NCBI RefSeq assembly: GCF_034519685.1
Contig: NZ_JAXHOF010000003.1
Span: forward strand, 528,967 to 592,966
Direction of reading: 5' to 3'
Length of the DNA: 64,000 bases
Origin: Sphaerotilus sp.
Lineage (GTDB): Bacteria; Pseudomonadota; Gammaproteobacteria; Burkholderiales; Burkholderiaceae_C
The notes beneath the pieces were generated by a model. The model made no database searches. It saw only the letters and a program-made list of their open reading frames with translations, and was not told the origin of the DNA. The position numbers and the translations under genes are program-made. Positions 1-64,000 of the stretch are shown here, piece after piece. Positions within the stretch are counted from its first letter, which is position 1. Every line of letters starts with the position of its first letter.

Positions 1-68
1 TGTGAACATCATTGATTCCTTTCCTTCAAGTCTTCCAGCGCGTGACGGTCAGCCGGCGCACGACTGGT

Positions 69-368
69 CTATTCGTCAACGACGCCGCCGTCGAACATGC
101 TGGCGGTCACGTTGCCGCTCGGCGCAATTTCGTCAAGGCCGTGGTTCCCGGCGGCCAGCGCAAATGCTGCGCTGCCACGCGAGGCCACCCCGCCCTGGGC
201 CAACGTTTGGGCGACCATGCCTTCGTGCGCGAGGAAGCGCAGCCGGTTGATGCGCTTCGTGCCTTTCTTGAAGCGAACCATGTCGTCATAGAGGCTGGGG
301 TCATCGTCCCTCGACAGCTCGAACTGCATGCGCAGCGGCCCCTCACTGGTCGCGGCCTTGTGGTTCAC
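69..368 (-). CDS. small protein coupled to the ParM-like gene (possible ParR-type adaptor; function not recognised)
   Basis: 99-aa ORF. Its GTG start overlaps the upstream stop as GTGA (365-368). Same strand as, and immediately downstream of, the ParM-like gene. Confidence 0.4.
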   Translation of the reverse strand: MNHKAATSEGPLRMQFELSRDDDPSLYDDMVRFKKGTKRINRLRFLAHEGMVAQTLAQGGVASRGSAAFALAAGNHGLDEIAPSGNVTASMFDGGVVDE

Positions 369-1423
369 GATTCACCCTCCCCTGATCTCGCGTCCTCCTT
401 CGCCGCTGGCTGCGTCGCGGCCTGCCGCTGCATGTAGGCCATGCCGGCGATCTGGAACCCGCGCACATTGGAGTGCAGCGGGTCCTTGATCCCCAGGATG
501 CGCAACTGCGGAAACGCCTGCTTGACCGCCTTCTTGAACAGATGCGCGCCACCGCCGACCAGCACCACGTTCTGGAAGCTGTAGGTGCCGTCGAACCAGT
601 TCACCATCGACGCCACGGTGCGCTGAGCCCGGGTCTGCAGCATCGGCATCACGCTCGACATGTCGTAGGCTTTCTGGAACACCATCGGGTTCTTGCCGGT
701 GCGCAGCGCAAGGTCGATGGTGTCGAGGTCCTCGTAGGGCATCCCGATGCTGGCGCTGATGTCCTCGGCGACCGCCCTGACCAGCTTGTACACGCCGCCG
801 TTGAGCGAGTGGCTCTTGTTGAGCACCAGGCGCATGCCCCGTGCCACCAGCCAGTCGAAGGTGCGCCAGCCCGGATCGATGATCAGGCTGCGTTCGTTCT
901 CGATGCTGTCGCCCTTCTGATGCTGGGCGACGAAGTCGGCAAGGGCTCCGTGCGGCTGCGCCACGGCCAGCGCCTTCTTGACCACAACGGTCCTGCCGCC
1001 GCCGATGTCGTGAGTACCGCTGACGGCACGCTCGAGCGCAGCCTTGTTGACGGCGAACAGCGACACGGGCAGGCCCACGACCAGCAGATCGATGTGGCGA
1101 AGCTTCATCATCGCCAGGGCACCGCGCACCAACGCCATGTAGTCCGGCGTGTGGATGTACTGGTCGTGCATCTGCGTGGCGCGGAAGCTGTCGGCCGCCA
1201 GGTCGACGTCCGGCCCCACCTCATAGAACATGCCGTCGATGGGAATGACGACGGTCTTGCGCCGCTCGAAAGCCGGATTGAGCGTCGGGTCACGCACTGT
1301 GGGGTAGGTGACTGACGGGAAGCTGGCGCAGCGGATCTCGTTGCCGACGACGCTGCTGACGTATTTGGTGTTGCCGTAGCCGACATCCACCGCTCTGACG
1401 ACATAGTCCATGAAGGGCTCCAA
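365..1423 (-). CDS. ParM/StbA-like actin-fold segregation ATPase
   Basis: 352 aa. Actin-fold motifs in order: DVGYGNTKY (phosphate 1), IIDPGWRTFD (phosphate 2), VVLVGGGAHLF (adenosine). Confidence 0.75.
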   Translation of the reverse strand: MEPFMDYVVRAVDVGYGNTKYVSSVVGNEIRCASFPSVTYPTVRDPTLNPAFERRKTVVIPIDGMFYEVGPDVDLAADSFRATQMHDQYIHTPDYMALVRGALAMMKLRHIDLLVVGLPVSLFAVNKAALERAVSGTHDIGGGRTVVVKKALAVAQPHGALADFVAQHQKGDSIENERSLIIDPGWRTFDWLVARGMRLVLNKSHSLNGGVYKLVRAVAEDISASIGMPYEDLDTIDLALRTGKNPMVFQKAYDMSSVMPMLQTRAQRTVASMVNWFDGTYSFQNVVLVGGGAHLFKKAVKQAFPQLRILGIKDPLHSNVRGFQIAGMAYMQRQAATQPAAKEDARSGEGES

Positions 1424-2559
1424 ACTCAGGTTGGCAAGTGGTCAGCATCGATTGCCCGCGCCGACCGTTCCACGCAAAAGTCCCCGGCAAAGAGCACCAT
1501 TTCGACGGCGGCTCGATGCCGGTTCGCTTTGCAACCGGATCCGCGCGGGCTCGATTTCGAGCCGTGCTCGCAGACCGACGCGTAACCCTTACGTGTCGGA
1601 GCAGACTTGCACTCGAACCGGCTGCGTCAAGGGTGCCTTCCGCATCGGCACCGTCGAACCGCGGCCGCGCCAGTCGGGTTCGGAGCCAGAGGTAGAAGGA
1701 AGCCTTGTCAACCCCAGGTCGAATCCAGGCATTCGCCTCTCACGGCGCGCTAATCGGCACTTTTTGCGCTTGCAAGGGCAAGGTTTCGGGTAGACACTGG
1801 CGCTGCTTCGGCACGGTTCAGTTGGCGTACCCGCGTGCATCGCGCACCCAAACGCAAGCCCTTCAAGTGGTGGTCTTCACCTTGGCACCTTCGGTGCCTG
1901 TTCCCCCGGGACGCGTCGCGTTCTCCGGTGTTTTCTTCTCAGCGGCGTGGCCCATGGCTTGACGATGGAGCCCGTCCCGACCTTCGCGCTCGACGCAGGG
2001 TCCGGATGCAACGCCTTGGACATCAACCGCCCCGAGCGGTGATGTCGTTGCCGGTGGCTCGACCACCGGTGCCTTGAGCATCTTGCCGAGGTCAACCCCT
2101 TGGCCTCTCCTCTCGCGCCCGATCAAGGCGCGAATCGCGTCAGCTCTGCGGAGCCGGCGTTCGAGTTCCCCTCCCTCGCACTCACGCACCGACCACTTGG
2201 TCGGCCGTGCATGCCCGCACTTCGGTGCGGCGGCACGGCTCGCGTGAACGGCATTGCGCGCCCGTCGCGGAACGGGCGCAGCCAGTCAGGCCGGTGCAGG
2301 GAGTGAATTCGCGGTGCCGTTCGGGCACTGCACCGGGGGTCATGCCTCCGGGATTGCCTCGGGTTCCTCGAGAACCTGGTTCGCTGCGGCGAACGCCACA
2401 TTGCGCAAGACGCGTGCTGGCTGGCGGTCACTTTTACGCACCTCCGCGCGGCCGTCGTCCAGGCGACGGTCGCAAGCCTCTGGCCTGGCGTCGGCGCCCG
2501 AATCCCGCCGATGCACGAACGACAGGGTTCCGCTCAAGCAGTCAACGGCACGCCACGAC

Positions 2560-3744
2560 ATGGAAACGCACATCAACAACCGACCACCTGACAAGCCCAA
2601 GCCTTCGGCATCGCGCGCCCCGCGTGATGGGCCACATCGCACCTATGAACACCCGGCGCTCGACACCGTTCCCCTGAATCCGCGCCGGTGCAGCCATGTG
2701 CTGCAGTTGATCCTGAAGGAGCACAACTGGCGCCACAGCAGCAAGCCCAAAGGCGTGAGCCACAAGACCGTCGCCGAACGGGCGCGCTTCTGCTACTGGT
2801 TGTTCGACTTCCTGCGCGACCACCCCAAGCACTTCAAGCTCGACCCGCGGTCGTTCAGCGGTCGGCACGTCGAAGCCGTCACTCGATACTGGCAGGACGA
2901 AGCGAAAGCCGATCGCATGAGCCCGGCGACGATCCAGACCTACTTCAGCTTCATGAAGACCTTCGCCGGCTGGATCGGCAAGGCGAAGCTGCTGAAGCCG
3001 ATCGGATGCTACTTCGACGATCCCGCGCTCTACCAGCGCGGTCTGTTCAGCGGCGTCGACAAGTCATGGAAGGCCCAGGGTGTGAATGCGGCCGCAGTGA
3101 TCGCCGAAGTTGAGGTGTACGACGTGCATGCTGCGGCCTCGCTGAAACTGATGCAGGCGTTCCAGTTGCGCTTCAAGGAGAGCGTGATGTTCCGGCCGCA
3201 CAGCGACGTGATCACGGCGGCGCAGGCGGGCAAGCCAAATGACGGTGTCGAGTCCTTTCTTGACACGCATCGGGGCACCAAGGGTGGACGGGAACGGCTG
3301 TTCCCCATCGACAACGCGACTCGCCAGGGCGCCATCGCCTACGCGCGGCGGGTCGCTGTGGGCGTCAATGACAGCGTCAGCGACCCACGCCTGACGCTGC
3401 TGCAAGCGATGCGCCGGCTTCGCTACGTGATGGAGCGGTTCGGCATCACGCGCGCGGGCCTGGGTGTGGTGCCACATGGCTTGAGGCATCAGGGCGCGGC
3501 CGAGGACTTCGAGCAGATGACGGGCTCGCCGCCGCCAATTGCCGGAGGCCCTTGCGTCGATCTTGAGCTTGATCGCAGAGCCAGGTTCGAAATCTCTCAA
3601 CGCCTCGGGCACGGTCGCCTGCAGATCGTGGGGACCTACGTCGGCCGCCCCCTCACGCGGCCGCCGGGCGCGACGGCAAGCCCTCCGGTGACGGAGTTGC
3701 TGTCAGAGCAATCTGGCGACAGTGTGGCTGCGGTCAGCAACTGA
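2560..3744 (+). CDS. tyrosine recombinase / integrase-domain protein
   Basis: 394 aa from ATG 2560 inside ORF 2254-3744. C-terminal HGLRHQGAAE (H-x-x-R) and GHGRLQIVGTYVG (catalytic Tyr region). The 2254-2559 extension is Arg/Ala-rich and judged non-coding. Confidence 0.7.
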   Translation: METHINNRPPDKPKPSASRAPRDGPHRTYEHPALDTVPLNPRRCSHVLQLILKEHNWRHSSKPKGVSHKTVAERARFCYWLFDFLRDHPKHFKLDPRSFSGRHVEAVTRYWQDEAKADRMSPATIQTYFSFMKTFAGWIGKAKLLKPIGCYFDDPALYQRGLFSGVDKSWKAQGVNAAAVIAEVEVYDVHAAASLKLMQAFQLRFKESVMFRPHSDVITAAQAGKPNDGVESFLDTHRGTKGGRERLFPIDNATRQGAIAYARRVAVGVNDSVSDPRLTLLQAMRRLRYVMERFGITRAGLGVVPHGLRHQGAAEDFEQMTGSPPPIAGGPCVDLELDRRARFEISQRLGHGRLQIVGTYVGRPLTRPPGATASPPVTELLSEQSGDSVAAVSN

Positions 3745-4175
3745 TCGATCAGGACCACCAGCGACCGCTCGATGGCGGGCAGCGCAACTACAAATGGCGC
3801 GAACGTCGAGCAGATGGACCGGCCGTCTCATCACAGCGGATCAGCAGTCACCCTGGTGGACTTTGGCATGCAGCGCTGTCAGGCGCTGGCGGACATCCAG
3901 CGTGCGTGCTTTCGACATCGTTCCCCCTTCAAGCGGGTCGCGCACGGAATGTGCGGATGGCAGGATTGCAGGAGCATCAGTTGCCGGGTCTGGCGCGACG
4001 ATGGGCTGCCTCGTAGACGCTCGGCCCGGCCATTCGCTGTGCCGGCAGTATTGGCAACAACGCAACATCCCATGGGGAGTCGCTCGCCATGGCGTCATGC
4101 CACGCTTGCGGCACTGCGGGCAAGGGCCGCGCCGCGGCTTCGGCGACCCGTAGCTCTGGCCGGCGGATGCCCATG

Positions 4176-6210
4176 TCACGCCACCGTGGCAGCGTCAGTG
4201 TCGGCCGCAGCCAGGTCGCCCGCGTCATTCCCCGAGCCCGCGTTGTGCACGCTTGCCGGCTTCGGCACCTGCGTCCGCAGGCAGGCCGGCAACCATCCTG
4301 ATTCCGCCATCGCCTGCACGGCGCCGGCCACGACGGCGTCCTTCTTCAGCCCGACCAGGGGGCTGGCGGCATTGGCGTCGACCGCCTCGGTCACGACTTC
4401 GATGACCCGCGCCCTGGACACGTGATCGAGGTACGAGGGGCCGGTGGCCGACCACCAGCGGGTCATGTCCAGCCCAAGGGCTTGGGCGATGGCCCCGTTG
4501 CAGGGTTGGTCGGTTTCGGAGCCAGAGATACCTTTGACGGTAACTGCGACGACGAACGTCAGCAGTTGCAGCGCGGTGGCCTGGTCCTGCGCCAGCACCC
4601 AGCCGAAGATCGCCTCAGGCTGCTTCGGCAGCCGCTCGATCCAGGCCGCGCGTTCGGCCTGCAGTTGGGCCCACGCCGGGCTGGTCTCCATGTCCTCGGC
4701 GGCGGCGCGCAGGTCCGTCGCGCCGTCGGTGGCGGAGATGGACAACACGTCGCTTGCACGGTAGTCGAAGCGCAGCTCGTGCTGGAAGATGTTGCCCGCG
4801 AGGTGAGCGGTGACGGCGGCGAGCGCCACGTCCGGCCGCGCCAGCAACTCGGCTTGCACGGCGGCGACGCGGTGGGCCGTGAGCCGGCGCATCAGCTTCT
4901 CGGAGTGCACGGGCCGGGTTTTCGCGGACGGCAGCGACACCAGCGATCCGTGGTCACCATCCTCGCTGGCCTGTCGTGCAGCCTGTGCGATGTCAGCGCG
5001 ATCCTCCGGGCGCAGGAGGCCGCGCTTCACGGCGGCCGTGCCGTCGTTGTCGACGTAGACCACGCAACCGGCTTGCGCCATCAGTTCGGGTGGCCAGACG
5101 CTCAGCGAGTCCTCGATGGCGCGGATCTGCTGACCCAGCGCGTCCGCCTCTGATTCCAGCCGGCAGTACGCCTCGTCCCGCGCCGGATCATCGTCCTCTT
5201 GGTCGCACAAGGCTTCCCATCTGATCGTTCAGGCCGGTCTGCTGCGCCTGAAGCTTAGCGAGCTGGGTCGCCTCGTCGCCGGTGGGCGCGCGGCGCGTCT
5301 TCCGCAGCTCGCCGAACTTGACGAACTCGTCGTAGACGTATCGCGTGCGCACGGCAACCCACTTCCAGCCCTCGACGGCAATCTGCCTGGCCTTCTTCTG
5401 CAGCTTGTCGGTGGCCAGCCGCTCCAGCAGCGGAATGTCCAGCAGGTAGGCCTTCCGATCGTTGTCGCAGAACAGGTCGCGCCGCAGTACGCCGCCAGCT
5501 TTCTCGTAGGCCTTCAGCGTCACGTAGCGGGCCACCGGATCGCGGTCGGACTCGGCCTCGCCCTGGGTCAGCAGTTGGCGCAGGTGGTCGGCGCGGCGGT
5601 TCCACTGCGGCAGCCCGGCCCAGGCCTGTTCCTGCTTGTCGTGATCGTCGACCGAGGCCAGCACCATCAGGCAGTCCAGGCCGATGCCGCCTTCGCGGTA
5701 CTGCGCCATCAGTTTGGGGCTGACCGCGGCGAGCTTCATACGGCGCTTGACCGTGACCGGGTAGACACCAAATGCAGCGGCCACGTCCTCGACCGCCTTG
5801 CCCTGTTCGATCAGTTTGGCGAAGGCGACGAACTCGTCGGCCGGATGCATGGGGACGTGGAAGCAGTTCTCCGACAGGCTGGCGATCAATCCTTTGTCCG
5901 CCGGCACGATCAGCACCGGCACCGGATAGTTCTCGGGGATGTCGCCGTTGGCGACCAGCAGCGTCAGCGCTCCGAGGCGACGCCCGCCAGCGCAGACTTC
6001 ATAGCGACCGCGAGCGCCCTGTACCACGATCAGGTTCTGCAGAACGCCGCTGTCCTTGATCGAGGCCGCGAGTTCGGCAACGCTCATCTTCGGCGTGTTG
6101 CCGCCGCCGCGGGCCTGGTGGTCCTCGGACAGGACCAGCTTGTTGAAGGGGACGAAGGTGCGGGGTGACGCTTCGATGATGGCGTCGATCTCTTGTTTGG
6201 TGAACTTCAT
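4176..6210 (-). pseudogene. ParB/Srx-family N-terminal-domain protein interrupted by a 1-nt frameshift
   Basis: ORF 5188-6210 (340 aa, MKFTKQEID..., motif VCAGGRRLGAL) and ORF 4176-5210 (344 aa, TTG-initiated) overlap on the same strand. Removing one base of the CCC run at 5216-5218 joins them as ...NDQMEALCDQEDDD... (~677 codons). Confidence 0.7.
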
Positions 6211-6512
6211 CAGGGGCTCCTGAATGCGGTGGGTGGATCACGCGGGCCGCGTGTCCTTGCATTCAGAATCTCATCGGCCGCTCCGTCTTCAAGGCCGCGA
6301 TCCGCACTCCCATCGGAGTGGAATGCGTCGGACAACCACGCAATGCAACGTGCTTCGCCAGCGATCTGCCTTTCCTCTATGCCAGCAGCGCTCCGGGAAG
6401 AATCCACTCGCCTGCTCTGCGCTCGACGGAGCCGCTTGGTGGAGACCGGCCGGCACGACCTGCCAGCCACTGCGACCAGGGGCCAGCAGCGGCGATGGAA
6501 GGCCTCCGGCGC

Positions 6513-7208
6513 ATGACGTTCCTGGTCGCCATCCACGCGGGCAGTTATGTCCTATTGGCAGCAGACAAGATGGAGAGCGTGCGCGTCTTCGATCAGAGCC
6601 TTCCGCTGCACAGCACGGCCTCCAAGATCGTCGATACCCCGTTGGGCGCCATCACCGGCGCCGGATTGGTGTCTTTGCTGGATGCTGTGAAGGCGCGGAT
6701 TCAGGCTGAACCGGTTTCGCACACGGACCAGGTGCTGTCCATCATCCACGACGAGCGAGACCGCGCCCGCGGGCAAGGCAGCGCGAGCGAACAGGATCTC
6801 GCCTACACGAGTTGGCTCCTGACCTACCGCGCGCCGGTCGGCGGCGACATCGCGGTGCGATGCGTTGGTTTCCTGCCTGTGCTGGAGGGTCGGCGGTTCG
6901 TCGTCGTCGAGCAAGGCATGGTCATGCCGGTCTTTCCTCTCGACACGCCGCCGGAAACCGTCCATCGGGTGACAGGCGACCTGCGCTCCGACGTTCGCGT
7001 TGCGGATGAAGGCACCCGTGCGGACAGCCTTCGGCACCACCTCGGCTCGGTGTGCCGGGCACTGTGCGACGTGGCGGCCAGCAGCTCGCAGGTGTCCACG
7101 ACGTTCGACTTCGCCGTCACCACGCGAGAAGGCACGTGGTGCGCTGCCAAGCGCATTGACGCCTTGCATCCGGCGCTCGATGAGTGGCCTGGGATGGATG
7201 ACCCATGA
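6513..7208 (+). CDS. hypothetical protein, proteasome-beta/HslV-like Ntn-hydrolase candidate
   Basis: 231 aa from ATG 6513. N-terminus MTFLVAIHAGSYVLLAADK..., then SKIVDTPLGAITGAG. With Met removed this gives Thr1, Asp17 and Lys37, close to the Thr1/Asp17/Lys33 pattern. The stop overlaps the next start (ATGA 7205-7208). Confidence 0.55.
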   Translation: MTFLVAIHAGSYVLLAADKMESVRVFDQSLPLHSTASKIVDTPLGAITGAGLVSLLDAVKARIQAEPVSHTDQVLSIIHDERDRARGQGSASEQDLAYTSWLLTYRAPVGGDIAVRCVGFLPVLEGRRFVVVEQGMVMPVFPLDTPPETVHRVTGDLRSDVRVADEGTRADSLRHHLGSVCRALCDVAASSSQVSTTFDFAVTTREGTWCAAKRIDALHPALDEWPGMDDP

Positions 7209-9181
7209 CGCGATGGCAGCTTGATCCGGCCACCCCGGCGGTTCGAGACAGCGATGCCGCTCCCGGTGCCGTACCTTTGAAGTGGGCGCACGACGCCACC
7301 ACCGGCGAGCCCCGGTACATCCACGACCAGGAGGTCGTCAGCAAATGCGGCACTTGCGTTTGCCCGGCCTGCCACCTCGAACTGACGCCGGTGCTGGCCG
7401 GCCAGCCGATGCGCGTGCGACCGACGGCCCACTTCAGGCACCCGGCCGGAGCGCAGCGGGACGACTGCGTCCTGGTCGCGGCACGTGTGGCGGCGGCGCG
7501 CCACCTCGCGGAGCGCGGGTTCATCGACCTGCCTCGCCGGAGAGTCTCCGCCAACGCGCGCGGTTTCAGTGGCGAGGACTACGAGGTCTGGGTCGAAGAA
7601 CCGGCCGAGCGTGTGCGCGTCTCGTTGGCCCGCATGCGCGACCACGCCACGGCCGTGCTCACCCTGGACGACGGGCGCGAACTGATCGTCGACCTCACGG
7701 GCACACGCGCACCAACGGACGATGGCCCTGGCGTGGCCATCGTGACCATGGCCTTGTCGGACCTGGCACTGGCCATGCTGGACGCCCCGGCGATCCGGGC
7801 GCGGCTGCGCGTGCTCCCCGATCTGCGCTGGTGTTCACACTGGAAGGACGACGAACTCCAGGCGCAAGGCCGGTCGAGGGCGGAAAAGGCGGCCAGCGAC
7901 GCGATGGATGGTTGGACCGCTGAAGACGAGGCCGAGTTTGTAGGCACGCTGCCGACCGGCACAGCACCCGCGCTGGCTCAGACCTACCGCCGGGAGACCC
8001 TGCTGCATCGCGAGGCCAAGGCCGCGATCGAGCAAGCCGGGGCCATCGACACGCCTGGCCTGGAACTGATCGTCACGCGCCATCCGCCGGATGAACTGGC
8101 CGGGGATTGGGACGACCAGACGATACGCAAGGTCTAGATGACCGGCCGGCGACGCCTCGAACTGGACGAGGTTTGCCTGGAGCGGCGGCTTGGTCGCATC
8201 GTCCCGGACGTGATCGCCACGCTGGGCGGCCGGCAAAGCTACGTGCACGGCGGCACGCGGACCACGGTGGGTGAGGTGTTCGATGAGGACGCCGAGGACG
8301 GCCATTCGCCGGCCTGGCCGGCCACACTGCTGGTTGAAGTGACCGTCACCCACGGCATCGACCACGAGAAGCTTCAACGCATCCGGAAGTTGAACCTTCC
8401 CACCCTGGAAGTCGACCTGAGCGCCATGGGCGGCCGCCTCACACGTGAGCAGTTTAGGGATCTGGTGGTCGACCAGATTGTCGGCAAGCGCTGGGTTCAC
8501 CACCCCGCCCTCGCCGGCAAGTACCGGGTGCTCGAGGCCGAGATCGACGCGCATTCGGTGCGCGCCGATTGGGCCGCACGGATGCGAGAGCTCCACCGCC
8601 CACGCTGGCTTGCGAAGCCGGTCGAACACTGGGCGGCCGAGTACGTCGAGGCTGCGACCGCCCATCACGACGGCAACGTGCGGGTCAGGCGTGCGCTGCG
8701 ATCAACGGAGGCTGCCGAAACGCTGCAGTCCGAACCCCGCGTGGCCGACACCACGTGGCAGCGCCTGGCTGAGGCCGCAGAAGCGCTGCGTGCGCACGGC
8801 CTGCCGGGTGGGCTGGACCCGGACATGATCAGCGATACGGGGCTCGTCCCCCGCATCCTGTCGATCCGGCACAACCGGGGCATCGGCTACGCGGTCGACA
8901 GCGGCTTCCAGGTGCTCAATGCCATCATGCAAAGCGGTGAAGACAACCGGCGCTGGCACACGCTGTACACCATGGCCGTGAAGACCTACGACCTCCCGCA
9001 ACACTTCACGCAGAAGCAGGCCGCGCTCTACGCAAGCTGGCGAATGAGCATTGTTGACGGGGTGCAGGCCAAGGACGAGTCCTACCTCCGCCCCAGCACT
9101 TACGATGACCTCCTCTGCGCGCTGTTTCCGGACATGGCGGCACGCATCGCAAGCGGCTACGGCGTGCGTGCGGTGCGATAG
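7205..9181 (+). pseudogene. CoiA-like zinc-finger / PD-(D/E)xK nuclease-like protein with one in-frame TAG
   Basis: ORFs 7205-8137 and 8138-9181 share one frame and are separated only by TAG 8135-8137. CoiA-like N-terminus (KWAHD...CGTCVCPACH...HFRH). Nuclease-like motifs LLHREAKAAI / IVPDV / LLVEVTVTH..K lie on either side of the stop. Confidence 0.6.
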
Positions 9182-9359
9182 CGAGCGTCACCTTGCTCGA
9201 CGACAACCCGCCATACGGCCGGCCTGGCACGCAAACCACCGTCGATTCCAGTGCACTGAGCGCAGGCGCGTGTTCGACGCGCTCAGGTGCCCTGGCGGCC
9301 TGATCAACCTGGCGCCCAGGGGCTTCACCGTCCAGCGACACGAGATCCGCTACTCGGTC

Positions 9360-9436
9360 GCTGCGACCGCTGCGACCGCTGCGAACCACCGCATCGCCGC
9401 ATCGCCGCATCGCCGCATCGCCGGGCTGCGATGCGG
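9360..9436. repeat. intergenic tandem repeats: GCTGCGACC x3, CCGCATCG x4, plus one inverted octamer copy
   Basis: Nonamers at 9360, 9369 and 9378 (the last with one extra A). Octamers at 9389, 9397, 9405 and 9413. Inverted copy CGATGCGG at 9429-9436. Confidence 0.85.
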
Positions 9437-9589
9437 CCGGACGCTGACCCGAGTTGCACTGGATGACGTTTCGCCCGGCGGCTTCGAAGCCGAGCCGATG
9501 TCGAAACCCCATCCACAAACGCTCCATTCCGGCTCGACGCCGCCGCCCACGGGCCGTCGAATCAGGCTCCGTCGAACTCGGAGCCCTCC

Positions 9590-10192
9590 ATGAACGCACC
9601 GTCGAATCTGCGCCGCCTGCGTGGCGCCCGTATGGCTCTGACTGTCCCAGGCCGCATGCTCAGCCACCTCGCACGGCCCGAAGCCCGGGCGCGAGAAGCT
9701 GATGCGCTTGCCGGCCTGCTGGCGCCCTACGAAGGCTTCGACTTCGGGACGTTCCAGATCGTCGAGCACGATGCCAGGACGACGCCGGCCATCGATGAAG
9801 TCAGTGCTTTCGACGACTGGCCCGCGCCCGACATCGAGTGGCACTTCGTCCTGTCGTCGGTACTTGAGACCTTCATCGCCGCCGGCCTCGACGAGATCGA
9901 CGTGCAGATGTACCTGCGACGCCAGCTCGGCATCGACAGCCCCCCAACGTACGAACCCTGGACCGGCTTTGCGCAGGCGCTCGGCCCCAAGCCCGCCGGC
10001 ATGTTCGCCCTGCCCGGCTTCGAACTCGTCGTGTTCACCCTTGAGGTCCGCGGCCGGCGAAACATCCCAGCCGCCCGCCGCTGGCTGGCCGAGGTCTTCA
10101 TCCCGCGGTGGCTCGAACCGCTGCTGCGCGGTGCGTCCCGGCTGCCCCGGCACTTCATCGAGCTGGGATTTCGCGACATCCGCCCGAGCTGA
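9590..10192 (+). CDS. hypothetical protein (first gene of the co-directional small-ORF array)
   Basis: 200-aa ORF with ordinary, non-Arg-biased composition. Alternative starts at Met15 and Met23. Confidence 0.5.
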   Translation: MNAPSNLRRLRGARMALTVPGRMLSHLARPEARAREADALAGLLAPYEGFDFGTFQIVEHDARTTPAIDEVSAFDDWPAPDIEWHFVLSSVLETFIAAGLDEIDVQMYLRRQLGIDSPPTYEPWTGFAQALGPKPAGMFALPGFELVVFTLEVRGRRNIPAARRWLAEVFIPRWLEPLLRGASRLPRHFIELGFRDIRPS

Positions 10193-10566
10193 AACGCCGC
10201 ACCCACGATGCGCGGACCTCGACCCGTGCGGTCGGCATCGATGCGCATGCGCACGCCGGCGTCTTGCCCCGCGCCACCGCCTGCCCATACTGCGAACTGC
10301 TACCCGTGGATATCGCGTCCACACAGCCTTCACCGCCGCCTGTCGTCAGGCGACCTGAAGTCCAGCCTCGGCTGGCGTTGCGGCCGTTAACCGCCTTGAA
10401 GCGACCCGGTCTCGTCCGGGTCATGCCGCCATCGCGGCGTCGAGTTCTGCCCGGCTTTCGCAGTCGGGCGTAGCACCAGGTCCGGATCTTCCGATCCGCG
10501 GCCATCGCGCCCTGCCCTTGTGGCGAGGCACCCCGAACGGGAACCCTGTTTCCCGTGCCGGGTGGT

Positions 10567-10597
10567 GGGTGTTCCCTTTTCCCGAAGGAGAACACCC
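10567..10597 (+). promoter_or_regulatory. SD-occluding hairpin
   Basis: GGGTGTTC (10567-10574) pairs with GAACACCC (10590-10597). The 3' arm covers the end of the AAGGAG SD and the spacer up to ATG 10598. Confidence 0.5.
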
Positions 10598-10768
10598 ATG
10601 TCCTGTTCGACGAGAGCCTCGCGCTGCACCTGCGTGCTGCTGGGAGGGAACGGCCGCGCCGCGCCCAACCTGGTTCAAGCACGCCCGGTTGCCGCGCTGC
10701 TGCAGGCCGCCCCGGTGACTTGCCCCCGCATGGCGCAAGCCATCGAGTCCCTGCGCGCGGAAAGCTGA
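10598..10768 (+). CDS. small hypothetical protein (56 aa)
   Basis: ATG 10598 lies 8 nt after GGAG. The stop is 2 nt before the next ATG. Confidence 0.4.
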   Translation: MSCSTRASRCTCVLLGGNGRAAPNLVQARPVAALLQAAPVTCPRMAQAIESLRAES

Positions 10769-10770
10769 CG

Positions 10771-10971
10771 ATGTTGGTCGGCGTCTACCGCAAGCGCATT
10801 GCCGCGACGGCCGTTCAACTGGCCATCGACGACCCCAAGCTGGTCAAGGCAGTGATCGCCCGACTGCGCAAGTCCGGCGACATCGAACCCGACGATCTGG
10901 TCTACCTGGACCGCATCGCCGACAACTGGATCAGGATCGCCGAGCAGAACCGCCGGCCCCAACGAGCCTGA
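10771..10971 (+). CDS. small hypothetical protein (66 aa)
   Basis: MLVGVYRKRIAATAVQLAIDDPKLVK..., balanced composition. Starts 2 nt after the previous stop. Confidence 0.5.
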   Translation: MLVGVYRKRIAATAVQLAIDDPKLVKAVIARLRKSGDIEPDDLVYLDRIADNWIRIAEQNRRPQRA

Positions 10972-11217
10972 GTGGGTGCCACGCACCCCTCGGCCCGCGA
11001 AGGCCACGTCAAGCGATGGTGATCGTGATCGATAGATCGGGCCCCGCGTTGATTGGCGTGTCCACCACCCGGTGGACACCTGATCAGCGCCAGCCCGTGT
11101 TCCTGCGTGCCGAGTGCCTTCCAAGGTGCCTGCCCACGCCCTTGCAACCCCTGGGGAGTCCATTCCGTCTCCCCAGCCGGGGATGGGTGTTCCCTCTGCA
11201 CTTCACGGAGATGCACC

Positions 11218-11790
11218 ATGTCCTTCGAGAAACCACGTCCTCGTCCGCGCCGTTCCGGCGTCCTCGACGAGGAAGAGCGCGCCTGGGTGGACTTCTACCG
11301 GCGTGTCGGGCGCGAGCCCGCCATCGCTGCTGAAGTCCTGGCCCAGCTGGATGACGATCCGGAGATGAAGCGTGCCCACCTCGCGCTGTACCTGCGTTGC
11401 CGGCAATCGCTGGGCACGCAGCAGTTCAGGCAGGCACGCCACCAACGGATCGGGCAGTTCGTCCGCTGGCTTTGCCACGGACTGTTCGTCGTGCCGGTGC
11501 AGGCCCTGCACCGCGCATGGCACCTGGGCGGCGATCTGGCCGCCGAATGCCTGCCGGAGCGGATTCCCGTTCCGGTGGAGCCGACGCTGCGCCCGACCCG
11601 CAAGGCGACGCCGCGACCGAAGACCGCTGTTGTGACCACGGTAGTTGCCGCCGCACCCGCGGCAGCAGGCGTCGAGGAATCGTCCTCGCGCCAGATCCGG
11701 CCCGATGCCGTCGCCAAGGCGGCCGGGCCTGCGATGCCAGGAAGCTCTGCTCCAGGCATGGGCGCGACAACGCTCAGCGTCGTGCCCTGA
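11218..11790 (+). CDS. hypothetical protein (190 aa, Pro/Ala-rich C-terminus)
   Basis: ATG 11218 preceded by GGAG. The GGGTGTTCCCT motif lies 33 nt upstream. Confidence 0.55.
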   Translation: MSFEKPRPRPRRSGVLDEEERAWVDFYRRVGREPAIAAEVLAQLDDDPEMKRAHLALYLRCRQSLGTQQFRQARHQRIGQFVRWLCHGLFVVPVQALHRAWHLGGDLAAECLPERIPVPVEPTLRPTRKATPRPKTAVVTTVVAAAPAAAGVEESSSRQIRPDAVAKAAGPAMPGSSAPGMGATTLSVVP

Positions 11791-11970
11791 TCGTCGAACC
11801 CTCGCGCCCGCCTCCCAGGCGTTGCGCGAGGCGGTCGACACCCTCCTCCGAGCCCACGCCTGTCGCGGCGCGTGCCAACGGTCAGCGTCGAGTCCCTTAT
11901 GACAACGCGGACCACCCCACTTCACCGACTTGCCCGCGGCAGGTCGCCCCTCACGAAAGGACTTCTTCCC

Positions 11971-12570
11971 ATGACTTCTGCCGCCGACACCCTGCGCGCC
12001 ATCGAGGCACGCGCCGAACGCGCCATCGTCCAGGAACTGCACCTGATGACGCAGGAGATCCTGCGCCTGCGCACGCACCTGGTCCTCGAAGACCGTGCGC
12101 ATGCCGACGCCCTGCTGATGAAGCTCGACCACCTCGGGCGCGAACAAGTGGTGGCGCCCCGCGCTGCCGACGAGGCCACAGCCTTCCTGATGCCGCTGCT
12201 GCGGCTCGATCCGCTGACCATGGCCGAACCCAAGGCCTACAAGGCCTCGTTCTACAACCGCGAGTACGGCGACCTCGAAGACGTGGTCACCGTCGATGCG
12301 TTCGAGACCGGCGTGCAGGTCGTTCGCGACAGACTGCCCGCCGATGGCGAACACGTCATCGAAGCCACCTGGGCCAACGGCCACGGCCTGCTGACCGTGG
12401 CCTCGCCGCACGGCAGCGTGCTGGCTCGCCTCGAAACGCTGGACGACGCGATGCCTGAGGCATTGCCGCCGGTGCTCGACGCCTGCCAGGCGCTGCGCCA
12501 CGGCGACGCTTCGTCCGTCGCGCGGCTGTTCGAGCATGTGCCGAACGAGCGAACGCTCGAAGCAGCCTGA
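11971..12570 (+). CDS. hypothetical protein (199 aa)
   Basis: ATG 11971 preceded by GAAAGGA. Acidic, helical-looking sequence. Confidence 0.55.
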   Translation: MTSAADTLRAIEARAERAIVQELHLMTQEILRLRTHLVLEDRAHADALLMKLDHLGREQVVAPRAADEATAFLMPLLRLDPLTMAEPKAYKASFYNREYGDLEDVVTVDAFETGVQVVRDRLPADGEHVIEATWANGHGLLTVASPHGSVLARLETLDDAMPEALPPVLDACQALRHGDASSVARLFEHVPNERTLEAA

Positions 12571-12678
12571 CCTTCCGGGTCCGGCCCGCGCAACGCGAGA
12601 GAGTTTTTCAACCCCGAGGGGCACGCCTGCCCTTCGGGGGAGGTCGTGCCCCTTCTTGTTCATGAAGAAGTACCGAGC

Positions 12679-13158
12679 ATGACCACCGATTCAACGGCAT
12701 CCGACGACCAAGCCATCGTCGAGCCGACTCCCCCGGCGCTCGACGAAGCGTCGATCCTTGGGCGCAACAAACGCCTCCTGCTGTCTGCGCTGCGCCAGGT
12801 CGGCATCGCCCAGGTCACCATCACCTACGTGGGCATGGGCGACTCGGGCGGCGTGGAAGGCGTCGAAGCCGCAATGCCGGAAGGCACGTGCTTCAAAGCC
12901 ATGGCACCCGTCACCCTGCATACACAGCGCGCCACCTACAGCGATGGTGCGTGGCAAACGACCGAGGTCGAGCACTCGGTGCCGATCGAGCAAGCGCTGA
13001 GGGATTTCGCCGACGAGATCGTCGACTGGCTGCATGGCGGCTGGGAGAACGGCGACGGCGCCTCCGGCAGCGTGGTCTTCGACTGCGCGAAGGACAGCGT
13101 GCGCATCGAGCACACCGCGTACTTCACCGACTCCGACTACGAGGAAACGGTGCTGTGA
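12679..13158 (+). CDS. hypothetical protein (159 aa)
   Basis: ATG 12679. The stop overlaps the GTG of the next gene (GTGA at 13155-13158). Confidence 0.55.
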   Translation: MTTDSTASDDQAIVEPTPPALDEASILGRNKRLLLSALRQVGIAQVTITYVGMGDSGGVEGVEAAMPEGTCFKAMAPVTLHTQRATYSDGAWQTTEVEHSVPIEQALRDFADEIVDWLHGGWENGDGASGSVVFDCAKDSVRIEHTAYFTDSDYEETVL

Positions 13159-13937
13159 CGGCGGCGGCGCCCACGATGCACCGCTTCGCGGTTCACGTGT
13201 CGCTGGCCTGCTGGCCGGGGCTGCGCCACGAACAGGCTGCACAGCACTTGTCCGAAGAGATCAGCGAGCCCATGTTCGGACCGCTGTCGACGGCGCACGT
13301 GCAACTCGTCCCGCAGAGCTTCGGCATCATGACCGAGGATCTGGCCGATCAGTTGATGTCGGCCTTCCCGCAGGTGCGGTTCAGGCTGCACGCCAACGTG
13401 CGCGTGCTGCCCGAGCATCGCGTCGCCGATCTGTCGGGCTTCCAAGTCCAAGCGGATTGGTTTCGGCAAGCCGCCCGCATCAGCCGACGCTTGTCGGCCC
13501 CGGCCTACACGGCCCATGCCGGCCTGCGTTCGGAATCGACGCTGCCGGCGATGCTGGACAACGCGCGGCGCTGTGCCGACCTGTTCGGCTGCCCGGTCGG
13601 CGTCGAAGGCCTGTACCCGGCCCGCGGCGACGCGTGGCTGGTGTCGAGCTGGGCCGAGTACCGGCAGCTTTTCGAGTCCGGCGTGCCCTACGCGCTGGAC
13701 CTGTCGCACCTGAACATCCTGGCCACTGCCAGCGGTGTTCGCGACGACGCCCTCGTGCGCGAGATGCTGGCCTGCGAGCGCTGCATCGAAGTGCACGTCA
13801 GCGCCAACAACGGGCGCGGCGACTGGCACCAGGTCTGCGATCAAGCGCCCTGGTGGCATCCGCTGCTCGACTCCCTTCACCCCCACGCGGTGGTCTTCTC
13901 CGAAGGCAATCACCGCAGAAAGCGATCCACCCCATGA
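13155..13937 (+). CDS. xylose-isomerase-like TIM-barrel metalloenzyme candidate (Endo IV / DUF692-like motif pattern)
   Basis: 260 aa (GTG 13155 or ATG 13176). Ordered motifs: RFRLHAN, AYTAHAGL, VGVEGLYP, YALDLSHLN, EVHVSANNGRGDWHQ, VVFSEGN. Confidence 0.5.
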   Translation: MTAAAPTMHRFAVHVSLACWPGLRHEQAAQHLSEEISEPMFGPLSTAHVQLVPQSFGIMTEDLADQLMSAFPQVRFRLHANVRVLPEHRVADLSGFQVQADWFRQAARISRRLSAPAYTAHAGLRSESTLPAMLDNARRCADLFGCPVGVEGLYPARGDAWLVSSWAEYRQLFESGVPYALDLSHLNILATASGVRDDALVREMLACERCIEVHVSANNGRGDWHQVCDQAPWWHPLLDSLHPHAVVFSEGNHRRKRSTP

Positions 13938-14260
13938 GTTCCATCACCCCGGCCCCTGCGGCCGACTACCGGCTCGGCGCGTCTGGCCAGATCGAGTTGA
14001 CCGAAGAGGGCGAGGCCGTCGTGCGCGCCTTCCGCGAGGCCGAAGCAGCATTCGATGCCCTGGAGCCGAGCTGGGCCGGCGCCTACCTGGCCAGCCTGTT
14101 CGTGCGGCATCCCTGGCTGCAATCGCTGCGCATCGCCCTGCGGGCGTCGGCCGAGTACGACGATCAGGGTGGCAGCTATCGCAGTATCAGCAACAGCGTC
14201 TCCGCTGTGAGTTCGATTCCGGGAGCCGCGCTGCCCGAGGATCTGACCGACGACGGTTGA
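13934..14260 (+). CDS. hypothetical protein (108 aa)
   Basis: ATG 13934 overlaps the previous stop (ATGA). Confidence 0.5.
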   Translation: MSSITPAPAADYRLGASGQIELTEEGEAVVRAFREAEAAFDALEPSWAGAYLASLFVRHPWLQSLRIALRASAEYDDQGGSYRSISNSVSAVSSIPGAALPEDLTDDG

Positions 14261-14284
14261 TTCGACGAGACCGCTGCGATCAGT

Positions 14285-14482
14285 GTGATCGAAGCCGATC
14301 TGGACGAGAACGACTACTGCCTGTACAGCGCGATCAGCGACGGCCCCGACGGCTGGACTGAGCACGTCCTCGACGTGAGCCGCGACGCGATCTGCGAGTT
14401 GCTGGCCTGCACGCCCATCAGCGGGAGCTTGGTGTACCGGGCCGTGTGCCCGTCCCCGGTTGCAGACACGGCGACGCCGTAG
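14285..14482 (+). CDS. small hypothetical protein (65 aa)
   Basis: GTG start. Acidic sequence with ordinary composition. Weak support. Confidence 0.3.
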   Translation: MIEADLDENDYCLYSAISDGPDGWTEHVLDVSRDAICELLACTPISGSLVYRAVCPSPVADTATP

Positions 14483-14567
14483 CGCCGAGTCCACGTTGAT
14501 GAAATGAGCGGCGATAGACGCCGCTTCGATATCCACCCCGCGGGGCTGCCCCTGCCGGGTGGCCCCG

Positions 14568-14582
14568 CCTTCTTTCGGAAGG
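14568..14582 (+). promoter_or_regulatory. SD-occluding hairpin
   Basis: CCTTC (14568-14572) pairs with GAAGG (14578-14582). The GGAAGG SD lies in the 3' arm, 8 nt before ATG 14591. A 7-bp GCGGGGC/GCCCCGC hairpin lies just upstream (14540-14568). Confidence 0.45.
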
Positions 14583-14590
14583 CATACCTC

Positions 14591-15262
14591 ATGACCACGA
14601 TCAAGCTGGATCCCCAGCGCGGGCACTACGTGCTCCAACACGCCGATGGCGTCAGCTGCTTCGGCTTTGACAACGCGCGCGACCACACGAACCAGATCGC
14701 CGAGCGCCTGAACCGTCCCGACCTTCACTTCGCCGATTCCGACCACGGCGCCGAGAGCGGTTACCGCAAGTACCGGCTGGCCGTCGACGCCTGGTCGACC
14801 TCTCCGCAGCACGAGCACACCTACTTCGATCCGGGCACGCACCCCGACGCGCAACGGGCGCTGGAGACCTGCCGCCGGCGAGGCACGATGTGCCGGCTGA
14901 TCCTCGGTGACCCCGAGACCGGCGAGTCCTGGTTCGACGAGAACGACGTCGTCGGCCGAGTCGGACGCTCCTGCGGCGCGCTGAAGGTGCCGCTGCTCGT
15001 GCCACCCGGCGAAGACGGCGGGCCGGCGATTCTCACGGCTTGTCTGTTGGCAGTCATCGATTGGAAGAGCGGCAAGGCGGTCTTCCGCCACCCGCTGTAC
15101 TGTGAGCCCGAGCTCGGCTTGTTCCCCGAGACCGACGGTCGGTATCGATGGAGCGTTCGGCATCGCGACAAGACGCTGGCGCGCTTCGCCGACTTGACGA
15201 AGGCGGCGGCCTACCTCGCCTTCATGCGCGGTGCGACGATCGAGCCGAGAGTGTTCGCGTAG
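14591..15262 (+). CDS. hypothetical protein (223 aa)
   Basis: ATG 14591 inside ORF 14504-15262. Balanced composition. Confidence 0.55.
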   Translation: MTTIKLDPQRGHYVLQHADGVSCFGFDNARDHTNQIAERLNRPDLHFADSDHGAESGYRKYRLAVDAWSTSPQHEHTYFDPGTHPDAQRALETCRRRGTMCRLILGDPETGESWFDENDVVGRVGRSCGALKVPLLVPPGEDGGPAILTACLLAVIDWKSGKAVFRHPLYCEPELGLFPETDGRYRWSVRHRDKTLARFADLTKAAAYLAFMRGATIEPRVFA

Positions 15263-15377
15263 CAGGTCGTTCGGGACGTGCGTCCCGCTCGTCATCGTCG
15301 GCACGCACAACCACGCGCGCGCCAGGCATCTGCTTTGCGCGCACCCCCAGGCCCTGCACTGCAGATCCGTCCGACCC

Positions 15378-15412
15378 AAAAAAAGGACGCCCAAGCGTTG
15401 AGGCTCGGGCGT
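15378..15412 (-). terminator. intrinsic terminator oriented on the minus strand
   Basis: On the minus strand: ACGCCC-(14 nt)-GGGCGT, then CC and TTTTTTT (plus-strand A7 at 15378-15384). This is the longest A/T run I noticed in the window. Confidence 0.55.
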
Positions 15413-15747
15413 GAATGCACTCTCGTGCACAGGCACAGGGAGGAAGATGCCTGGCTCGGCCGCAGCGTGAGCCGCGCGAGCAGGTTCATTGTCCAACAGC
15501 GGGCAAGAGCCTCAACCCCGGCCTCCACGGATGCTGCGCGCACAGCGGTCGGCCTACGGAACATGGGCGCGGCTCGTCGAACAGTCGGCGCGCGAGCATC
15601 CAGGCGCGCGCCACACTGTGAGCGCTCCGAACGCTGCATCGCGCAGCGCCCCTGGTGACAAGCCAGCGTCGCAGTCGTCACCTGCCCCATAGCGGCCCAG
15701 GCCTGACCTGAGCCCCCCGATCCGGGAACGTCGTTCCCGAGCGGGTC

Positions 15748-15786
15748 GGCGTTCCCTCTTCCATTCGATTCACAGAGGAGAACGCC
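15748..15786 (+). promoter_or_regulatory. SD-occluding hairpin upstream of radC
   Basis: GGCGTTCCCTC (15748-15758) pairs imperfectly with GAGGAGAACGCC (15775-15786), which ends at ATG 15787. The TIR is nearly the same as at 10581-10600. Confidence 0.5.
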
Positions 15787-16380
15787 ATGCACATGGCACA
15801 ACTGTCCAACGAGGCACTGGCGCGCGAGCTGCTCGCGCCGGTGACCATCGCCAAACCTGGCGTCTGCGTGCTGACCGCCCGCGACGTAGAGAACGATCCC
15901 ACCAACGGCCTCATCGTCCACGGCCATCCCGCGCTGAAACACAAGCTCGGCATCGCTCGCGAACTGCTGCTGCGTGACCTTGCAGCGGCGATGCAGCGCG
16001 GCCCGGTCTTCGACTCGCCGCAGGTGCTGCGCGAGTGGCTGCGGCTGTACTGCGCCCGCATCGAGCACGAGGTGTTTCTCGTGCTGTACCTGGACGCGCA
16101 CCACGCGCTGTTCGAAGCCGAGGAGATGTTCCGCGGCACCTTGACGCAGACCAGCGTCTATCCGCGCGAGATCGTCAAGGGCGCACTGAGGCGCAACGCT
16201 GCCGCCGTGGCGTTCGCCCATCCGCACCCCTCATCGGGATGCGCCGAGCCCAGCCGGGCCGACGAGTTCCTCACCTCGACTCTTCGGCACGCGCTGAATC
16301 TTGTGGATGTGAGGGTCATCGACCACTTCATCGTCTCCGGCAACGCCGTGCTGAGCATGGCCGAACGCGGACTGGTGTAG
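15787..16380 (+). CDS. radC: RadC-like JAB-domain protein
   Basis: 197 aa. C-terminal VAFAHPHPSSGCAEPSRADEFLT...LVDVRVIDHFIV is the JAMM/RadC signature. Confidence 0.85.
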   Translation: MHMAQLSNEALARELLAPVTIAKPGVCVLTARDVENDPTNGLIVHGHPALKHKLGIARELLLRDLAAAMQRGPVFDSPQVLREWLRLYCARIEHEVFLVLYLDAHHALFEAEEMFRGTLTQTSVYPREIVKGALRRNAAAVAFAHPHPSSGCAEPSRADEFLTSTLRHALNLVDVRVIDHFIVSGNAVLSMAERGLV

Positions 16381-16384
16381 AGCC

Positions 16385-16567
16385 ATGGCAACCGCGTCGC
16401 AACCGTCATGCCCGATGTGTCCGGGGCAAGGTCAACTGCTGGGGCAACTCGGCCGACTGCGCTGGTACCGCTGCCGAGACTGCGGCTGGGACTTCAGCCG
16501 CGCAGCCCCGAATCGCCCTCAACGCAAGCCCGACTCATCCAACCGTGGAGAACAAAGTCATGCCTGA
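16385..16567 (+). CDS. small zinc-ribbon-like protein (60 aa)
   Basis: CPMC...17 residues...CRDC. Starts 4 nt after the radC stop. Confidence 0.4.
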   Translation: MATASQPSCPMCPGQGQLLGQLGRLRWYRCRDCGWDFSRAAPNRPQRKPDSSNRGEQSHA

Positions 16568-16721
16568 AGCCCTCGCCGCCCGGCCGCTGAACCTCGCTGA
16601 GCCGATGGCCGCGATCTTCGACCTCGCATGCCGTGCAGGCCTCGTGTGGCTGAAGTTCGATGCCGATGCCGGCCTCATCTATTGCCTGCCGACCGGCCGC
16701 GATACCGAGGCAGCGGCATGA
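16560..16721 (+). CDS. small hypothetical protein (53 aa)
   Basis: ATG 16560 overlaps the previous ORF by 8 nt. Confidence 0.35.
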   Translation: MPEALAARPLNLAEPMAAIFDLACRAGLVWLKFDADAGLIYCLPTGRDTEAAA

Positions 16722-17047
16722 GCAGGCACCATGTCCAATCCGAGTTCGACAGCCACCCAGTCGTCGTCGTGGCCGGCTACGACCGGCCGACGAAGGAGTT
16801 CTTCCTGCAGGTGTTGCCCGACGACGGTGACACCGAAGGCGAAGAGGTGGTCTTGTACAGCAGCCTGCACGAGCCCCAGCGCGACTGGCGCGATCCCGAC
16901 ACCCTGCACGTGGTCGTGGCCGAGTTGCGCCTGAGCTTGCCGCCCGGGATGCTCGATGCAGTGAGCAACGACCGGGCTTCGAACACCGGCAATCGCATCG
17001 TCGTTCACCACTTCGATCAGCCGCCGGAGGTGCTGCTGGCTGGTTGA
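16718..17047 (+). CDS. hypothetical protein (109 aa)
   Basis: ATGA overlap with the previous stop. Acidic, balanced composition. Confidence 0.5.
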   Translation: MSRHHVQSEFDSHPVVVVAGYDRPTKEFFLQVLPDDGDTEGEEVVLYSSLHEPQRDWRDPDTLHVVVAELRLSLPPGMLDAVSNDRASNTGNRIVVHHFDQPPEVLLAG

Positions 17048-17269
17048 CTGTTTCACCCTCACTCACCCCACCCTACTTCACTGATGTGGGGCACCGTGCT
17101 GCCAAGCCGGTGCCCCGCTCTCCCTTTCCGGCACCTGCAGCGCTCACCCCGCCGAAGCGCAGCCCAGGGATCAGATCCGCGGCCGCCGATTGACCGATTG
17201 ACCTTGACACGGGGGCAAGGCCTACGCTGCCAACACTCGGGGCAGTGGTGCCCCGCTTGGAGGCCTGCT

Positions 17270-17500
17270 ATGAACAGCGACCTCGGATCCTGCCTTCGCC
17301 TCGCGCGAGGCCTTTTGCAGCTCTACCGTCTGGCCGTCGCGAGTGAGCACCGCGGCGTTGCTGATCACTTGTTGTGCGCCCTGGAGCAGCTCGCGAAGAG
17401 CGAAGCTGCGTGCGAGCGCCTGCTCGATCAGGCATACCTGTGGGGAATCAGTCACCATGATTCGACCGACCCGCGCACGCCACGCGCCGAGCCGCAGTGA
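17270..17500 (+). CDS. small hypothetical protein (76 aa)
   Basis: ATG 17270 lies 6 nt after GGAGG (17259-17263). Confidence 0.4.
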   Translation: MNSDLGSCLRLARGLLQLYRLAVASEHRGVADHLLCALEQLAKSEAACERLLDQAYLWGISHHDSTDPRTPRAEPQ

Positions 17501-17541
17501 TCGATGCCGGCGCCGGCGGCGGCTTGGGGGAGGCGCGGCCG

Positions 17542-20022
17542 CTATGCCGCGACCACGAACCTTTGCGCCTCGACTCCGTCCACCTTGAGCGCGTCGAGGT
17601 CGATCACGGCGTCGGCCATCGCCGTCAGCTCGGGCGTCTGCGAGACGAAGAACTCGCGCTCGTAGCCACCGAGGCGCAGCACTTCACGCTTCATCGCCAT
17701 GAACATGCGCTTGCGTTGCGGGTCCAGCGCGCCGTCCGCCTCGTCGGTGAACAACGTCGTGTAGCGGCGGCCGGTGTTTCGCGCCAGGTACAACGCGATC
17801 GCGCGGGTCAGGCATGACTCCACGAACGTGCGCTCGCCGCCGCTCATCAAGCTGACGCTCTTGCTTTCGCCGGTGTCGCCGTCGTGCACGACGATGTCGA
17901 ATCCCTCCTTCTGCTCGCCCTTGGTCGTCTCCAGCAAGGTGTGGATCGACAGCGTGAAGCGCGGCCCATAGCAGGCCAGCAGCAGGTCGTTCGCCAGCGC
18001 CGAGAGCGCGGGCCCCGCATCGTCGATCGCCAGTGCGATCAGCCCGTCATTGCTCATGCAGCGCGCGAAGAGGCTCCAGTTGCCCAGCTCGTCCTCGACG
18101 CGAGCGCTGCGCGCACGAACCTGCTCGCGGCGCTCTGCCAGCCCGGCTTCTTGTTTGGAGACTTCTTCCAGCGTCTGCATTTCGCGCACCGCCGTCAGCA
18201 TCGCTTGCTCGGCGGCGCCGAGGGCTTCCCGAGCGGCGCCCAGTGTCCGTGAGGCTTCCGTCACCTGCCGCTCGTCGAAGGCAGGCGACAGCGACGCGAG
18301 CGCGTGATCCAGGCGCGCCAGCGCTGCCCCGGCCTGGCTCGCCTGCCGATCCAGTTGCTGCTCGATCGTCTGGCGTGACGCGGCAACCTGTTGGCGTTCG
18401 GCGCGCTCGTCGGGTGTTTCGGCAACTGCATCGGCAGCCGCCTCGGGGCCAAGCTCCTGCAACTCCCGTTCGGTCTCGATCAGAGTCGTCTGCGCTTGGG
18501 AACACGCCGGTGCCTTCGAGCGCAGCACGGCCAGGCAACTCACCCGCTCGCGTGCGATGGCCTCGTGTCGTTCGGCCCGCGCCAGGTTCTGAGGTGCGCC
18601 GGCCAGCGCTTCGCTGCGCAGGCGCGCGGCAATGAGTTCCTGCTGCGCCTCCGACTTCTCGCCCGCCAGCCGAGCCACCTGGGCCTGGGCGCTCGGGATC
18701 AGCGCCTGCGCCTCGCGCGCATCGCCCAGCAGCTTGCAGCGGCCCTGCAGATCGGTACCGGCACAAGGCACCTCGCCGGCCAGGCCGAACCGGCACGCGA
18801 GTTCCTCGGCCCTGAGCGCTGCGCGGCCTGCCTCCCGCTCGATGCCGGCCACGCGCTGTTCCGCAAGCCGCACCGCCCCTTGGCACTGCGTCAGCGCATG
18901 GATCTTCTCGCGACAGGCCTCCGTGCGCGCGCTGCGCAGCACCTGCACGTGTTGCGCCAGCGGCAAGCGCCGGTCCGCACGCTGCACCTCGCCAGCCTCG
19001 GCAAGCACCGCCAGGCATCGCTGCCTGGATTGGGTCAGGGCCTGCCGCCGCGAGCGTTCCTGCTGCAGGCGTCCGGCAACCCGCTGGCCGAGCCGCCCCA
19101 GCCGCTGCCGCTCGGCCTGATCCTGGGTCTGCAGCGCGCGGCGTGTCTGCGCACTGGTGTCCAACGTGGTTTGGCGCTCGGCGATGAGCTGCACGCGGCG
19201 AACCTCGGTGGCCTGAGCCTGCTCGCGCTCGACCACCACGCGGGCATGCAGCGCCTGCACCGCCTCCAAGGCGGCATGCGCCGCCGTCTTGGCACGCTCA
19301 GCCGCGAACACGCGCTCGCCCGCTCCTTCGAGTCGCCGGCGCGTCGCCTCGAGGCGCTGACCCTCCGCATCGAGTCCGGACAGGTCCTGGCGGATGGTGG
19401 CCAACCCCGCCTTCAACAGGCGCACCGTTTCCGCGGCCTTCTGACCCAGGGCGCGGATTTCCTCCTGCCCGAGCAGATCGGCCAGCAGCGACTTGATCTC
19501 GGCGTTGCGATAGGTGCTGAGCTGCCGCTTACCCTGTGCCGCGAACACGGAGGTGAAGAAGGTCTCGGCGCTCCCGCAGATGGCCTCGACGCAGCAGGTG
19601 TACGTCTCGACCCGGCCGTCGGACACCGTGCCGTCATCGAGCCGCACCGGCCGCCACACTCCGGCGTCGTCGAGCATGTGCAGGTAGGCCTGGGTGCGTA
19701 GGCGGCCATTGAGGCGAATGACGATCTGTGATCGATAGCTGCGACCCTCGTGGGCCCAGGTCAGATCCTTCAAGCTCTCGGGCAGGTACACATGGTCGTA
19801 GTAGGAGAAGCCGCCCGCCCCCGCCAGGGCGGCCCGGCTCGGCAGTCCGATGAAGGGCACGAGGCAGTCCATGATCGTCGACTTGCCGCTGCCGTTCGCC
19901 CCGACGATGGCGATCAGCTGCGCGTCTTGCGTCAGGCGCTCGAGGTCGAGCGTGATTTCGTCGCGGCCCAGGCCGTCGCGGATGCCGCGGAATCCCTTGA
20001 GGGTGAGTGCGAGAGGTTGCAT
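17542..20022 (-). CDS. Rad50/SbcC-like coiled-coil ABC ATPase
   Basis: 826 aa. Walker A GANGSGKST, Q-loop AAQGK, long Gln/Arg/Ala/Glu coiled coil, signature SGGE, Walker B LFTDEADGALD. Confidence 0.85.
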   Translation of the reverse strand: MQPLALTLKGFRGIRDGLGRDEITLDLERLTQDAQLIAIVGANGSGKSTIMDCLVPFIGLPSRAALAGAGGFSYYDHVYLPESLKDLTWAHEGRSYRSQIVIRLNGRLRTQAYLHMLDDAGVWRPVRLDDGTVSDGRVETYTCCVEAICGSAETFFTSVFAAQGKRQLSTYRNAEIKSLLADLLGQEEIRALGQKAAETVRLLKAGLATIRQDLSGLDAEGQRLEATRRRLEGAGERVFAAERAKTAAHAALEAVQALHARVVVEREQAQATEVRRVQLIAERQTTLDTSAQTRRALQTQDQAERQRLGRLGQRVAGRLQQERSRRQALTQSRQRCLAVLAEAGEVQRADRRLPLAQHVQVLRSARTEACREKIHALTQCQGAVRLAEQRVAGIEREAGRAALRAEELACRFGLAGEVPCAGTDLQGRCKLLGDAREAQALIPSAQAQVARLAGEKSEAQQELIAARLRSEALAGAPQNLARAERHEAIARERVSCLAVLRSKAPACSQAQTTLIETERELQELGPEAAADAVAETPDERAERQQVAASRQTIEQQLDRQASQAGAALARLDHALASLSPAFDERQVTEASRTLGAAREALGAAEQAMLTAVREMQTLEEVSKQEAGLAERREQVRARSARVEDELGNWSLFARCMSNDGLIALAIDDAGPALSALANDLLLACYGPRFTLSIHTLLETTKGEQKEGFDIVVHDGDTGESKSVSLMSGGERTFVESCLTRAIALYLARNTGRRYTTLFTDEADGALDPQRKRMFMAMKREVLRLGGYEREFFVSQTPELTAMADAVIDLDALKVDGVEAQRFVVAA

Positions 20023-20202
20023 GGTGAGCCTTCAGGAAGCAGGTGTGCTCAGGCTCCCATGCACCGTCACCCCTTCAAGCCCCTGCCCTTCTGCAAGCGA
20101 CATCCTGGCTCAACTCGACCGAGGTGGAGACTCCCCGCTATGCCGCCGACGGCGAGTCCGCAGTGCGGAGAATGACTCTGGGGCCCGATCCGGACGCGGC
20201 CG

Positions 20203-20754
20203 TCACGCCCTGCCTGCCTCGCGCTCGCGCCGCCTTCGCCGCAGGAGCCAGAGATATGCCGCCGCCAACGCCGCGTAGTTCGCGGCCATGAACCCCGGCG
20301 AATTCCACGCCAGCCCGTCGAGGCCCTCGCGCGTGATCGGCCACAGCACCGGCGACGGGTAGTAGTCGTTCGAATGCGTGAACACGTCGATGACGACGTG
20401 CGACCACCAGCCCAGCAGCGGAATCCACAACTGCCTCGTCCACAGCCACAGCAGCAGCGTGACCACGCCCGCCGCGATCGCGCTGTGCGTGACGCAGTGC
20501 AGGTTGTGCGACAGCCACTCGACCCAGAATGGCAGCGCCGGCTCCTGGCCTGGCGCAGCGATCGCGTAGCCCCGTACTGTTGCCGCGCTGCCGGACCCGA
20601 ACACCGACCAGCCCACGATGGGAAGCAGATGCGGAACGTCCGGCGCCACCGCGAGCGCCACCGTCGCCGTCGCGGCACGCGACGAGATCGCCCAGCGGCG
20701 ACGTGCAATCATCACGCCGGCGCCGACCCACAGTGCATGTGCCAGTACATCCAT
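20203..20754 (-). CDS. membrane-bound metal-dependent hydrolase-like protein (YdjM/DUF457-like)
   Basis: 183 aa from ATG 20754. Several TM segments and His-rich motifs (LSHNLHCVTH, WWSHVVIDVFTH). Confidence 0.5.
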   Translation of the reverse strand: MDVLAHALWVGAGVMIARRRWAISSRAATATVALAVAPDVPHLLPIVGWSVFGSGSAATVRGYAIAAPGQEPALPFWVEWLSHNLHCVTHSAIAAGVVTLLLWLWTRQLWIPLLGWWSHVVIDVFTHSNDYYPSPVLWPITREGLDGLAWNSPGFMAANYAALAAAYLWLLRRRRREREAGRA

Positions 20755-20768
20755 CGACGGCCTTTCCT

Positions 20769-22721
20769 CTACCGCCCTGCGCGCAGCGCGTCGGCGCGGT
20801 CCAGCGACGCGAGGAACTGCTCGGGCGGCTGGAACCCGATCACGCGCAACGCCACCTCCCGGCCCGCGCGGTCGAAGAACACGATCCCCGGCGGCCCGAA
20901 GAGATCGAATCGGCGCAGCATGGCCTGGTCGTCGGCGCTGTTGGCGGTCACGTCGGCGCGCAGCAGCAGCGTGTCCTTCAGGCGTGCCTGCACGCGCGCA
21001 TCGCTGAACGTGAACCGGTCCATCTCCTTGCACGACACGCACCACTCGGCCCAGAAGTCCAGCATCACGGGGCGGCCGCGTGCGGCCTGCAGCCGGGAGT
21101 CCAGGTCAGGCACGCTGCGCACCGTCTGGAACGGCAACTCGCGCGCGGCGCCGCTGCGGGCCTCGGCGCGCAGGCCGGCCAGGGGCTGCAGGATGTCGCG
21201 ATGCCCCGACAGTGCACCTGCCAGCAGCGCCGCCCCCGTCAGCAGGGCCAGCACCCCAAGGCCCTTGAACAGTCGACGATGGCCGGGCGCGTCGACCGGC
21301 AGGGGGTCCAGCGCGTGCAGGTAGATCGCCGCGACGATCAGCAGGGCGGCCCACAGCAGTTGCTGCGCGACGACCGGAATCACCGCGCTCAGCATGTAGA
21401 TCGCTACGCCGAGCATGGCCACGCCGAAGAGCCGCTGCACCGCCAATGTCCACGGGCCTGCCTTCGGCAGCAGAGCTGCCGCCGTCGTGCCGACCGCGAT
21501 CAGCGGGACACCCATGCCGACGGCCATCGCGAACAGCGCCGTTGCGCCCAGCACGACGTCGTGCGTCTGGCCGATGTAGAGCAAGGCGCCGGCCAGCGGC
21601 GCGGCCACGCAGGGCCCGACGATGACGGCCGACAGCACGCCCATCAGGAAGACGCCGGCCGCGCGGCCGCCGCGAACCCGGCTGCCGGCTCCGGCCAGCC
21701 GGTTGCGCAGCGCGGCGGGCAGCTGCAGCTCGTACAGGCCGAACATCGACAGCGCCAGCAGCACGAAGACCAGCGCGAAGCCGCCAAGCACCCACGGCGT
21801 CTGCAGGTACGCCGACAGCAGCGTGCCGGCAAGGCCCGCGGCCACGCCCGCCAGGGCGTACGTGATCGCCATGCCCAGCACGTAGAGCGCCGACAGGCCG
21901 AGCGCATGCCGCCGCGTCGTGTGCCGCCCCTGCCCGACGATGATGCCGGAAAGGATGGGGATCATCGGCAGCATGCAGGGCGTGAAAGCCAGCAGCACGC
22001 CGAAGCCGAAGAAGGCCGACACCAGAAGCCAGCGGCTGCCCTGGGTGAACAACCCTCGCACGGCATCGGCGTCCGACGGATCCGGCGCTGCCGGCCGCGC
22101 GCGAGTCGCCGAGACATCCGACGCGCCCGCCGCGGGAGCCCAGGCGACCCCGCCAGTCCCGGTCAACGCGACCGTGACCGTCTTCTCGATCGGCGGATAA
22201 CACACACCCAGCGGCTCGTTGCAGCCCTGGTAGGAGGCGCGCAACTGGACCTCCCGTGCGAGACGGTCCGGGTGGCGTAACGCGACCAGCGCCTGGAACG
22301 CGCGGTGGTAGACCTGCACGGTGCCGAAGGTCGGGTCGGCCTTGGGTTCCCCCGCCGGCAGTTCGACGCCGGCCACCGACACCCCGGGCGGATCGGCGAC
22401 GCTGAAGCTGATGCGGTCGCGATAGAGGTAGTAGTCCTTCGCGGGGGTCAGGGTGGCGACCAGCGTGTTGGCGTCGCGTGCCGCGACAACGATCTGGAAG
22501 GCCTGGTCCGGCGGCAGCAGTTCGCCAGGCAGCTTCGTGCCTCCCAGCAAGTTGCGCAGCGAATCCAGGGGGCCTGGCGCCGTGGAACTCGACGGGGCGG
22601 GCTGCGCGCGCGCCGTGCCGCCGACATCGGGGATCTGCGCCCACGCCACGGCCGACACGCCGAAGGCCAGGCCGGCCCACAGCATCGTGCGGCGGAGCCG
22701 GAGCGCGGCAGCACCGCTCAT
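20769..22721 (-). CDS. dsbD: thiol:disulfide interchange protein DsbD (ScsB-like)
   Basis: 650 aa from ATG 22721 (SD GAAGGTGAG). N-terminal periplasmic domain, central multi-TM CcdA-like core, C-terminal thioredoxin domain with WCVSC. Confidence 0.85.
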   Translation of the reverse strand: MSGAAALRLRRTMLWAGLAFGVSAVAWAQIPDVGGTARAQPAPSSSTAPGPLDSLRNLLGGTKLPGELLPPDQAFQIVVAARDANTLVATLTPAKDYYLYRDRISFSVADPPGVSVAGVELPAGEPKADPTFGTVQVYHRAFQALVALRHPDRLAREVQLRASYQGCNEPLGVCYPPIEKTVTVALTGTGGVAWAPAAGASDVSATRARPAAPDPSDADAVRGLFTQGSRWLLVSAFFGFGVLLAFTPCMLPMIPILSGIIVGQGRHTTRRHALGLSALYVLGMAITYALAGVAAGLAGTLLSAYLQTPWVLGGFALVFVLLALSMFGLYELQLPAALRNRLAGAGSRVRGGRAAGVFLMGVLSAVIVGPCVAAPLAGALLYIGQTHDVVLGATALFAMAVGMGVPLIAVGTTAAALLPKAGPWTLAVQRLFGVAMLGVAIYMLSAVIPVVAQQLLWAALLIVAAIYLHALDPLPVDAPGHRRLFKGLGVLALLTGAALLAGALSGHRDILQPLAGLRAEARSGAARELPFQTVRSVPDLDSRLQAARGRPVMLDFWAEWCVSCKEMDRFTFSDARVQARLKDTLLLRADVTANSADDQAMLRRFDLFGPPGIVFFDRAGREVALRVIGFQPPEQFLASLDRADALRAGR

Positions 22722-22728
22722 GCCGCGC

Positions 22729-23301
22729 TCACCTTCGAGGCCCCCAGCGCACATCCACCGCCGCCTGGATCTTTGCGGCATCGGTGATGCCCTTCTCGCT
22801 CATCTCGAAAGCGATCTCGGCCGTGCCCAGGCACACGGCGCAGTCCTCGGCCATCCGGTCCTCGAAGCATTGGAGGCTCGAGCGGTGCACGCCGCGGTTC
22901 TCGCACCCGCACCAGCAATAGAGCCGGTTCAGCAGCGCCGGGATCTTCGCCGCGATTCGATAGCCGCGCCGAACCTCGGGCCGCGAAAACTGATCGGCAT
23001 CAAGCACCGCCGACGCATCGCTGCGGCCGCTGACGACGATGCGAAGTCCGTCGGCGCGCAACATGCCGACTCGCCATCCGTTCGCGCCGGCGCTCGGCAC
23101 CTCGGCCCGAGAAGCGCCGACGTTTGCGTCTCGCGGCGGCGTCGGGACGAGCCATGTCATCAGCGCAGCCACGCAGACCACCGCCAGCACGGCCAGCAGT
23201 GCCAGTACAGCGTTGCGCGCGGTCCCGGGCCTGGCGACGACGCTCGAACTGCGGTCGTGGCCGTTCCGGATCGAGCACTTGTCGTGGGCACGTCGCTTCA
23301 T
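22729..23301 (-). CDS. CYCXC / PCYCGC-motif membrane-anchored protein
   Basis: 190 aa from ATG 23301. One TM segment. Motif LYCWCGCENRG, and later DCAVC. Confidence 0.55.
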   Translation of the reverse strand: MKRRAHDKCSIRNGHDRSSSVVARPGTARNAVLALLAVLAVVCVAALMTWLVPTPPRDANVGASRAEVPSAGANGWRVGMLRADGLRIVVSGRSDASAVLDADQFSRPEVRRGYRIAAKIPALLNRLYCWCGCENRGVHRSSLQCFEDRMAEDCAVCLGTAEIAFEMSEKGITDAAKIQAAVDVRWGPRR

Positions 23302-23323
23302 GGGCATCTCCTGAAAATGGTCC

Positions 23324-24037
23324 TCAGGGCTTGGACGCGCGCCGGAGCTCGGCTTCGAGTTGTGCGCGCGGCACCGCGCCGACGAGCCGGGTGCCATCGG
23401 CCAGCACCAACGTCGGCGTTCCGTTGATGCGGTGCCGCTTGGCGAAGGCGGCGATCTCGGCGATCGGGTCGGCGCAGTTGGCCGTCCCCACCGGCGCGAC
23501 GCCGGCCCGCATCACCTCGGCCCAGGCCTTGGTGCGGTCGGGGGCGCACCAGACGGCGCGCGACTTGGCGGCAGCCTCCGGGTGCAACTGGTCGATCGGA
23601 TAGAGAAAGACGTACACGGTCAGGTCGTCGATCTCCTTCAAGGTCGTCTCGAGGGCCTTGCAGTACGGACAGTCGGGATCCTCGAAGATGGCCAGCTTGC
23701 GCGCCCCGCTTCCCTGCACCCACGAGATTGCCAGCCGGGTGTCCAGCGTGTCGAAAGCAATCCGGTTGATCTGGGCCAGCCGTGCGTCGGTGAGGTTGCG
23801 CTTTGCCCGGACGTCGACCAGCGGACCGCCGAGCAGATAGCGGCCATCCTCGGTGACGTAGAAGACCTGGCCGTCGACCGCCGCTTCGAGCAGGCCGGGG
23901 ATCGGCGTGCTGGCGACGGTCGGCGCCTCGGCGTTCGGGAACAGGCGCTGCACCGTCGCGCGCACGGCGGCTTCATCGGCGTATGCCGCAGTGGCCAGCC
24001 CGGTGGCCACGAGCGCGATCAGGCTTCGCGATCCCAT
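23324..24037 (-). CDS. DsbC/DsbG-family periplasmic disulfide isomerase (ScsC-like)
   Basis: 237 aa. Signal peptide, CPYC active site, dimerisation-type N-terminal domain. Confidence 0.8.
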   Translation of the reverse strand: MGSRSLIALVATGLATAAYADEAAVRATVQRLFPNAEAPTVASTPIPGLLEAAVDGQVFYVTEDGRYLLGGPLVDVRAKRNLTDARLAQINRIAFDTLDTRLAISWVQGSGARKLAIFEDPDCPYCKALETTLKEIDDLTVYVFLYPIDQLHPEAAAKSRAVWCAPDRTKAWAEVMRAGVAPVGTANCADPIAEIAAFAKRHRINGTPTLVLADGTRLVGAVPRAQLEAELRRASKP

Positions 24038-24040
24038 GCT

Positions 24041-25741
24041 TCAGGCCTTGACGAGGTAGTTGCGCATCAGGCCCGTGTCCTCGTGCTCGAGCATGTGGCA
24101 GTGATAGAGGAACAGGCCCGCGTGGTCCTCGAAGCGCAGCAGCACGCGCACGCGCTCGCCGGGCATCACGAGCACGGTGTCTTTCCAGCCTTCGTCGACG
24201 AAACCGGCGCTGACGGTGGTGTACTCGCGGGCGTTGCGGCGCAACAGCGCGCGCGACAGGACCCGGAACTGCAGGCCGTGCACGTGCATCGAGTGCGGCA
24301 TGGCCATGCCCATCATCGAGCCGCGCCCTTCGTTGCGGAACTCCCAGATCTCCTGGGTGCCGAGCTTGACGGTCTCCAGCTCGCTCGCGCCGAGCATGTC
24401 GAAGCCCCGGCCGTTGATGCCCCAGACCATCATCCCCATCGTCGGCTCGAAGACCTTGGGGCGCGCGGCGTTGACCGCCGCGCCGGGATCCGCGGGCGCG
24501 ATCTGCGTCAGCGCTGCCGGCAGCGTGCCCGGCTGCGCAGGGCCGCCGTCCACCCGGAAGCGCTGCACGTCGAACGCCGCGCCGTCGGGCAGGCCGGCCT
24601 GGGCGCCACCCATCATGCCGCCCATCATTCCGCCCATGTTCGTGCCGCCTTCGAAGGCGAGGCTGCGCAGCGTCACCTCGCTGCCCGCCCGGCGGCGGCC
24701 GAAGTCCACCCACAGGTCGACGCGCTCGGCCGGCGCGAGCATCACGTAGTCGCGCTGCACGGGCGCGGCCAGCAGGCCGCCGTCGCTGCCGATCACGGTG
24801 AGTGGCGAGCCGTCGCTCCAGGCCAGCTTGAGCGTGCGCGTGTTCGCCCCGTTGAGCAGGCGCAGCCGGTGCGGGCGGCGCGCGACCTCGCGCACGACGT
24901 GAGTGCCACCGTTGACGAGGATCTGGTCGCCCAGCACGCCCATCATCGAGCCCATGCCGCCGCCCATCATGCCGCCGCCGCCCGAGCCGCCACCCATCAT
25001 CCCGCCGCCGCCCATCATGCCGCCGCCCATCGTTCCGCGGTCTCGCACACCCGGGCTTGCGGCGCTGCCGCCGGGATAGACGAACTGGTTGTCGCCGTCG
25101 AACTCCCGGTCCTGGACGACCAGCGGCAGGTCGTGCGCGCCGCCGGGAAGCTCGAGCGCCGCTTCCTCGTCGTCGCCGACGATGAACAGGCCGGCCAGCC
25201 CGGCGTACACCTGCGCGCCGGTACGGCCATGCGGGTGCGGGTGGAACCAGTAGCTGCCGGCGCGGTTGCGCACCGTGAACTCGTAGACGTAGCGCGCACC
25301 CGGCGCGATCGCGAAGCGCGGGTGCCCGTCCATGTCGTCGGGCACATGCAGGCCGTGCCAGTGGATGATGGTCGGCTCGGACAGCCCGTTGACCAGGTCG
25401 ATGCGCACGCGCTGGCCGCGCCGCACGCGGATGAGGGGGCCGAGGTATCCAGCCGCCATGTCATCGATGGCCGCGTGGTCGCCGCGCAGCAGGCGGCCGT
25501 GGTAGCGCCACACGCGCGTCGGCGTGCCGGGCCGGATCGACACCTCGCCGGGCTCGGCGCGCAGTTCGAGGTGGACATCGGGCCGCGATCCTGCTTCGGC
25601 GCTGCGCGCGGTGCCGGGCCAGCCCAGCGCCGCTGCGGTGAGCCCCGCCAGCCCTCGAGACGATCGAACCAGCACCTCGCGTCGATGGGGGTCTGCGGGC
25701 ATCGAGGATCGCCCCTGCGGGTTCGCGCCGTGGTCACTCAT
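24041..25741 (-). CDS. multicopper oxidase with Met/Gly-rich insert (CopA/PcoA-like)
   Basis: 566 aa from ATG 25741. Tat-like RREVL signal, copper ligand motifs HWHG, HPHPHG and HCHMLEHED. Met/Gly tract encoded at 24941-25030. Confidence 0.85.
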   Translation of the reverse strand: MSDHGANPQGRSSMPADPHRREVLVRSSRGLAGLTAAALGWPGTARSAEAGSRPDVHLELRAEPGEVSIRPGTPTRVWRYHGRLLRGDHAAIDDMAAGYLGPLIRVRRGQRVRIDLVNGLSEPTIIHWHGLHVPDDMDGHPRFAIAPGARYVYEFTVRNRAGSYWFHPHPHGRTGAQVYAGLAGLFIVGDDEEAALELPGGAHDLPLVVQDREFDGDNQFVYPGGSAASPGVRDRGTMGGGMMGGGGMMGGGSGGGGMMGGGMGSMMGVLGDQILVNGGTHVVREVARRPHRLRLLNGANTRTLKLAWSDGSPLTVIGSDGGLLAAPVQRDYVMLAPAERVDLWVDFGRRRAGSEVTLRSLAFEGGTNMGGMMGGMMGGAQAGLPDGAAFDVQRFRVDGGPAQPGTLPAALTQIAPADPGAAVNAARPKVFEPTMGMMVWGINGRGFDMLGASELETVKLGTQEIWEFRNEGRGSMMGMAMPHSMHVHGLQFRVLSRALLRRNAREYTTVSAGFVDEGWKDTVLVMPGERVRVLLRFEDHAGLFLYHCHMLEHEDTGLMRNYLVKA

Positions 25742-26657
25742 GGCTTGCTCCGTGGGTGGCGATCGGCTTCCAGGTGCGGCCCGCGTCCCGGCTGAGGTAG
25801 ACATTGCGCTTGAAGCTGGCGATGGCGATCTCGCTGCGCCGCGCCGGGTTCTGCGCGATGTAGGCCACCGCGTCGTCGCTGAGCGCCGGGATTGCCAGCG
25901 CCTGCGGTTTCGCGCCGGCCGTCAGCGCCAGGCGCGCCAGCGCCGCCTGGCCCGCGTAGCTGCTGAACCACAGCTGCGTGCCGTCCAGGTCGAAGGTGAC
26001 GCCGAGCACCTGGGCTCCGGCCACGAGCCGCTCGAAGCGCCCGCCCGCATCGCGCGACAGGTACAGGCCGTCGGCTGTGCCTACGGCGACGATGCGCGCG
26101 GCGCCGGGGTGAACGGCCAGGCTCCTGATCTCGCCGCCCAGGCCGTTGGCCGCGGCGCGCGTCCACTTCATGCCGTCGTCCTCGGTGTGGTACAGGCCCG
26201 GCTCGCGCATGCGCGAGTTCGTGCCGGGGTTGACGACGTACACGGAGTGTGTGCCGTAGCTCGTGGCCAGCAGGTGGAAATCCGACTCGCCCTCCAGGCC
26301 GAGCATTCGCCAGGTCTTGCCGCCGTCGACGCTCTTGATGAGGCCGAAGGGGTTGGTCAGCCCCGAGCCCGGCGCCGGATGCCCGCTGCTGTACAGAGCG
26401 TCGCGCGCGGCCGCGAAGCCCATGTAGTCGTGCGCGGGGCCGTCGGCCTTGGACCATCGGCCCTTGTCGCCGGTCTCGTAGATCGCCAGGCCGTGGTGGC
26501 TCGGGATCATGAGCCGGCTGCCGTCGGCGCTGAAGGCGAGGCCGTGCACATGGGTCAGCGTGACCGCGTCGCCGGCGCGCGCGGCACCCATCGCGCCGCT
26601 GGCGAACGCCAGCGCGAGCATGAGGGCAGGAAGGTGCTTCTTCAGGTTCGATCGCAT
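25734..26657 (-). CDS. exported BNR/Asp-box beta-propeller protein (Ycf48-like)
   Basis: 307 aa. Signal peptide. Asp-box motifs SVDGGKTW, TEDDGMKW, SRDAGRTW. Confidence 0.6.
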   Translation of the reverse strand: MRSNLKKHLPALMLALAFASGAMGAARAGDAVTLTHVHGLAFSADGSRLMIPSHHGLAIYETGDKGRWSKADGPAHDYMGFAAARDALYSSGHPAPGSGLTNPFGLIKSVDGGKTWRMLGLEGESDFHLLATSYGTHSVYVVNPGTNSRMREPGLYHTEDDGMKWTRAAANGLGGEIRSLAVHPGAARIVAVGTADGLYLSRDAGGRFERLVAGAQVLGVTFDLDGTQLWFSSYAGQAALARLALTAGAKPQALAIPALSDDAVAYIAQNPARRSEIAIASFKRNVYLSRDAGRTWKPIATHGASHE

Positions 26658-26706
26658 GACAGTCCTTGTCGGGTGATGAAGTGGAATTCGTCGGCCACGG
26701 GCCGCG

Positions 26707-27822
26707 TCACTGCGCGAGCAGCCGCGCCACGTCGGCGGCCATCGCCGCGACGTCGCGCGGGCCGCTCATCAGCAGGCGCCGCCGCCCCTGCGGGCCGTAG
26801 ACGTAGATCGCGCTGCCGTGGTCGACGGCGTAGTGGCCGTGGGCGTCGGGGGCATGCGCGGCGTGGAAGAACTTGAACTCCCTGGCGAGCGCCGCGGTGT
26901 CGGCCGGATCGCCGCGCAGGCCGAGGAAGTCCGGATGGAAGGCCGTCACGTATTTCGCGAGCACGGGTTCCGTATCGCGCTGCGGATCGACCTTCACGAA
27001 CAGCACCTGGACGCGCGCGCCGTCGGCGCCCAGCCGCTGGATCACGCGGGCCAGGTCGGCCAGCGTGGTCGGACAGACATCCGTGCAATGCGTGAAGCCG
27101 AAGAACAGCATCACCGCCTTGCCGCGGAAGTCCTGCAGGCTGCGCGGCTGGCCATGGTGGTCGGTCAGGTGAAAGTCGCGCCCCCACGCGACACGGGTGA
27201 TCTCGGTCGCGTTGAAGGGCGAAGCCGGTGCCCGCCAGGCTGCTTCGATGCGCCCACGGATCAACCCGACCAGGCCCGGGTCGTCCCAGGCGGCGGGGCC
27301 CAGCTTGCGGCCGATCTCGTTGCCGTCGCTGTCGATGAGCAGCGTCAACGGCACACCGGCGGTGGCGAGCACGGACAGGGCCGCGCCCGCGCTATCCAGG
27401 TACGGCCGCAGGTGCTTGATGCCGGCGCGCTCGAAGAAGGGCCGCACGGCGGCCAGGCCGGTCGGGTCGACCGACAGCGCGAGTACCTCGAAGCCCGGTC
27501 CGCCCAGCAAGCCCTGCAGGCGGTCCAGCGCCGGCATCTCCTCGCGGCAGGGCAGGCACCAGGTGGCCCAAACGTTCAGCAGCACGACGCGCCCGCGGAA
27601 GTCGTCGAGGGCCAGGGTGCGGCCCGCGGCGTCGGCGAATGGCAGCGCCGGCACGGGGCGTGGCGACGCGTGCAGCTCGATGCCGCTTGCCTTCCCTCGC
27701 GCCTTCAGGACGTGCCACGCCAGCGGCGACAGCGCCAGCAGGCCGCCGACGACGCCGAGCGCGAGCCAGGTCCTGCGCCCTGTGGCCGGGCCTGAAGCGG
27801 GGGGTGCCTCGACAGGTCTCAT
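26707..27822 (-). CDS. fusion of a TlpA-like thioredoxin (ScsD-like) and an SCO1/SenC copper chaperone domain
   Basis: 371 aa in one frame. N-terminal TM segment, WCLPC thioredoxin motif, then the HCTDVCP SCO1 motif. The start overlaps the upstream stop (ATGA 27819-27822). Confidence 0.75.
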   Translation of the reverse strand: MRPVEAPPASGPATGRRTWLALGVVGGLLALSPLAWHVLKARGKASGIELHASPRPVPALPFADAAGRTLALDDFRGRVVLLNVWATWCLPCREEMPALDRLQGLLGGPGFEVLALSVDPTGLAAVRPFFERAGIKHLRPYLDSAGAALSVLATAGVPLTLLIDSDGNEIGRKLGPAAWDDPGLVGLIRGRIEAAWRAPASPFNATEITRVAWGRDFHLTDHHGQPRSLQDFRGKAVMLFFGFTHCTDVCPTTLADLARVIQRLGADGARVQVLFVKVDPQRDTEPVLAKYVTAFHPDFLGLRGDPADTAALAREFKFFHAAHAPDAHGHYAVDHGSAIYVYGPQGRRRLLMSGPRDVAAMAADVARLLAQ

Positions 27823-28523
27823 GGGCACTGCCGGCGCACGAACGTCGAGATCTCTTCGGGCCGCGAGAAGATGACCGCCGCGCGGTCGCCCTGCATGCCG
27901 CTGTCCACCAGGACCGGCTTGCCGGCGGCCGGCCCGTTCGCGCTGCCGTCGGTCTTGAAGCGCAGGTTGAACTCCCACCAGGTCTGCGTTGCGCCGTCGG
28001 CGGTGGACACGCGATAGGCGTCGCCGCAATAGCGAATGGCGCTGACCGTGCGCGAGGCCGGCGCGCGTTCGAGGTCGGGCGGCGGTTGGTCGGGCACGGC
28101 GATTCGGCCGTCCGAGGCGGCCTGGAGAAAAACCAGCAGGTCGGCGCGCAGGGCGGCATCGGGAACGCCGCGAAAGGCCATCGTGTTGCCCGGAACCAGC
28201 GCCTGCGGATTGCGCAGCCAGGCATCCAGCGTGTCGCGTTCCCAGACGATGCCGGCGCCCCGCAAGGCCTCGGAGTAGCGTCCGAATCCCGAAGCGGTCC
28301 CGGCCCGTCGACCCCACAGCGCCGCGAGGCTGGGTCCCGTCATGTGGCGGCCGGGTGCGAACGAATGGCAGGCAAAGCATTGGCGGGCCGCCTGCGCGCC
28401 TCGTTGCACGTCGCCTGCCGCCAGCACCGGCGCGGCCGCCGACAGGCCCAGGAGCAGCCCGGCCATGCCGAGCGCGCAGCGCCCGGAGCGGACCGGAGCA
28501 TGGCAAGTCGCTCGGCGACGCAT
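27819..28523 (-). CDS. c-type cytochrome with extra C-terminal domain
   Basis: 234 aa from ATG 28523. Signal-like N-terminus. Heme motif CFACH. Confidence 0.7.
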   Translation of the reverse strand: MRRRATCHAPVRSGRCALGMAGLLLGLSAAAPVLAAGDVQRGAQAARQCFACHSFAPGRHMTGPSLAALWGRRAGTASGFGRYSEALRGAGIVWERDTLDAWLRNPQALVPGNTMAFRGVPDAALRADLLVFLQAASDGRIAVPDQPPPDLERAPASRTVSAIRYCGDAYRVSTADGATQTWWEFNLRFKTDGSANGPAAGKPVLVDSGMQGDRAAVIFSRPEEISTFVRRQCP

Positions 28524-28530
28524 GACCGCC

Positions 28531-28788
28531 CTACGCTTCCTGCACGACATCGGGCGTCTCGCGCGGCGCTGGCATCTCGGCCTTTGGCTTGGCGTCCGCT
28601 GCATTCGCGCCATGGCCGCGCATGGTCAGCATCATGACGATCATCGTCACGGGACAGATCAACGCCAGCAGGATGGGCGCGGATGCCACTACGAAGCCCT
28701 GTGCCGCGGGAAAGGCGACATAGGCGGCACCCAGGGCGGCCAGAAGCGTTGCGGCCAGAGTGACCATGGTTTTCAGACTGCACTTCAT
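28531..28788 (-). CDS. small two-TM membrane protein (DUF2933-like)
   Basis: 85 aa. Two hydrophobic segments. Overlaps the upstream P-II-like gene's stop by 4 nt. Confidence 0.5.
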   Translation of the reverse strand: MKCSLKTMVTLAATLLAALGAAYVAFPAAQGFVVASAPILLALICPVTMIVMMLTMRGHGANAADAKPKAEMPAPRETPDVVQEA

Positions 28789-29120
28789 GGTTTCGATTCC
28801 TTGTGGTCTGACGCCGCATCGCTTCCGGCGCGCAGGTGCTGGAACGCCTCGACCGGCATGACTGCCGCGACACCGGCGCCGGGCACGTCGGAGGCGCTCG
28901 CCCTCAGGGCATCGAGCAGCGCCGCGACGTGGGCGTCCTCGACGAAGATCTCGAGCTTGGTGTGCTCACTCAGCCAGTCGTCGGAGAAGAAGTTCTTGTA
29001 TTCGCCGAAGCCCTTCACGCGGCTCAAGGTGATGCCGCTGACGCCCAGTTGGGTCAGCTTCCTCTCCAGCGGTGCCACGCTGTCCGGCCGGACGATGGCG
29101 ATGACGTACTTGTAGGGCAT
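28785..29120 (-). CDS. P-II (GlnB-like) family protein
   Basis: 111 aa. MPYKYVIAIVRPD...GITLSRVKGFG matches the P-II fold signature. SD GGAGG upstream. Confidence 0.7.
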   Translation of the reverse strand: MPYKYVIAIVRPDSVAPLERKLTQLGVSGITLSRVKGFGEYKNFFSDDWLSEHTKLEIFVEDAHVAALLDALRASASDVPGAGVAAVMPVEAFQHLRAGSDAASDHKESKP

Positions 29121-29260
29121 GAGAACCTCCGGAACAGCCGGCCCCGTCGGGGCGGATGAGGGGCGGCTCAGTGCCAGCGCGTCGATGCGCGCGGGCGAGT
29201 GCGCCCCGCCGAATGCCGAGAGCCGCCCAATGGGCGCTCAGCAGCCTTCGCAGCGTGAGG

Positions 29261-29677
29261 TCAAATGCGGAAGCAGCAGTGCAGGATGGCGTGCGGTGGA
29301 TCCGCCATGGGCGGCGGATCATCCGGTGCCGCAACGGCGCGAGGGGTCCGAACGGGGAGCACCACGGGCACCAGCGGATACAGGCTTACCGGTACGGCCG
29401 TCGGCAGGTCCGGCATGGCCTTGGCGCCGGCATTCTGCTGGCCGGATTGGCAATGCGCCGCGCACAGATTCGGATCCATCGCGCCGCGCCCGGCGTCCTC
29501 GGAGGCCATCCCGGCCATCGACGCGTCGGCCATCATCGCTTCTGCCCCGGCAGCACCGGCCCCGACCATCGCCGCTCCGCCGCTGCAGGCGTAGGCTGCC
29601 ACCGCGATCTGGGCGAACAGCAGCACACCCACCATCAGGCGGGCGATGAACCGGCTCAGGGCGCGCGTTATCGACAC
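29261..29677 (-). CDS. small exported/membrane Cys/His/Met-rich protein (DUF2946-like)
   Basis: About 138 aa if started at GTG 29677. N-terminal TM segment LMVGVLLFAQIAVAAYAC. Motifs LCAAHC and HCC near the C-terminus. The start is uncertain. Confidence 0.4.
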   Translation of the reverse strand: MSITRALSRFIARLMVGVLLFAQIAVAAYACSGGAAMVGAGAAGAEAMMADASMAGMASEDAGRGAMDPNLCAAHCQSGQQNAGAKAMPDLPTAVPVSLYPLVPVVLPVRTPRAVAAPDDPPPMADPPHAILHCCFRI

Positions 29678-29858
29678 AGTACTTCGTTTCGACGGCCGCC
29701 GCGGAAGTTCCACGGCGTGGAGGCAAGCATAGCGCGAAGCGCGCCCTTGGTGCACCGGCACGCGACAGGCGCTGTCGCGACTGCCGGGACGCGGCCAGGA
29801 GGGCCGACAGCGACAACAGCAGCGGCGCCGTCCTCCTTGCGGCGGATCGGATCGGCCT

Positions 29859-30462
29859 TCAAGCGGGCGGCCCTTCGCCGATCACGAGCAGGTCATCGGC
29901 GCGGCAGTGGTGCGGCGGCACCTCGAGATTGCTCGGCGCGGGAACGTTCCTGAAGACACGCCCGGCGAGATCGAACCTGGAGCCGTGGCAGGGGCAAAAG
30001 AATCCGCCCGGCCAGTTAGCCCCGATATCCGCCGCGCCCGGCCCGGCCCGGGCCGGAAGGTCGGGATGCAGCCGAGGTGGGTGCAGATGGCGACCAGCAC
30101 CGCAAGGTCCGGCCGGATCGAGCGGGTGTCGTTGCGCGCGTCGTCGGGCTGCTGCTCACGCCGCGCCGAACGCGGGTCGGCCAGCAGGTCGTCCTGGCCA
30201 CGCAAGGCCTGCAGCATCGGCGGCGTCCGGCGCAGCACCCACACCGGCTTGCCGCGCCACGCTACGGTGAACAACTCGCCTGGCCGGATCGTCCGGACAT
30301 CGACCGGTACCGCCGCCCCGAGCGCGCGCTCGCTCGCTCGCTGGGCGCCAGCGAAGCGACGAACGGCACGCTCGCGGCAACCGCTCCGACGCCGCCCGTG
30401 ACGGAGGCGACCATGACCCATCGGCGGCGCTCGGCGTCGTTCGCGGAGGATCTGTCAATCAA
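29859..30462 (-). pseudogene. Rieske [2Fe-2S] subunit (PetA-like) broken by two frameshifts
   Basis: Three frames carry consecutive parts. N-terminus: ...VASVTGGVGAVAASVPFVASLAPSERA. Middle: ...PVWVLRRTP...[12 protein letters not shown]-terminus: [32 protein letters not shown]...*. The shifts sit in (GAGC)n at ~30328-30345 and (CCGGG)n at ~30036-30053. Confidence 0.65.
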
Positions 30463-30546
30463 GCACTCCAGTCGAGCCCGGTCCGCCGGCCAGCTTGTCT
30501 AATTCGTCACCCGGCTGGCAGCGCCAGTGATGCAGATCCCAGCCTG

Positions 30547-31266
30547 TCAGTCGCCGACCCAGCCCGCCGCCCGCCGGGGCTGCGCCTGCCGCTCGAAGAA
30601 TCCCCAGGGCAGGCTGCGCTGGCGGCTGACGACCGCACGCATGAGCAGCGCGATCACGAGCACGCCAGCGTGCCAGGCGGCCGCGTCGGCCCGCGTGGCA
30701 TCGGGCGCCACCAGCGCGCGCCAAACGACAAAGCCGAGCGTGCCGTGGACCGCGGTGAAGAGGCCGAGGACGGCATTCACGTGCCAGCTGAGCCACCACC
30801 GCGGGTGCAAGGGGGTACGCGACCAGGCGAAATGGAGCATCGCGACGCCGTAGGCCAGGCCAACCCACGACAGCACCGCGGCCACCGGATCGCCCTTGAC
30901 CAGCCCCGCAGCCAGCACCACGGCGCCGAGCACCGCGACCAGCGGTCCAAGCAAGCGGAAGTGCAGGCCGCGAAAGCGCTCAGGCTGGTTCTTCCAGCGG
31001 ATGGACGTCCAGGCCACGGTGACCACGGTGCCCACACACGCTGACAGGTACACCAGAGAGACGATCCAGCCAGGATCGAAGGGCACGGGTCGCAGCAGCA
31101 CCACCGGCAGCACGGTGAGCACGGTGGCCAGCAGGGCCAGGAAGAAGGTCCGGCCTGTACGGCGATGCCCGACGCTGCCCTTGACGCTCAGCAGCGTCCA
31201 CCAGAAGAGCGCCATGGCCAGGGTGCCGATGCCGATGTGGGCCCAGAGAGAATGGTCGTAGCGCAT
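30547..31266 (-). CDS. integral membrane protein (family not recognised)
   Basis: 239 aa with about 6 hydrophobic segments. Divergent from the TetR gene. Confidence 0.6.
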   Translation of the reverse strand: MRYDHSLWAHIGIGTLAMALFWWTLLSVKGSVGHRRTGRTFFLALLATVLTVLPVVLLRPVPFDPGWIVSLVYLSACVGTVVTVAWTSIRWKNQPERFRGLHFRLLGPLVAVLGAVVLAAGLVKGDPVAAVLSWVGLAYGVAMLHFAWSRTPLHPRWWLSWHVNAVLGLFTAVHGTLGFVVWRALVAPDATRADAAAWHAGVLVIALLMRAVVSRQRSLPWGFFERQAQPRRAAGWVGD

Positions 31267-31283
31267 GCGTTACTCACTCGAAG

Positions 31284-31323
31284 TTTACGCATGTAAAATA
31301 GCATGAAAGTTTACGCGCGTAAA
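31284..31323. promoter_or_regulatory. two palindromic operator candidates in the TetR divergent promoter region
   Basis: TTTACGCATGTAAA (31284-31297) and the perfect palindrome TTTACGCGCGTAAA (31310-31323). The local AT-rich patch lies between the divergent genes. Confidence 0.55.
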
Positions 31324-31337
31324 GCGATGACGGAGTC

Positions 31338-31973
31338 ATGACCAAGATCGGCGACGAAACGCGGGCCGGCATTCTTGAAGCTGCCTGGGACCTGATGGCC
31401 GAACAGCGACGGCTGGACGCGGGCATGGCCGAGATCGCGGCGGCGGCTGGCGTTTCCCGGCAGACGCTGTTCTATGCCTTCGGCAATCGGGCCGGGGTGC
31501 TGGTGGCGATGGCGCGGCACAAGGACACGCAGGGCGACCTTGTGCTGCGCATGCGGCAGATTGCGGCCACCGGGCGCGATGCCCATGCACTGCACGCCTT
31601 CGTGGACGCCTGGCTGGACTACCTGCCCGTTGTCTACCCGGTAGCGATCCAGCTGGAATCGGGCTCGCTGTCCGATCCCGACGCCAATGCCGCCTGGCAG
31701 GACCGCATCTTCAGCCAGGGCGTGCGAATGGGGCTGGACCGGATCCTCGGCCAGATCGCATCAAACGGCGGTCTGCGCGCGGATCAGGACCCGTCGCGCC
31801 TGGCCGACCTGTGCCTGACCCTGCTGGTGCCGTCGGCCTGGCGCTACCTGGTCGTCGAACGGGGCTGGACCGCCCGGGACTTCCGGCGCTCGCGCCACGC
31901 GCTGATCGATGCCCTGCTGATCGACGCCTCGCCCGCGCAGCCGCGCCGCGGCGCGCGGGTGGTGCGCCGCTGA
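31338..31973 (+). CDS. TetR-family transcriptional regulator
   Basis: 211 aa. N-terminal HTH RAGILEAAWDLMAEQ...MAEIAAAAGVSRQTLFYAFGNR. Confidence 0.85.
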   Translation: MTKIGDETRAGILEAAWDLMAEQRRLDAGMAEIAAAAGVSRQTLFYAFGNRAGVLVAMARHKDTQGDLVLRMRQIAATGRDAHALHAFVDAWLDYLPVVYPVAIQLESGSLSDPDANAAWQDRIFSQGVRMGLDRILGQIASNGGLRADQDPSRLADLCLTLLVPSAWRYLVVERGWTARDFRRSRHALIDALLIDASPAQPRRGARVVRR

Positions 31974-32369
31974 CGACCGGCCGCGCGCGGGACGGCCCGC
32001 ACCGCGGCGCAAGGCCGGCCGCATTTGCAACCCCAAGTCGGTGAGCCTGGGGTGGTCGGCGGGCCGGCGGATCAGCAGCAAGCCACGCCCGGGCAGGTGG
32101 GCCGGCCAGTCCGTCCCTCGAAGGCCTACCGACACCAGCGCGAAGCTCGAGCAGGCGATCAGCACGTCGCCCGCCGTGCAATGGAGGATGGCCCAGGCGA
32201 TGCGCAGCCGGTCGGGCTCGTGCCACAAGGTGTACAGCGGCAGCTGCGCGACTTCCCAGCCGAGATGAAACGGCAGCGACAGGCCCGCCCCGACGAGCAA
32301 GGCCGCGGCGACACGCCGAACGGTGGGTGGGTCACGGTGCACGGGAAGCTGGAATCTGCGCTTCGACAT
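31761..32369 (-). pseudogene. membrane protein remnant (3'-truncated or frameshifted)
   Basis: Starts at ATG 32369 (MSKRRFQLP...) with about 100 residues of TM-like sequence. From ~32070 it turns into Arg/Ala-rich sequence that runs antisense into the tetR 3' end. Confidence 0.35.
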
Positions 32370-32377
32370 GGCTCGCC

Positions 32378-32887
32378 TCAAGGCACCTGCGGCGCCTGCT
32401 CGTTGAACTTGTCGTGCCGTGCCCGGACGTCGTCCGGCCACCGGGATTTGATCCACGACAGCGCCGCGACGATCTCGTCGTCGCTGAGCACACCCTCGAA
32501 CGCCGGCATCGCCGTCGCATAGTTCTCGAGGTTCGCCGCCTTGGCGACGCCGAACTTGGTGATGCGGAACAACAACTCGTCGCGATGGTGCCAGGTGTGC
32601 CCGCTGGCATCGTGCGGCGGCGCGGGCAGCAGGCCGTCGGGTCCGCGCGCACGCCAGTTCGGCTGGCCCTGCAGCTGCGCGCCGTGACAAGCCGCGCAAC
32701 GTGCCTGGTAGACCTCGCGGCCGAGCGCAACCGTGCGGGCGTCGGTCGGACGCAGGGCGTGGGAGCCTGGCGGCTGCAAGGCGAGCTTGCCGAAGAGCAC
32801 CCAGGCCAGGCCGGCGACCGCCAGCAGGCCGGTGAAGGCAAAGACCAGGCGGCGCTTCGTGGTCGGGACGCCATGGCGCGCGTTCAT
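32378..32887 (-). CDS. membrane-anchored mono-heme c-type cytochrome
   Basis: 169 aa. N-terminal TM segment, CAACH heme motif, [12 protein letters not shown] motif. The ATG overlaps the cusA stop (ATGA 32884-32887). Confidence 0.75.
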
Positions 32888-35800
32888 TGCGGCGCCCCCG
32901 TCACCGTCGCGAGGGCGGGGCTGGATGCGCTCGCGGAGGCCGCGCGCGCCGCGCGCCGCCGCCGCATCAGCCGGTACGCCGCCGGGATCACGAACATCGA
33001 CAGCAGCGGCGCGCTGAGCATGCCGCCGACCATCGGTGCGGCGATGCGCTGCATCACCTCGCTGCCCGTGCCCGCGCCCCAGAACAGCGGCAGCAGTCCG
33101 GCAATGATCACGGCCACCGTCATCGCCTTCGGGCGCACGCGCAACACGGCCCCTTCGCGGATCGCGTCGAGCAGGTCGGCGTCGCCGTCGAGACCGGCAT
33201 CGAGCCGGCTGCCCCAGGCCTGCTTCAGGTACAGCAGCATGATCACGCCGAACTCGGCGGCCACGCCGGCCAGTGCGATGAAGCCCACCGCGCTGGCCAC
33301 CGACAGGTTGTGCCCCAGCAACCACAGCAGCCACACGCCGCCCACCAGCGCGAAGGGCAAGGTGGCCATGATCAACAAAGCCTCGTCGAAGCGCCGGAAC
33401 GTGAGGTACAGCAGCACGAAGATGATCAGCAGCGTGAAGGGCACGACCAGCTTCATCTTGGCGGTGGCGCGCTCGAGAAACTCGAACTGGCCCGACCAGC
33501 TCACCGAGTAGCCCGGCGGCAGCTTCACCTGCTCGGCCACCGCGCGCTGCATGTCGAGCACGGTGCCGCGCAGGTCGCGGCCGCGGATGTCGACATAGAC
33601 GAAGCCCGCCAGGCGCGCGTTCTCGCTGCGCAGCATCGGCGGGCCGTCGCTGATGCGCAGATCGGCCACGTCGCCGAGCACCAGGCGCTGGCCGCGTGGC
33701 GTGACGATGGGCAGCGCACGCAGCTTGGTCATCGAATCGCGCAGCTCGCGCGGGTAGCGCAGGTTGATCGGATAGCGCTGCAACCCCTCGACGGTCTCGC
33801 CGATGTTCATGCCGCCCACCGCGCCGGCCACCACCTCCTGCACGTCGGCGATGTTCAGGCCGTAGCGGGCGGCGGCGTCGCGGCGGATGTCGATGTCGAT
33901 GTAGCGTCCGCCCGTCAGGCGCTCGGCCAAGGCGCTGGTCACGCCCGGCACATGTTTCACCGCCCGTTCGACCTGGCCGGTCAGACGGTCGATGGCGGCG
34001 AGGTCAGGCCCCGCCACCTTCACGCCCACCGGGCTCTTGATGCCGGTGGCCAGCATGTCGATGCGGTTGCGGATCGGCGGCACCCAGATGTTCGCGAGGC
34101 CCGGCACGCGCACGATGCGGTCCAACTCCTCGACCAGACGGTCCGGCGTCATGCCGGGCCGCCACTGTTCGCGCGGCTTGAACTGGATCGTGGTTTCGAA
34201 CATCTCCAGCGGCGCGGGGTCGGTGGCGCTCTCGGCACGGCCGGCCTTGCCGTAGACGCTGCGCACCTCGGGCAGGGTCTTGATCAGGCGGTCGGTCTGC
34301 TGCAGCAGCTCCGTCGCCTTGCCGGCCGACAGGCCGGGCAGCGCGGTGGGCATGTACAGCAGGTCGCCCTCGTCCAGCGGCGGCATGAACTCGCTGCCCA
34401 GGTGCTGCAGCGGCCAGAGGCTCGCGACGAGCAGCAGCAAGGCCGCCGCGAGCGTCAGCTTCGGGACCTTCAGCACCGCGTCGAGCAGCGGGCGGTACAG
34501 CGCGATCAGCGCGCGGTTCAGCGGGTTGGCGGTCTCGCTCGGGATGCGGCCGCGGATCAAGTAGCCCATCAGCACCGGAACCAAGGTGACCGCCAGCGCC
34601 GCCGCGGCCGCCATCGCGTAGGTCTTGGTGAAGGCCAGCGGCGCGAACAGCCGTCCCTCCTGCGCCTCCAGCGTGAAGACCGGCACGAAGCTGAGCGTGA
34701 TGATCAGCAGCGAGAAGAACAGCGCCGGGCCCACCTCGACCGCTGCGTCGCCGACCACGCGCCAGCGTGCCTCGCCTTCGAGCACGTGGCCGGGATGATC
34801 GTGCACCCAGCGTTCGAGATGCTTGTGGGCGTTCTCGATCATCACGATGGCCGCGTCGACCATCGCGCCGATGGCGATCGCGATGCCGCCCAGCGACATC
34901 ACGTTGGCGTTGATGCCCTGCTGCTGCATCACGATGAAGGCCGCCAGCACGCCCAGCGGCAGCGAGACGATGGCCACCAGCGCGCTGCGCAGGTGGAACA
35001 GGAACACCAGGCACACCAGCGCGACGACGATGAACTCCTCCAGGAGCTTGCCGGTGAGGTTTTCGACCGCACGCTCGATCAGGTTCGAGCGGTCGTACAC
35101 GGGGACGATCTCGACGCCTTCGGGCAGGCCGCGCTGCAGCTCGGCCAGCTTGTCCTTCACGGCCGCGATGGTCTGCAGCGCGTTCTTGCCCGAGCGCATC
35201 ACGATCACGCCGCCGACGGCCTCGCCCTCGCCGTCGAGTTCACCGATGCCACGGCGCATCTCCGGGCCCATCTGCACACGCGCCACGTCGCCCAGCCGCA
35301 CCGACACCCCGGCATCGGTGGTCATCAGCGGGATGGCGCGGAAGTCGTCCAGCGTCTTCAGGTAGCCGCTGGCGCGCACCGCGTACTCGGCCTCGCCGAT
35401 CTCGACCACCGAGCCTCCCGCTTCCTGGTTGGCACGTGCGACCGCGTTGCTGACCATCATCTGCGAGATGCGGTAGGCGGCGAGCTTGTCCGGGTCGAGC
35501 ACGATCTGGTACTGCTTGACCATGCCGCCCACGCTGGCGACCTCGGCCACGTCGGGCACGGTCTTCAGCTCGAAGCGCAGGAACCAGTCCTGCAGCGCGC
35601 GCAGTTGCGCCACGTCGTTGCGGCCACTCCTGTCCACCAGCGCGTACTGGTAGATCCAGCCGACGCCAGTCGCGTCCGGCCCGATCGACGACTTCGCCGC
35701 GGCCGGCAGGCGCGACTGCACCTGATTCAGGTACTCGAGCACCCGCGAGCGCGCCCAGTACAGGTCCACGCCGTCGTCGAAGATCACGTAGACGAAGCTG

Positions 35801-36069
35801 TCGCCGAACATCGAGAAGCCGCGCACCGCCTTCGTGCCCGGCACCGACAACATCGTGGTCGTCAGCGGATAGGTGACCTGGTTCTCGACGATCTGCGGCG
35901 CCTGTCCTGGCCAGCTGGTGCGGATGATCACCTGCGTGTCCGACAGATCGGGCAGTGCATCCAGCGGCGTGCGCAGCAGCGAAACCACTCCCCAGGCGGT
36001 GATCATCAGGCTGGCCAGCAGCACCAGAAAGCGGTTGGCGATGCTCCAGCGGATCAGGTGCGCGATCAT
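32884..36069 (-). CDS. cusA: CusA/CzcA-family heavy-metal efflux RND transporter
   Basis: 1061 aa. N-terminus [18 protein letters not shown]...[13 protein letters not shown] is typical of the HME-RND (Cu/Ag) clade. Confidence 0.95.
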
Positions 36070-37673
36070 TTGGCAGCTCCAGGTGAGGGCGCCGGCGCGA
36101 CGCGCTGGATGGCGGTGATCTGCGGCATGTCGCCGTCCTGCATCCGGAACTCAACCTGCACCTGGTCTCCCGGCGCCAGATCGCGCGGGCGCTGCGCGCG
36201 CAGCGGCAGGCGGAAGTCCATCACCATCGGCGGCCATTTCAGGGAGGCGATCGGCGGGTGATCCAGCGTGACCGTGTCGCCATCGATCGCCTTGATGCGC
36301 GCGCCGGTTCGGTGCGCGGGCGCAGCGGCCGCCTCGGGCTGCTGGTTGAGCTTGGCTTCCAGGCCGCGCAGGCTGGCTTCCGAGTCGATCAGGAACTGCC
36401 CTGACAGCACAACGCGCTGGCCAGTCGTGAGCCCCGCGGCGATCTCGGTCTGCCCTCCCGACTCGAGCCCGGTCCTGACCTCGACCGGGCGGAAGCCGCC
36501 GCCGCTCTCGGCCAGCATGACGACGCTGCGCCGCCCGGTGTGGATCACCGCGTCGGTTGGCACGAGCAGCGTCTTCTCGCGCTCGGGCCGGGCGAAGCGC
36601 ATCTGCACGAACATGCCGGGCACCAGGCGCGCGCCGGGGTTGGCGAGCTCCAGGCGTGCCTTCAGCGTGCGGGTGCTGGCTTCCACTTCGGGCAGCAGTG
36701 CCTGCACGCGGCCCTCGAAGGTCTGGCCGGGTGCAGCCGGGCTGGTGGCGCTCACGCGCACGCCGGGCTTGAGCAAGGCGGCCTGGCTCTCGGGCACTTG
36801 GCCCTCGGCCCAGACCGTGCCGGTGCCCTGCAACCGCATGAGCGGCATACCCGGCATCACGGTGGCGCCTTCGCGCACCATCAGCTCGCTGACCACGCCG
36901 CCGACCGGCGCAGTAAGCGTCACGCGCGCCAGCACGCGGCCCTCATGCACCACACGTTCGATCAGCGCCTCGTCCATGCCGGCCTGGCGCATGCGTGCGC
37001 GGGCCGCGTCGCGCAGCGCGTCCACACCCGGGCCGGTCATGCGCGCCACGGCCAGGTACTCCTCCTGTGCCGCCACCCAGTCGGGGATGTGCAGTTCCAC
37101 CAGCGGCGCGCCAGCGGCCACGCGGTCCAGCGTTGCGCGCACGTGCAACTTCTCGACGAAGCCCATCGCGCGGGCCGAGACGATCTCCTGCAGCCGCTCG
37201 TTCCAAGTCACGCTTCCGACGGCGCCGACCTCGCTGGCCAGCGCGCCTTCGACCACCGGCGCGGTGCGCAGGCCGAGGTTTTGCTGGATGCGCGAGCTCA
37301 CCGTGACGCCGGAGGCGTCCTCGCCGCCAGCGGACCCCGCATAGCGCGGCACCAGCATCATGTCCATGAACGGCGACTTGCCCGGGGCGTCGAAGTTCTT
37401 GCCCGGCACCATCGGGTCGTGATAGTTCTGGATGCGCAGCCCGGTGACGGGGTCGACGTCGCCGGCCTTGAGACCGGCGCGGATGTGCCGGCGCGTCGCA
37501 TCCTCACCCTGCGGGATGCTCCACTGCGACGGGTCGGCCGGCGCGACCGCCGCGGCCTGCGGGGTCGCAGCCATGCCCATCCCCTGCTGCATGCCCAGCC
37601 ACCAGGCCAAGGCGCCGACGCTGGCGGTGACGGCCAGTGCGGCCGCGCCGAGGATCTTGGTCTTGCGGTTCAT
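36066..37673 (-). CDS. cusB: CusB-like periplasmic adaptor with C-terminal CusF-like domain
   Basis: 535 aa from ATG 37673. MFP core. The last ~85 aa (...[30 protein letters not shown]...) resemble a CusF/copper-binding OB domain. ATGA overlaps with both neighbours. Confidence 0.85.
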
Positions 37674-39046
37674 CGTGTCACCCCTTGCGTGTGGCCGGCA
37701 CTGGCCGGCGCGGCAGCGTTCGGGATCGGTTGGCTGTCCGGTTCGGGGACCAGGAACTCGAGCCGCGCCCACAGGCGCGCGGTCTCGAGTTCCACGTCGA
37801 TGCGCTCCATGCGCAGCGCCAGCGCCGTGCGGCGCGCTTCAAGCACCGAGGCGAGCGCCGCGCTGCCGCCGCGGTAGGCGCCCAGCGCGGCGTCGATGCG
37901 CTGCTGCGCCAGCGGCCCGCGCTCGCGGTCGATCAGCGCCAGCCGTGCCAGGCCGGAGCGCCACGCGTCGAGCCAGCCTTCGGTCTGGGCGAGGTGCTCG
38001 CGCGACAGTTCCTCGCGCTCGGCGCGCAACGCCTCGGCTTGCGCGAGCCGGGCGGCGAGCTCGCGATCCTGGCGCTGCGGCCGGTCCCAGGGCAGCGGCA
38101 GCGAGACCGCGAACGACACCATGTTCGAATAGCGCGATCCGCGCTGGCTGAACATCAGCTCGGCGCTCCAGTCCGGCTCGCGCTCGGCGCGGGCGACGGC
38201 AGCCTCCGCCGTCGCCGTGGCCTCGCGTGCAGAGAGCTGCACCAGGGCGGGGTGGTGTTCCAGGCGATCCGCCACGGGATGGGCGACGAAGGCGTGGCGC
38301 TCGAGCGCCGGTGCCTCGGCCAGCGGCTGCTCGTCCGGGCCCCCGGTCCAGCGCGCCAGCATGCGGCGCGTGTTGGCTAGCTCGGCCCGGGCGGCCAGCA
38401 GGGCCTGCTCGAGTTGCGCCAGCGCGTCGCGTGCTGCGATCACGTCGGCGTTGCCGCCGCGCCCGCCGCGCAGTGCGGCCTCGGCGGCCTCGGCCTGCAG
38501 CCGCGCCTCGTCACGCTGGGCGTGCAGCAGCGCCAGGCGCTGCTCGGCCGCGCGGCGTTCGAACCAAGCGGTGGCGACCTCGCGCTGCACTGCGGCGACA
38601 CGCACTCGGCGTTCGGCCTGTGCCGCCTCAGCCTCGCGCACGAACCGTTCGGCGCGCGAGCGGCGCTTGTCCTCGCGCGTGAACATCTGCATCAACGCGA
38701 CCGATCGCATCGTCATGAAGTCGCGCGTGGTGCTGAAACGGTCGGGGCCGTCGATCGGCAGGTTGTCGAGCGAAAGGCGCAGCACCGGGTCAGGGCGCTG
38801 CGCAGCGGCGACCGCCATCTCGCGCGCGGCCCGCGCGGTGGCGTCGGCGGCGGCGGGTGATGCAGCGCGATCGACGGCGGCCCGCACCGCGTCGCGGACC
38901 GACAGCGGCGCGGCGAGCCCCGCTGATGTTTGCGGCTGCGCGCCTGCCGTGATAGCCAACAACGCCGCCGCGAGCAGGGCGCGCGGCGACAACGGGCGGC
39001 TGTAGAGCGGGCGCAGGCACGCCCGCGCACGAGGGGAATGAGGCAT
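37670..39046 (-). CDS. cusC: CusC/TolC-family outer-membrane efflux protein
   Basis: 458 aa from ATG 39046. Signal sequence and two OEP-type repeats. Confidence 0.85.
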   Translation of the reverse strand: MPHSPRARACLRPLYSRPLSPRALLAAALLAITAGAQPQTSAGLAAPLSVRDAVRAAVDRAASPAAADATARAAREMAVAAAQRPDPVLRLSLDNLPIDGPDRFSTTRDFMTMRSVALMQMFTREDKRRSRAERFVREAEAAQAERRVRVAAVQREVATAWFERRAAEQRLALLHAQRDEARLQAEAAEAALRGGRGGNADVIAARDALAQLEQALLAARAELANTRRMLARWTGGPDEQPLAEAPALERHAFVAHPVADRLEHHPALVQLSAREATATAEAAVARAEREPDWSAELMFSQRGSRYSNMVSFAVSLPLPWDRPQRQDRELAARLAQAEALRAEREELSREHLAQTEGWLDAWRSGLARLALIDRERGPLAQQRIDAALGAYRGGSAALASVLEARRTALALRMERIDVELETARLWARLEFLVPEPDSQPIPNAAAPASAGHTQGVTR

Positions 39047-39162
39047 GAACCGAACTCCGGAGCACACGTTGCGGCGAACGAGCGCCGGCAACGCGAAAGG
39101 CTTGATTGACCTGGCGCTGAAGGCGGCAGGTCACGAGCGCGCCAAAGGCGCGCAAACGCGGG

Positions 39163-39519
39163 TCAGTTCCCCGCCGGAGGTCGCCAGGGCGTGGCGGTCG
39201 GCGCCGAGTGGGTCGAGGTGGGGCTTGCCTCCGGCCCGGTGGACGCAGCGGCAGCGACGGCAGTGCTCGGCATGGACACCGGCGAAATGGCCGGCGGCGC
39301 GTTGCAGTCGGTGCCCGACTTGCACAAGTGGCCGGTCGCGGCGTAAGTCTGCAGGTCGTTGCAGCAGTCGGCCAGATCGGTCGGGTCCAGATCGCCTGCA
39401 GTCAGCATGGTCTGCATCGCCGCTTCCATCGGGCAAGGCTGCTTCTCCAGCGCGCGCACGGCCTCACCCTGAAGGGCAAGGCCAAGGCACACCAGGATGA
39501 AGAGGATGCGACGGATCAC
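39163..39519 (-). CDS. small exported Cys-rich protein
   Basis: 118 aa. Signal peptide MIRRILFILVCLGLALQGEA. Motif CCNDLQTYAATGHLCKSGTDC. Confidence 0.5.
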   Translation of the reverse strand: MIRRILFILVCLGLALQGEAVRALEKQPCPMEAAMQTMLTAGDLDPTDLADCCNDLQTYAATGHLCKSGTDCNAPPAISPVSMPSTAVAAAASTGPEASPTSTHSAPTATPWRPPAGN

Positions 39520-39635
39520 AGTCGCAGTTTATCCAAGTCGGGGACGCCCGCCAGACCACCGCGGCCGAGGCCACCGTGACCCAAGCAACGGCGGGAGCCT
39601 GCGCGGCGGGGCCGTCGCCACCGATGGCACACGCT

Positions 39636-41792
<2,157 letters not shown>

Positions 41793-42068
41793 TCAGCGCT
41801 TGACGCTGGACGGGTAGCCCGCGTTCTCGGTGGCCTGGGTCAGCTTCTGCACGCTGGCCTTGGCATCGTCGAAGGTCACGACGGCCTGGCGCTTCTCGTA
41901 GCTCACGTCGACCTTGCTCACGCCGGCGACCTTCGAGATCGCCGTTTTCACGGTGATCGGACAGGCCGCGCAGGTCATGCCGGGCACGTCGAGCGTGACG
42001 GTCTGGGGCGACGCTTGCACGGTGGCGGCGCCGACCGTGAGGATGGCGGTCAGGAACAGCTTCTTCAT
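41793..42068 (-). CDS. merP: periplasmic mercury-binding protein MerP
   Basis: 91 aa. Signal peptide plus GMTCAAC. Confidence 0.9.
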
Positions 42069-42081
42069 GGGGAACTCCTGG

Positions 42082-42432
42082 TCAATAGAACAACGGAAGA
42101 ACATAGGGAAAGGCGAGCGCGATCAGCACCAGCGCGCCGACGATCCAGAAGACGGCCTTGTAGGTGGACCGTACCTGGGGAATGGCGCACACCTCGCCCG
42201 GCTTGCATTCCTGTGCCGGCCGATAGATGAGTCGCCACGCGAAGAACATCGCGACGAGCGCGGCGCCGATGAAGAACGGGCGATAGGGCTCCAGCGCCGT
42301 GAGGTTGCCGATCCAGGCGCCGCTGAAGCCCAGCGTCACCAGCACCAGCGGCCCCAGGCAGCAGGTAGATGCCAGGATCGCGGCCAGTCCGCCGGTGAAG
42401 AGGGCACCGCGCCCGGTTTGTGTTTCGGTCAT
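42082..42432 (-). CDS. merT: mercury transporter MerT
   Basis: 116 aa. TM1 with the CC pair ([14 protein letters not shown]). Confidence 0.9.
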
Positions 42433-42468
42433 TCGTTTTTCCTCGGCAAATCTGGAGACCATGGCGTA

Positions 42469-42499
42469 AGCTTATTGCCGTACTCATGTACGGAGTCAA
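42469..42499 (-). promoter_or_regulatory. mer operator/promoter (PmerT with MerR dyad)
   Basis: On the minus strand: TTGACT (42494-42499), dyad TCCGTACATGAGTACGGC (42477-42494), TAAGCT (42469-42474). The -35/-10 spacer is 19 bp, as in classical mer promoters. Confidence 0.8.
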
Positions 42500-42504
42500 G
42501 CGGC

Positions 42505-42924
42505 ATGGAGAGCGATCAGAACGGACTGATGAACGGCATCACCATCGGGGGCGTCGCCAAGGCGGCCGGGGTCAACGTGGAGACGGTGCGCTTCTACCAG
42601 CGCCGGGCTCTCCTGCCCGAGCCGGACAGGCCTTATGGCCGCATTCGGCGCTATGGGACCGAGGACGTCGCGCGCGTGAAGTTCGTGAAGGCCGCGCAGC
42701 GCCTGGGCTTCAGCCTCGACGAGGTGGCAGGCCTGCTGACGCTCGATGACGGCACGCACTGCGACGAAGCGCGCCAGCTTGCCGAGATCAAGCTGGCGGA
42801 CGTGCGCAAGAAGCTGAAGGATCTGCGGCGCATCGAGTCGGTGCTGGCCTCCCTCGTGCGCGACTGCTGCACAAGCCGTGGCACCGTGTCGTGCCCGTTG
42901 ATCGCTACCTTGCAGAAGCAGTGA
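42505..42924 (+). CDS. merR: Hg(II)-responsive regulator MerR
   Basis: 139 aa. [22 protein letters not shown]. Cys residues at ...THCDEA... and ...GTVSCPLI.... Confidence 0.9.
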
Positions 42925-44209
42925 ATCGCTCGGCGATTCGGTTCGTTGTTGACACGGCGAAATCGACATGCGGCTGATCAACACCGTCGCGCTGCAGCAC
43001 ACCCTCGGCAATCGCCTCCGGCGATTGGCTGCGCATGCTGGCCAGACAGGCGATCAGGGGTTCTGCCCGCACGTCCGCGACCTCCGCCCATCGGCTCACC
43101 TTGTCAGCAAGCTCACGCAGTTGGGAGATGCCCGCCGCCCGTGTGCGCACCACCGGCACGATGCGCCCCTCCAGCTTCACCTCTGCGGCTTCCGCCAACG
43201 CCGCCTGCAGCGCGGCGCGGTCCACAGCCGATTGATCTTCCTCGGCCACCGTCCACCGCACCCGCACGCTGGCACCGGCCAGTCCCTGCGCGCGCACCGC
43301 ATCGCGCAACGCATTCACGTCAGGCCGGCCCTCGAACACGATGTCCACGGTGCGCCGCGCCGGCGTCTGCACCAGGTGGCAGCGCGCCGAGTTGGCTTCC
43401 ACCTCCCACAGCAGAAACCCCTTCGCACCCTCCTCGCCGAAGTGGAACCGCCCGATCGAGCCGGGGTAGGCGATGCACTGGCGGCCCACAGCGCTTTCGC
43501 GCGTCCACGCCTGGTGCTTGTGGATGTGGCCGAGCATGAAAGCCTGGGCCTCGGCATCGAATAGCGCACCACTGGTGAACTCGTGGTCGAAGCCAGCCAT
43601 AGGCACGCCGTGCTCGCTGAGGCTTCCGAACACCGTGCCGTGGGATACGCCAATGGTTGGCGCGCCGCCTGCACGCGCTGATCGATGCATGGGCGCAAAG
43701 CCCCGCAGCAAGGCGGTCAGTTGCTCGCCGACCTCTGCCGCCGCCGCTACGCCGCCCACGACCGCCGCAACCGTCGCCTTGTTGACCGTGGGTATGCAGG
43801 AGAACAAGGCTGCCGTTCGATCCGGCAAGGCGTCGAAACACCAGCCTGCCGACGGCAGCCACTGCCCTTGCGTGCTCAACGCCACCTGCTCGATGCGCTC
43901 GGCGACGTAGATCGCATGCCGGGCACCCAGCAGCCGGAAAGCACCCAATGTCCCCGGCGGCTCGTGCGAGAAGGTGCCCTGCAGCATCAGCACCGGGCAG
44001 TGGTCGGCCAGCCTGCGCACCTGCGCCAGCAGCCGCAGCGCCGCCGGCGCGTGCAGGTCCAGCGCGTGATCGGTGCTGTCGCCGGAGATCACGGCCACTT
44101 CGACGCCCGCGCCGATGGCGTGGTCGATGGCTGCGCCGAAGCACCTGTCCGCCTCGGCCAGCGTCTTGTGCCCATAGTGCAGATCGGAGAAGTGCGCCAC
44201 GCGGATCAT
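42905..44209 (-). CDS. Mre11/SbcD-like metallophosphoesterase nuclease
   Basis: 434 aa. Motifs HFSDLH, GDSTDH, GTFSHE, VSHG, GHIH in calcineurin-like order. The 3' end overlaps merR by 20 nt. Confidence 0.8.
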
Positions 44210-45489
44210 GCCGCGCTCCCGTCGGCCAATGCCAGCTCGCTCTCGATCTTGTCGCGGTAGCCCTCGGGATCGTGGCGGTAACGCTCGGCCATCTCGTTCC
44301 AGGCCTGGCGGCGGCCGTGCCGGTTGAGCTTCCAGCCCGCGCCCCAGCGCCGGGCGGCATACGCCTGGTAGCGCACGGGATCGATGCCGCGGGCCTCGGC
44401 CTGGGCGAGCAGTTGCTGGAGCGATGGCGCGCCATCGTCGGGCGCGGGCTCAGGCCCCGGCAGCCCGCCAGTTGCAGGCGCCGAAGCGGCGACCGACCCG
44501 GGCGCTTCACCGCCCAGCAGCTGCGTCGCCAATTGGGCCTGCCGGAGCGCAGCGTCTTCGTCCTCGCGCTCCCGGAGCAAGGCCGTCACGTCCACCGGCG
44601 CTTCGAGTTCGATGATCCATTGCGGCATGCGCACCGGCTTGCCCTGTTCGTCGATGTGCGCCACCTCCATCAGCTTCTTGGTCAGGAAGAACGTCGCATG
44701 CTGCCGATCCAGGAAGCCCGAGATGCGCCCACCGCGAAGGAAGCTCACGGTCTCGAACTTCTGGATCGCGCCGTTCATTGCGTAGAAGCTGTTGGTGTGC
44801 AGTTCGAAGGCGCTGATCGAGCGGATGCCCGGGATGAAGAACAGGAAGCGCCCGCTGAGATTGCACTGTCGGTGCTGGTATTCGGGGCAGCGCTCGGGCT
44901 CGCACAGGCCGCCGTTGGTCTCGCGTGCCATGGTCTTGCGTCCGCCGAAGATGCGGATCGTGCGCCGGCCGGTATCGTCCATGGGAACCGGCGCGTGGGT
45001 CATGCAGTGGCGCACACGGCCATCGGGCGAGTATTCGGACCAGTAGCGCTTCTCGTGCGTGCTCCATGCGGCGAGTTCGTGCGGCATCACGGTCTGCCAG
45101 CGGTCGGACGGGAACACCACCGGAAAGCGGTACAGCCGGCGCCCCTCGCCACGATCCTCGGCGTAGGCGTCGAGAATCTGCCGGGCGATGGCCGGGTTCG
45201 GAAAGTCCTGCGGCCGCACGGTGAACCAGGCCACGTTGCGCGGTGCGAGCGGGTTCTTCAGTTGCGGCAGCGCCTCGGTGATGGCGTGCTCGATCTGATC
45301 GAAGGACTGACCGGCGGCCACGCCCTGCTCGTAGAGCGATTGGGCTCGCGGCTGCGCGGCGGCCTTGGCGGTGAGCACCTTGATACCGGCGCGGATCTTG
45401 CCGCCGATGGGGATGCGTGCGTGCGCCTGGCCGAGCACCGTGGGCGGGCCGGCGCTGGCGCTGTCGTTGATGATGGTGGGAACAGGCAT
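44206..45489 (-). CDS. hypothetical protein with Cys cluster, coupled to the SbcD-like gene
   Basis: 427 aa from ATG 45489 (GGAG 8 nt upstream). Motif GGLCEPERCPEYQHRQC. The stop overlaps the SbcD-like start (ATGA). Confidence 0.6.
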   Translation of the reverse strand: MPVPTIINDSASAGPPTVLGQAHARIPIGGKIRAGIKVLTAKAAAQPRAQSLYEQGVAAGQSFDQIEHAITEALPQLKNPLAPRNVAWFTVRPQDFPNPAIARQILDAYAEDRGEGRRLYRFPVVFPSDRWQTVMPHELAAWSTHEKRYWSEYSPDGRVRHCMTHAPVPMDDTGRRTIRIFGGRKTMARETNGGLCEPERCPEYQHRQCNLSGRFLFFIPGIRSISAFELHTNSFYAMNGAIQKFETVSFLRGGRISGFLDRQHATFFLTKKLMEVAHIDEQGKPVRMPQWIIELEAPVDVTALLREREDEDAALRQAQLATQLLGGEAPGSVAASAPATGGLPGPEPAPDDGAPSLQQLLAQAEARGIDPVRYQAYAARRWGAGWKLNRHGRRQAWNEMAERYRHDPEGYRDKIESELALADGSAA

Positions 45490-45757
45490 GGAGTCGCTCC
45501 GTTGGAGAGGTCCATCCATGCTCCACCAGGCTTTTCCCCGTGCAACCCCGAGGCCCCGACACCAGACGCCGGCCAACGCGCACGCACGGCGCGATTCCTG
45601 ACCGCTCAAATCCCGCGGGCCTGGCGTGCACCACCTGGATGGCGCGGCGCCACCGGATCAGGTACCGGCCTCGTTGCAGGCGGCAGCCTGACGCTCACTG
45701 ACGCCGTGCCCACGTGGGAAGCTGCGCCACCTCGGTGGCCCCCGGTCGCTTCGAGCC

Positions 45758-46906
45758 TCAGGGCACGTCCGCCAGCAACCCCCGCTGCTCCATCAGCTCG
45801 GCGAGCACGGCCTCCTCGATCGCGTACACACCGCGTGCGGCCCGCCACACCAGCGCCTTCTCCTGCAGCGCAAGGAGCGCCTGCTGCACTGCCGGAACAT
45901 CCGCCCTCGCCTCGCCCGCGGGGTTGGCCGCCTGCAGCACGGCTTGATAGGCCTGCAAGGTGGCACCCTCAAACGGCGCGTAGTCGGCACCGCGGCGTGC
46001 CAGCACCTTCAGCACCGCCGCCTGCAGCGGTGTCAGGCTGTGCACGACACGAAGCAGTTCATCGTTGCTGGCATCGATTTGTTCCTGCACCGCCGCCGCG
46101 AAACGCCCCGGCACATCCTGAGGTGCCAGGCCGAACTCGAAGCGCAATGCGTCGGCCGCGGCACCCAGCAGTTCGGGCCGGAAGGCCGCGTGCGTGAACA
46201 GTTCCTGCACCACCATCGGATCCAGCGGCGCAGCCAGGCCCACGCGCTCGCAGAACCAGGCCACGTAGTCCGGCCCCAGCGGCGGGAAGTTGACCAGCGG
46301 TGCACCGTAGAAAGCCTGGTCGCGGCTGTTGCGCAGCATCGCGAGCTTGTCGCGGTTGGAGCCGGTGGCGACCACGCGCAGGCCCCTGTGGCGGCTGCTG
46401 TTGAGCTCGTCGCGCGCGGCCTTGAGGGCGAACAAGGCGTCGTTGCCACGCTCGCTGGTGATGGCGTGCTGCGCTTCGTCGACGATCAACACGATGACCT
46501 GATTCGTCTCGTCCGACAGTGCGGCAAGTGCCGCCGACAGCGACACCCCCTCGCCCAGCCCGACGCGGTCGAGCGAGAACGCCACGCCACCGACGGTCAC
46601 CTTTTCCATGCCGGCGGAGCGGGCCAGGCGCTTGACCACGCCGTCGTGTCGCGACAACTCGGCCCGAACCGCATGCACGATCACATCGCCGGGGTCGGCG
46701 CGCCGGTCTTCCCACAGGTCGACGTAGACCACCAGCGCGCCTTGCTTCTCAAGTTGCGGCCGCAGGTCTTCGCGCAGGAAGGTGGATTTGCCGGTGCGCC
46801 TGGGTGCCGCCAGGAACAGGCCCGATCCCGACGCCGAGGTCGGCGCCACGAAAAGCACCTTGTTGGCCAGGTCGGCGGCGAGCGCTTCGCGATGGAACAC
46901 GTCCAT
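45758..46906 (-). CDS. AAA-type ATPase (archaeal-ATPase/DUF234-like architecture)
   Basis: 382 aa. Walker A APRRTGKST, Walker B VLIVDEAQH. The C-terminal third looks like a winged helix. Confidence 0.7.
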   Translation of the reverse strand: MDVFHREALAADLANKVLFVAPTSASGSGLFLAAPRRTGKSTFLREDLRPQLEKQGALVVYVDLWEDRRADPGDVIVHAVRAELSRHDGVVKRLARSAGMEKVTVGGVAFSLDRVGLGEGVSLSAALAALSDETNQVIVLIVDEAQHAITSERGNDALFALKAARDELNSSRHRGLRVVATGSNRDKLAMLRNSRDQAFYGAPLVNFPPLGPDYVAWFCERVGLAAPLDPMVVQELFTHAAFRPELLGAAADALRFEFGLAPQDVPGRFAAAVQEQIDASNDELLRVVHSLTPLQAAVLKVLARRGADYAPFEGATLQAYQAVLQAANPAGEARADVPAVQQALLALQEKALVWRAARGVYAIEEAVLAELMEQRGLLADVP

Positions 46907-46968
46907 GACCGCTCCTCGGCAAGTGTTGAATTACAGTCAATTATAGACAACTATAGAAAGCGAGACTC

Positions 46969-47979
46969 TCATGGCAGCAGCCAGGCCATCCAGGGCCAGA
47001 TCGGCTGCCCCTTGCGGTCTGGCTGTTGCACCACCAGCGCCTTCGAGAGCGTGTCGTCGATCGTCGCCTGCAAGCACTCCAGCTGATCGACCAGGTCGCT
47101 CCGGGCGTTGAACTCGCGCTCCCAACACAGTTCCTCACGGCAAGCCAGCACCGCGGCCCGCTCGGCCAGTACTTTCGAGTGCTGGAACAGCCAGCGCACG
47201 AAGGCGACGAAGTCCGGCCGACGCGACCACAGCGCGCCGTAGGACGAGACATAGTCACGCGCGGTCTCCGGCTCGGCCAGGTTGCTGCCATGCCAGATTG
47301 CCAGCGGCATGGGCTCGGCCGTGCCGCACAACACCTCGGCAATGTAGGCATTCGCGAAGAAGCCTCGGCGCAACGCTGTCGCGGCCTGCACCCATTCACC
47401 GGCCTGCAGGTGCAGCAGCGCCAGTTCATAGTGGTAAGGCGGGTAGTTGCCGCACTCGGCCTCGATCACCGCCTTGGCACGTTCCGCTTCACCACAGCGA
47501 ATCAGCTCCGAACCCAGCAGGAAGCGAACGCCCTGGTTGTCGTTCGGGTTGAACGCGAGCATCCGGTCGATGAGCGCCGCCGCATCCTTGTGCCGGTGCA
47601 GCCGCAGGGTGCCCAGCACCGCACCGTGCATGGCCCGCAGGTAGGGGCGGTTGTCCAGGTGGCCCCACGCGATGCGCCCGCCAAAGCCCTCCGGGATCAG
47701 CCGGTTGGCGCGAGCCAGGCCTGCCAGGCTCGCGTCCAGCGCCTTCTTTGGTTTGCCTTGCTCGATCCACGCGTACGCGAGATGGGCGTGCGCGTCGATG
47801 AAATCGGGGGCCTCCTCGATCAGCCTCTGCAGGCCCGACACGTAGGCTGCCTCGCTCGACACGCGCCGTTCGCGTTCGTCGAGCAGCATGTCCAACGCCG
47901 CGACCAGCCCGTCGAACGGATCGTCCGGGAAAACAAAGACGCCGGTACCGGCATCCAGAGATTCGAATCTGGCAGACAT
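46969..47979 (-). CDS. TPR-repeat protein
   Basis: 336 aa. Repeated A/L/Y-rich helical hairpins (AHAHLAYAWIEQGKPKKAL..., YHYELALLHLQAGEWVQA...). SD GAGGAA upstream. Confidence 0.65.
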   Translation of the reverse strand: MSARFESLDAGTGVFVFPDDPFDGLVAALDMLLDERERRVSSEAAYVSGLQRLIEEAPDFIDAHAHLAYAWIEQGKPKKALDASLAGLARANRLIPEGFGGRIAWGHLDNRPYLRAMHGAVLGTLRLHRHKDAAALIDRMLAFNPNDNQGVRFLLGSELIRCGEAERAKAVIEAECGNYPPYHYELALLHLQAGEWVQAATALRRGFFANAYIAEVLCGTAEPMPLAIWHGSNLAEPETARDYVSSYGALWSRRPDFVAFVRWLFQHSKVLAERAAVLACREELCWEREFNARSDLVDQLECLQATIDDTLSKALVVQQPDRKGQPIWPWMAWLLP

Positions 47980-48146
47980 CTATTTCCTCAGTTTCTTCGA
48001 AGCGGCGCAGCAGCGGGTGGTCGCCGGCCCACCGGCAATGCCTGTGACCGCGACGCCAGTCGGCAACGAGCGCGGTCTGCGTCAACGCCATTGTGGGCGA
48101 CGGATCGCCAGCCACCCGGCCTGCGCCGGCAGGCCATGGCGCGCAG

Positions 48147-48689
48147 TCACCGCAGTCGCCACACCTCGCCATACACCGGCCCGGCAGACCACTCCTGCGC
48201 TTTCGAAGGTGCAGGCCTGCGGGCCGCGTGCCAGCGCCGCACTTGCATCCAACCCGCATGGGCGACCACGACGCACGGCGAAGTCGTTTCCCAAACGGCA
48301 ACGCGCTCGAACATCGCTTGCAGGCACTCGCCGCCACCGGGCGCCGTGCGCGCAAAGTCCGCGCACCAGGCATCGACTTCCGGCTTTGAGATGGAGTGCC
48401 AGGGCCGCCCGTCCCAAACACCGAAGTCCATTTCCAACAACCGGCTGTCGATGCAGTGCCGCCATCCCCAGCGCCGCAGCCAACGCCCCACGTCGGCACA
48501 GCGCCGCAATGGCGACGTGTGCACCACGCGGGGCAGACCGTGGCGGCTTGCCGCCGCCTGGATGCGTCGAGCAAGGCGCTTGGCTCGACGGGGATCGACG
48601 GGCAGATCGGTGCGGCCGACGCAGCGTCCCTGCGCTCCTTCGGGTCGAGGATGGCGCCAGGCCCAGATCAGCGGCGCACTCTCAACCAC
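48147..48689 (-). CDS. cobC: histidine-phosphatase family protein (alpha-ribazole phosphatase CobC-like)
   Basis: WRHPRPEGAQGRCVGRTDLPV is the RHG-type motif. A GTG start at 48689 overlaps the cobS stop; an alternative ATG lies at 48713. Confidence 0.6.
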   Translation of the reverse strand: MVESAPLIWAWRHPRPEGAQGRCVGRTDLPVDPRRAKRLARRIQAAASRHGLPRVVHTSPLRRCADVGRWLRRWGWRHCIDSRLLEMDFGVWDGRPWHSISKPEVDAWCADFARTAPGGGECLQAMFERVAVWETTSPCVVVAHAGWMQVRRWHAARRPAPSKAQEWSAGPVYGEVWRLR

Positions 48690-49509
48690 CGGCCAACACC
48701 AGCAGCACGGCAATCTCGCTCAACTGCTCGGCCGCCCCCAGCGTGTCGCCGGTGTAGCCACCCAGGCGGCGAGCGAGCCACCGGCGCAGCAGACGCACGA
48801 CGATCACGCAGCTCAGCGCCGCAAGCGGCCAACGAAATACCCATCCCGGGTCACCTGCGCCGGTCAGCTGGCCCGCAGCCATCAGAGCCGCAATCAGCAG
48901 CAGCGCCCACCCCATCGCGGCGACCACGCTGCCTCGCGGGACTGCAGTGGCCAGAGCTTTGGCCTTCGCATGCTCAGCGTCGCCGGCATAGGGTAGCCGT
49001 GCCATTAACCCAACGGCTGCGGCGCGACCCAACGCATGCGACCCGATCATCACGAGGCATGCGTGCAAGGGATCGCGCTGCGCCAGCGATGCCAGCAGCA
49101 TGACGCGCAGGCCCAAGCCAAAGACCAGCGCCACCGCCCCGTAGGTGCCGATGCGCGAGTCCTTCATGATGACCAATGCACGCTCGCGAGGCACGTTCCC
49201 GCCCAGCGCGTCGAAGGTGTCGGCCAGGCCGTCCTCGTGGAATGCCCCCGTGACCCACGCCGTGGCCGCCACGGCGAGCGAGGCAGCGACGAGCGGTGGC
49301 CACCACAGGCTGGCGAGCGCGAGCATGGCTGCGCCGCAGGCTCCGACCAGCACGCCCACCAGCGGAAAGTAGCGCACGCAGGCGTTCAGCCAGCGCGGAT
49401 CGAACCCGTCGTCCTGGCTGACCCAGGCGGGTATGGGCAGCCGGGTCAGGAACTGCAAGGCGACGAGGAACAACCGCAGTTCGTGGACCACGAAGCACCA
49501 CGCCGTCAT
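48682..49509 (-). CDS. cobS: adenosylcobinamide-GDP ribazoletransferase CobS
   Basis: 275 aa from ATG 49509. LQFLTRLPIP...FHEDGLADTFDALGG signature. ATGA overlap with cobT. Confidence 0.85.
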   Translation of the reverse strand: MTAWCFVVHELRLFLVALQFLTRLPIPAWVSQDDGFDPRWLNACVRYFPLVGVLVGACGAAMLALASLWWPPLVAASLAVAATAWVTGAFHEDGLADTFDALGGNVPRERALVIMKDSRIGTYGAVALVFGLGLRVMLLASLAQRDPLHACLVMIGSHALGRAAAVGLMARLPYAGDAEHAKAKALATAVPRGSVVAAMGWALLLIAALMAAGQLTGAGDPGWVFRWPLAALSCVIVVRLLRRWLARRLGGYTGDTLGAAEQLSEIAVLLVLAGG

Positions 49510-50561
49510 GAACCGCGCTCGCTCACCCCCGCCGAATCGAAGCTCGCCATCTCCTTCAATACGCGGCAGGCCGACTCCAGCAGCGGCCAAGCCAGCGCGG
49601 CGCCTGACCCTTCACCCAGGCGCATGCCCAGGTTCAACAGCGGCTCGGCACCCAAGCGTGCCAACCAGCGCGCATGCCCGCTCTCGGCCGAACAATGAGC
49701 GAACACGCAGCGCTCCAACACGGCAGGTGCCAGTGCTGCGGCCACGGCCACCGCCGCAGTGGTGATGAAGCCATCGACCACGATCACGCGGCGTTGACGC
49801 GCGGCTTGCAGTACCGCACCTGTCATGGTGGCGATCTCCAGGCCGCCCAGCGCAGCCAGAACGTCCAACGGTTCGGTCACCGCGGCGTTGGCTGCCAGCG
49901 CTTCGCGCAGTACCGCGAGCTTGCGCGCCAGGCCGGCGTCGTCCAGGCCGGTGCCGCGCCCTACGCAGGCCTGCAGCGGTTCGCCGCTCAGGCGAGCCAT
50001 CAGCACAGCGGCTGCCGAGGTGTTGCCGATCCCCATCTCGCCCAGCAGCAGCGCATTGCCCGGCAGGCCACTGACCAACGCGGCACCGTGCTCCATCGCA
50101 GCCTCGCAGGTCGCGCCGCTCATCGCAGGCCCCTGCGAGCTGTCGGCACTGCCAGCGCCCGTTTTGGCAATCACCAAACCAGGCCGTGGCGCAAAGTCGT
50201 GCCGCGCACCGCAGTCCACCACGGTGACGGCCAGGCCATGCTGACGCGCCAGCACGGACACGGCAGCGCCGCCGGCACAGAAGTTCTCCACCATCTGCCA
50301 GGTCACGTCGCTGGGGTAGGCGGAGACACCCCGCGCGGCAATGCCGTGGTCGGCCGCGAACACCACAAGCTGCGGCGACACGAGCTGCGGTTGCTCGCGC
50401 CCTTGAATCAGCGCCAGCTGTAAGGCCAGCGTTTCGAGCCGGCCGAGCGATCCCTGCGGCTTGGTCTTGCGGTCCAGCGTGTGCTGCACGCGGGCCGCGA
50501 GCGCCGGGTCGTGCAGGCTTGCAACGCTCAGGTGCGCCGCTGTCATGTGCGCGCCTGTCAT
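49506..50561 (-). CDS. cobT: nicotinate-nucleotide-dimethylbenzimidazole phosphoribosyltransferase CobT
   Basis: 351 aa. [12 protein letters not shown]...[12 protein letters not shown] signature. Alternative start at Met6 (50546). Confidence 0.9.
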
Positions 50562-50728
50562 GTGCGGGCCTGCGCGCAGTGGCGAGCCTCCATCGGGCTC
50601 TCGTCACGGGCCTTGGTTCCGGCAGCGTGCATGCCCAGGCGCGCCAACAACTGCAGGTCGCCGTCGGTGTCCGGGTTGCCGGTGACGAGCAGCTTGTCGC
50701 CGTAGAAGATCGAGTTGGCGCCGGCAAT
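50558..50728 (-). pseudogene. bioB: 3' remnant of biotin synthase bioB truncated by IS66-family insertion
   Basis: [33 protein letters not shown]... matches the BioB C-terminus. The reading frame enters the IS inverted repeat at 50729. Confidence 0.6.
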
Positions 50729-50784
50729 GTAAGCGTTCAGCGAACCCCATCCTTGCGCCGTGCTCGGCGCTGTGGTGAGTTCGG

Positions 50785-52431
50785 CTACGTGGCTGCGCAG
50801 ACGGCTCCAGGACAGGGGTCGGCGATGGCTTTGGCCGGCTGCCAGTTGTGCGGCAACAGCTGCGCCAGGTCGCGGTTCTTCAGCGTTGGCAGCCGCTCGA
50901 AGACGTCCTTCAGATAAGCCCAAGGGTCATGCCCGTTGAGCTTGGCCGATTCAATCAGGCTCATCAGCACCGCGGCGCGCTCGCCGGCCATCTGCGAGCC
51001 CACGAACAGCCAGTTCTTGCGCCCCACGGCCAGCGGGCGAATGGCGTTCTCGGCCGCGTTGTTGTCGATGGGCACCGCCCCGTCGCCCAGGAAGGTCGTC
51101 AGTGCTGGCCAATTGCTCAGCGCATAGTCGATGGCCCTGGCCGTGGCGTCGGCCTTGACCAGCAGTTGGCGCTGACCTGTCAGCCAGGCATGCAGCGCAT
51201 CGGCCACCGGTTTTGATCGTTGCTGGCGCGCCAGCAGCCTGTCGTCGTTGCTGGCGCCCTGGACCTCGCGCTCGATCTCATAGAGCTTGGCGATCAGCGC
51301 GACGGCTTGGCCCGCGATCTGGCTGCCGTTGAGCTCGAACGCCTCGAACAGCTTCCTGCGGGCGTGCGCCATGCAGAACGCGGGGGTGATGCCCCGCCTG
51401 TGCAGCGCGTGGTAGCCCGAGAAGTCGTCGCTGACCAGCGTGCCGTTGAACCCGGCCAGCACGCGCTGCGGGTGCTCTCCCGCACGGCTGGCGGTGAAGT
51501 CGTAGAGCATCGCACGGCCTCGGCCCTGGGCCCCCACGAAGTTCGTCGTGTGGTACACCCAGACATAGGCCTTCTTGGTCTTGCCGCGCCCCGGCGCCAG
51601 CAGCGCCACCGGTGTCTCGTCAGCGTGCAGCACGGCGTGGCCGAGGATGAAGTCGGCCAGCGCCGCGGCCAGCGGCTGCAGCCGCACCCCGCAGATGCCC
51701 AGCCACTGGGCCATGCTCGAGCGCGGGATGTGCACACCACTGCGGGCGTAGATCTCGGTCTGGCGGTACAGCGGCAGATGGTCGTCGACCTTGGCGATGG
51801 CGACTTGGGCCAGCAGACCTGCAGCCGGGATACCCTTGTCGATCATCTGCGCGGGCATGGGTGCGGCCTGGATCGTCTGGCAGCACGCGCAGGCGTACTT
51901 GCCGCGGATGTGGCGCAGCACGAAGAACTGGGCGGGCACGCAGTCCAGTTGCTCGCTGACCTCTTCGCCGATGCGCTGCAGGGCCTGGCCGCAGGCGCAG
52001 TGCGTAGCGCCGATGTCGTGGTGGCGCTCGACGCGCGGCAGGCCAGCGGGCAGCGCCTGGCGAACGGCCTGGCGCTTGGTACGGGGCGCTGCCGCAGGCG
52101 TGCTGCCTTCTGTCTTGGCCGCATCGTCCTCCTGCGCGGTGTCGGCCAGGATGGCGTCGAACAGCACGGCCTGAGTGCTCGCATCCAGGCTCTCGGCCGA
52201 GGTGCCGAAGCGCCAGCGCTTCAGGCGTGCGACCTCGAAGTTCAGCGCCTCGATCCTGGTCTGGCTGAACTTCAGCTCGGCCTGCATGCGTTCGATCTGA
52301 TCGCGCAGCGCCTGCAGCGAATCGCTTGCCGGCACACCATCCGCGGCGGTGTCCAGGGCGGGCGCTGGCGGAGCATCGAGCATGACCAAAGTATGTCCCT
52401 CGCGCGTGCGCGCGAGAAGCCAGACATTCAC
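50785..52431 (-). CDS. tnpC: IS66-family transposase (TnpC)
   Basis: 548-aa ORF. Leucine-zipper-like N-terminus, CxxC zinc-finger region (HCACGQAL...YACACC), DDE core. The start may be Met17 (52383). Confidence 0.9.
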
Positions 52432-52473
52432 CCATGGACAAACGAGCCAAGCGACCTCCGCGATGCAGGCGGC

Positions 52474-52815
52474 TCACACCGTGGTGATCGCCCGGGGTGC
52501 GGGCATGCTCAGGCGCTGCCACGGCAGGCCGGCCACCAGCCAGTCGAACTGCGCCACGCTCAGCGTCATTGAGCCGCCAGCCTGGGTCGGCCAGACAAGA
52601 CCACCGCTCTGCAGGCGCCGCGTGCACAGCCACATCCCCATGCCGTCGTAGACCAGCACCTTCAGCCGGTCAGCGCGCCGGTTGGCGAACACATAGGCGT
52701 GGTGCGGCTGCGCGCCGCCGGCAAAGCCGCGCACCACCTGCGCCAGCAGCACATCGATGCCCCCGCGCAGGTCGCTCGCCCCCAGCGCCAGCCAGATCGT
52801 CTCGATGCGGATCAC
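52474..52815 (-). CDS. tnpB: IS66 Orf2 (TnpB)
   Basis: 113 aa. MIRIETIWLALGASDLRGGIDVL...VFANRRADRLKVLVYDG is the typical IS66 Orf2 sequence. Confidence 0.9.
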   Translation of the reverse strand: MIRIETIWLALGASDLRGGIDVLLAQVVRGFAGGAQPHHAYVFANRRADRLKVLVYDGMGMWLCTRRLQSGGLVWPTQAGGSMTLSVAQFDWLVAGLPWQRLSMPAPRAITTV

Positions 52816-53147
52816 CGGCTGAACTCACGCAGCCACGTGGCCAGTTCCCGAGCGTGGCTCAGCGGCCAGTGCACATCGACACGGCCCGCGCCCAGGCTCA
52901 GCTCGACGCGGATGCTTGCTGCCGTCGGCGCCACCGGCACCCGCACGCCAACAAATCCACCAGCCTGCAGGGGCAGCGCCGCCGCGACCCCATCAAGCCG
53001 CGCCCGCCACCGCCCAGCATGCGAACACCAGCTCTGCAACTCCTTGAGTTCAACCCCGTTGACCGCTGCCCACGCCTTGGCCTTCAGCCCAGACTTCCGA
53101 AACGCAGCCACCTGCGCCAGGCACCGCTCCAGCCGTTCCCGCTCCAT
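52812..53147 (-). CDS. tnpA: IS66 Orf1 (TnpA)
   Basis: 111 aa. Overlaps tnpB by 4 nt (ATGA). Position and size fit IS66 Orf1. Confidence 0.75.
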   Translation of the reverse strand: MERERLERCLAQVAAFRKSGLKAKAWAAVNGVELKELQSWCSHAGRWRARLDGVAAALPLQAGGFVGVRVPVAPTAASIRVELSLGAGRVDVHWPLSHARELATWLREFSR

Positions 53148-53243
53148 CTCCGCCTCGCCTCCTTCGCCTCTGCAATGGCTGCGAGATTGCCGGGCTCAAC
53201 ATCGGATGGAAAGATGGGTTCGCGGAACGCTTACGATCCTTCG

Positions 53244-53984
53244 GTGCTGCCGCAGCTGTCGTGCGACGAACGCGCACCCAGGCACTGGCCGGCGCCGACG
53301 GCAACACCTGGAAGCGCGCCGGGCCTGTACGCCATCGTCGACAGCAGCGAACGCCTGCGCGCCGTGCTGGCCGCCGGCGTGCGCACAGTGCAGTTGCGCA
53401 TCAAGCAGCCGCCCGGCGAAGCGGCCCTGCGAGAGATCCTGCGCGACGGCCTGGCTGCGGCTGCGCCCCATGGCGCAACGCTCTACATCAACGACCACTG
53501 GCAACTGGCGCTGGAACTCGGTGCGCCCGCACTGCATCTTGGCCAGGAGGATTTGCTCGGCCTGACGGCCGGCGAACGCGACCGGCTGCGCGAGGCACAG
53601 GCCCGCGGCCTGCGGCTCGGCCTGTCCAGCCACAGCCTGTGGGAACTGGCGCGCGCGGCGGCCTGGTGCCCGAGCTACATCGCCTGCGGCCCGGTCTGGC
53701 CCACCACGACCAAGGCCATGCCGTGGCGCCCGCAGGGGCTGCACAACCTGGCGTGGTGGGTGCGCATGGCTCCTGCGCCCGTGGTGGCCATCGGCGGCAT
53801 CCTCGGGCCGGCGCAGTTGCAGGCCGTCGCGGCGCAGGGCGCAGAAGGCGGCTGCGTGGTGCGCGGCCTGGGCGACGACCCGAGGCGCACACTGAGCGCA
53901 TGGCAGGCCGCGTGGCAGGCCGGGCTCGCGCAGCGCGGCCAAACGCAAGCTGCGCCGGTCGATTGGCCGCGGCCCAGCCTTTGA
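53244..53984 (+). CDS. thiE: thiamine-phosphate synthase ThiE
   Basis: GLYAIVDS...VRTVQLRIK...INDHWQLALELGA..LHLGQEDL...IACGPVWPTTTK...VVAIGGI. GTG 53244 lies 10 nt outside the IS. An in-frame ATG at 53214 lies inside the IS inverted repeat. Confidence 0.75.
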   Translation: MLPQLSCDERAPRHWPAPTATPGSAPGLYAIVDSSERLRAVLAAGVRTVQLRIKQPPGEAALREILRDGLAAAAPHGATLYINDHWQLALELGAPALHLGQEDLLGLTAGERDRLREAQARGLRLGLSSHSLWELARAAAWCPSYIACGPVWPTTTKAMPWRPQGLHNLAWWVRMAPAPVVAIGGILGPAQLQAVAAQGAEGGCVVRGLGDDPRRTLSAWQAAWQAGLAQRGQTQAAPVDWPRPSL

Positions 53985-54015
53985 TGGCGCGGCGCCGGTC
54001 CGGCCGCTGCCTGGC

Positions 54016-55275
54016 TCACCTGGCCGCCAGCCGAGCGCGCCGCTTCTTCGCCCACACCACCACCCCGGTGATGCTGAGCATCGCCACCACCAGACCCATC
54101 AGCGTCACGAACACCCGAAACGGCAGCCCCCACACCTGCGCGATGTGCAGCGTCACGAGCCAGGTGGTGATGGTGTCGCCGGCATGGCGCCCGCTCGGCA
54201 ACCAGCTGCGGCGCAACTCGCCGGTGTTCGCGTCGAACCACAGCCGCGTGCTGCCGAACTTCTCACGCACGTCGGCGCTGCTGCGCACGCTGTAGCGGTA
54301 CAGCGCCTTGTGCGGGTCGTAGCTCAGGGCTTGCGGCTCGACCACCTCGAAGCCCAGGCGCCGGCCTTCGGCTGCCATGTGCGCTTGCGCCATGCGATGC
54401 GCCTGGCGCCAGGGGATGCCGGGCTCGATCTGGTCGGCCTTGGGGCGTGGCCCGGGCACCGGGCCATCGTCGGTGGCGAAGAAGAGCTTCATCACCGGGC
54501 TGTACACGGCGTTCAGGTTGAAGGCAACGCTGCTCCAGGCCAGCACGAACAGCATCGCCCACAGCCACAGGCCGCCGGCGCGGTGCAGGTCGAAGTTGAG
54601 CTTGTAGGCGCCGCCGCGCCAGCGCACACGCCACGCCGGCATCCAGCGCTGCCAGCCACGGCGCGCGGCGCGCAGGGCTGAGGTGGCGTGCGACCGCGGC
54701 GCCTTGGGCGGCAGCGTCAACCACGCGCCGACAAAGCAGTCCAGCGTCCACAGCAGCGCCACGATGCCGAACACCCAGGTGCCCACCGTGCCCAGCGCAA
54801 GTTGCTGGTGCAGCTGGTAGATGAAGGGCAACAGGTTGTGCCAGCCCTGCGAGATGGCGCCCCAACGCCGTTCGCCCACGATGCCGCCGCTGAGGGGATC
54901 GATGAAGACTTCGTCGTTGGGCAACATCCGGTGCTCGCGCGATCCCGGGGGAATGGCACCTTCGATGAAAAACACCGCCGAACGGCCGGGCTCGAGCGGA
55001 CGCAGATCGACATAGTTCACCCAGGCCTTCGGGTAGGCCGCCGCCACCCGCTCGCGCAGGTCGAAGCGGTCCGGCGCTGTCGGTTGCGCCGGTGGCGCGG
55101 GCCGCGTTGGCAGGTGGTGAAGCTCGGCAGCCACCACCGCATCCAGCTCGTGGTACCAGACGATGAGACCGCCGGTCAGGCCGGCGAGAAGCAGAAACCC
55201 GGCGATCACCAGGCCCACCCAGCGGTGAAAGAGCAACCAGGCGCGGCGACTCATGGGCGGCGACAGCGGCGACAC
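54016..55275 (-). CDS. PepSY-domain iron-regulated membrane protein (PiuB-like)
   Basis: 419 aa. N-terminal RRAWLLFHRWVGLVIAGFLLLAGLTG and C-terminal TM segment, the typical PepSY_TM arrangement. Confidence 0.8.
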   Translation of the reverse strand: MSPLSPPMSRRAWLLFHRWVGLVIAGFLLLAGLTGGLIVWYHELDAVVAAELHHLPTRPAPPAQPTAPDRFDLRERVAAAYPKAWVNYVDLRPLEPGRSAVFFIEGAIPPGSREHRMLPNDEVFIDPLSGGIVGERRWGAISQGWHNLLPFIYQLHQQLALGTVGTWVFGIVALLWTLDCFVGAWLTLPPKAPRSHATSALRAARRGWQRWMPAWRVRWRGGAYKLNFDLHRAGGLWLWAMLFVLAWSSVAFNLNAVYSPVMKLFFATDDGPVPGPRPKADQIEPGIPWRQAHRMAQAHMAAEGRRLGFEVVEPQALSYDPHKALYRYSVRSSADVREKFGSTRLWFDANTGELRRSWLPSGRHAGDTITTWLVTLHIAQVWGLPFRVFVTLMGLVVAMLSITGVVVWAKKRRARLAAR

Positions 55276-55294
55276 GCTGGCTGATCGACAAGCA

Positions 55295-57595
55295 TCAGAA
55301 CCTCAGCGCCACACCGAGACGGATCTCCCGCCCGGGCTCGCGCGCGCCGACCACCCCCGCGAAATCCGGGATCGCCTGGAAGTCTTCGTTGCTGCCGTGG
55401 TCGAGGTAGTTCTTGTCGAACAGGTTCTTGACGACGAGCGAAACCACCACGCGCTCGTCCGCCCCCGAGCGCCAGCGCGCGTAAACGTCGTTGACGCCGT
55501 AGCCCGGCTTGCGCACGGTGCCCTCGCCGGTCTGCAGTGCTGCGATGCGCTGCACGTAGCGCCCCAGCCAGCCGAGGTCGATCTGCGGCGTCACGCGCCA
55601 GTCGGCACTGGTGGTCAGGGTGTTGCCCTGGCTGATGCCCAGGCCGTAGTGTTCGTAGCCGTTCAGCCGCGCCCCGTTGAGCGTGGCGCGGTTGTGATGC
55701 AACCCGGCACCCACGCTCAGGTTCTGCCAGGTGTAGGTGCTGTGCAGCAGGGCGCCGCGCGACTTCACGTCACCCACGTTCAGCCACAGTGTCGGCCGGC
55801 CCACCGGGTCGTTGATGGCGTCGGCGATCACCGTGTCGTAGGCCTTGCCATTGAAGCGCCACGCGCCGCTGGCGTATTCGAAGCCGAGTTCGCTGGTGCG
55901 CGCCTTCTCGGCCTTGAGCTGCGGGTCGTATGCGATGCCGTCGAGCTTGAAGGCCTCGCGCACGCCCGGGCCACGCAGTGCGCGAGCGTGGCCGGCCAAC
56001 AGCGTGAGCTGGGGCGTCAACGCATGACGCAGGCTCAGGTTGGGGCTGAACCCGCTGTCCTTCAGCTGCTGGCCGTTGGGGTCGGTGAGCGCATAGCGGT
56101 CGTAGCGCGCGCCGGCACCCAGCTGGGTCTGCGGCGTCAGCATGAAGCGGCCCTGCGCGTACAGGCCGGTGACGGTGCCGCGCTCGATGTCGGTTTCGGG
56201 CGCGCTGTCGGGGCCGAGCGTGATGCGGTCGCTGCGCCGATCTACGCCGTAGGTGATCTCGTGCGTACCCGCGCTCGCAGGAAAGCGGCTCGTGTTGCGC
56301 AGGTCGAGCCCGCGTGATTCGACGCGGCCGCGATACGGCCCGAAACGCGCGTTCTGGTCGAGCACGATGTCGGTGTCGAACAGGTTCAGCGCCAGGTCGA
56401 TCAGGCCACCGTCGGGCTGCCAGGCGTAGTTCAGGTTCCAGGTGGCGCGCTCGCTTTCGATGGGGTAGGCGCGGTTGAAGCTGCTCACCACCCACTGTGG
56501 GCGCTGGCTGCGGATGCCTTCGTCACCATGGCGCTCGTGGCTCAGGCGCAGCGTCTGGTCACGGCCGATCTGGCCCATCAGCTTGACGAAGTCGAACTGC
56601 TGTTGTGAACCGGTGGCGGCGACGGGTTGCCCGGCGCCGTCGTCGTAGTCCTTGCGGTCCTGGCGGGTCAGCGCCGCCAACAGCGACCAGTCGTCGGTGA
56701 GTCGCCCGAACACGCTGCCGAAGGCCTTGTGACCTTCGCCGTTGCTGAAGTACTCGGCCTTCAGCAGCGCCCCGGCGCGTTCGCCGGCGCGCAACAGGTC
56801 CAGCGGATCCTTGGTCACGAATCGCAGCACGCCACCCAGCGCACCGGGGCCGGCCGTCGCGTCGCCGGTGCCGCCCAGCGCCTCCACCCGCTTGAGCAGT
56901 TCCGGCTCGAGCTGCACACGCGCGCTGTGGTGGAAGGTCTGGCCCGCCTGTGGCGCGCCATCGACAGTGATGTTGAGCAACGTGTCCTCAATGCCGCGCA
57001 GGTAGATCTTCTGCGCGATGGCGTGTCCGCCACCGACCGCCATCTCCGGCTGCTTGGCGAACACGTCTTCCAGATCGCCGGCCGCGTAGCGGGCCAGCGC
57101 GTCGGCGGTGACGACGCCAGGTTCCACCGGCCCGGGCCGACCGCGGTTGCCGAAGATGCCGCGCTCGGGCTCGGCGCGCGCGCGAACCTTCACCTCGCCC
57201 AGCGTGGAGGTCGTTGCGCCCGCCGCGGCGGGCGCCGGCGCGGCCACGATCACCCAGGCGTTGCCGTCCTGCCGCGCCGCCAGGCCGCTGCCGGCCAGCA
57301 GGCGGTTCAGCGCGTCGGGCAGCGTCATGCGCCCTTGCACGGCAGGCGCCGCCTTGCCGGCAAGCTGTTCACTGTTGGCGACGATGGCCACGCCGGCCTG
57401 TCGCGACAGCGCCGCGATGGCCTGCGAGAGCGGCTGTGCCGTGATTTCGACGTTCACTGTTGCCGGCTGGGCCAGCGCCGCGCCAGCGAACGACAGCACG
57501 CACAAGGTGCCGAGCGGCGGCAGGGGCTGGGCCAGCGGCGCGCACAAAACTCGGGCTGCGGCTGCGATGGCGATACGGGAAAGGCGGTGATTCAA
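55295..57595 (-). CDS. TonB-dependent siderophore receptor with N-terminal signalling (STN) domain (FecA-type)
   Basis: 766 aa. STN-like segment QPLSQAIAALSRQAGVAIVANS...LPDALNRLLAGSGL. Plug and barrel. C-terminal ...GREIRLGVALRF. Confidence 0.9.
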   Translation of the reverse strand: MNHRLSRIAIAAAARVLCAPLAQPLPPLGTLCVLSFAGAALAQPATVNVEITAQPLSQAIAALSRQAGVAIVANSEQLAGKAAPAVQGRMTLPDALNRLLAGSGLAARQDGNAWVIVAAPAPAAAGATTSTLGEVKVRARAEPERGIFGNRGRPGPVEPGVVTADALARYAAGDLEDVFAKQPEMAVGGGHAIAQKIYLRGIEDTLLNITVDGAPQAGQTFHHSARVQLEPELLKRVEALGGTGDATAGPGALGGVLRFVTKDPLDLLRAGERAGALLKAEYFSNGEGHKAFGSVFGRLTDDWSLLAALTRQDRKDYDDGAGQPVAATGSQQQFDFVKLMGQIGRDQTLRLSHERHGDEGIRSQRPQWVVSSFNRAYPIESERATWNLNYAWQPDGGLIDLALNLFDTDIVLDQNARFGPYRGRVESRGLDLRNTSRFPASAGTHEITYGVDRRSDRITLGPDSAPETDIERGTVTGLYAQGRFMLTPQTQLGAGARYDRYALTDPNGQQLKDSGFSPNLSLRHALTPQLTLLAGHARALRGPGVREAFKLDGIAYDPQLKAEKARTSELGFEYASGAWRFNGKAYDTVIADAINDPVGRPTLWLNVGDVKSRGALLHSTYTWQNLSVGAGLHHNRATLNGARLNGYEHYGLGISQGNTLTTSADWRVTPQIDLGWLGRYVQRIAALQTGEGTVRKPGYGVNDVYARWRSGADERVVVSLVVKNLFDKNYLDHGSNEDFQAIPDFAGVVGAREPGREIRLGVALRF

Positions 57596-57761
57596 GTCTG
57601 GACTCCGTGCGGTTGAAACTCAACCTCGCGCGGCAGGCAGCCAATGCCTCCGGCAGTCCTTGGAGGACAGCCGGAGATCGCGAGGGACCGCGCGGAAGAC
57701 GCACCCCACGCCGAAGTCCGGACAGAAATCTTTTCGGCCGCCGGCCAACGCCCGCCGGGCT

Positions 57762-58850
57762 TCAGCGCCCGCCGCTGTCGCCCCGCCCCGCATTCGTCAG
57801 CTTCACGCGGTAGTGCAGCGGCCCGCGTTCCACACGCACCGGCAGCACCGCTGGCAGGCTCTCGACGAAGATCTTCGGTGCCCTGGCGTCGAAGCCTCCG
57901 CTGACGCGCAAGGCACGCAGCCGGGGATGCTCGGCCAGCTCGATCGGGTGCTGCAGGTAGGCGTTGAAGGCGGCCACGGCTTCGGCCAGCGGCGTGTCGT
58001 TGAAGCTCAACCAGCCGCTGCGCCATGCGGCGGCATCCTCGACGCTGGCCGGCCGCACTGGCCCCAGCCAGGGTTGCGCGCCCGGCTCGGTGTCCGAAGC
58101 GTCGACCGAGCGCAGTTCGATCTGCTGGCCCGCCCGGAGCAAGGCCTGCTCGGGGCCCGAGCGCACCTGCACCCGCCCTTCGGCCACCAGCACCCGCACG
58201 GCCCCGCCGCGATCGCTGACCGAAAAGCGCGTGCCCACCACCCGCACTTCGCCGGCGCGGGTGAACACGGTAAATGGCCGACCGGCATCCGACGCCACGG
58301 TGAACAGCGCGCGGCCATGAAGCAGCCGCGCCTCGCGCCGGTTGCGCCACAGGCTCAGCTCGACGGCGCTGTCGGCGTCGAGCGCCAGCGTCGAACCGTC
58401 GGGCAACGTGACACCTGGCATCAACTGCCCGATGCCGGTGGCGAATCGGCGGTCGAACAGTGCCTGCTCGCCGTGCCAGCGCCACAAACCCAGCCCCGCC
58501 AGGGCCGCCAGGCCAAGCGCCGTGCCGCCGCCCAGGCGTGACAGGGCACGACGGCGATCCGCGCGCGCGGGAGGCAAGCGGTCGTCGGCAGCGGGCAGCG
58601 AGATCGCGTCGCGCGAGGCCGCTGCCAAGTTACCCAGGCCGCCCCACAACTGTTCGGCCTGCTGCAGGGCGCGACGATGCTCGGCGCCAGCCTCGCTCCA
58701 GCGCCGCAGTTGCGAGGCCGCCTTGTCGCGGCCTGCCGCGTCGGCTCCGTCGCGCCGCGCCAGCAAGGTCAGCGCCCTTTCGAGCAGCGCCTCGGGCACG
58801 GGCGTCGCGCCGGCAGCGTCGGATACATCCACGGCCGTCACGCTGCGCAC
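57762..58850 (-). CDS. fecR: FecR-family anti-sigma / sigma regulator
   Basis: 362 aa. Lies between the ECF sigma gene and the STN-type receptor. One central TM segment. Confidence 0.8.
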   Translation of the reverse strand: MRSVTAVDVSDAAGATPVPEALLERALTLLARRDGADAAGRDKAASQLRRWSEAGAEHRRALQQAEQLWGGLGNLAAASRDAISLPAADDRLPPARADRRRALSRLGGGTALGLAALAGLGLWRWHGEQALFDRRFATGIGQLMPGVTLPDGSTLALDADSAVELSLWRNRREARLLHGRALFTVASDAGRPFTVFTRAGEVRVVGTRFSVSDRGGAVRVLVAEGRVQVRSGPEQALLRAGQQIELRSVDASDTEPGAQPWLGPVRPASVEDAAAWRSGWLSFNDTPLAEAVAAFNAYLQHPIELAEHPRLRALRVSGGFDARAPKIFVESLPAVLPVRVERGPLHYRVKLTNAGRGDSGGR

Positions 58851-59419
58851 TCCGCCGTGACGGGCGCAGACGGCAGTGTGCGCGCGGGCGCCACGTCAGA
58901 CCCCGGCTGCAGGCCCGCCAGGTCGCGCAGGTCCAGCGCGGCCCGCACGACGTTCTTTTCGACGGCAGCCACGCTCGATCCGAGCCGTGCCGCAGCCTCG
59001 GCGTGCGTGCAGCCAAGCACGCGCACCAACACGAAGGCGTCGCGGCGCCGATGCGGCATGCGGGCCAGGCGGTCCAGCAGCCGTGTGACCGCTTGGCGAC
59101 AGATCGATTCGTGCTCGGCGCTGGGCGCCGGCTCGGCGGGGGCGGCGCCGAGCCGCCGCAGCGCCTCGTCCTCCACGGCACGGCGGCGCGCCATGTCGAC
59201 GCACAAGTTGCGCGCCACCCCAAAGAGCAGCGCGCGCGGGTTGTGGACCACACTGCCCTGCCCGGGTCCCGCCTGGGCGTGCACGAAGACCCGCTCGAAG
59301 CTGGCCTGCGTCAGGTCGGCTGCATCTTCGGCATTGCGCAGGCGGCGCTGCAGGTAGCGCTTGAGCTCGCCGTAGTGCGCCAGGCAGTCGGCAAACCAGG
59401 TGGGCAAGGCGAGATCCAT
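58838..59419 (-). CDS. fecI: ECF sigma factor (FecI-type)
   Basis: 193 aa from ATG 59419. Region 2 (DAADLTQASFERVF) and region 4 (RRRDAFVLVRVLGCTHAEAAARLGSSVAAVEKNVVRA). Confidence 0.85.
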   Translation of the reverse strand: MDLALPTWFADCLAHYGELKRYLQRRLRNAEDAADLTQASFERVFVHAQAGPGQGSVVHNPRALLFGVARNLCVDMARRRAVEDEALRRLGAAPAEPAPSAEHESICRQAVTRLLDRLARMPHRRRDAFVLVRVLGCTHAEAAARLGSSVAAVEKNVVRAALDLRDLAGLQPGSDVAPARTLPSAPVTAECAA

Positions 59420-59668
59420 CCGCGCCGCCTTCTTCAGCGTGCCGAGCAGACGAAGCGCGCCTCGTCCTGGATCGGCGCGTGCTGCGCGGCCATGCGTGCA
59501 GCGATCTGGAGCGGTGTACGGCTGTGTGGATCGTGCAGGTTCTCGGCCATGCCGGCTCCGTCTTGCGTGGCCCGGATCGGGCAACAGGGTGGGCGCGGCT
59601 GGCGACGGGCTGGCGGCTCGGGACATGAAAGCGGGCACGCTTGGCACCGCAACGACAGACCGCATCAT

Positions 59669-59687
59669 AATGCGACTCGTTCGCATT
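59669..59687. promoter_or_regulatory. Fur-box-like inverted repeat AATGCGA-N5-TCGCATT
   Basis: Lies between the divergent fecI and fbpA genes. The same half-sites recur at 63107-63125. Confidence 0.5.
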
Positions 59688-59715
59688 ACACGCAACCCAG
59701 AAGGAGCCTGCCGAC

Positions 59716-60765
59716 ATGTCCCGTACCGCAACGATTCGCGCCACTCTGCTCGCCTTCGGCCTTGCCGCCGGTGCAGTGGCCGCCCAAGCCCAGGACGCCA
59801 AGGTCCTGCGCCTGTACAGCGCCCGGCACTACCAGACCGATGAGGCGCTGTACGCCAACTTCACCAAGGCGACGGGCATCCGCATCGACCGTGTGGATGC
59901 CGACGACGCCGGCATCCTGGCGCGCCTGAAGAGCGAAGGCGCGGCCAGCCCGGCCGACGTGGTGTTGCTCGTTGACGCGGCCCGCTTGTGGAAGGCCGAG
60001 GCCGACGGACTCTTCGCCCCGGTACGGTCCGCCGTGCTCGAGCAACGCCTGCCCGCCACCTTGCGCGGCAAGGACAGCGGCCAGGGTTCGGCCTGGTTCG
60101 GCTACTCGACACGCGCCCGTGTCGTCGTCTACAACAAGGCCGGCGTGAAGAAGGAAGACGTCGACACCTACGCTGAACTGGCCGACCCGAAGAACAAGGG
60201 CCGTGTCTGCACACGTTCCGGTTCGCACCCCTACAACCTCTCCCTCTTCGGCTCGATGCTCGAACGTGTCGGCCCCGAAAGGGCCGAGGCCTGGCTGCAG
60301 GGCGTGGTGGCCAACATGGCTCGCGCGCCCAAGGGAGGCGACACCGACCAGATCAAGGCCGTGGCATCCGGAGAGTGCCAGGTGGCCCTGACCAACAGCT
60401 ACTACCTGGCGCGGCTGATGCGCTCCGACAAGGCCGAGGACCGCGCCGTCGTCGACAAGGTCGGCGTCGTGTTCCCCGACCAAGACGGTGCCGGCACGCA
60501 TGTCAACGTCTCAGGCGGCGGAATGGCGGCCCACGCCAAGAATCGCCAGGCTGCCGTGCAGTTCCTCGAATACCTGGCCAGCGACGAGGCGCAGAGCTAC
60601 TTTGCCAACGGCAACAACGAGTGGCCGGCGGTGCGCGGCGTCAAGGTCGCCAACCCCGCGCTCGATGCCTTCGGCTCTTTCAGGCAAGAAGCCGTGCCGG
60701 TGGCCGCAGTAGGCGCCAATCAGGCCAAGGTGCAGCAGATGCTGGACCGCGTCGGCTACAAGTGA
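59716..60765 (+). CDS. fbpA: Fe(3+) ABC transporter periplasmic binding protein (FbpA/AfuA-like)
   Basis: 349 aa. Signal peptide. LYSARHYQTDEALY..., ...GGDTDQIKAVASGEC..., NSYY motif. SD AAGGAG upstream. Confidence 0.9.
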   Translation: MSRTATIRATLLAFGLAAGAVAAQAQDAKVLRLYSARHYQTDEALYANFTKATGIRIDRVDADDAGILARLKSEGAASPADVVLLVDAARLWKAEADGLFAPVRSAVLEQRLPATLRGKDSGQGSAWFGYSTRARVVVYNKAGVKKEDVDTYAELADPKNKGRVCTRSGSHPYNLSLFGSMLERVGPERAEAWLQGVVANMARAPKGGDTDQIKAVASGECQVALTNSYYLARLMRSDKAEDRAVVDKVGVVFPDQDGAGTHVNVSGGGMAAHAKNRQAAVQFLEYLASDEAQSYFANGNNEWPAVRGVKVANPALDAFGSFRQEAVPVAAVGANQAKVQQMLDRVGYK

Positions 60766-61896
60766 CCGGCCGACGCGTCGCCGTTGCGTGAGATCGTGCG
60801 CGCCAGCAGGATGACCGGCGCCAGGCCCACGGCAACGATGGCCAGCGATGGCAGCGCCGCCTCGGCCAGGCGCTCGTCGCGCGCCAGGTTGTAGGCCACG
60901 ACCGCCAGGGTGTCGCTGCCGAACGGGCGCAGCACGAGCGTCGCCGGCAGTTCCTTCATCGTGTCGACGAAGACCAGCAGACCGGCCGCCAGCGCCGAAC
61001 GCCGCAGCAGCGGCAAGTGCAGGCGGCCAAACAGGCGCAGCGGACCCCCACCCAGCATGCGCGAGGTCTCGCCCACCGCCATCGGGATGCGCGCGTAGCC
61101 GGCCTCGACGCTCTGCATCGCCACCGCAGAAAAACGCACGAGATAGGCGAACATCACACCCGTCACGGTGCCCGTGAATAGCGACGACACGCCGCTGTCT
61201 GGCCAACGCGACTGCAAGCATGCCACCGGCAGCAGGATGCCGATGGCTACCACCGCACCCGGTATCGCGTAGCCCAGCGACAGCACCCTCGCCGGCAGTG
61301 ACCGCCGGCCGCGCCAGCGGCAAGGCCACGTCGGCGGTGCGGCGCAGCGGGCCGGCGCCGAGCAGACGCGCGGCTTCGAGCAGATGCTGCGCGCGCTCGC
61401 CAAGCGCCGTACGCGTGAGCAGGTAGACATACGGGTAGAGGCTGAAGACGAACAGCAGCATCGCTCCGGGCAGTCTGCGCACGTCCGGCCACAACGGCGC
61501 CTGCCCCCCGAACGCGTGGCGCAGCGCGCTTTGCACCGGGCCGCTGAACTGCAGTGCATCGGTATAGGCATACGCCATCACGTAGGCCGGCATCGCCAGC
61601 GGCAGCAGCAGTGCCCACTCGAACACGGCCCGCCCGGGAAACCTGCTCAGCGCGACGGCCACTGCCGTGCCCATGCCCAGCAGCGCCACACCCGCCGCGA
61701 CGCCGAGACACAGCCACAGTGACTGCGTTGCGCATCCGGCAAGTACCGTTTCGGCCTGGTGGCGCAGCAGCGCGTAGGCATGGGCATCGAAGGCCAGCCA
61801 CGAGGCGAAGATCGCGACCACCGGCAAGGCCAGCAACGCGCAGGCGAGCGTCAGCAGGCCGCGCACGAACCGTCCCCTCGCCCAGACTCGGCGCAA
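60756..61896 (-). pseudogene. iron(III) ABC permease (FbpB-like), internally deleted and frameshifted, on the strand opposite fbpA/fbpC
   Basis: The first half (TTG 61896, ...EAARLLGAGPLRRTADVALPLARPAVTAG) is in one frame. The last ~190 aa (RVLSLGYAIPGAVVAIG...VDTMKELPATLVLRPFG...) are in another frame. The junction is near 61290-61300. About 150 aa expected between the halves are missing. Confidence 0.6.
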
Positions 61897-61967
61897 GGCC
61901 CGCTCCGCGCTTGCGCAAACAGAATGGGAACGATTGTTGTTGTCATTGGCGTCGATGTCATAGGTGA

Positions 61968-63044
61968 ATGCAACTCCAGCTCGATGGCGTCGACGTCCGC
62001 TACGCACGCGGCCGCGGGGAGCGGGGCGCGGTTGATCAGGTCTCGCTCGACTTGCCGGCCGGCCGGATCGGCGTGCTCGTCGGTCCTTCGGGCTGCGGCA
62101 AGACCTCGCTGCTGCGCGCCATCGCCGGCCTCGAGCGGCTGGCCGGCGGCAGCATCGCAATGGAAGGGCATTTGCTCGCCGACGCACGCGAAGGCCTGCA
62201 CGTCGCCGCCGAGCAGCGACGCATCGGCATGGTGTTCCAGGACTACGCCCTGTTCCCGCACCTGAGCGTCGCGGACAACGTGGCCTACGGGCTGCACCAC
62301 ATGCCTCGCGCACAGCGGGCCGAGCGTGTGCGCCGGGTGCTGGACCTGCTGGGGCTTGCCGATGCCGCCGCGCGCGCTCCGCATCGGCTGTCCGGCGGCC
62401 AACAGCAACGGGTCTCACTGGCGCGGTCACTGGCGCCGTCGCCGCGGCTGCTGCTGCTGGACGAGCCGTTCTCCAGCCTCGACCCGGACCTGCGCGAGCG
62501 CCTTGCGCAGGACGTTCGCAGCATTCTGCGCGAGCACGGCACGACGGCGCTGGTCGTCACGCACGACCAGTTCGAGGCCTTCGCGCTGGGCGACTCGGTC
62601 GGGGTGATGAACCACGGCCGGCTCGAGCAGTGGGCCGATTCGTATACCGTCTACCACCGCCCGGCGACACGCTTCGTCGCCGGGTTCATTGGCCAGGGCG
62701 TATTCGCACCGGCCCGCATCGTGAGCAACGGCGATGGCCGGCTTGTGCAGACGCCGCTGAGCACGTTGCACCAAGCGGTCGCGCCGCCAGACGATCCTGA
62801 AGGCAGCTGCGAGGTGCTGCTGCGTGCTGACGACGTGGTGCACGACGATCAAAGCCCCGTGAAGGCGCGCGTCGAGCGCAAGATCTTCCGCGGCGCGGAG
62901 TTCCTCTACACGCTGCGCCTGGGCAGCGGCGAGCAGGTGCTGGCGCTTGTGCCGTCGCACCACGATCACGCGGTCGGCGAGTGGATCGGCATCAGGCCGG
63001 ACATCGGCCACGTCGTGACCTTCGCTCACCCGGCGCAGACCTGA
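61968..63044 (+). CDS. fbpC: iron(III) ABC transporter ATP-binding protein (FbpC-like)
   Basis: 358 aa. Walker A GPSGCGKTS, signature LSGGQQQR, Walker B LLLLDEP. Confidence 0.9.
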   Translation: MQLQLDGVDVRYARGRGERGAVDQVSLDLPAGRIGVLVGPSGCGKTSLLRAIAGLERLAGGSIAMEGHLLADAREGLHVAAEQRRIGMVFQDYALFPHLSVADNVAYGLHHMPRAQRAERVRRVLDLLGLADAAARAPHRLSGGQQQRVSLARSLAPSPRLLLLDEPFSSLDPDLRERLAQDVRSILREHGTTALVVTHDQFEAFALGDSVGVMNHGRLEQWADSYTVYHRPATRFVAGFIGQGVFAPARIVSNGDGRLVQTPLSTLHQAVAPPDDPEGSCEVLLRADDVVHDDQSPVKARVERKIFRGAEFLYTLRLGSGEQVLALVPSHHDHAVGEWIGIRPDIGHVVTFAHPAQT

Positions 63045-63106
63045 ATCGACGCAGACGGCGCCGGCCGGACAGTGCGCTGGCTCCTGGCGCGCGAACCCAT
63101 CTTGTA

Positions 63107-63125
63107 AATGCGAACGCGTCGCATT
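63107..63125. promoter_or_regulatory. Fur-box-like inverted repeat AATGCGA-N5-TCGCATT
   Basis: Lies 54 nt upstream of the bfd ATG. Second copy of the 59669-59687 element. Confidence 0.5.
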
Positions 63126-63178
63126 ACACTGCAAGCCTCCGTCCCGCGCATCGACGGCTTGTCCTTCGAAACGCCCCC

Positions 63179-63412
63179 ATGATCGTCTGCCTCTGCCATC
63201 GCGTTTCGCACCACGACATCGCCTCGGCCGTGCGGCGCGGCTGCGCCACCTTCGATGCGCTGCAGGACGAGTTGCGAGTGGCCACGGGCTGCGGCGCCTA
63301 CGAGCCGTGTGCACGCGAGCTTCATGCCGCGTGTGCGCGTGCCCCGGGCCAAGCCCCCGTCCTCTTTGCCGTTGCGCCGCGAGGCCGAGTGCCGGAGACC
63401 CTGCATGCCTGA
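63179..63412 (+). CDS. bfd: bacterioferritin-associated ferredoxin (Bfd-like 2Fe-2S)
   Basis: 77 aa. MIVCLCHRVSHHDI...GCGAYEPC has the Cys spacing typical of Bfd. Confidence 0.75.
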   Translation: MIVCLCHRVSHHDIASAVRRGCATFDALQDELRVATGCGAYEPCARELHAACARAPGQAPVLFAVAPRGRVPETLHA

Positions 63413-63629
63413 CGTCCTTCCCCTGCGACAGCCGACGGCGCCACGTTCCAGTCACGCCCTGACTCCGACCCCTGCCGCGGGATCGCCTGCCCCGTCGCCG
63501 GCATCCGATACGCCTCGACTGAGCAGCGCGCAGCTCTTCGGCCAGGGCAGCGAGGTGCACATCGAGCATGGCGACGCGCTGTACCGGCTGCGCATCACCT
63601 CGCTCGGCAAGCTGATCCTCACGAAGTAG
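63405..63629 (+). CDS. hemP: hemin uptake protein HemP
   Basis: 74 aa. C-terminal EVHIEHGDALYRLRITSLGKLILTK is the HemP signature. Overlaps the bfd end by 8 nt. Confidence 0.75.
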   Translation: MPDVLPLRQPTAPRSSHALTPTPAAGSPAPSPASDTPRLSSAQLFGQGSEVHIEHGDALYRLRITSLGKLILTK

Positions 63630-63723
63630 AAGGAAGCACAAGAGTACACCGCACCTCCTTCTCCGCCCACCCCGCACCCGCCAGCCGGAGCCAGCACCTG
63701 CAACACCTCGCCAGGACCACCAC

Positions 63724-64000
63724 GTGCTCACCAAGAACAACGAGATTCCCGGCCTGTCCCCGCTCGCCCTGGCCCTTGGCCTGGCGTGGAGCTTCGCGCC
63801 GCTGACTGCTGCCGCGCAGAGCCCCGCAACACCGGTCGCCAAGGCCGACGAAGCGCTGCCCGAGATCAGCGTCACCGCCACGCGCACGCCGCGCAAGGTG
63901 GACGAGGTTCCGGTGACCGTCACCGTCACGCCGGCCAGGGACATCGAGAAGTCCGGCGCACGCGACATCAAGGACGTGTTCCGCGACGAGCTCGACGTCA
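63724..64000 (+). CDS. TonB-dependent (heme/hemin-type) receptor, 5' part, runs off the window
   Basis: GTG start. Signal peptide. TonB-box-like LPEISVTATRTP and the start of the plug domain. Confidence 0.7.
   Translation, partial: MLTKNNEIPGLSPLALALGLAWSFAPLTAAAQSPATPVAKADEALPEISVTATRTPRKVDEVPVTVTVTPARDIEKSGARDIKDVFRDELDV

Follow-up and report, generated by a model that had tools for sequence, protein, structure and literature searches.

A predicted proteasome-like hydrolase gene overlapping a putative CoiA-like nuclease gene on a mobile element of Sphaerotilus

Genes of the locus and the surrounding element

The window analysed in this work is a stretch of 64,000 nucleotides from a Sphaerotilus genome. 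Gene A (6513..7208, + strand) encodes a protein of 231 amino acids which begins MTFLVAIHAGSYVLLAADK and is identical to WP_322587547.1 from Sphaerotilus sp. Threonine is residue 2, aspartate is residue 18 (17 once the methionine is removed), and a Lys-Ile pair at residues 38-39 is followed by DTPLGAITGAG. An initial annotation, made from the DNA letters only, had described this reading frame with the same Thr1/Asp17/Lys-Ile/DTPLGAITGAG layout, all of which was found as stated. Three putative catalytic residues were assigned from conservation in 100 relatives, namely Thr2 (6516-6518), Asp18 (6564-6566) and Lys38 (6624-6626), all on the + strand, and a Gly-rich loop with G45, G49 and G51 is located downstream of Lys38.

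The stop codon of gene A overlaps the start codon of gene B in an ATGA at 7205..7208 (+ strand), as the initial annotation had it, and this suggests translational coupling of the two genes. The frame of gene B covers 7205-9181 (+ strand) and is interrupted by one in-frame TAG. A GC3 of 0.79-0.83, which is of the coding type, was found in both frames, and comparison with four homologous loci gave a dN/dS of 0.17-0.32 for genes A and B (0.2-0.3 for gene A alone). That gene A is a mis-called open reading frame was considered and ruled out, since the evidence of GC3, of dN/dS and of conservation points to a genuine gene.

The TAG (8135..8137, + strand) separates an N-terminal part of 310 codons (7205..8137, TAG included) from a C-terminal part of 347 codons (8138..9181), both on the + strand; the latter has a dN/dS of 0.19-0.32. 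In the alignment of homologues the TAG stands in place of the codon for Trp311, a tryptophan which all intact homologues retain, encoded there by TGG and invariant in 94 homologues, consistent with a single TGG to TAG change. The stop falls inside the putative nuclease core of B, and an ATG downstream of it corresponds to a native Met/Leu position and not to a fresh start.

On the other side of gene A, a divergent gene identified by a Pfam match to the ParB_N domain is found at 4176..6210 (- strand). It has a frameshift near 5209-5216, as the intact homologue of 676 amino acids from locus L058 aligns to the window in two different frames. Both the TAG in gene B and this frameshift could be assembly errors instead of real decay. 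The ParB-like gene is a conserved neighbour of B in related elements, and the order of a ParB-like gene pointing leftwards followed by (A)B pointing rightwards is common to L002, L005, L056 and L058. The intergenic region between the ParB-like gene and gene A (6211..6512) is presumed from its position to be a divergent promoter region; a search of it for a sigma-70 consensus found none.

The surrounding element looks like a Tn4371-type ICE, or a genomic island, with metal-resistance cargo, integrated in the Sphaerotilus genome, and genes A and B are located in its variable region, by the ParB-like gene. The Tn4371 family is defined by a related integrase together with repA/parA/parB and trb genes. 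In Tn4371 itself, the hypothetical ORF Q84ES0 (UniProt, Cupriavidus oxalaticus; P0088, 663 amino acids) is a full-length homologue of B with 55% identity, an unannotated ORF with no function assigned. Tn4371-like ICEs have been described with non-conserved helicase, nuclease, RadC and ThiF-like ORFs in their variable region, and such ORFs were likewise seen in the window and in related loci. Defence-like genes were observed near related loci as well, these being an OLD/Gabija-like ATPase-TOPRIM gene and an Mrr_cat/AAA cluster.

Fold and family of the gene A product

The AlphaFold model of A has a pLDDT of 81.6 and a pTM of 0.80, with only 12 sequences in the alignment behind it and with the remaining four of the five models being poor. 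When this model was compared by Foldseek with the PDB, 670 matches were obtained at E<=1e-3. Top matches were Anbu (5nyw/5nyg) followed by 20S beta subunits from M. tuberculosis, archaea and eukaryotes, and the best scores had E-values of 4e-8 to 1e-6 and TM values of 0.55-0.65.

Conservation was evaluated on the set of 100 relatives, which share 20-30% identity. All of them open with Met, Val or Leu followed by Thr or Ser, with residue 2 being Thr in 87 and Ser in 13. D18 is conserved in 99%, K38 in 100%, G45 in 98%, G49 in 97% and G51 in 100%. A profile of the family matched 281 cluster representatives and, among the 150 matches listed, nearly all start from residue 1. Using hhalign, A and E. 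coli HslV gave a weak alignment (E 0.014, probability 3%) in which residues 1-25 lie on residues 1-25 in the same register.

Sequence-based searches returned no further assignment. None of the 100 family members matched any Pfam model, including Proteasome (PF00227), at E<=0.01; the family profile found nothing among PDB sequences at E<=10, and gene A had nothing above threshold in Pfam, NCBIfam, PADLOC and PHROGs.

The model and the alignments make it a well supported prediction that A is an Ntn hydrolase of the proteasome-beta/HslV/Anbu type. The resemblance to these proteins was claimed in the initial annotation, and the Ntn-fold matches of the model (Anbu and 20S beta, E about 4e-8) and the conservation of Thr/Ser2, Asp18 and Lys38 agree with it. 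At the level of sequence, residues that appear equivalent to Asp17, Lys33 and Gly47 are all present in A. Removal of the initiator methionine would expose Thr1 as the mature N-terminus, and this threonine would then be the nucleophile, helped by Asp17 and by the lysine equivalent to Lys33. We infer an enzymatic activity for A and, likewise, a substrate on which it acts.

Bacterial members of the family were seen in Vibrio, Colwellia, Alteromonas and Photobacterium, and archaea are represented by one locus; the gene is usually a solitary one. A comparison of gene neighbours showed the distant relatives of A to be solitary, having neither B nor any common neighbour beside them.

Layout of gene B and the nuclease assignment

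The N-terminal part of B carries a C2H2 zinc-finger motif (C51/C53/C56 ... H76/H79, C88; 7355-7468, + strand), recognised from invariant residues, and the secondary structure of the model has a beta-rich middle domain in this part as well. From 7994 (+ strand) it continues into a helix with the invariant residues E264-x3-H268-x3-K272, which is the start of the putative nuclease core. The remainder of this putative PD-(D/E)xK-like core lies in the C-terminal part, comprising E326, P334-D335, E378-V-T and E402 and reaching nucleotide 8410, and an all-alpha C-terminal domain closes the gene.

The sequence strings KWAHD, CGTCVCPACH, HFRH, LLHREAKAAI, IVPDV and LLVEVTVTH are all present in B. They had been read in the initial annotation as a CoiA-type N-terminus and a restriction-endonuclease-like core, and in the homologues the motif residues turned out to be invariant or nearly so. 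C53, C56, H76 and H79 are invariant in the 94 closer homologues, and conserved in at least 90% once distant plasmid homologues are added. The residues E264, H268, K272, E326, D335, E378 and E402 show no variation, even in homologues of 27% identity. The lysine of the ExK motif is Thr or Ala in B. In the model, which is multi-domain with a pTM of 0.56, the order of helices and strands fits a PD-(D/E)xK core, with E264 on a helix and D335 and E378 on strands.

CoiA, as published, consists of a C2H2 finger, an atypical PD-(D/E)xK core and a long C-terminus without known signature. Its core has an Asp in beta2 and a Glu in beta3, and the protein is a proven endonuclease despite its atypical catalytic sequence (CoiA paper). 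CoiA (Pfam CoiA_N, PF25164, and CoiA_nuc, PF06054) and B appear to have the same domain order, beginning with a CxxC ... HFxH finger, and the ET..H...K helix of B matches ETAEHLFVK, where the CoiA_nuc match starts in the CoiA-family protein of plasmid pEP1. B is about twice as long as CoiA, since approximately 170 residues are inserted to separate the finger from the core and more inserts lie inside the core. Furthermore, B is found on betaproteobacterial ICEs and plasmids beside ParB, whereas CoiA is placed in Bacillota as a competence-specific gene (CoiA paper). At the level of motifs and architecture, B appears CoiA-like in layout.

The HMM, profile and fold searches on B gave no significant nuclease match in Pfam, the PDB or BFVD. 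CoiA_nuc (PF06054) was not matched by the two halves in the window, by 32 homologues, by isolated domains or by constructs from which the inserts had been trimmed. An hhalign comparison of B profiles with the CoiA-family protein of pEP1 was not significant (E 0.07-0.26, probability <1%). The halves of B had nothing above threshold in Pfam, NCBIfam, PADLOC and PHROGs, and the Pfam scan of the 32 homologues gave nothing relevant. Sub-threshold Pfam scores were obtained on the finger for DUF7830 (E 0.008-0.28), DUF7828 (E 0.07-0.11) and CoiA_N (E 0.58), and on the core of one insert-trimmed homologue for BsuBI_PstI_RE (E 0.0075). A profile search of PDB sequences with B returned only VC1899, weakly, at E 0.89. 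With the B model, Foldseek returned nothing significant from PDB or BFVD, and the best match with a nuclease label had an E-value of 0.21. Of the claim that B is a CoiA-like PD-(D/E)xK nuclease, the motifs and the architecture have stood, while the HMM, profile and Foldseek searches did not confirm it; because none of them did, the nuclease assignment is made from the motifs.

B may be something other than a nuclease, such as a zinc-finger DNA-binding protein, a scaffold or a regulator of the maintenance region of ICEs and plasmids, in which case PD/ExT would be structural. The lack of a significant nuclease match in every HMM, profile and fold search speaks for this, as do the missing ExK lysine and the constant position of B beside ParB_N and ALP/ParM-like genes of the partition type. 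On the other hand, the invariance of the seven core residues (E264 to E402) is typical of a metal-dependent active site and not of a scaffold, the order of motifs is that of CoiA, which is atypical yet a proven endonuclease, and one homologue has the sub-threshold match to the BsuBI/PstI endonuclease. We consider a non-nuclease role somewhat unlikely. For B as a nuclease, we infer a metal-dependent and DNA-structure-specific enzyme, the targets of which would be DNA in transfer or recombination, either the element's own or that of competitors.

Distribution of the pair, its interpretation and comparison with known systems

Adjacent A and B genes were found in seven sets: the window, L001, L002-L004, L007, L058/L059, L067 and one contig of 13.3 kb. 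The 4-nt overlap is repeated in L001, L002-L004, L007, L058/L059 and L067. In L001 the pair is located in a different surrounding element, with a primase/AAA_24 module, and the overlap is kept. The metagenome scan for A gave one further A-B locus. Plasmids held no match to the locus in Megablast, and phages none to A in tblastn; tblastn of A against plasmids gave one distant match, from Vibrio and without B, and the IMG/VR scans for A and for B found none.

The B proteins that have an A gene beside them group into a single clade, within which the A-less P0017 is nested. As all A-B loci are within this one clade, the pairing goes back to a single acquisition. Since then A and B have been inherited together, as their dS values are equal: in four comparisons dS was 0.26 for A vs 0.25/0.22 for B, 0.83 vs 0.91/0.76, 0.83 vs 0.89/0.74 and 1.5 vs 1.5/1.6. 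One lineage has deleted A while keeping B intact. In L056/L057, the ATGA overlap and approximately the last 15 codons are all that is left of A (blastn 76% over 55 nt, E 3e-7), and B is intact with 657 amino acids.

The two genes are not neighbours wherever either of them occurs. B stands without A in 36 of the 37 near-full-length genome loci, and additionally on 8 plasmids, and the genes upstream of A-less B are highly varied, including SNF2/methylase, caspase-like, ThiF/JAB, Fic and UvrD-like genes and others. The co-occurrence of A and B in other genomes, which the initial annotation had given as a check, is thus real, yet confined to one clade of B, with B being mostly without A and distant relatives of A being without B.

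The most probable explanation is that A arrived as cargo at a hotspot ahead of a conserved ICE and plasmid gene. B, a protein of approximately 658 amino acids, is widespread as a stand-alone gene on betaproteobacterial ICEs and large plasmids; its layout is of an N-terminal C2H2 finger, a putative restriction-endonuclease-like core (E..H..K helix, PD strand, ExT strand) and a long helical C-terminus, and it would act as a structure-specific nuclease on DNA that is being transferred or recombined. Many different cargo genes gather in the place that separates ParB from B. In one sub-clade A was inserted there once, directly upstream of B, probably became translationally coupled to it and has been inherited jointly with it. 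The two products would be co-expressed without mutual dependence, because B was kept where A had been lost, and because in the window B is knocked out (TGG to TAG) with A intact; their independence in function is probable on these grounds. As a whole, the reading of A as an Ntn hydrolase inserted once before a CoiA-like nuclease, co-expressed with it and not mutually dependent, is held with moderate confidence. Against it counts the 4-nt overlap in every A-B locus, including L001, which is as expected of a pair working as a unit.

The opposite reading is a true two-component system in which the Thr-protease A activates, matures or restrains B, e.g. through cleavage of B or of a sensor, and in which the pair serves the mobile element in defence or anti-defence. 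It would explain why the ATGA overlap is kept in all A-B loci with equal dS for A and B, and why the pair has stayed together in the different element of L001. Related loci also have the defence-like OLD/Gabija-like ATPase-TOPRIM and Mrr_cat/AAA neighbours, and known defence families are unmatched: as the initial annotation had noted, no named defence system was matched, PADLOC-DB giving none for A and, in the zinc-finger region within the N-terminal part of B, DruB alone with an E-value of 0.045. Because no known defence family matches, such a pair would be undescribed. However, the association goes back to a single acquisition in one clade, B is intact without A in most elements and after the deletion of A, A is intact here while B has a stop, and more than 250 distant relatives of A have no B-like or nuclease neighbour. 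We regard such a system as unlikely. The proposal of an undescribed two-gene system is accordingly weak: there is a recurring coupled pair, but it is confined to one clade, B is usually alone, A was deleted once and distant A genes are solitary.

More specifically, A and B might form a protease-controlled nuclease module, in which a self-compartmentalising Thr-protease processes or gates a CoiA-like nuclease during establishment of the ICE or in conflict with phages or plasmids. This version is doubtful to a greater degree; if true, it would provide the first functional partner for any orphan prokaryotic proteasome homologue.

Another reading considered was a toxin-antitoxin or addiction module, in which B would be a toxic nuclease neutralised by A, or A a toxin neutralised by B. 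The two-gene operon layout, the overlapping frames and the location on a mobile element are in line with such a module, but B is intact alone in dozens of loci and after the deletion of A, A is alone here, with B truncated, and in all distant relatives, and the two proteins are without a match to known families of toxins or antitoxins. This reading is very improbable, and was rejected because A and B each persist without the other.

Two points are of wider interest. In the small A-B clade an orphan proteasome homologue has a conserved partner on a mobile element, to which it is apparently coupled in translation, and a concrete experiment is therefore possible, within the limits that the pairing arose once, that each gene persists without the other and that the copy of B in the window is broken. 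Furthermore, B is common but without annotation on the ICEs and plasmids of Betaproteobacteria, Tn4371 among them, and it borders a cargo hotspot next to ParB; should it prove to be a CoiA-like structure-specific nuclease, a role in the establishment or recombination of transferred DNA is possible.

HslU is the typical neighbour gene of HslV, and Anbu is typically accompanied by ATP-grasp, alpha-E and transglutaminase genes. Genes for HslU or another AAA+ unfoldase, for ATP-grasp or for transglutaminase were not found adjoining A, here or in related loci; its neighbours are the ParB-like gene and B. Membership of A in HslV or Anbu proper was rejected, because both the partner genes and a Pfam match are absent. 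Beyond HslV, Anbu, BPH and connectase, we know of no prokaryotic proteasome homologue with a known function.

A survey of 22 uncharacterised proteasome-like subfamilies has been presented by Fuchs, Alva and Lupas 2021 (PMC8665760). As in these subfamilies and in Anbu, HslV and BPH, A is predicted to have the Ntn alpha-beta-beta-alpha fold, and with Anbu, HslV and BPH it shares what appear to be the counterparts of Asp17, of Lys33 and of the Gly-rich oxyanion loop. In all homologues except proteasome beta and HslV, the nucleophile follows immediately after Met and a propeptide is absent (PMC8665760); A is like most of them in having its Thr/Ser right after Met without a propeptide. The A family differs in that it matches neither the Pfam Proteasome model nor any PDB sequence. 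The GPH subfamily is distributed in Proteobacteria and Euryarchaeota (PMC8665760), and the A family resembles it in being found in bacteria and archaea, a likeness by description only. A look-up of protein accessions in the supplement of the survey gave no match. A belongs to a Pfam-less, previously uncharacterised proteasome-like family, which is set beside the 22 published subfamilies by description only. For those subfamilies no informative gene context was reported (PMC8665760), and for this reason the coupling of A and B on ICEs, though confined to a single small clade, counts as a new setting for proteasome homologues.

Reading frames and lesions in the window

Gene A is a forward-strand ORF of 231 amino acids (6513-7208), the protein of which starts with MTFLVAIHAGSYVLLAADK. 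The TGA that ends it shares the sequence ATGA (7205-7208, forward strand) with the start codon of gene B. The gene B frame (7205-9181, forward strand) is interrupted once, by a TAG at 8135-8137. The ORF, the overlap and the sequence motifs quoted for both genes in the initial annotation were all found in the window. Both frames look coding, having a GC3 of 0.79-0.83 (window GC 69%) and a pairwise dN/dS of 0.17-0.32 against four homologous loci. Sequence WP_322587547.1 from Sphaerotilus sp. is identical to the gene A protein.

Intact homologues of B carry an invariant tryptophan at the TAG site, within the motif KVW[L/M]TG, which means that the window has a TGG to TAG nonsense change. The window copy of B would thereby be inactivated, and in the structural model the break separates strands belonging to the putative catalytic core. 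A short intergenic tandem repeat, GCTGCGACC GCTGCGACC GCTGCGAAC, is found just 3' of B at 9355-9390.

The ParB-like gene adjoining A (4176-6210, reverse strand) is split into two overlapping ORFs, with a frameshift near 5209-5216. In L058, a metagenomic element (88% identity to the window across about 14 kb out of a 17-kb span), both ParB and B are intact. The 676 amino acid ParB-like homologue of L058 aligns with the window in one frame on one side of this position and in another frame on the other side. Together, the frameshift and the TAG in B point to a decaying element or to errors in the assembly.

Gene A and the proteasome-like hydrolases

Gene A gave no match among the Pfam, NCBIfam, PADLOC and PHROG models. 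An AlphaFold model was built on 12 close homologues (pLDDT 81.6, pTM 0.80) and had 670 Foldseek matches in PDB at E<=1e-3. The best matches were to Anbu (5nyw, 5nyg), followed by 20S beta subunits from M. tuberculosis, Thermoplasma and eukaryotes, with E-values of 4e-8 to 1e-6 and TM-scores of about 0.55-0.65.

A profile search in 1.84 billion cluster representatives resulted in 281 relatives, almost all of 200-250 amino acids and aligned from residue 1. We used 100 relatives with 20-30% identity to A for a family alignment. Of these sequences, 87 have Thr and 13 have Ser as residue 2, directly after the start codon, and Asp18 (99%), Lys38 (100%) and Gly45, Gly49 and Gly51 (97-100%) are conserved as well. 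None of the 100 relatives matched the Pfam Proteasome family or any other Pfam family. Using hhalign, residues 1-25 of A were placed weakly on residues 1-25 of E. coli HslV in the same register (E 0.014, probability 3%).

At the sequence level, A and the proteasome family have the Thr1/Asp17/Lys33/Gly47 arrangement in common. A has no propeptide, and in this it is like the homologues in Fuchs et al. (PMC8665760) other than proteasome beta and HslV, these two being the only ones reported to have one. The structural matches to Anbu and 20S beta subunits, together with the conserved Thr/Ser2, Asp18 and Lys38, bear out the earlier reading of A as an Ntn hydrolase of the proteasome-beta/HslV/Anbu type. 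Gene A is real and encodes an uncharacterised proteasome-like Thr hydrolase that is probably active.

Members of the family were found in Vibrio, Colwellia, Alteromonas and Photobacterium. One further member (6001-6687 in L051/L052) is located in an apparently archaeal genome. Endo_dU, exosome and RNA polymerase subunit L genes flank it to one side, and genes for TFIIS-like, PCNA and primase proteins to the other. The family thus occurs in bacteria and archaea alike. Fuchs, Alva and Lupas (PMC8665760) described 22 remote proteasome-like subfamilies and stated that the gene neighbourhoods gave no hint of what these do. The taxonomic spread of the A family is similar to that of their GPH subfamily.

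Gene B and the CoiA layout

At least 187 proteins of about 655-675 amino acids are homologous to B, none of them with a Pfam annotation. They include the Tn4371 ORF Q84ES0, and distant homologues with 26-36% identity are found on large betaproteobacterial plasmids. Residues C53, C56, H76 and H79 are invariant in 94 closer homologues, and adding six distant plasmid homologues leaves their conservation at 90% or more, while E264, H268, K272, E326, D335, E378 and E402 are invariant over the whole set. In the model of B (pLDDT 82.7, pTM 0.56), E264, H268 and K272 share one long helix, a strand begins at D335, and E378 lies inside a strand, followed by a helix and another strand. This predicted order would suit a PD-(D/E)xK core, except that the Lys of the canonical ExK is replaced by Thr or Ala.

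CoiA, shown to be a structure-specific endonuclease, consists of a C2H2 zinc finger, an atypical PD-(D/E)xK site (D95, E105) and a long signature-less C-terminal region (preprint, 10.1101/2024.02.06.579203). In the CoiA-family protein of plasmid pEP1, the CoiA_nuc match opens with ETAEHLFVK, resembling RETLLHREAK of B. CoiA_nuc itself did not match B in any search run, and the matches of B with zinc-finger families (DUF7830, DUF7828, CoiA_N) were all sub-threshold. The hhalign comparison with the pEP1 protein was not significant, its best local alignment being exactly this ET..H...K-type helix, and Foldseek gave no significant match for the B model in PDB or BFVD. Of the proposed CoiA-like PD-(D/E)xK nuclease, the quoted motifs, the conserved residues and the CoiA-like order were found, whereas the nuclease fold was not confirmed by these statistical tests. 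For this reason we keep the CoiA-like nuclease as a reasonable, motif-based reading and not an established one. B is conserved among ICEs and plasmids, its layout resembles that of CoiA, and its product is probably a DNA-structure-specific nuclease.

Association of the two genes and the surrounding element

Neighbouring copies of A and B that share the identical 4-nt overlap occur in the window, L058/L059, L002-L004, L007, L067 and L001, and one 13.3-kb contig also carries both genes. In L001 the pair lies within a different surrounding element with AAA_24 and D5-primase genes; this replication module is downstream of B, and a GAD-like/Tdi1 (T6SS immunity-type) gene is found two genes upstream of A (859-1473). 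The dS of A equals that of B in each locus comparison. All A-bearing B proteins form one clade in a neighbour-joining tree, and the association consequently counts as one evolutionary event.

P0017, a B homologue with 70% identity to window B, is nested in this clade, yet is without A. At its loci, a 3' remnant of A (L056 7873-8004, L057 6116-6247; blastn 76% over 55 nt, E 3e-7) is reduced to roughly the last 15 codons (..HPALD..), ends with HDAKHPALDEAPRRGRI before the stop and overlaps by ATGA the start of an intact B of 657 amino acids, which records a deletion of A. Among 37 near-full-length B loci in reference genomes A is present only in L007, and it is present at no plasmid locus of B. 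Distant relatives of A are solitary, with no neighbours in common. In the window it is A that is intact and B that carries a stop. Each gene thus persists without the other, which argues against strict mutual dependence and the logic of a toxin-antitoxin module; the latter was rejected.

The genes upstream of B are highly varied and include a 269 amino acid family, a 1700 amino acid SNF2/methylase, a caspase-like protein, ThiF/JAB with a 112 amino acid ORF, Fic, a UvrD-like helicase, a methyltransferase and, in some loci, ParB directly. In L017 (4117-6004) and L021 (2606-4358), an ORF of roughly 500 amino acids upstream of B, by eye ThiF/E1-like with a JAB-type motif, is followed by the 112 amino acid Cys-rich ORF, which runs 4 nt into the start of B. 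This cassette is a further piece of cargo, joined to B in the manner of A. Next to the ParB-like gene in L002 (3234-7868), ThiF, Prok-JAB, Prok-E2, alpha-hel2 and Prok_Ub genes with a weak PRTRC_E match look like a PRTRC-type ubiquitin-like module. In related elements, defence-like genes are found 3' of B (L002 13737-15674, L056 16172-17974, L005 10277-17213). They comprise an OLD/Gabija-like ATPase-TOPRIM gene as well as clustered genes in which AAA_21, AAA_23, MC2, CTD6 and Mrr_cat domains are present, and this flank looks like a defence or cargo island.

The most likely explanation is that A would have inserted once, at a cargo hotspot in front of B, become translationally coupled to it and been inherited together with it ever since. 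The two genes would then be co-expressed, and the evidence favours independent functions. The undescribed two-gene system suggested initially holds as far as the recurrent adjacency, shared overlap and equal dS are concerned, but the neighbours recur within a single B clade only, B mostly occurs without A and the more diverged members of the A family stand alone. That the two work together as protease and nuclease is unlikely; such a partnership, if true, would offer the first lead on what an orphan proteasome homologue does.

Near the pair, the window carries ALP/ParM-like, ParB_N, DUF6878, RadC and SMC-like ATPase genes. Farther along, a metal/redox resistance cargo block (20772-41792, reverse strand) contains DsbD, multicopper oxidase, a BNR-repeat protein, CusA-like and CusB/CusF-like efflux genes and a MerA-like reductase that includes an HMA domain. 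The reverse strand also encodes a Gp3-like recombination-directionality-factor protein next to an AAA ATPase (44209-46930) and an IS66-family transposase (50788-52473), which likewise point to a mosaic mobile region. By gene content, this context agrees with what Ryan et al. (PMC2789088) describe for the variable region of Tn4371-like ICEs.
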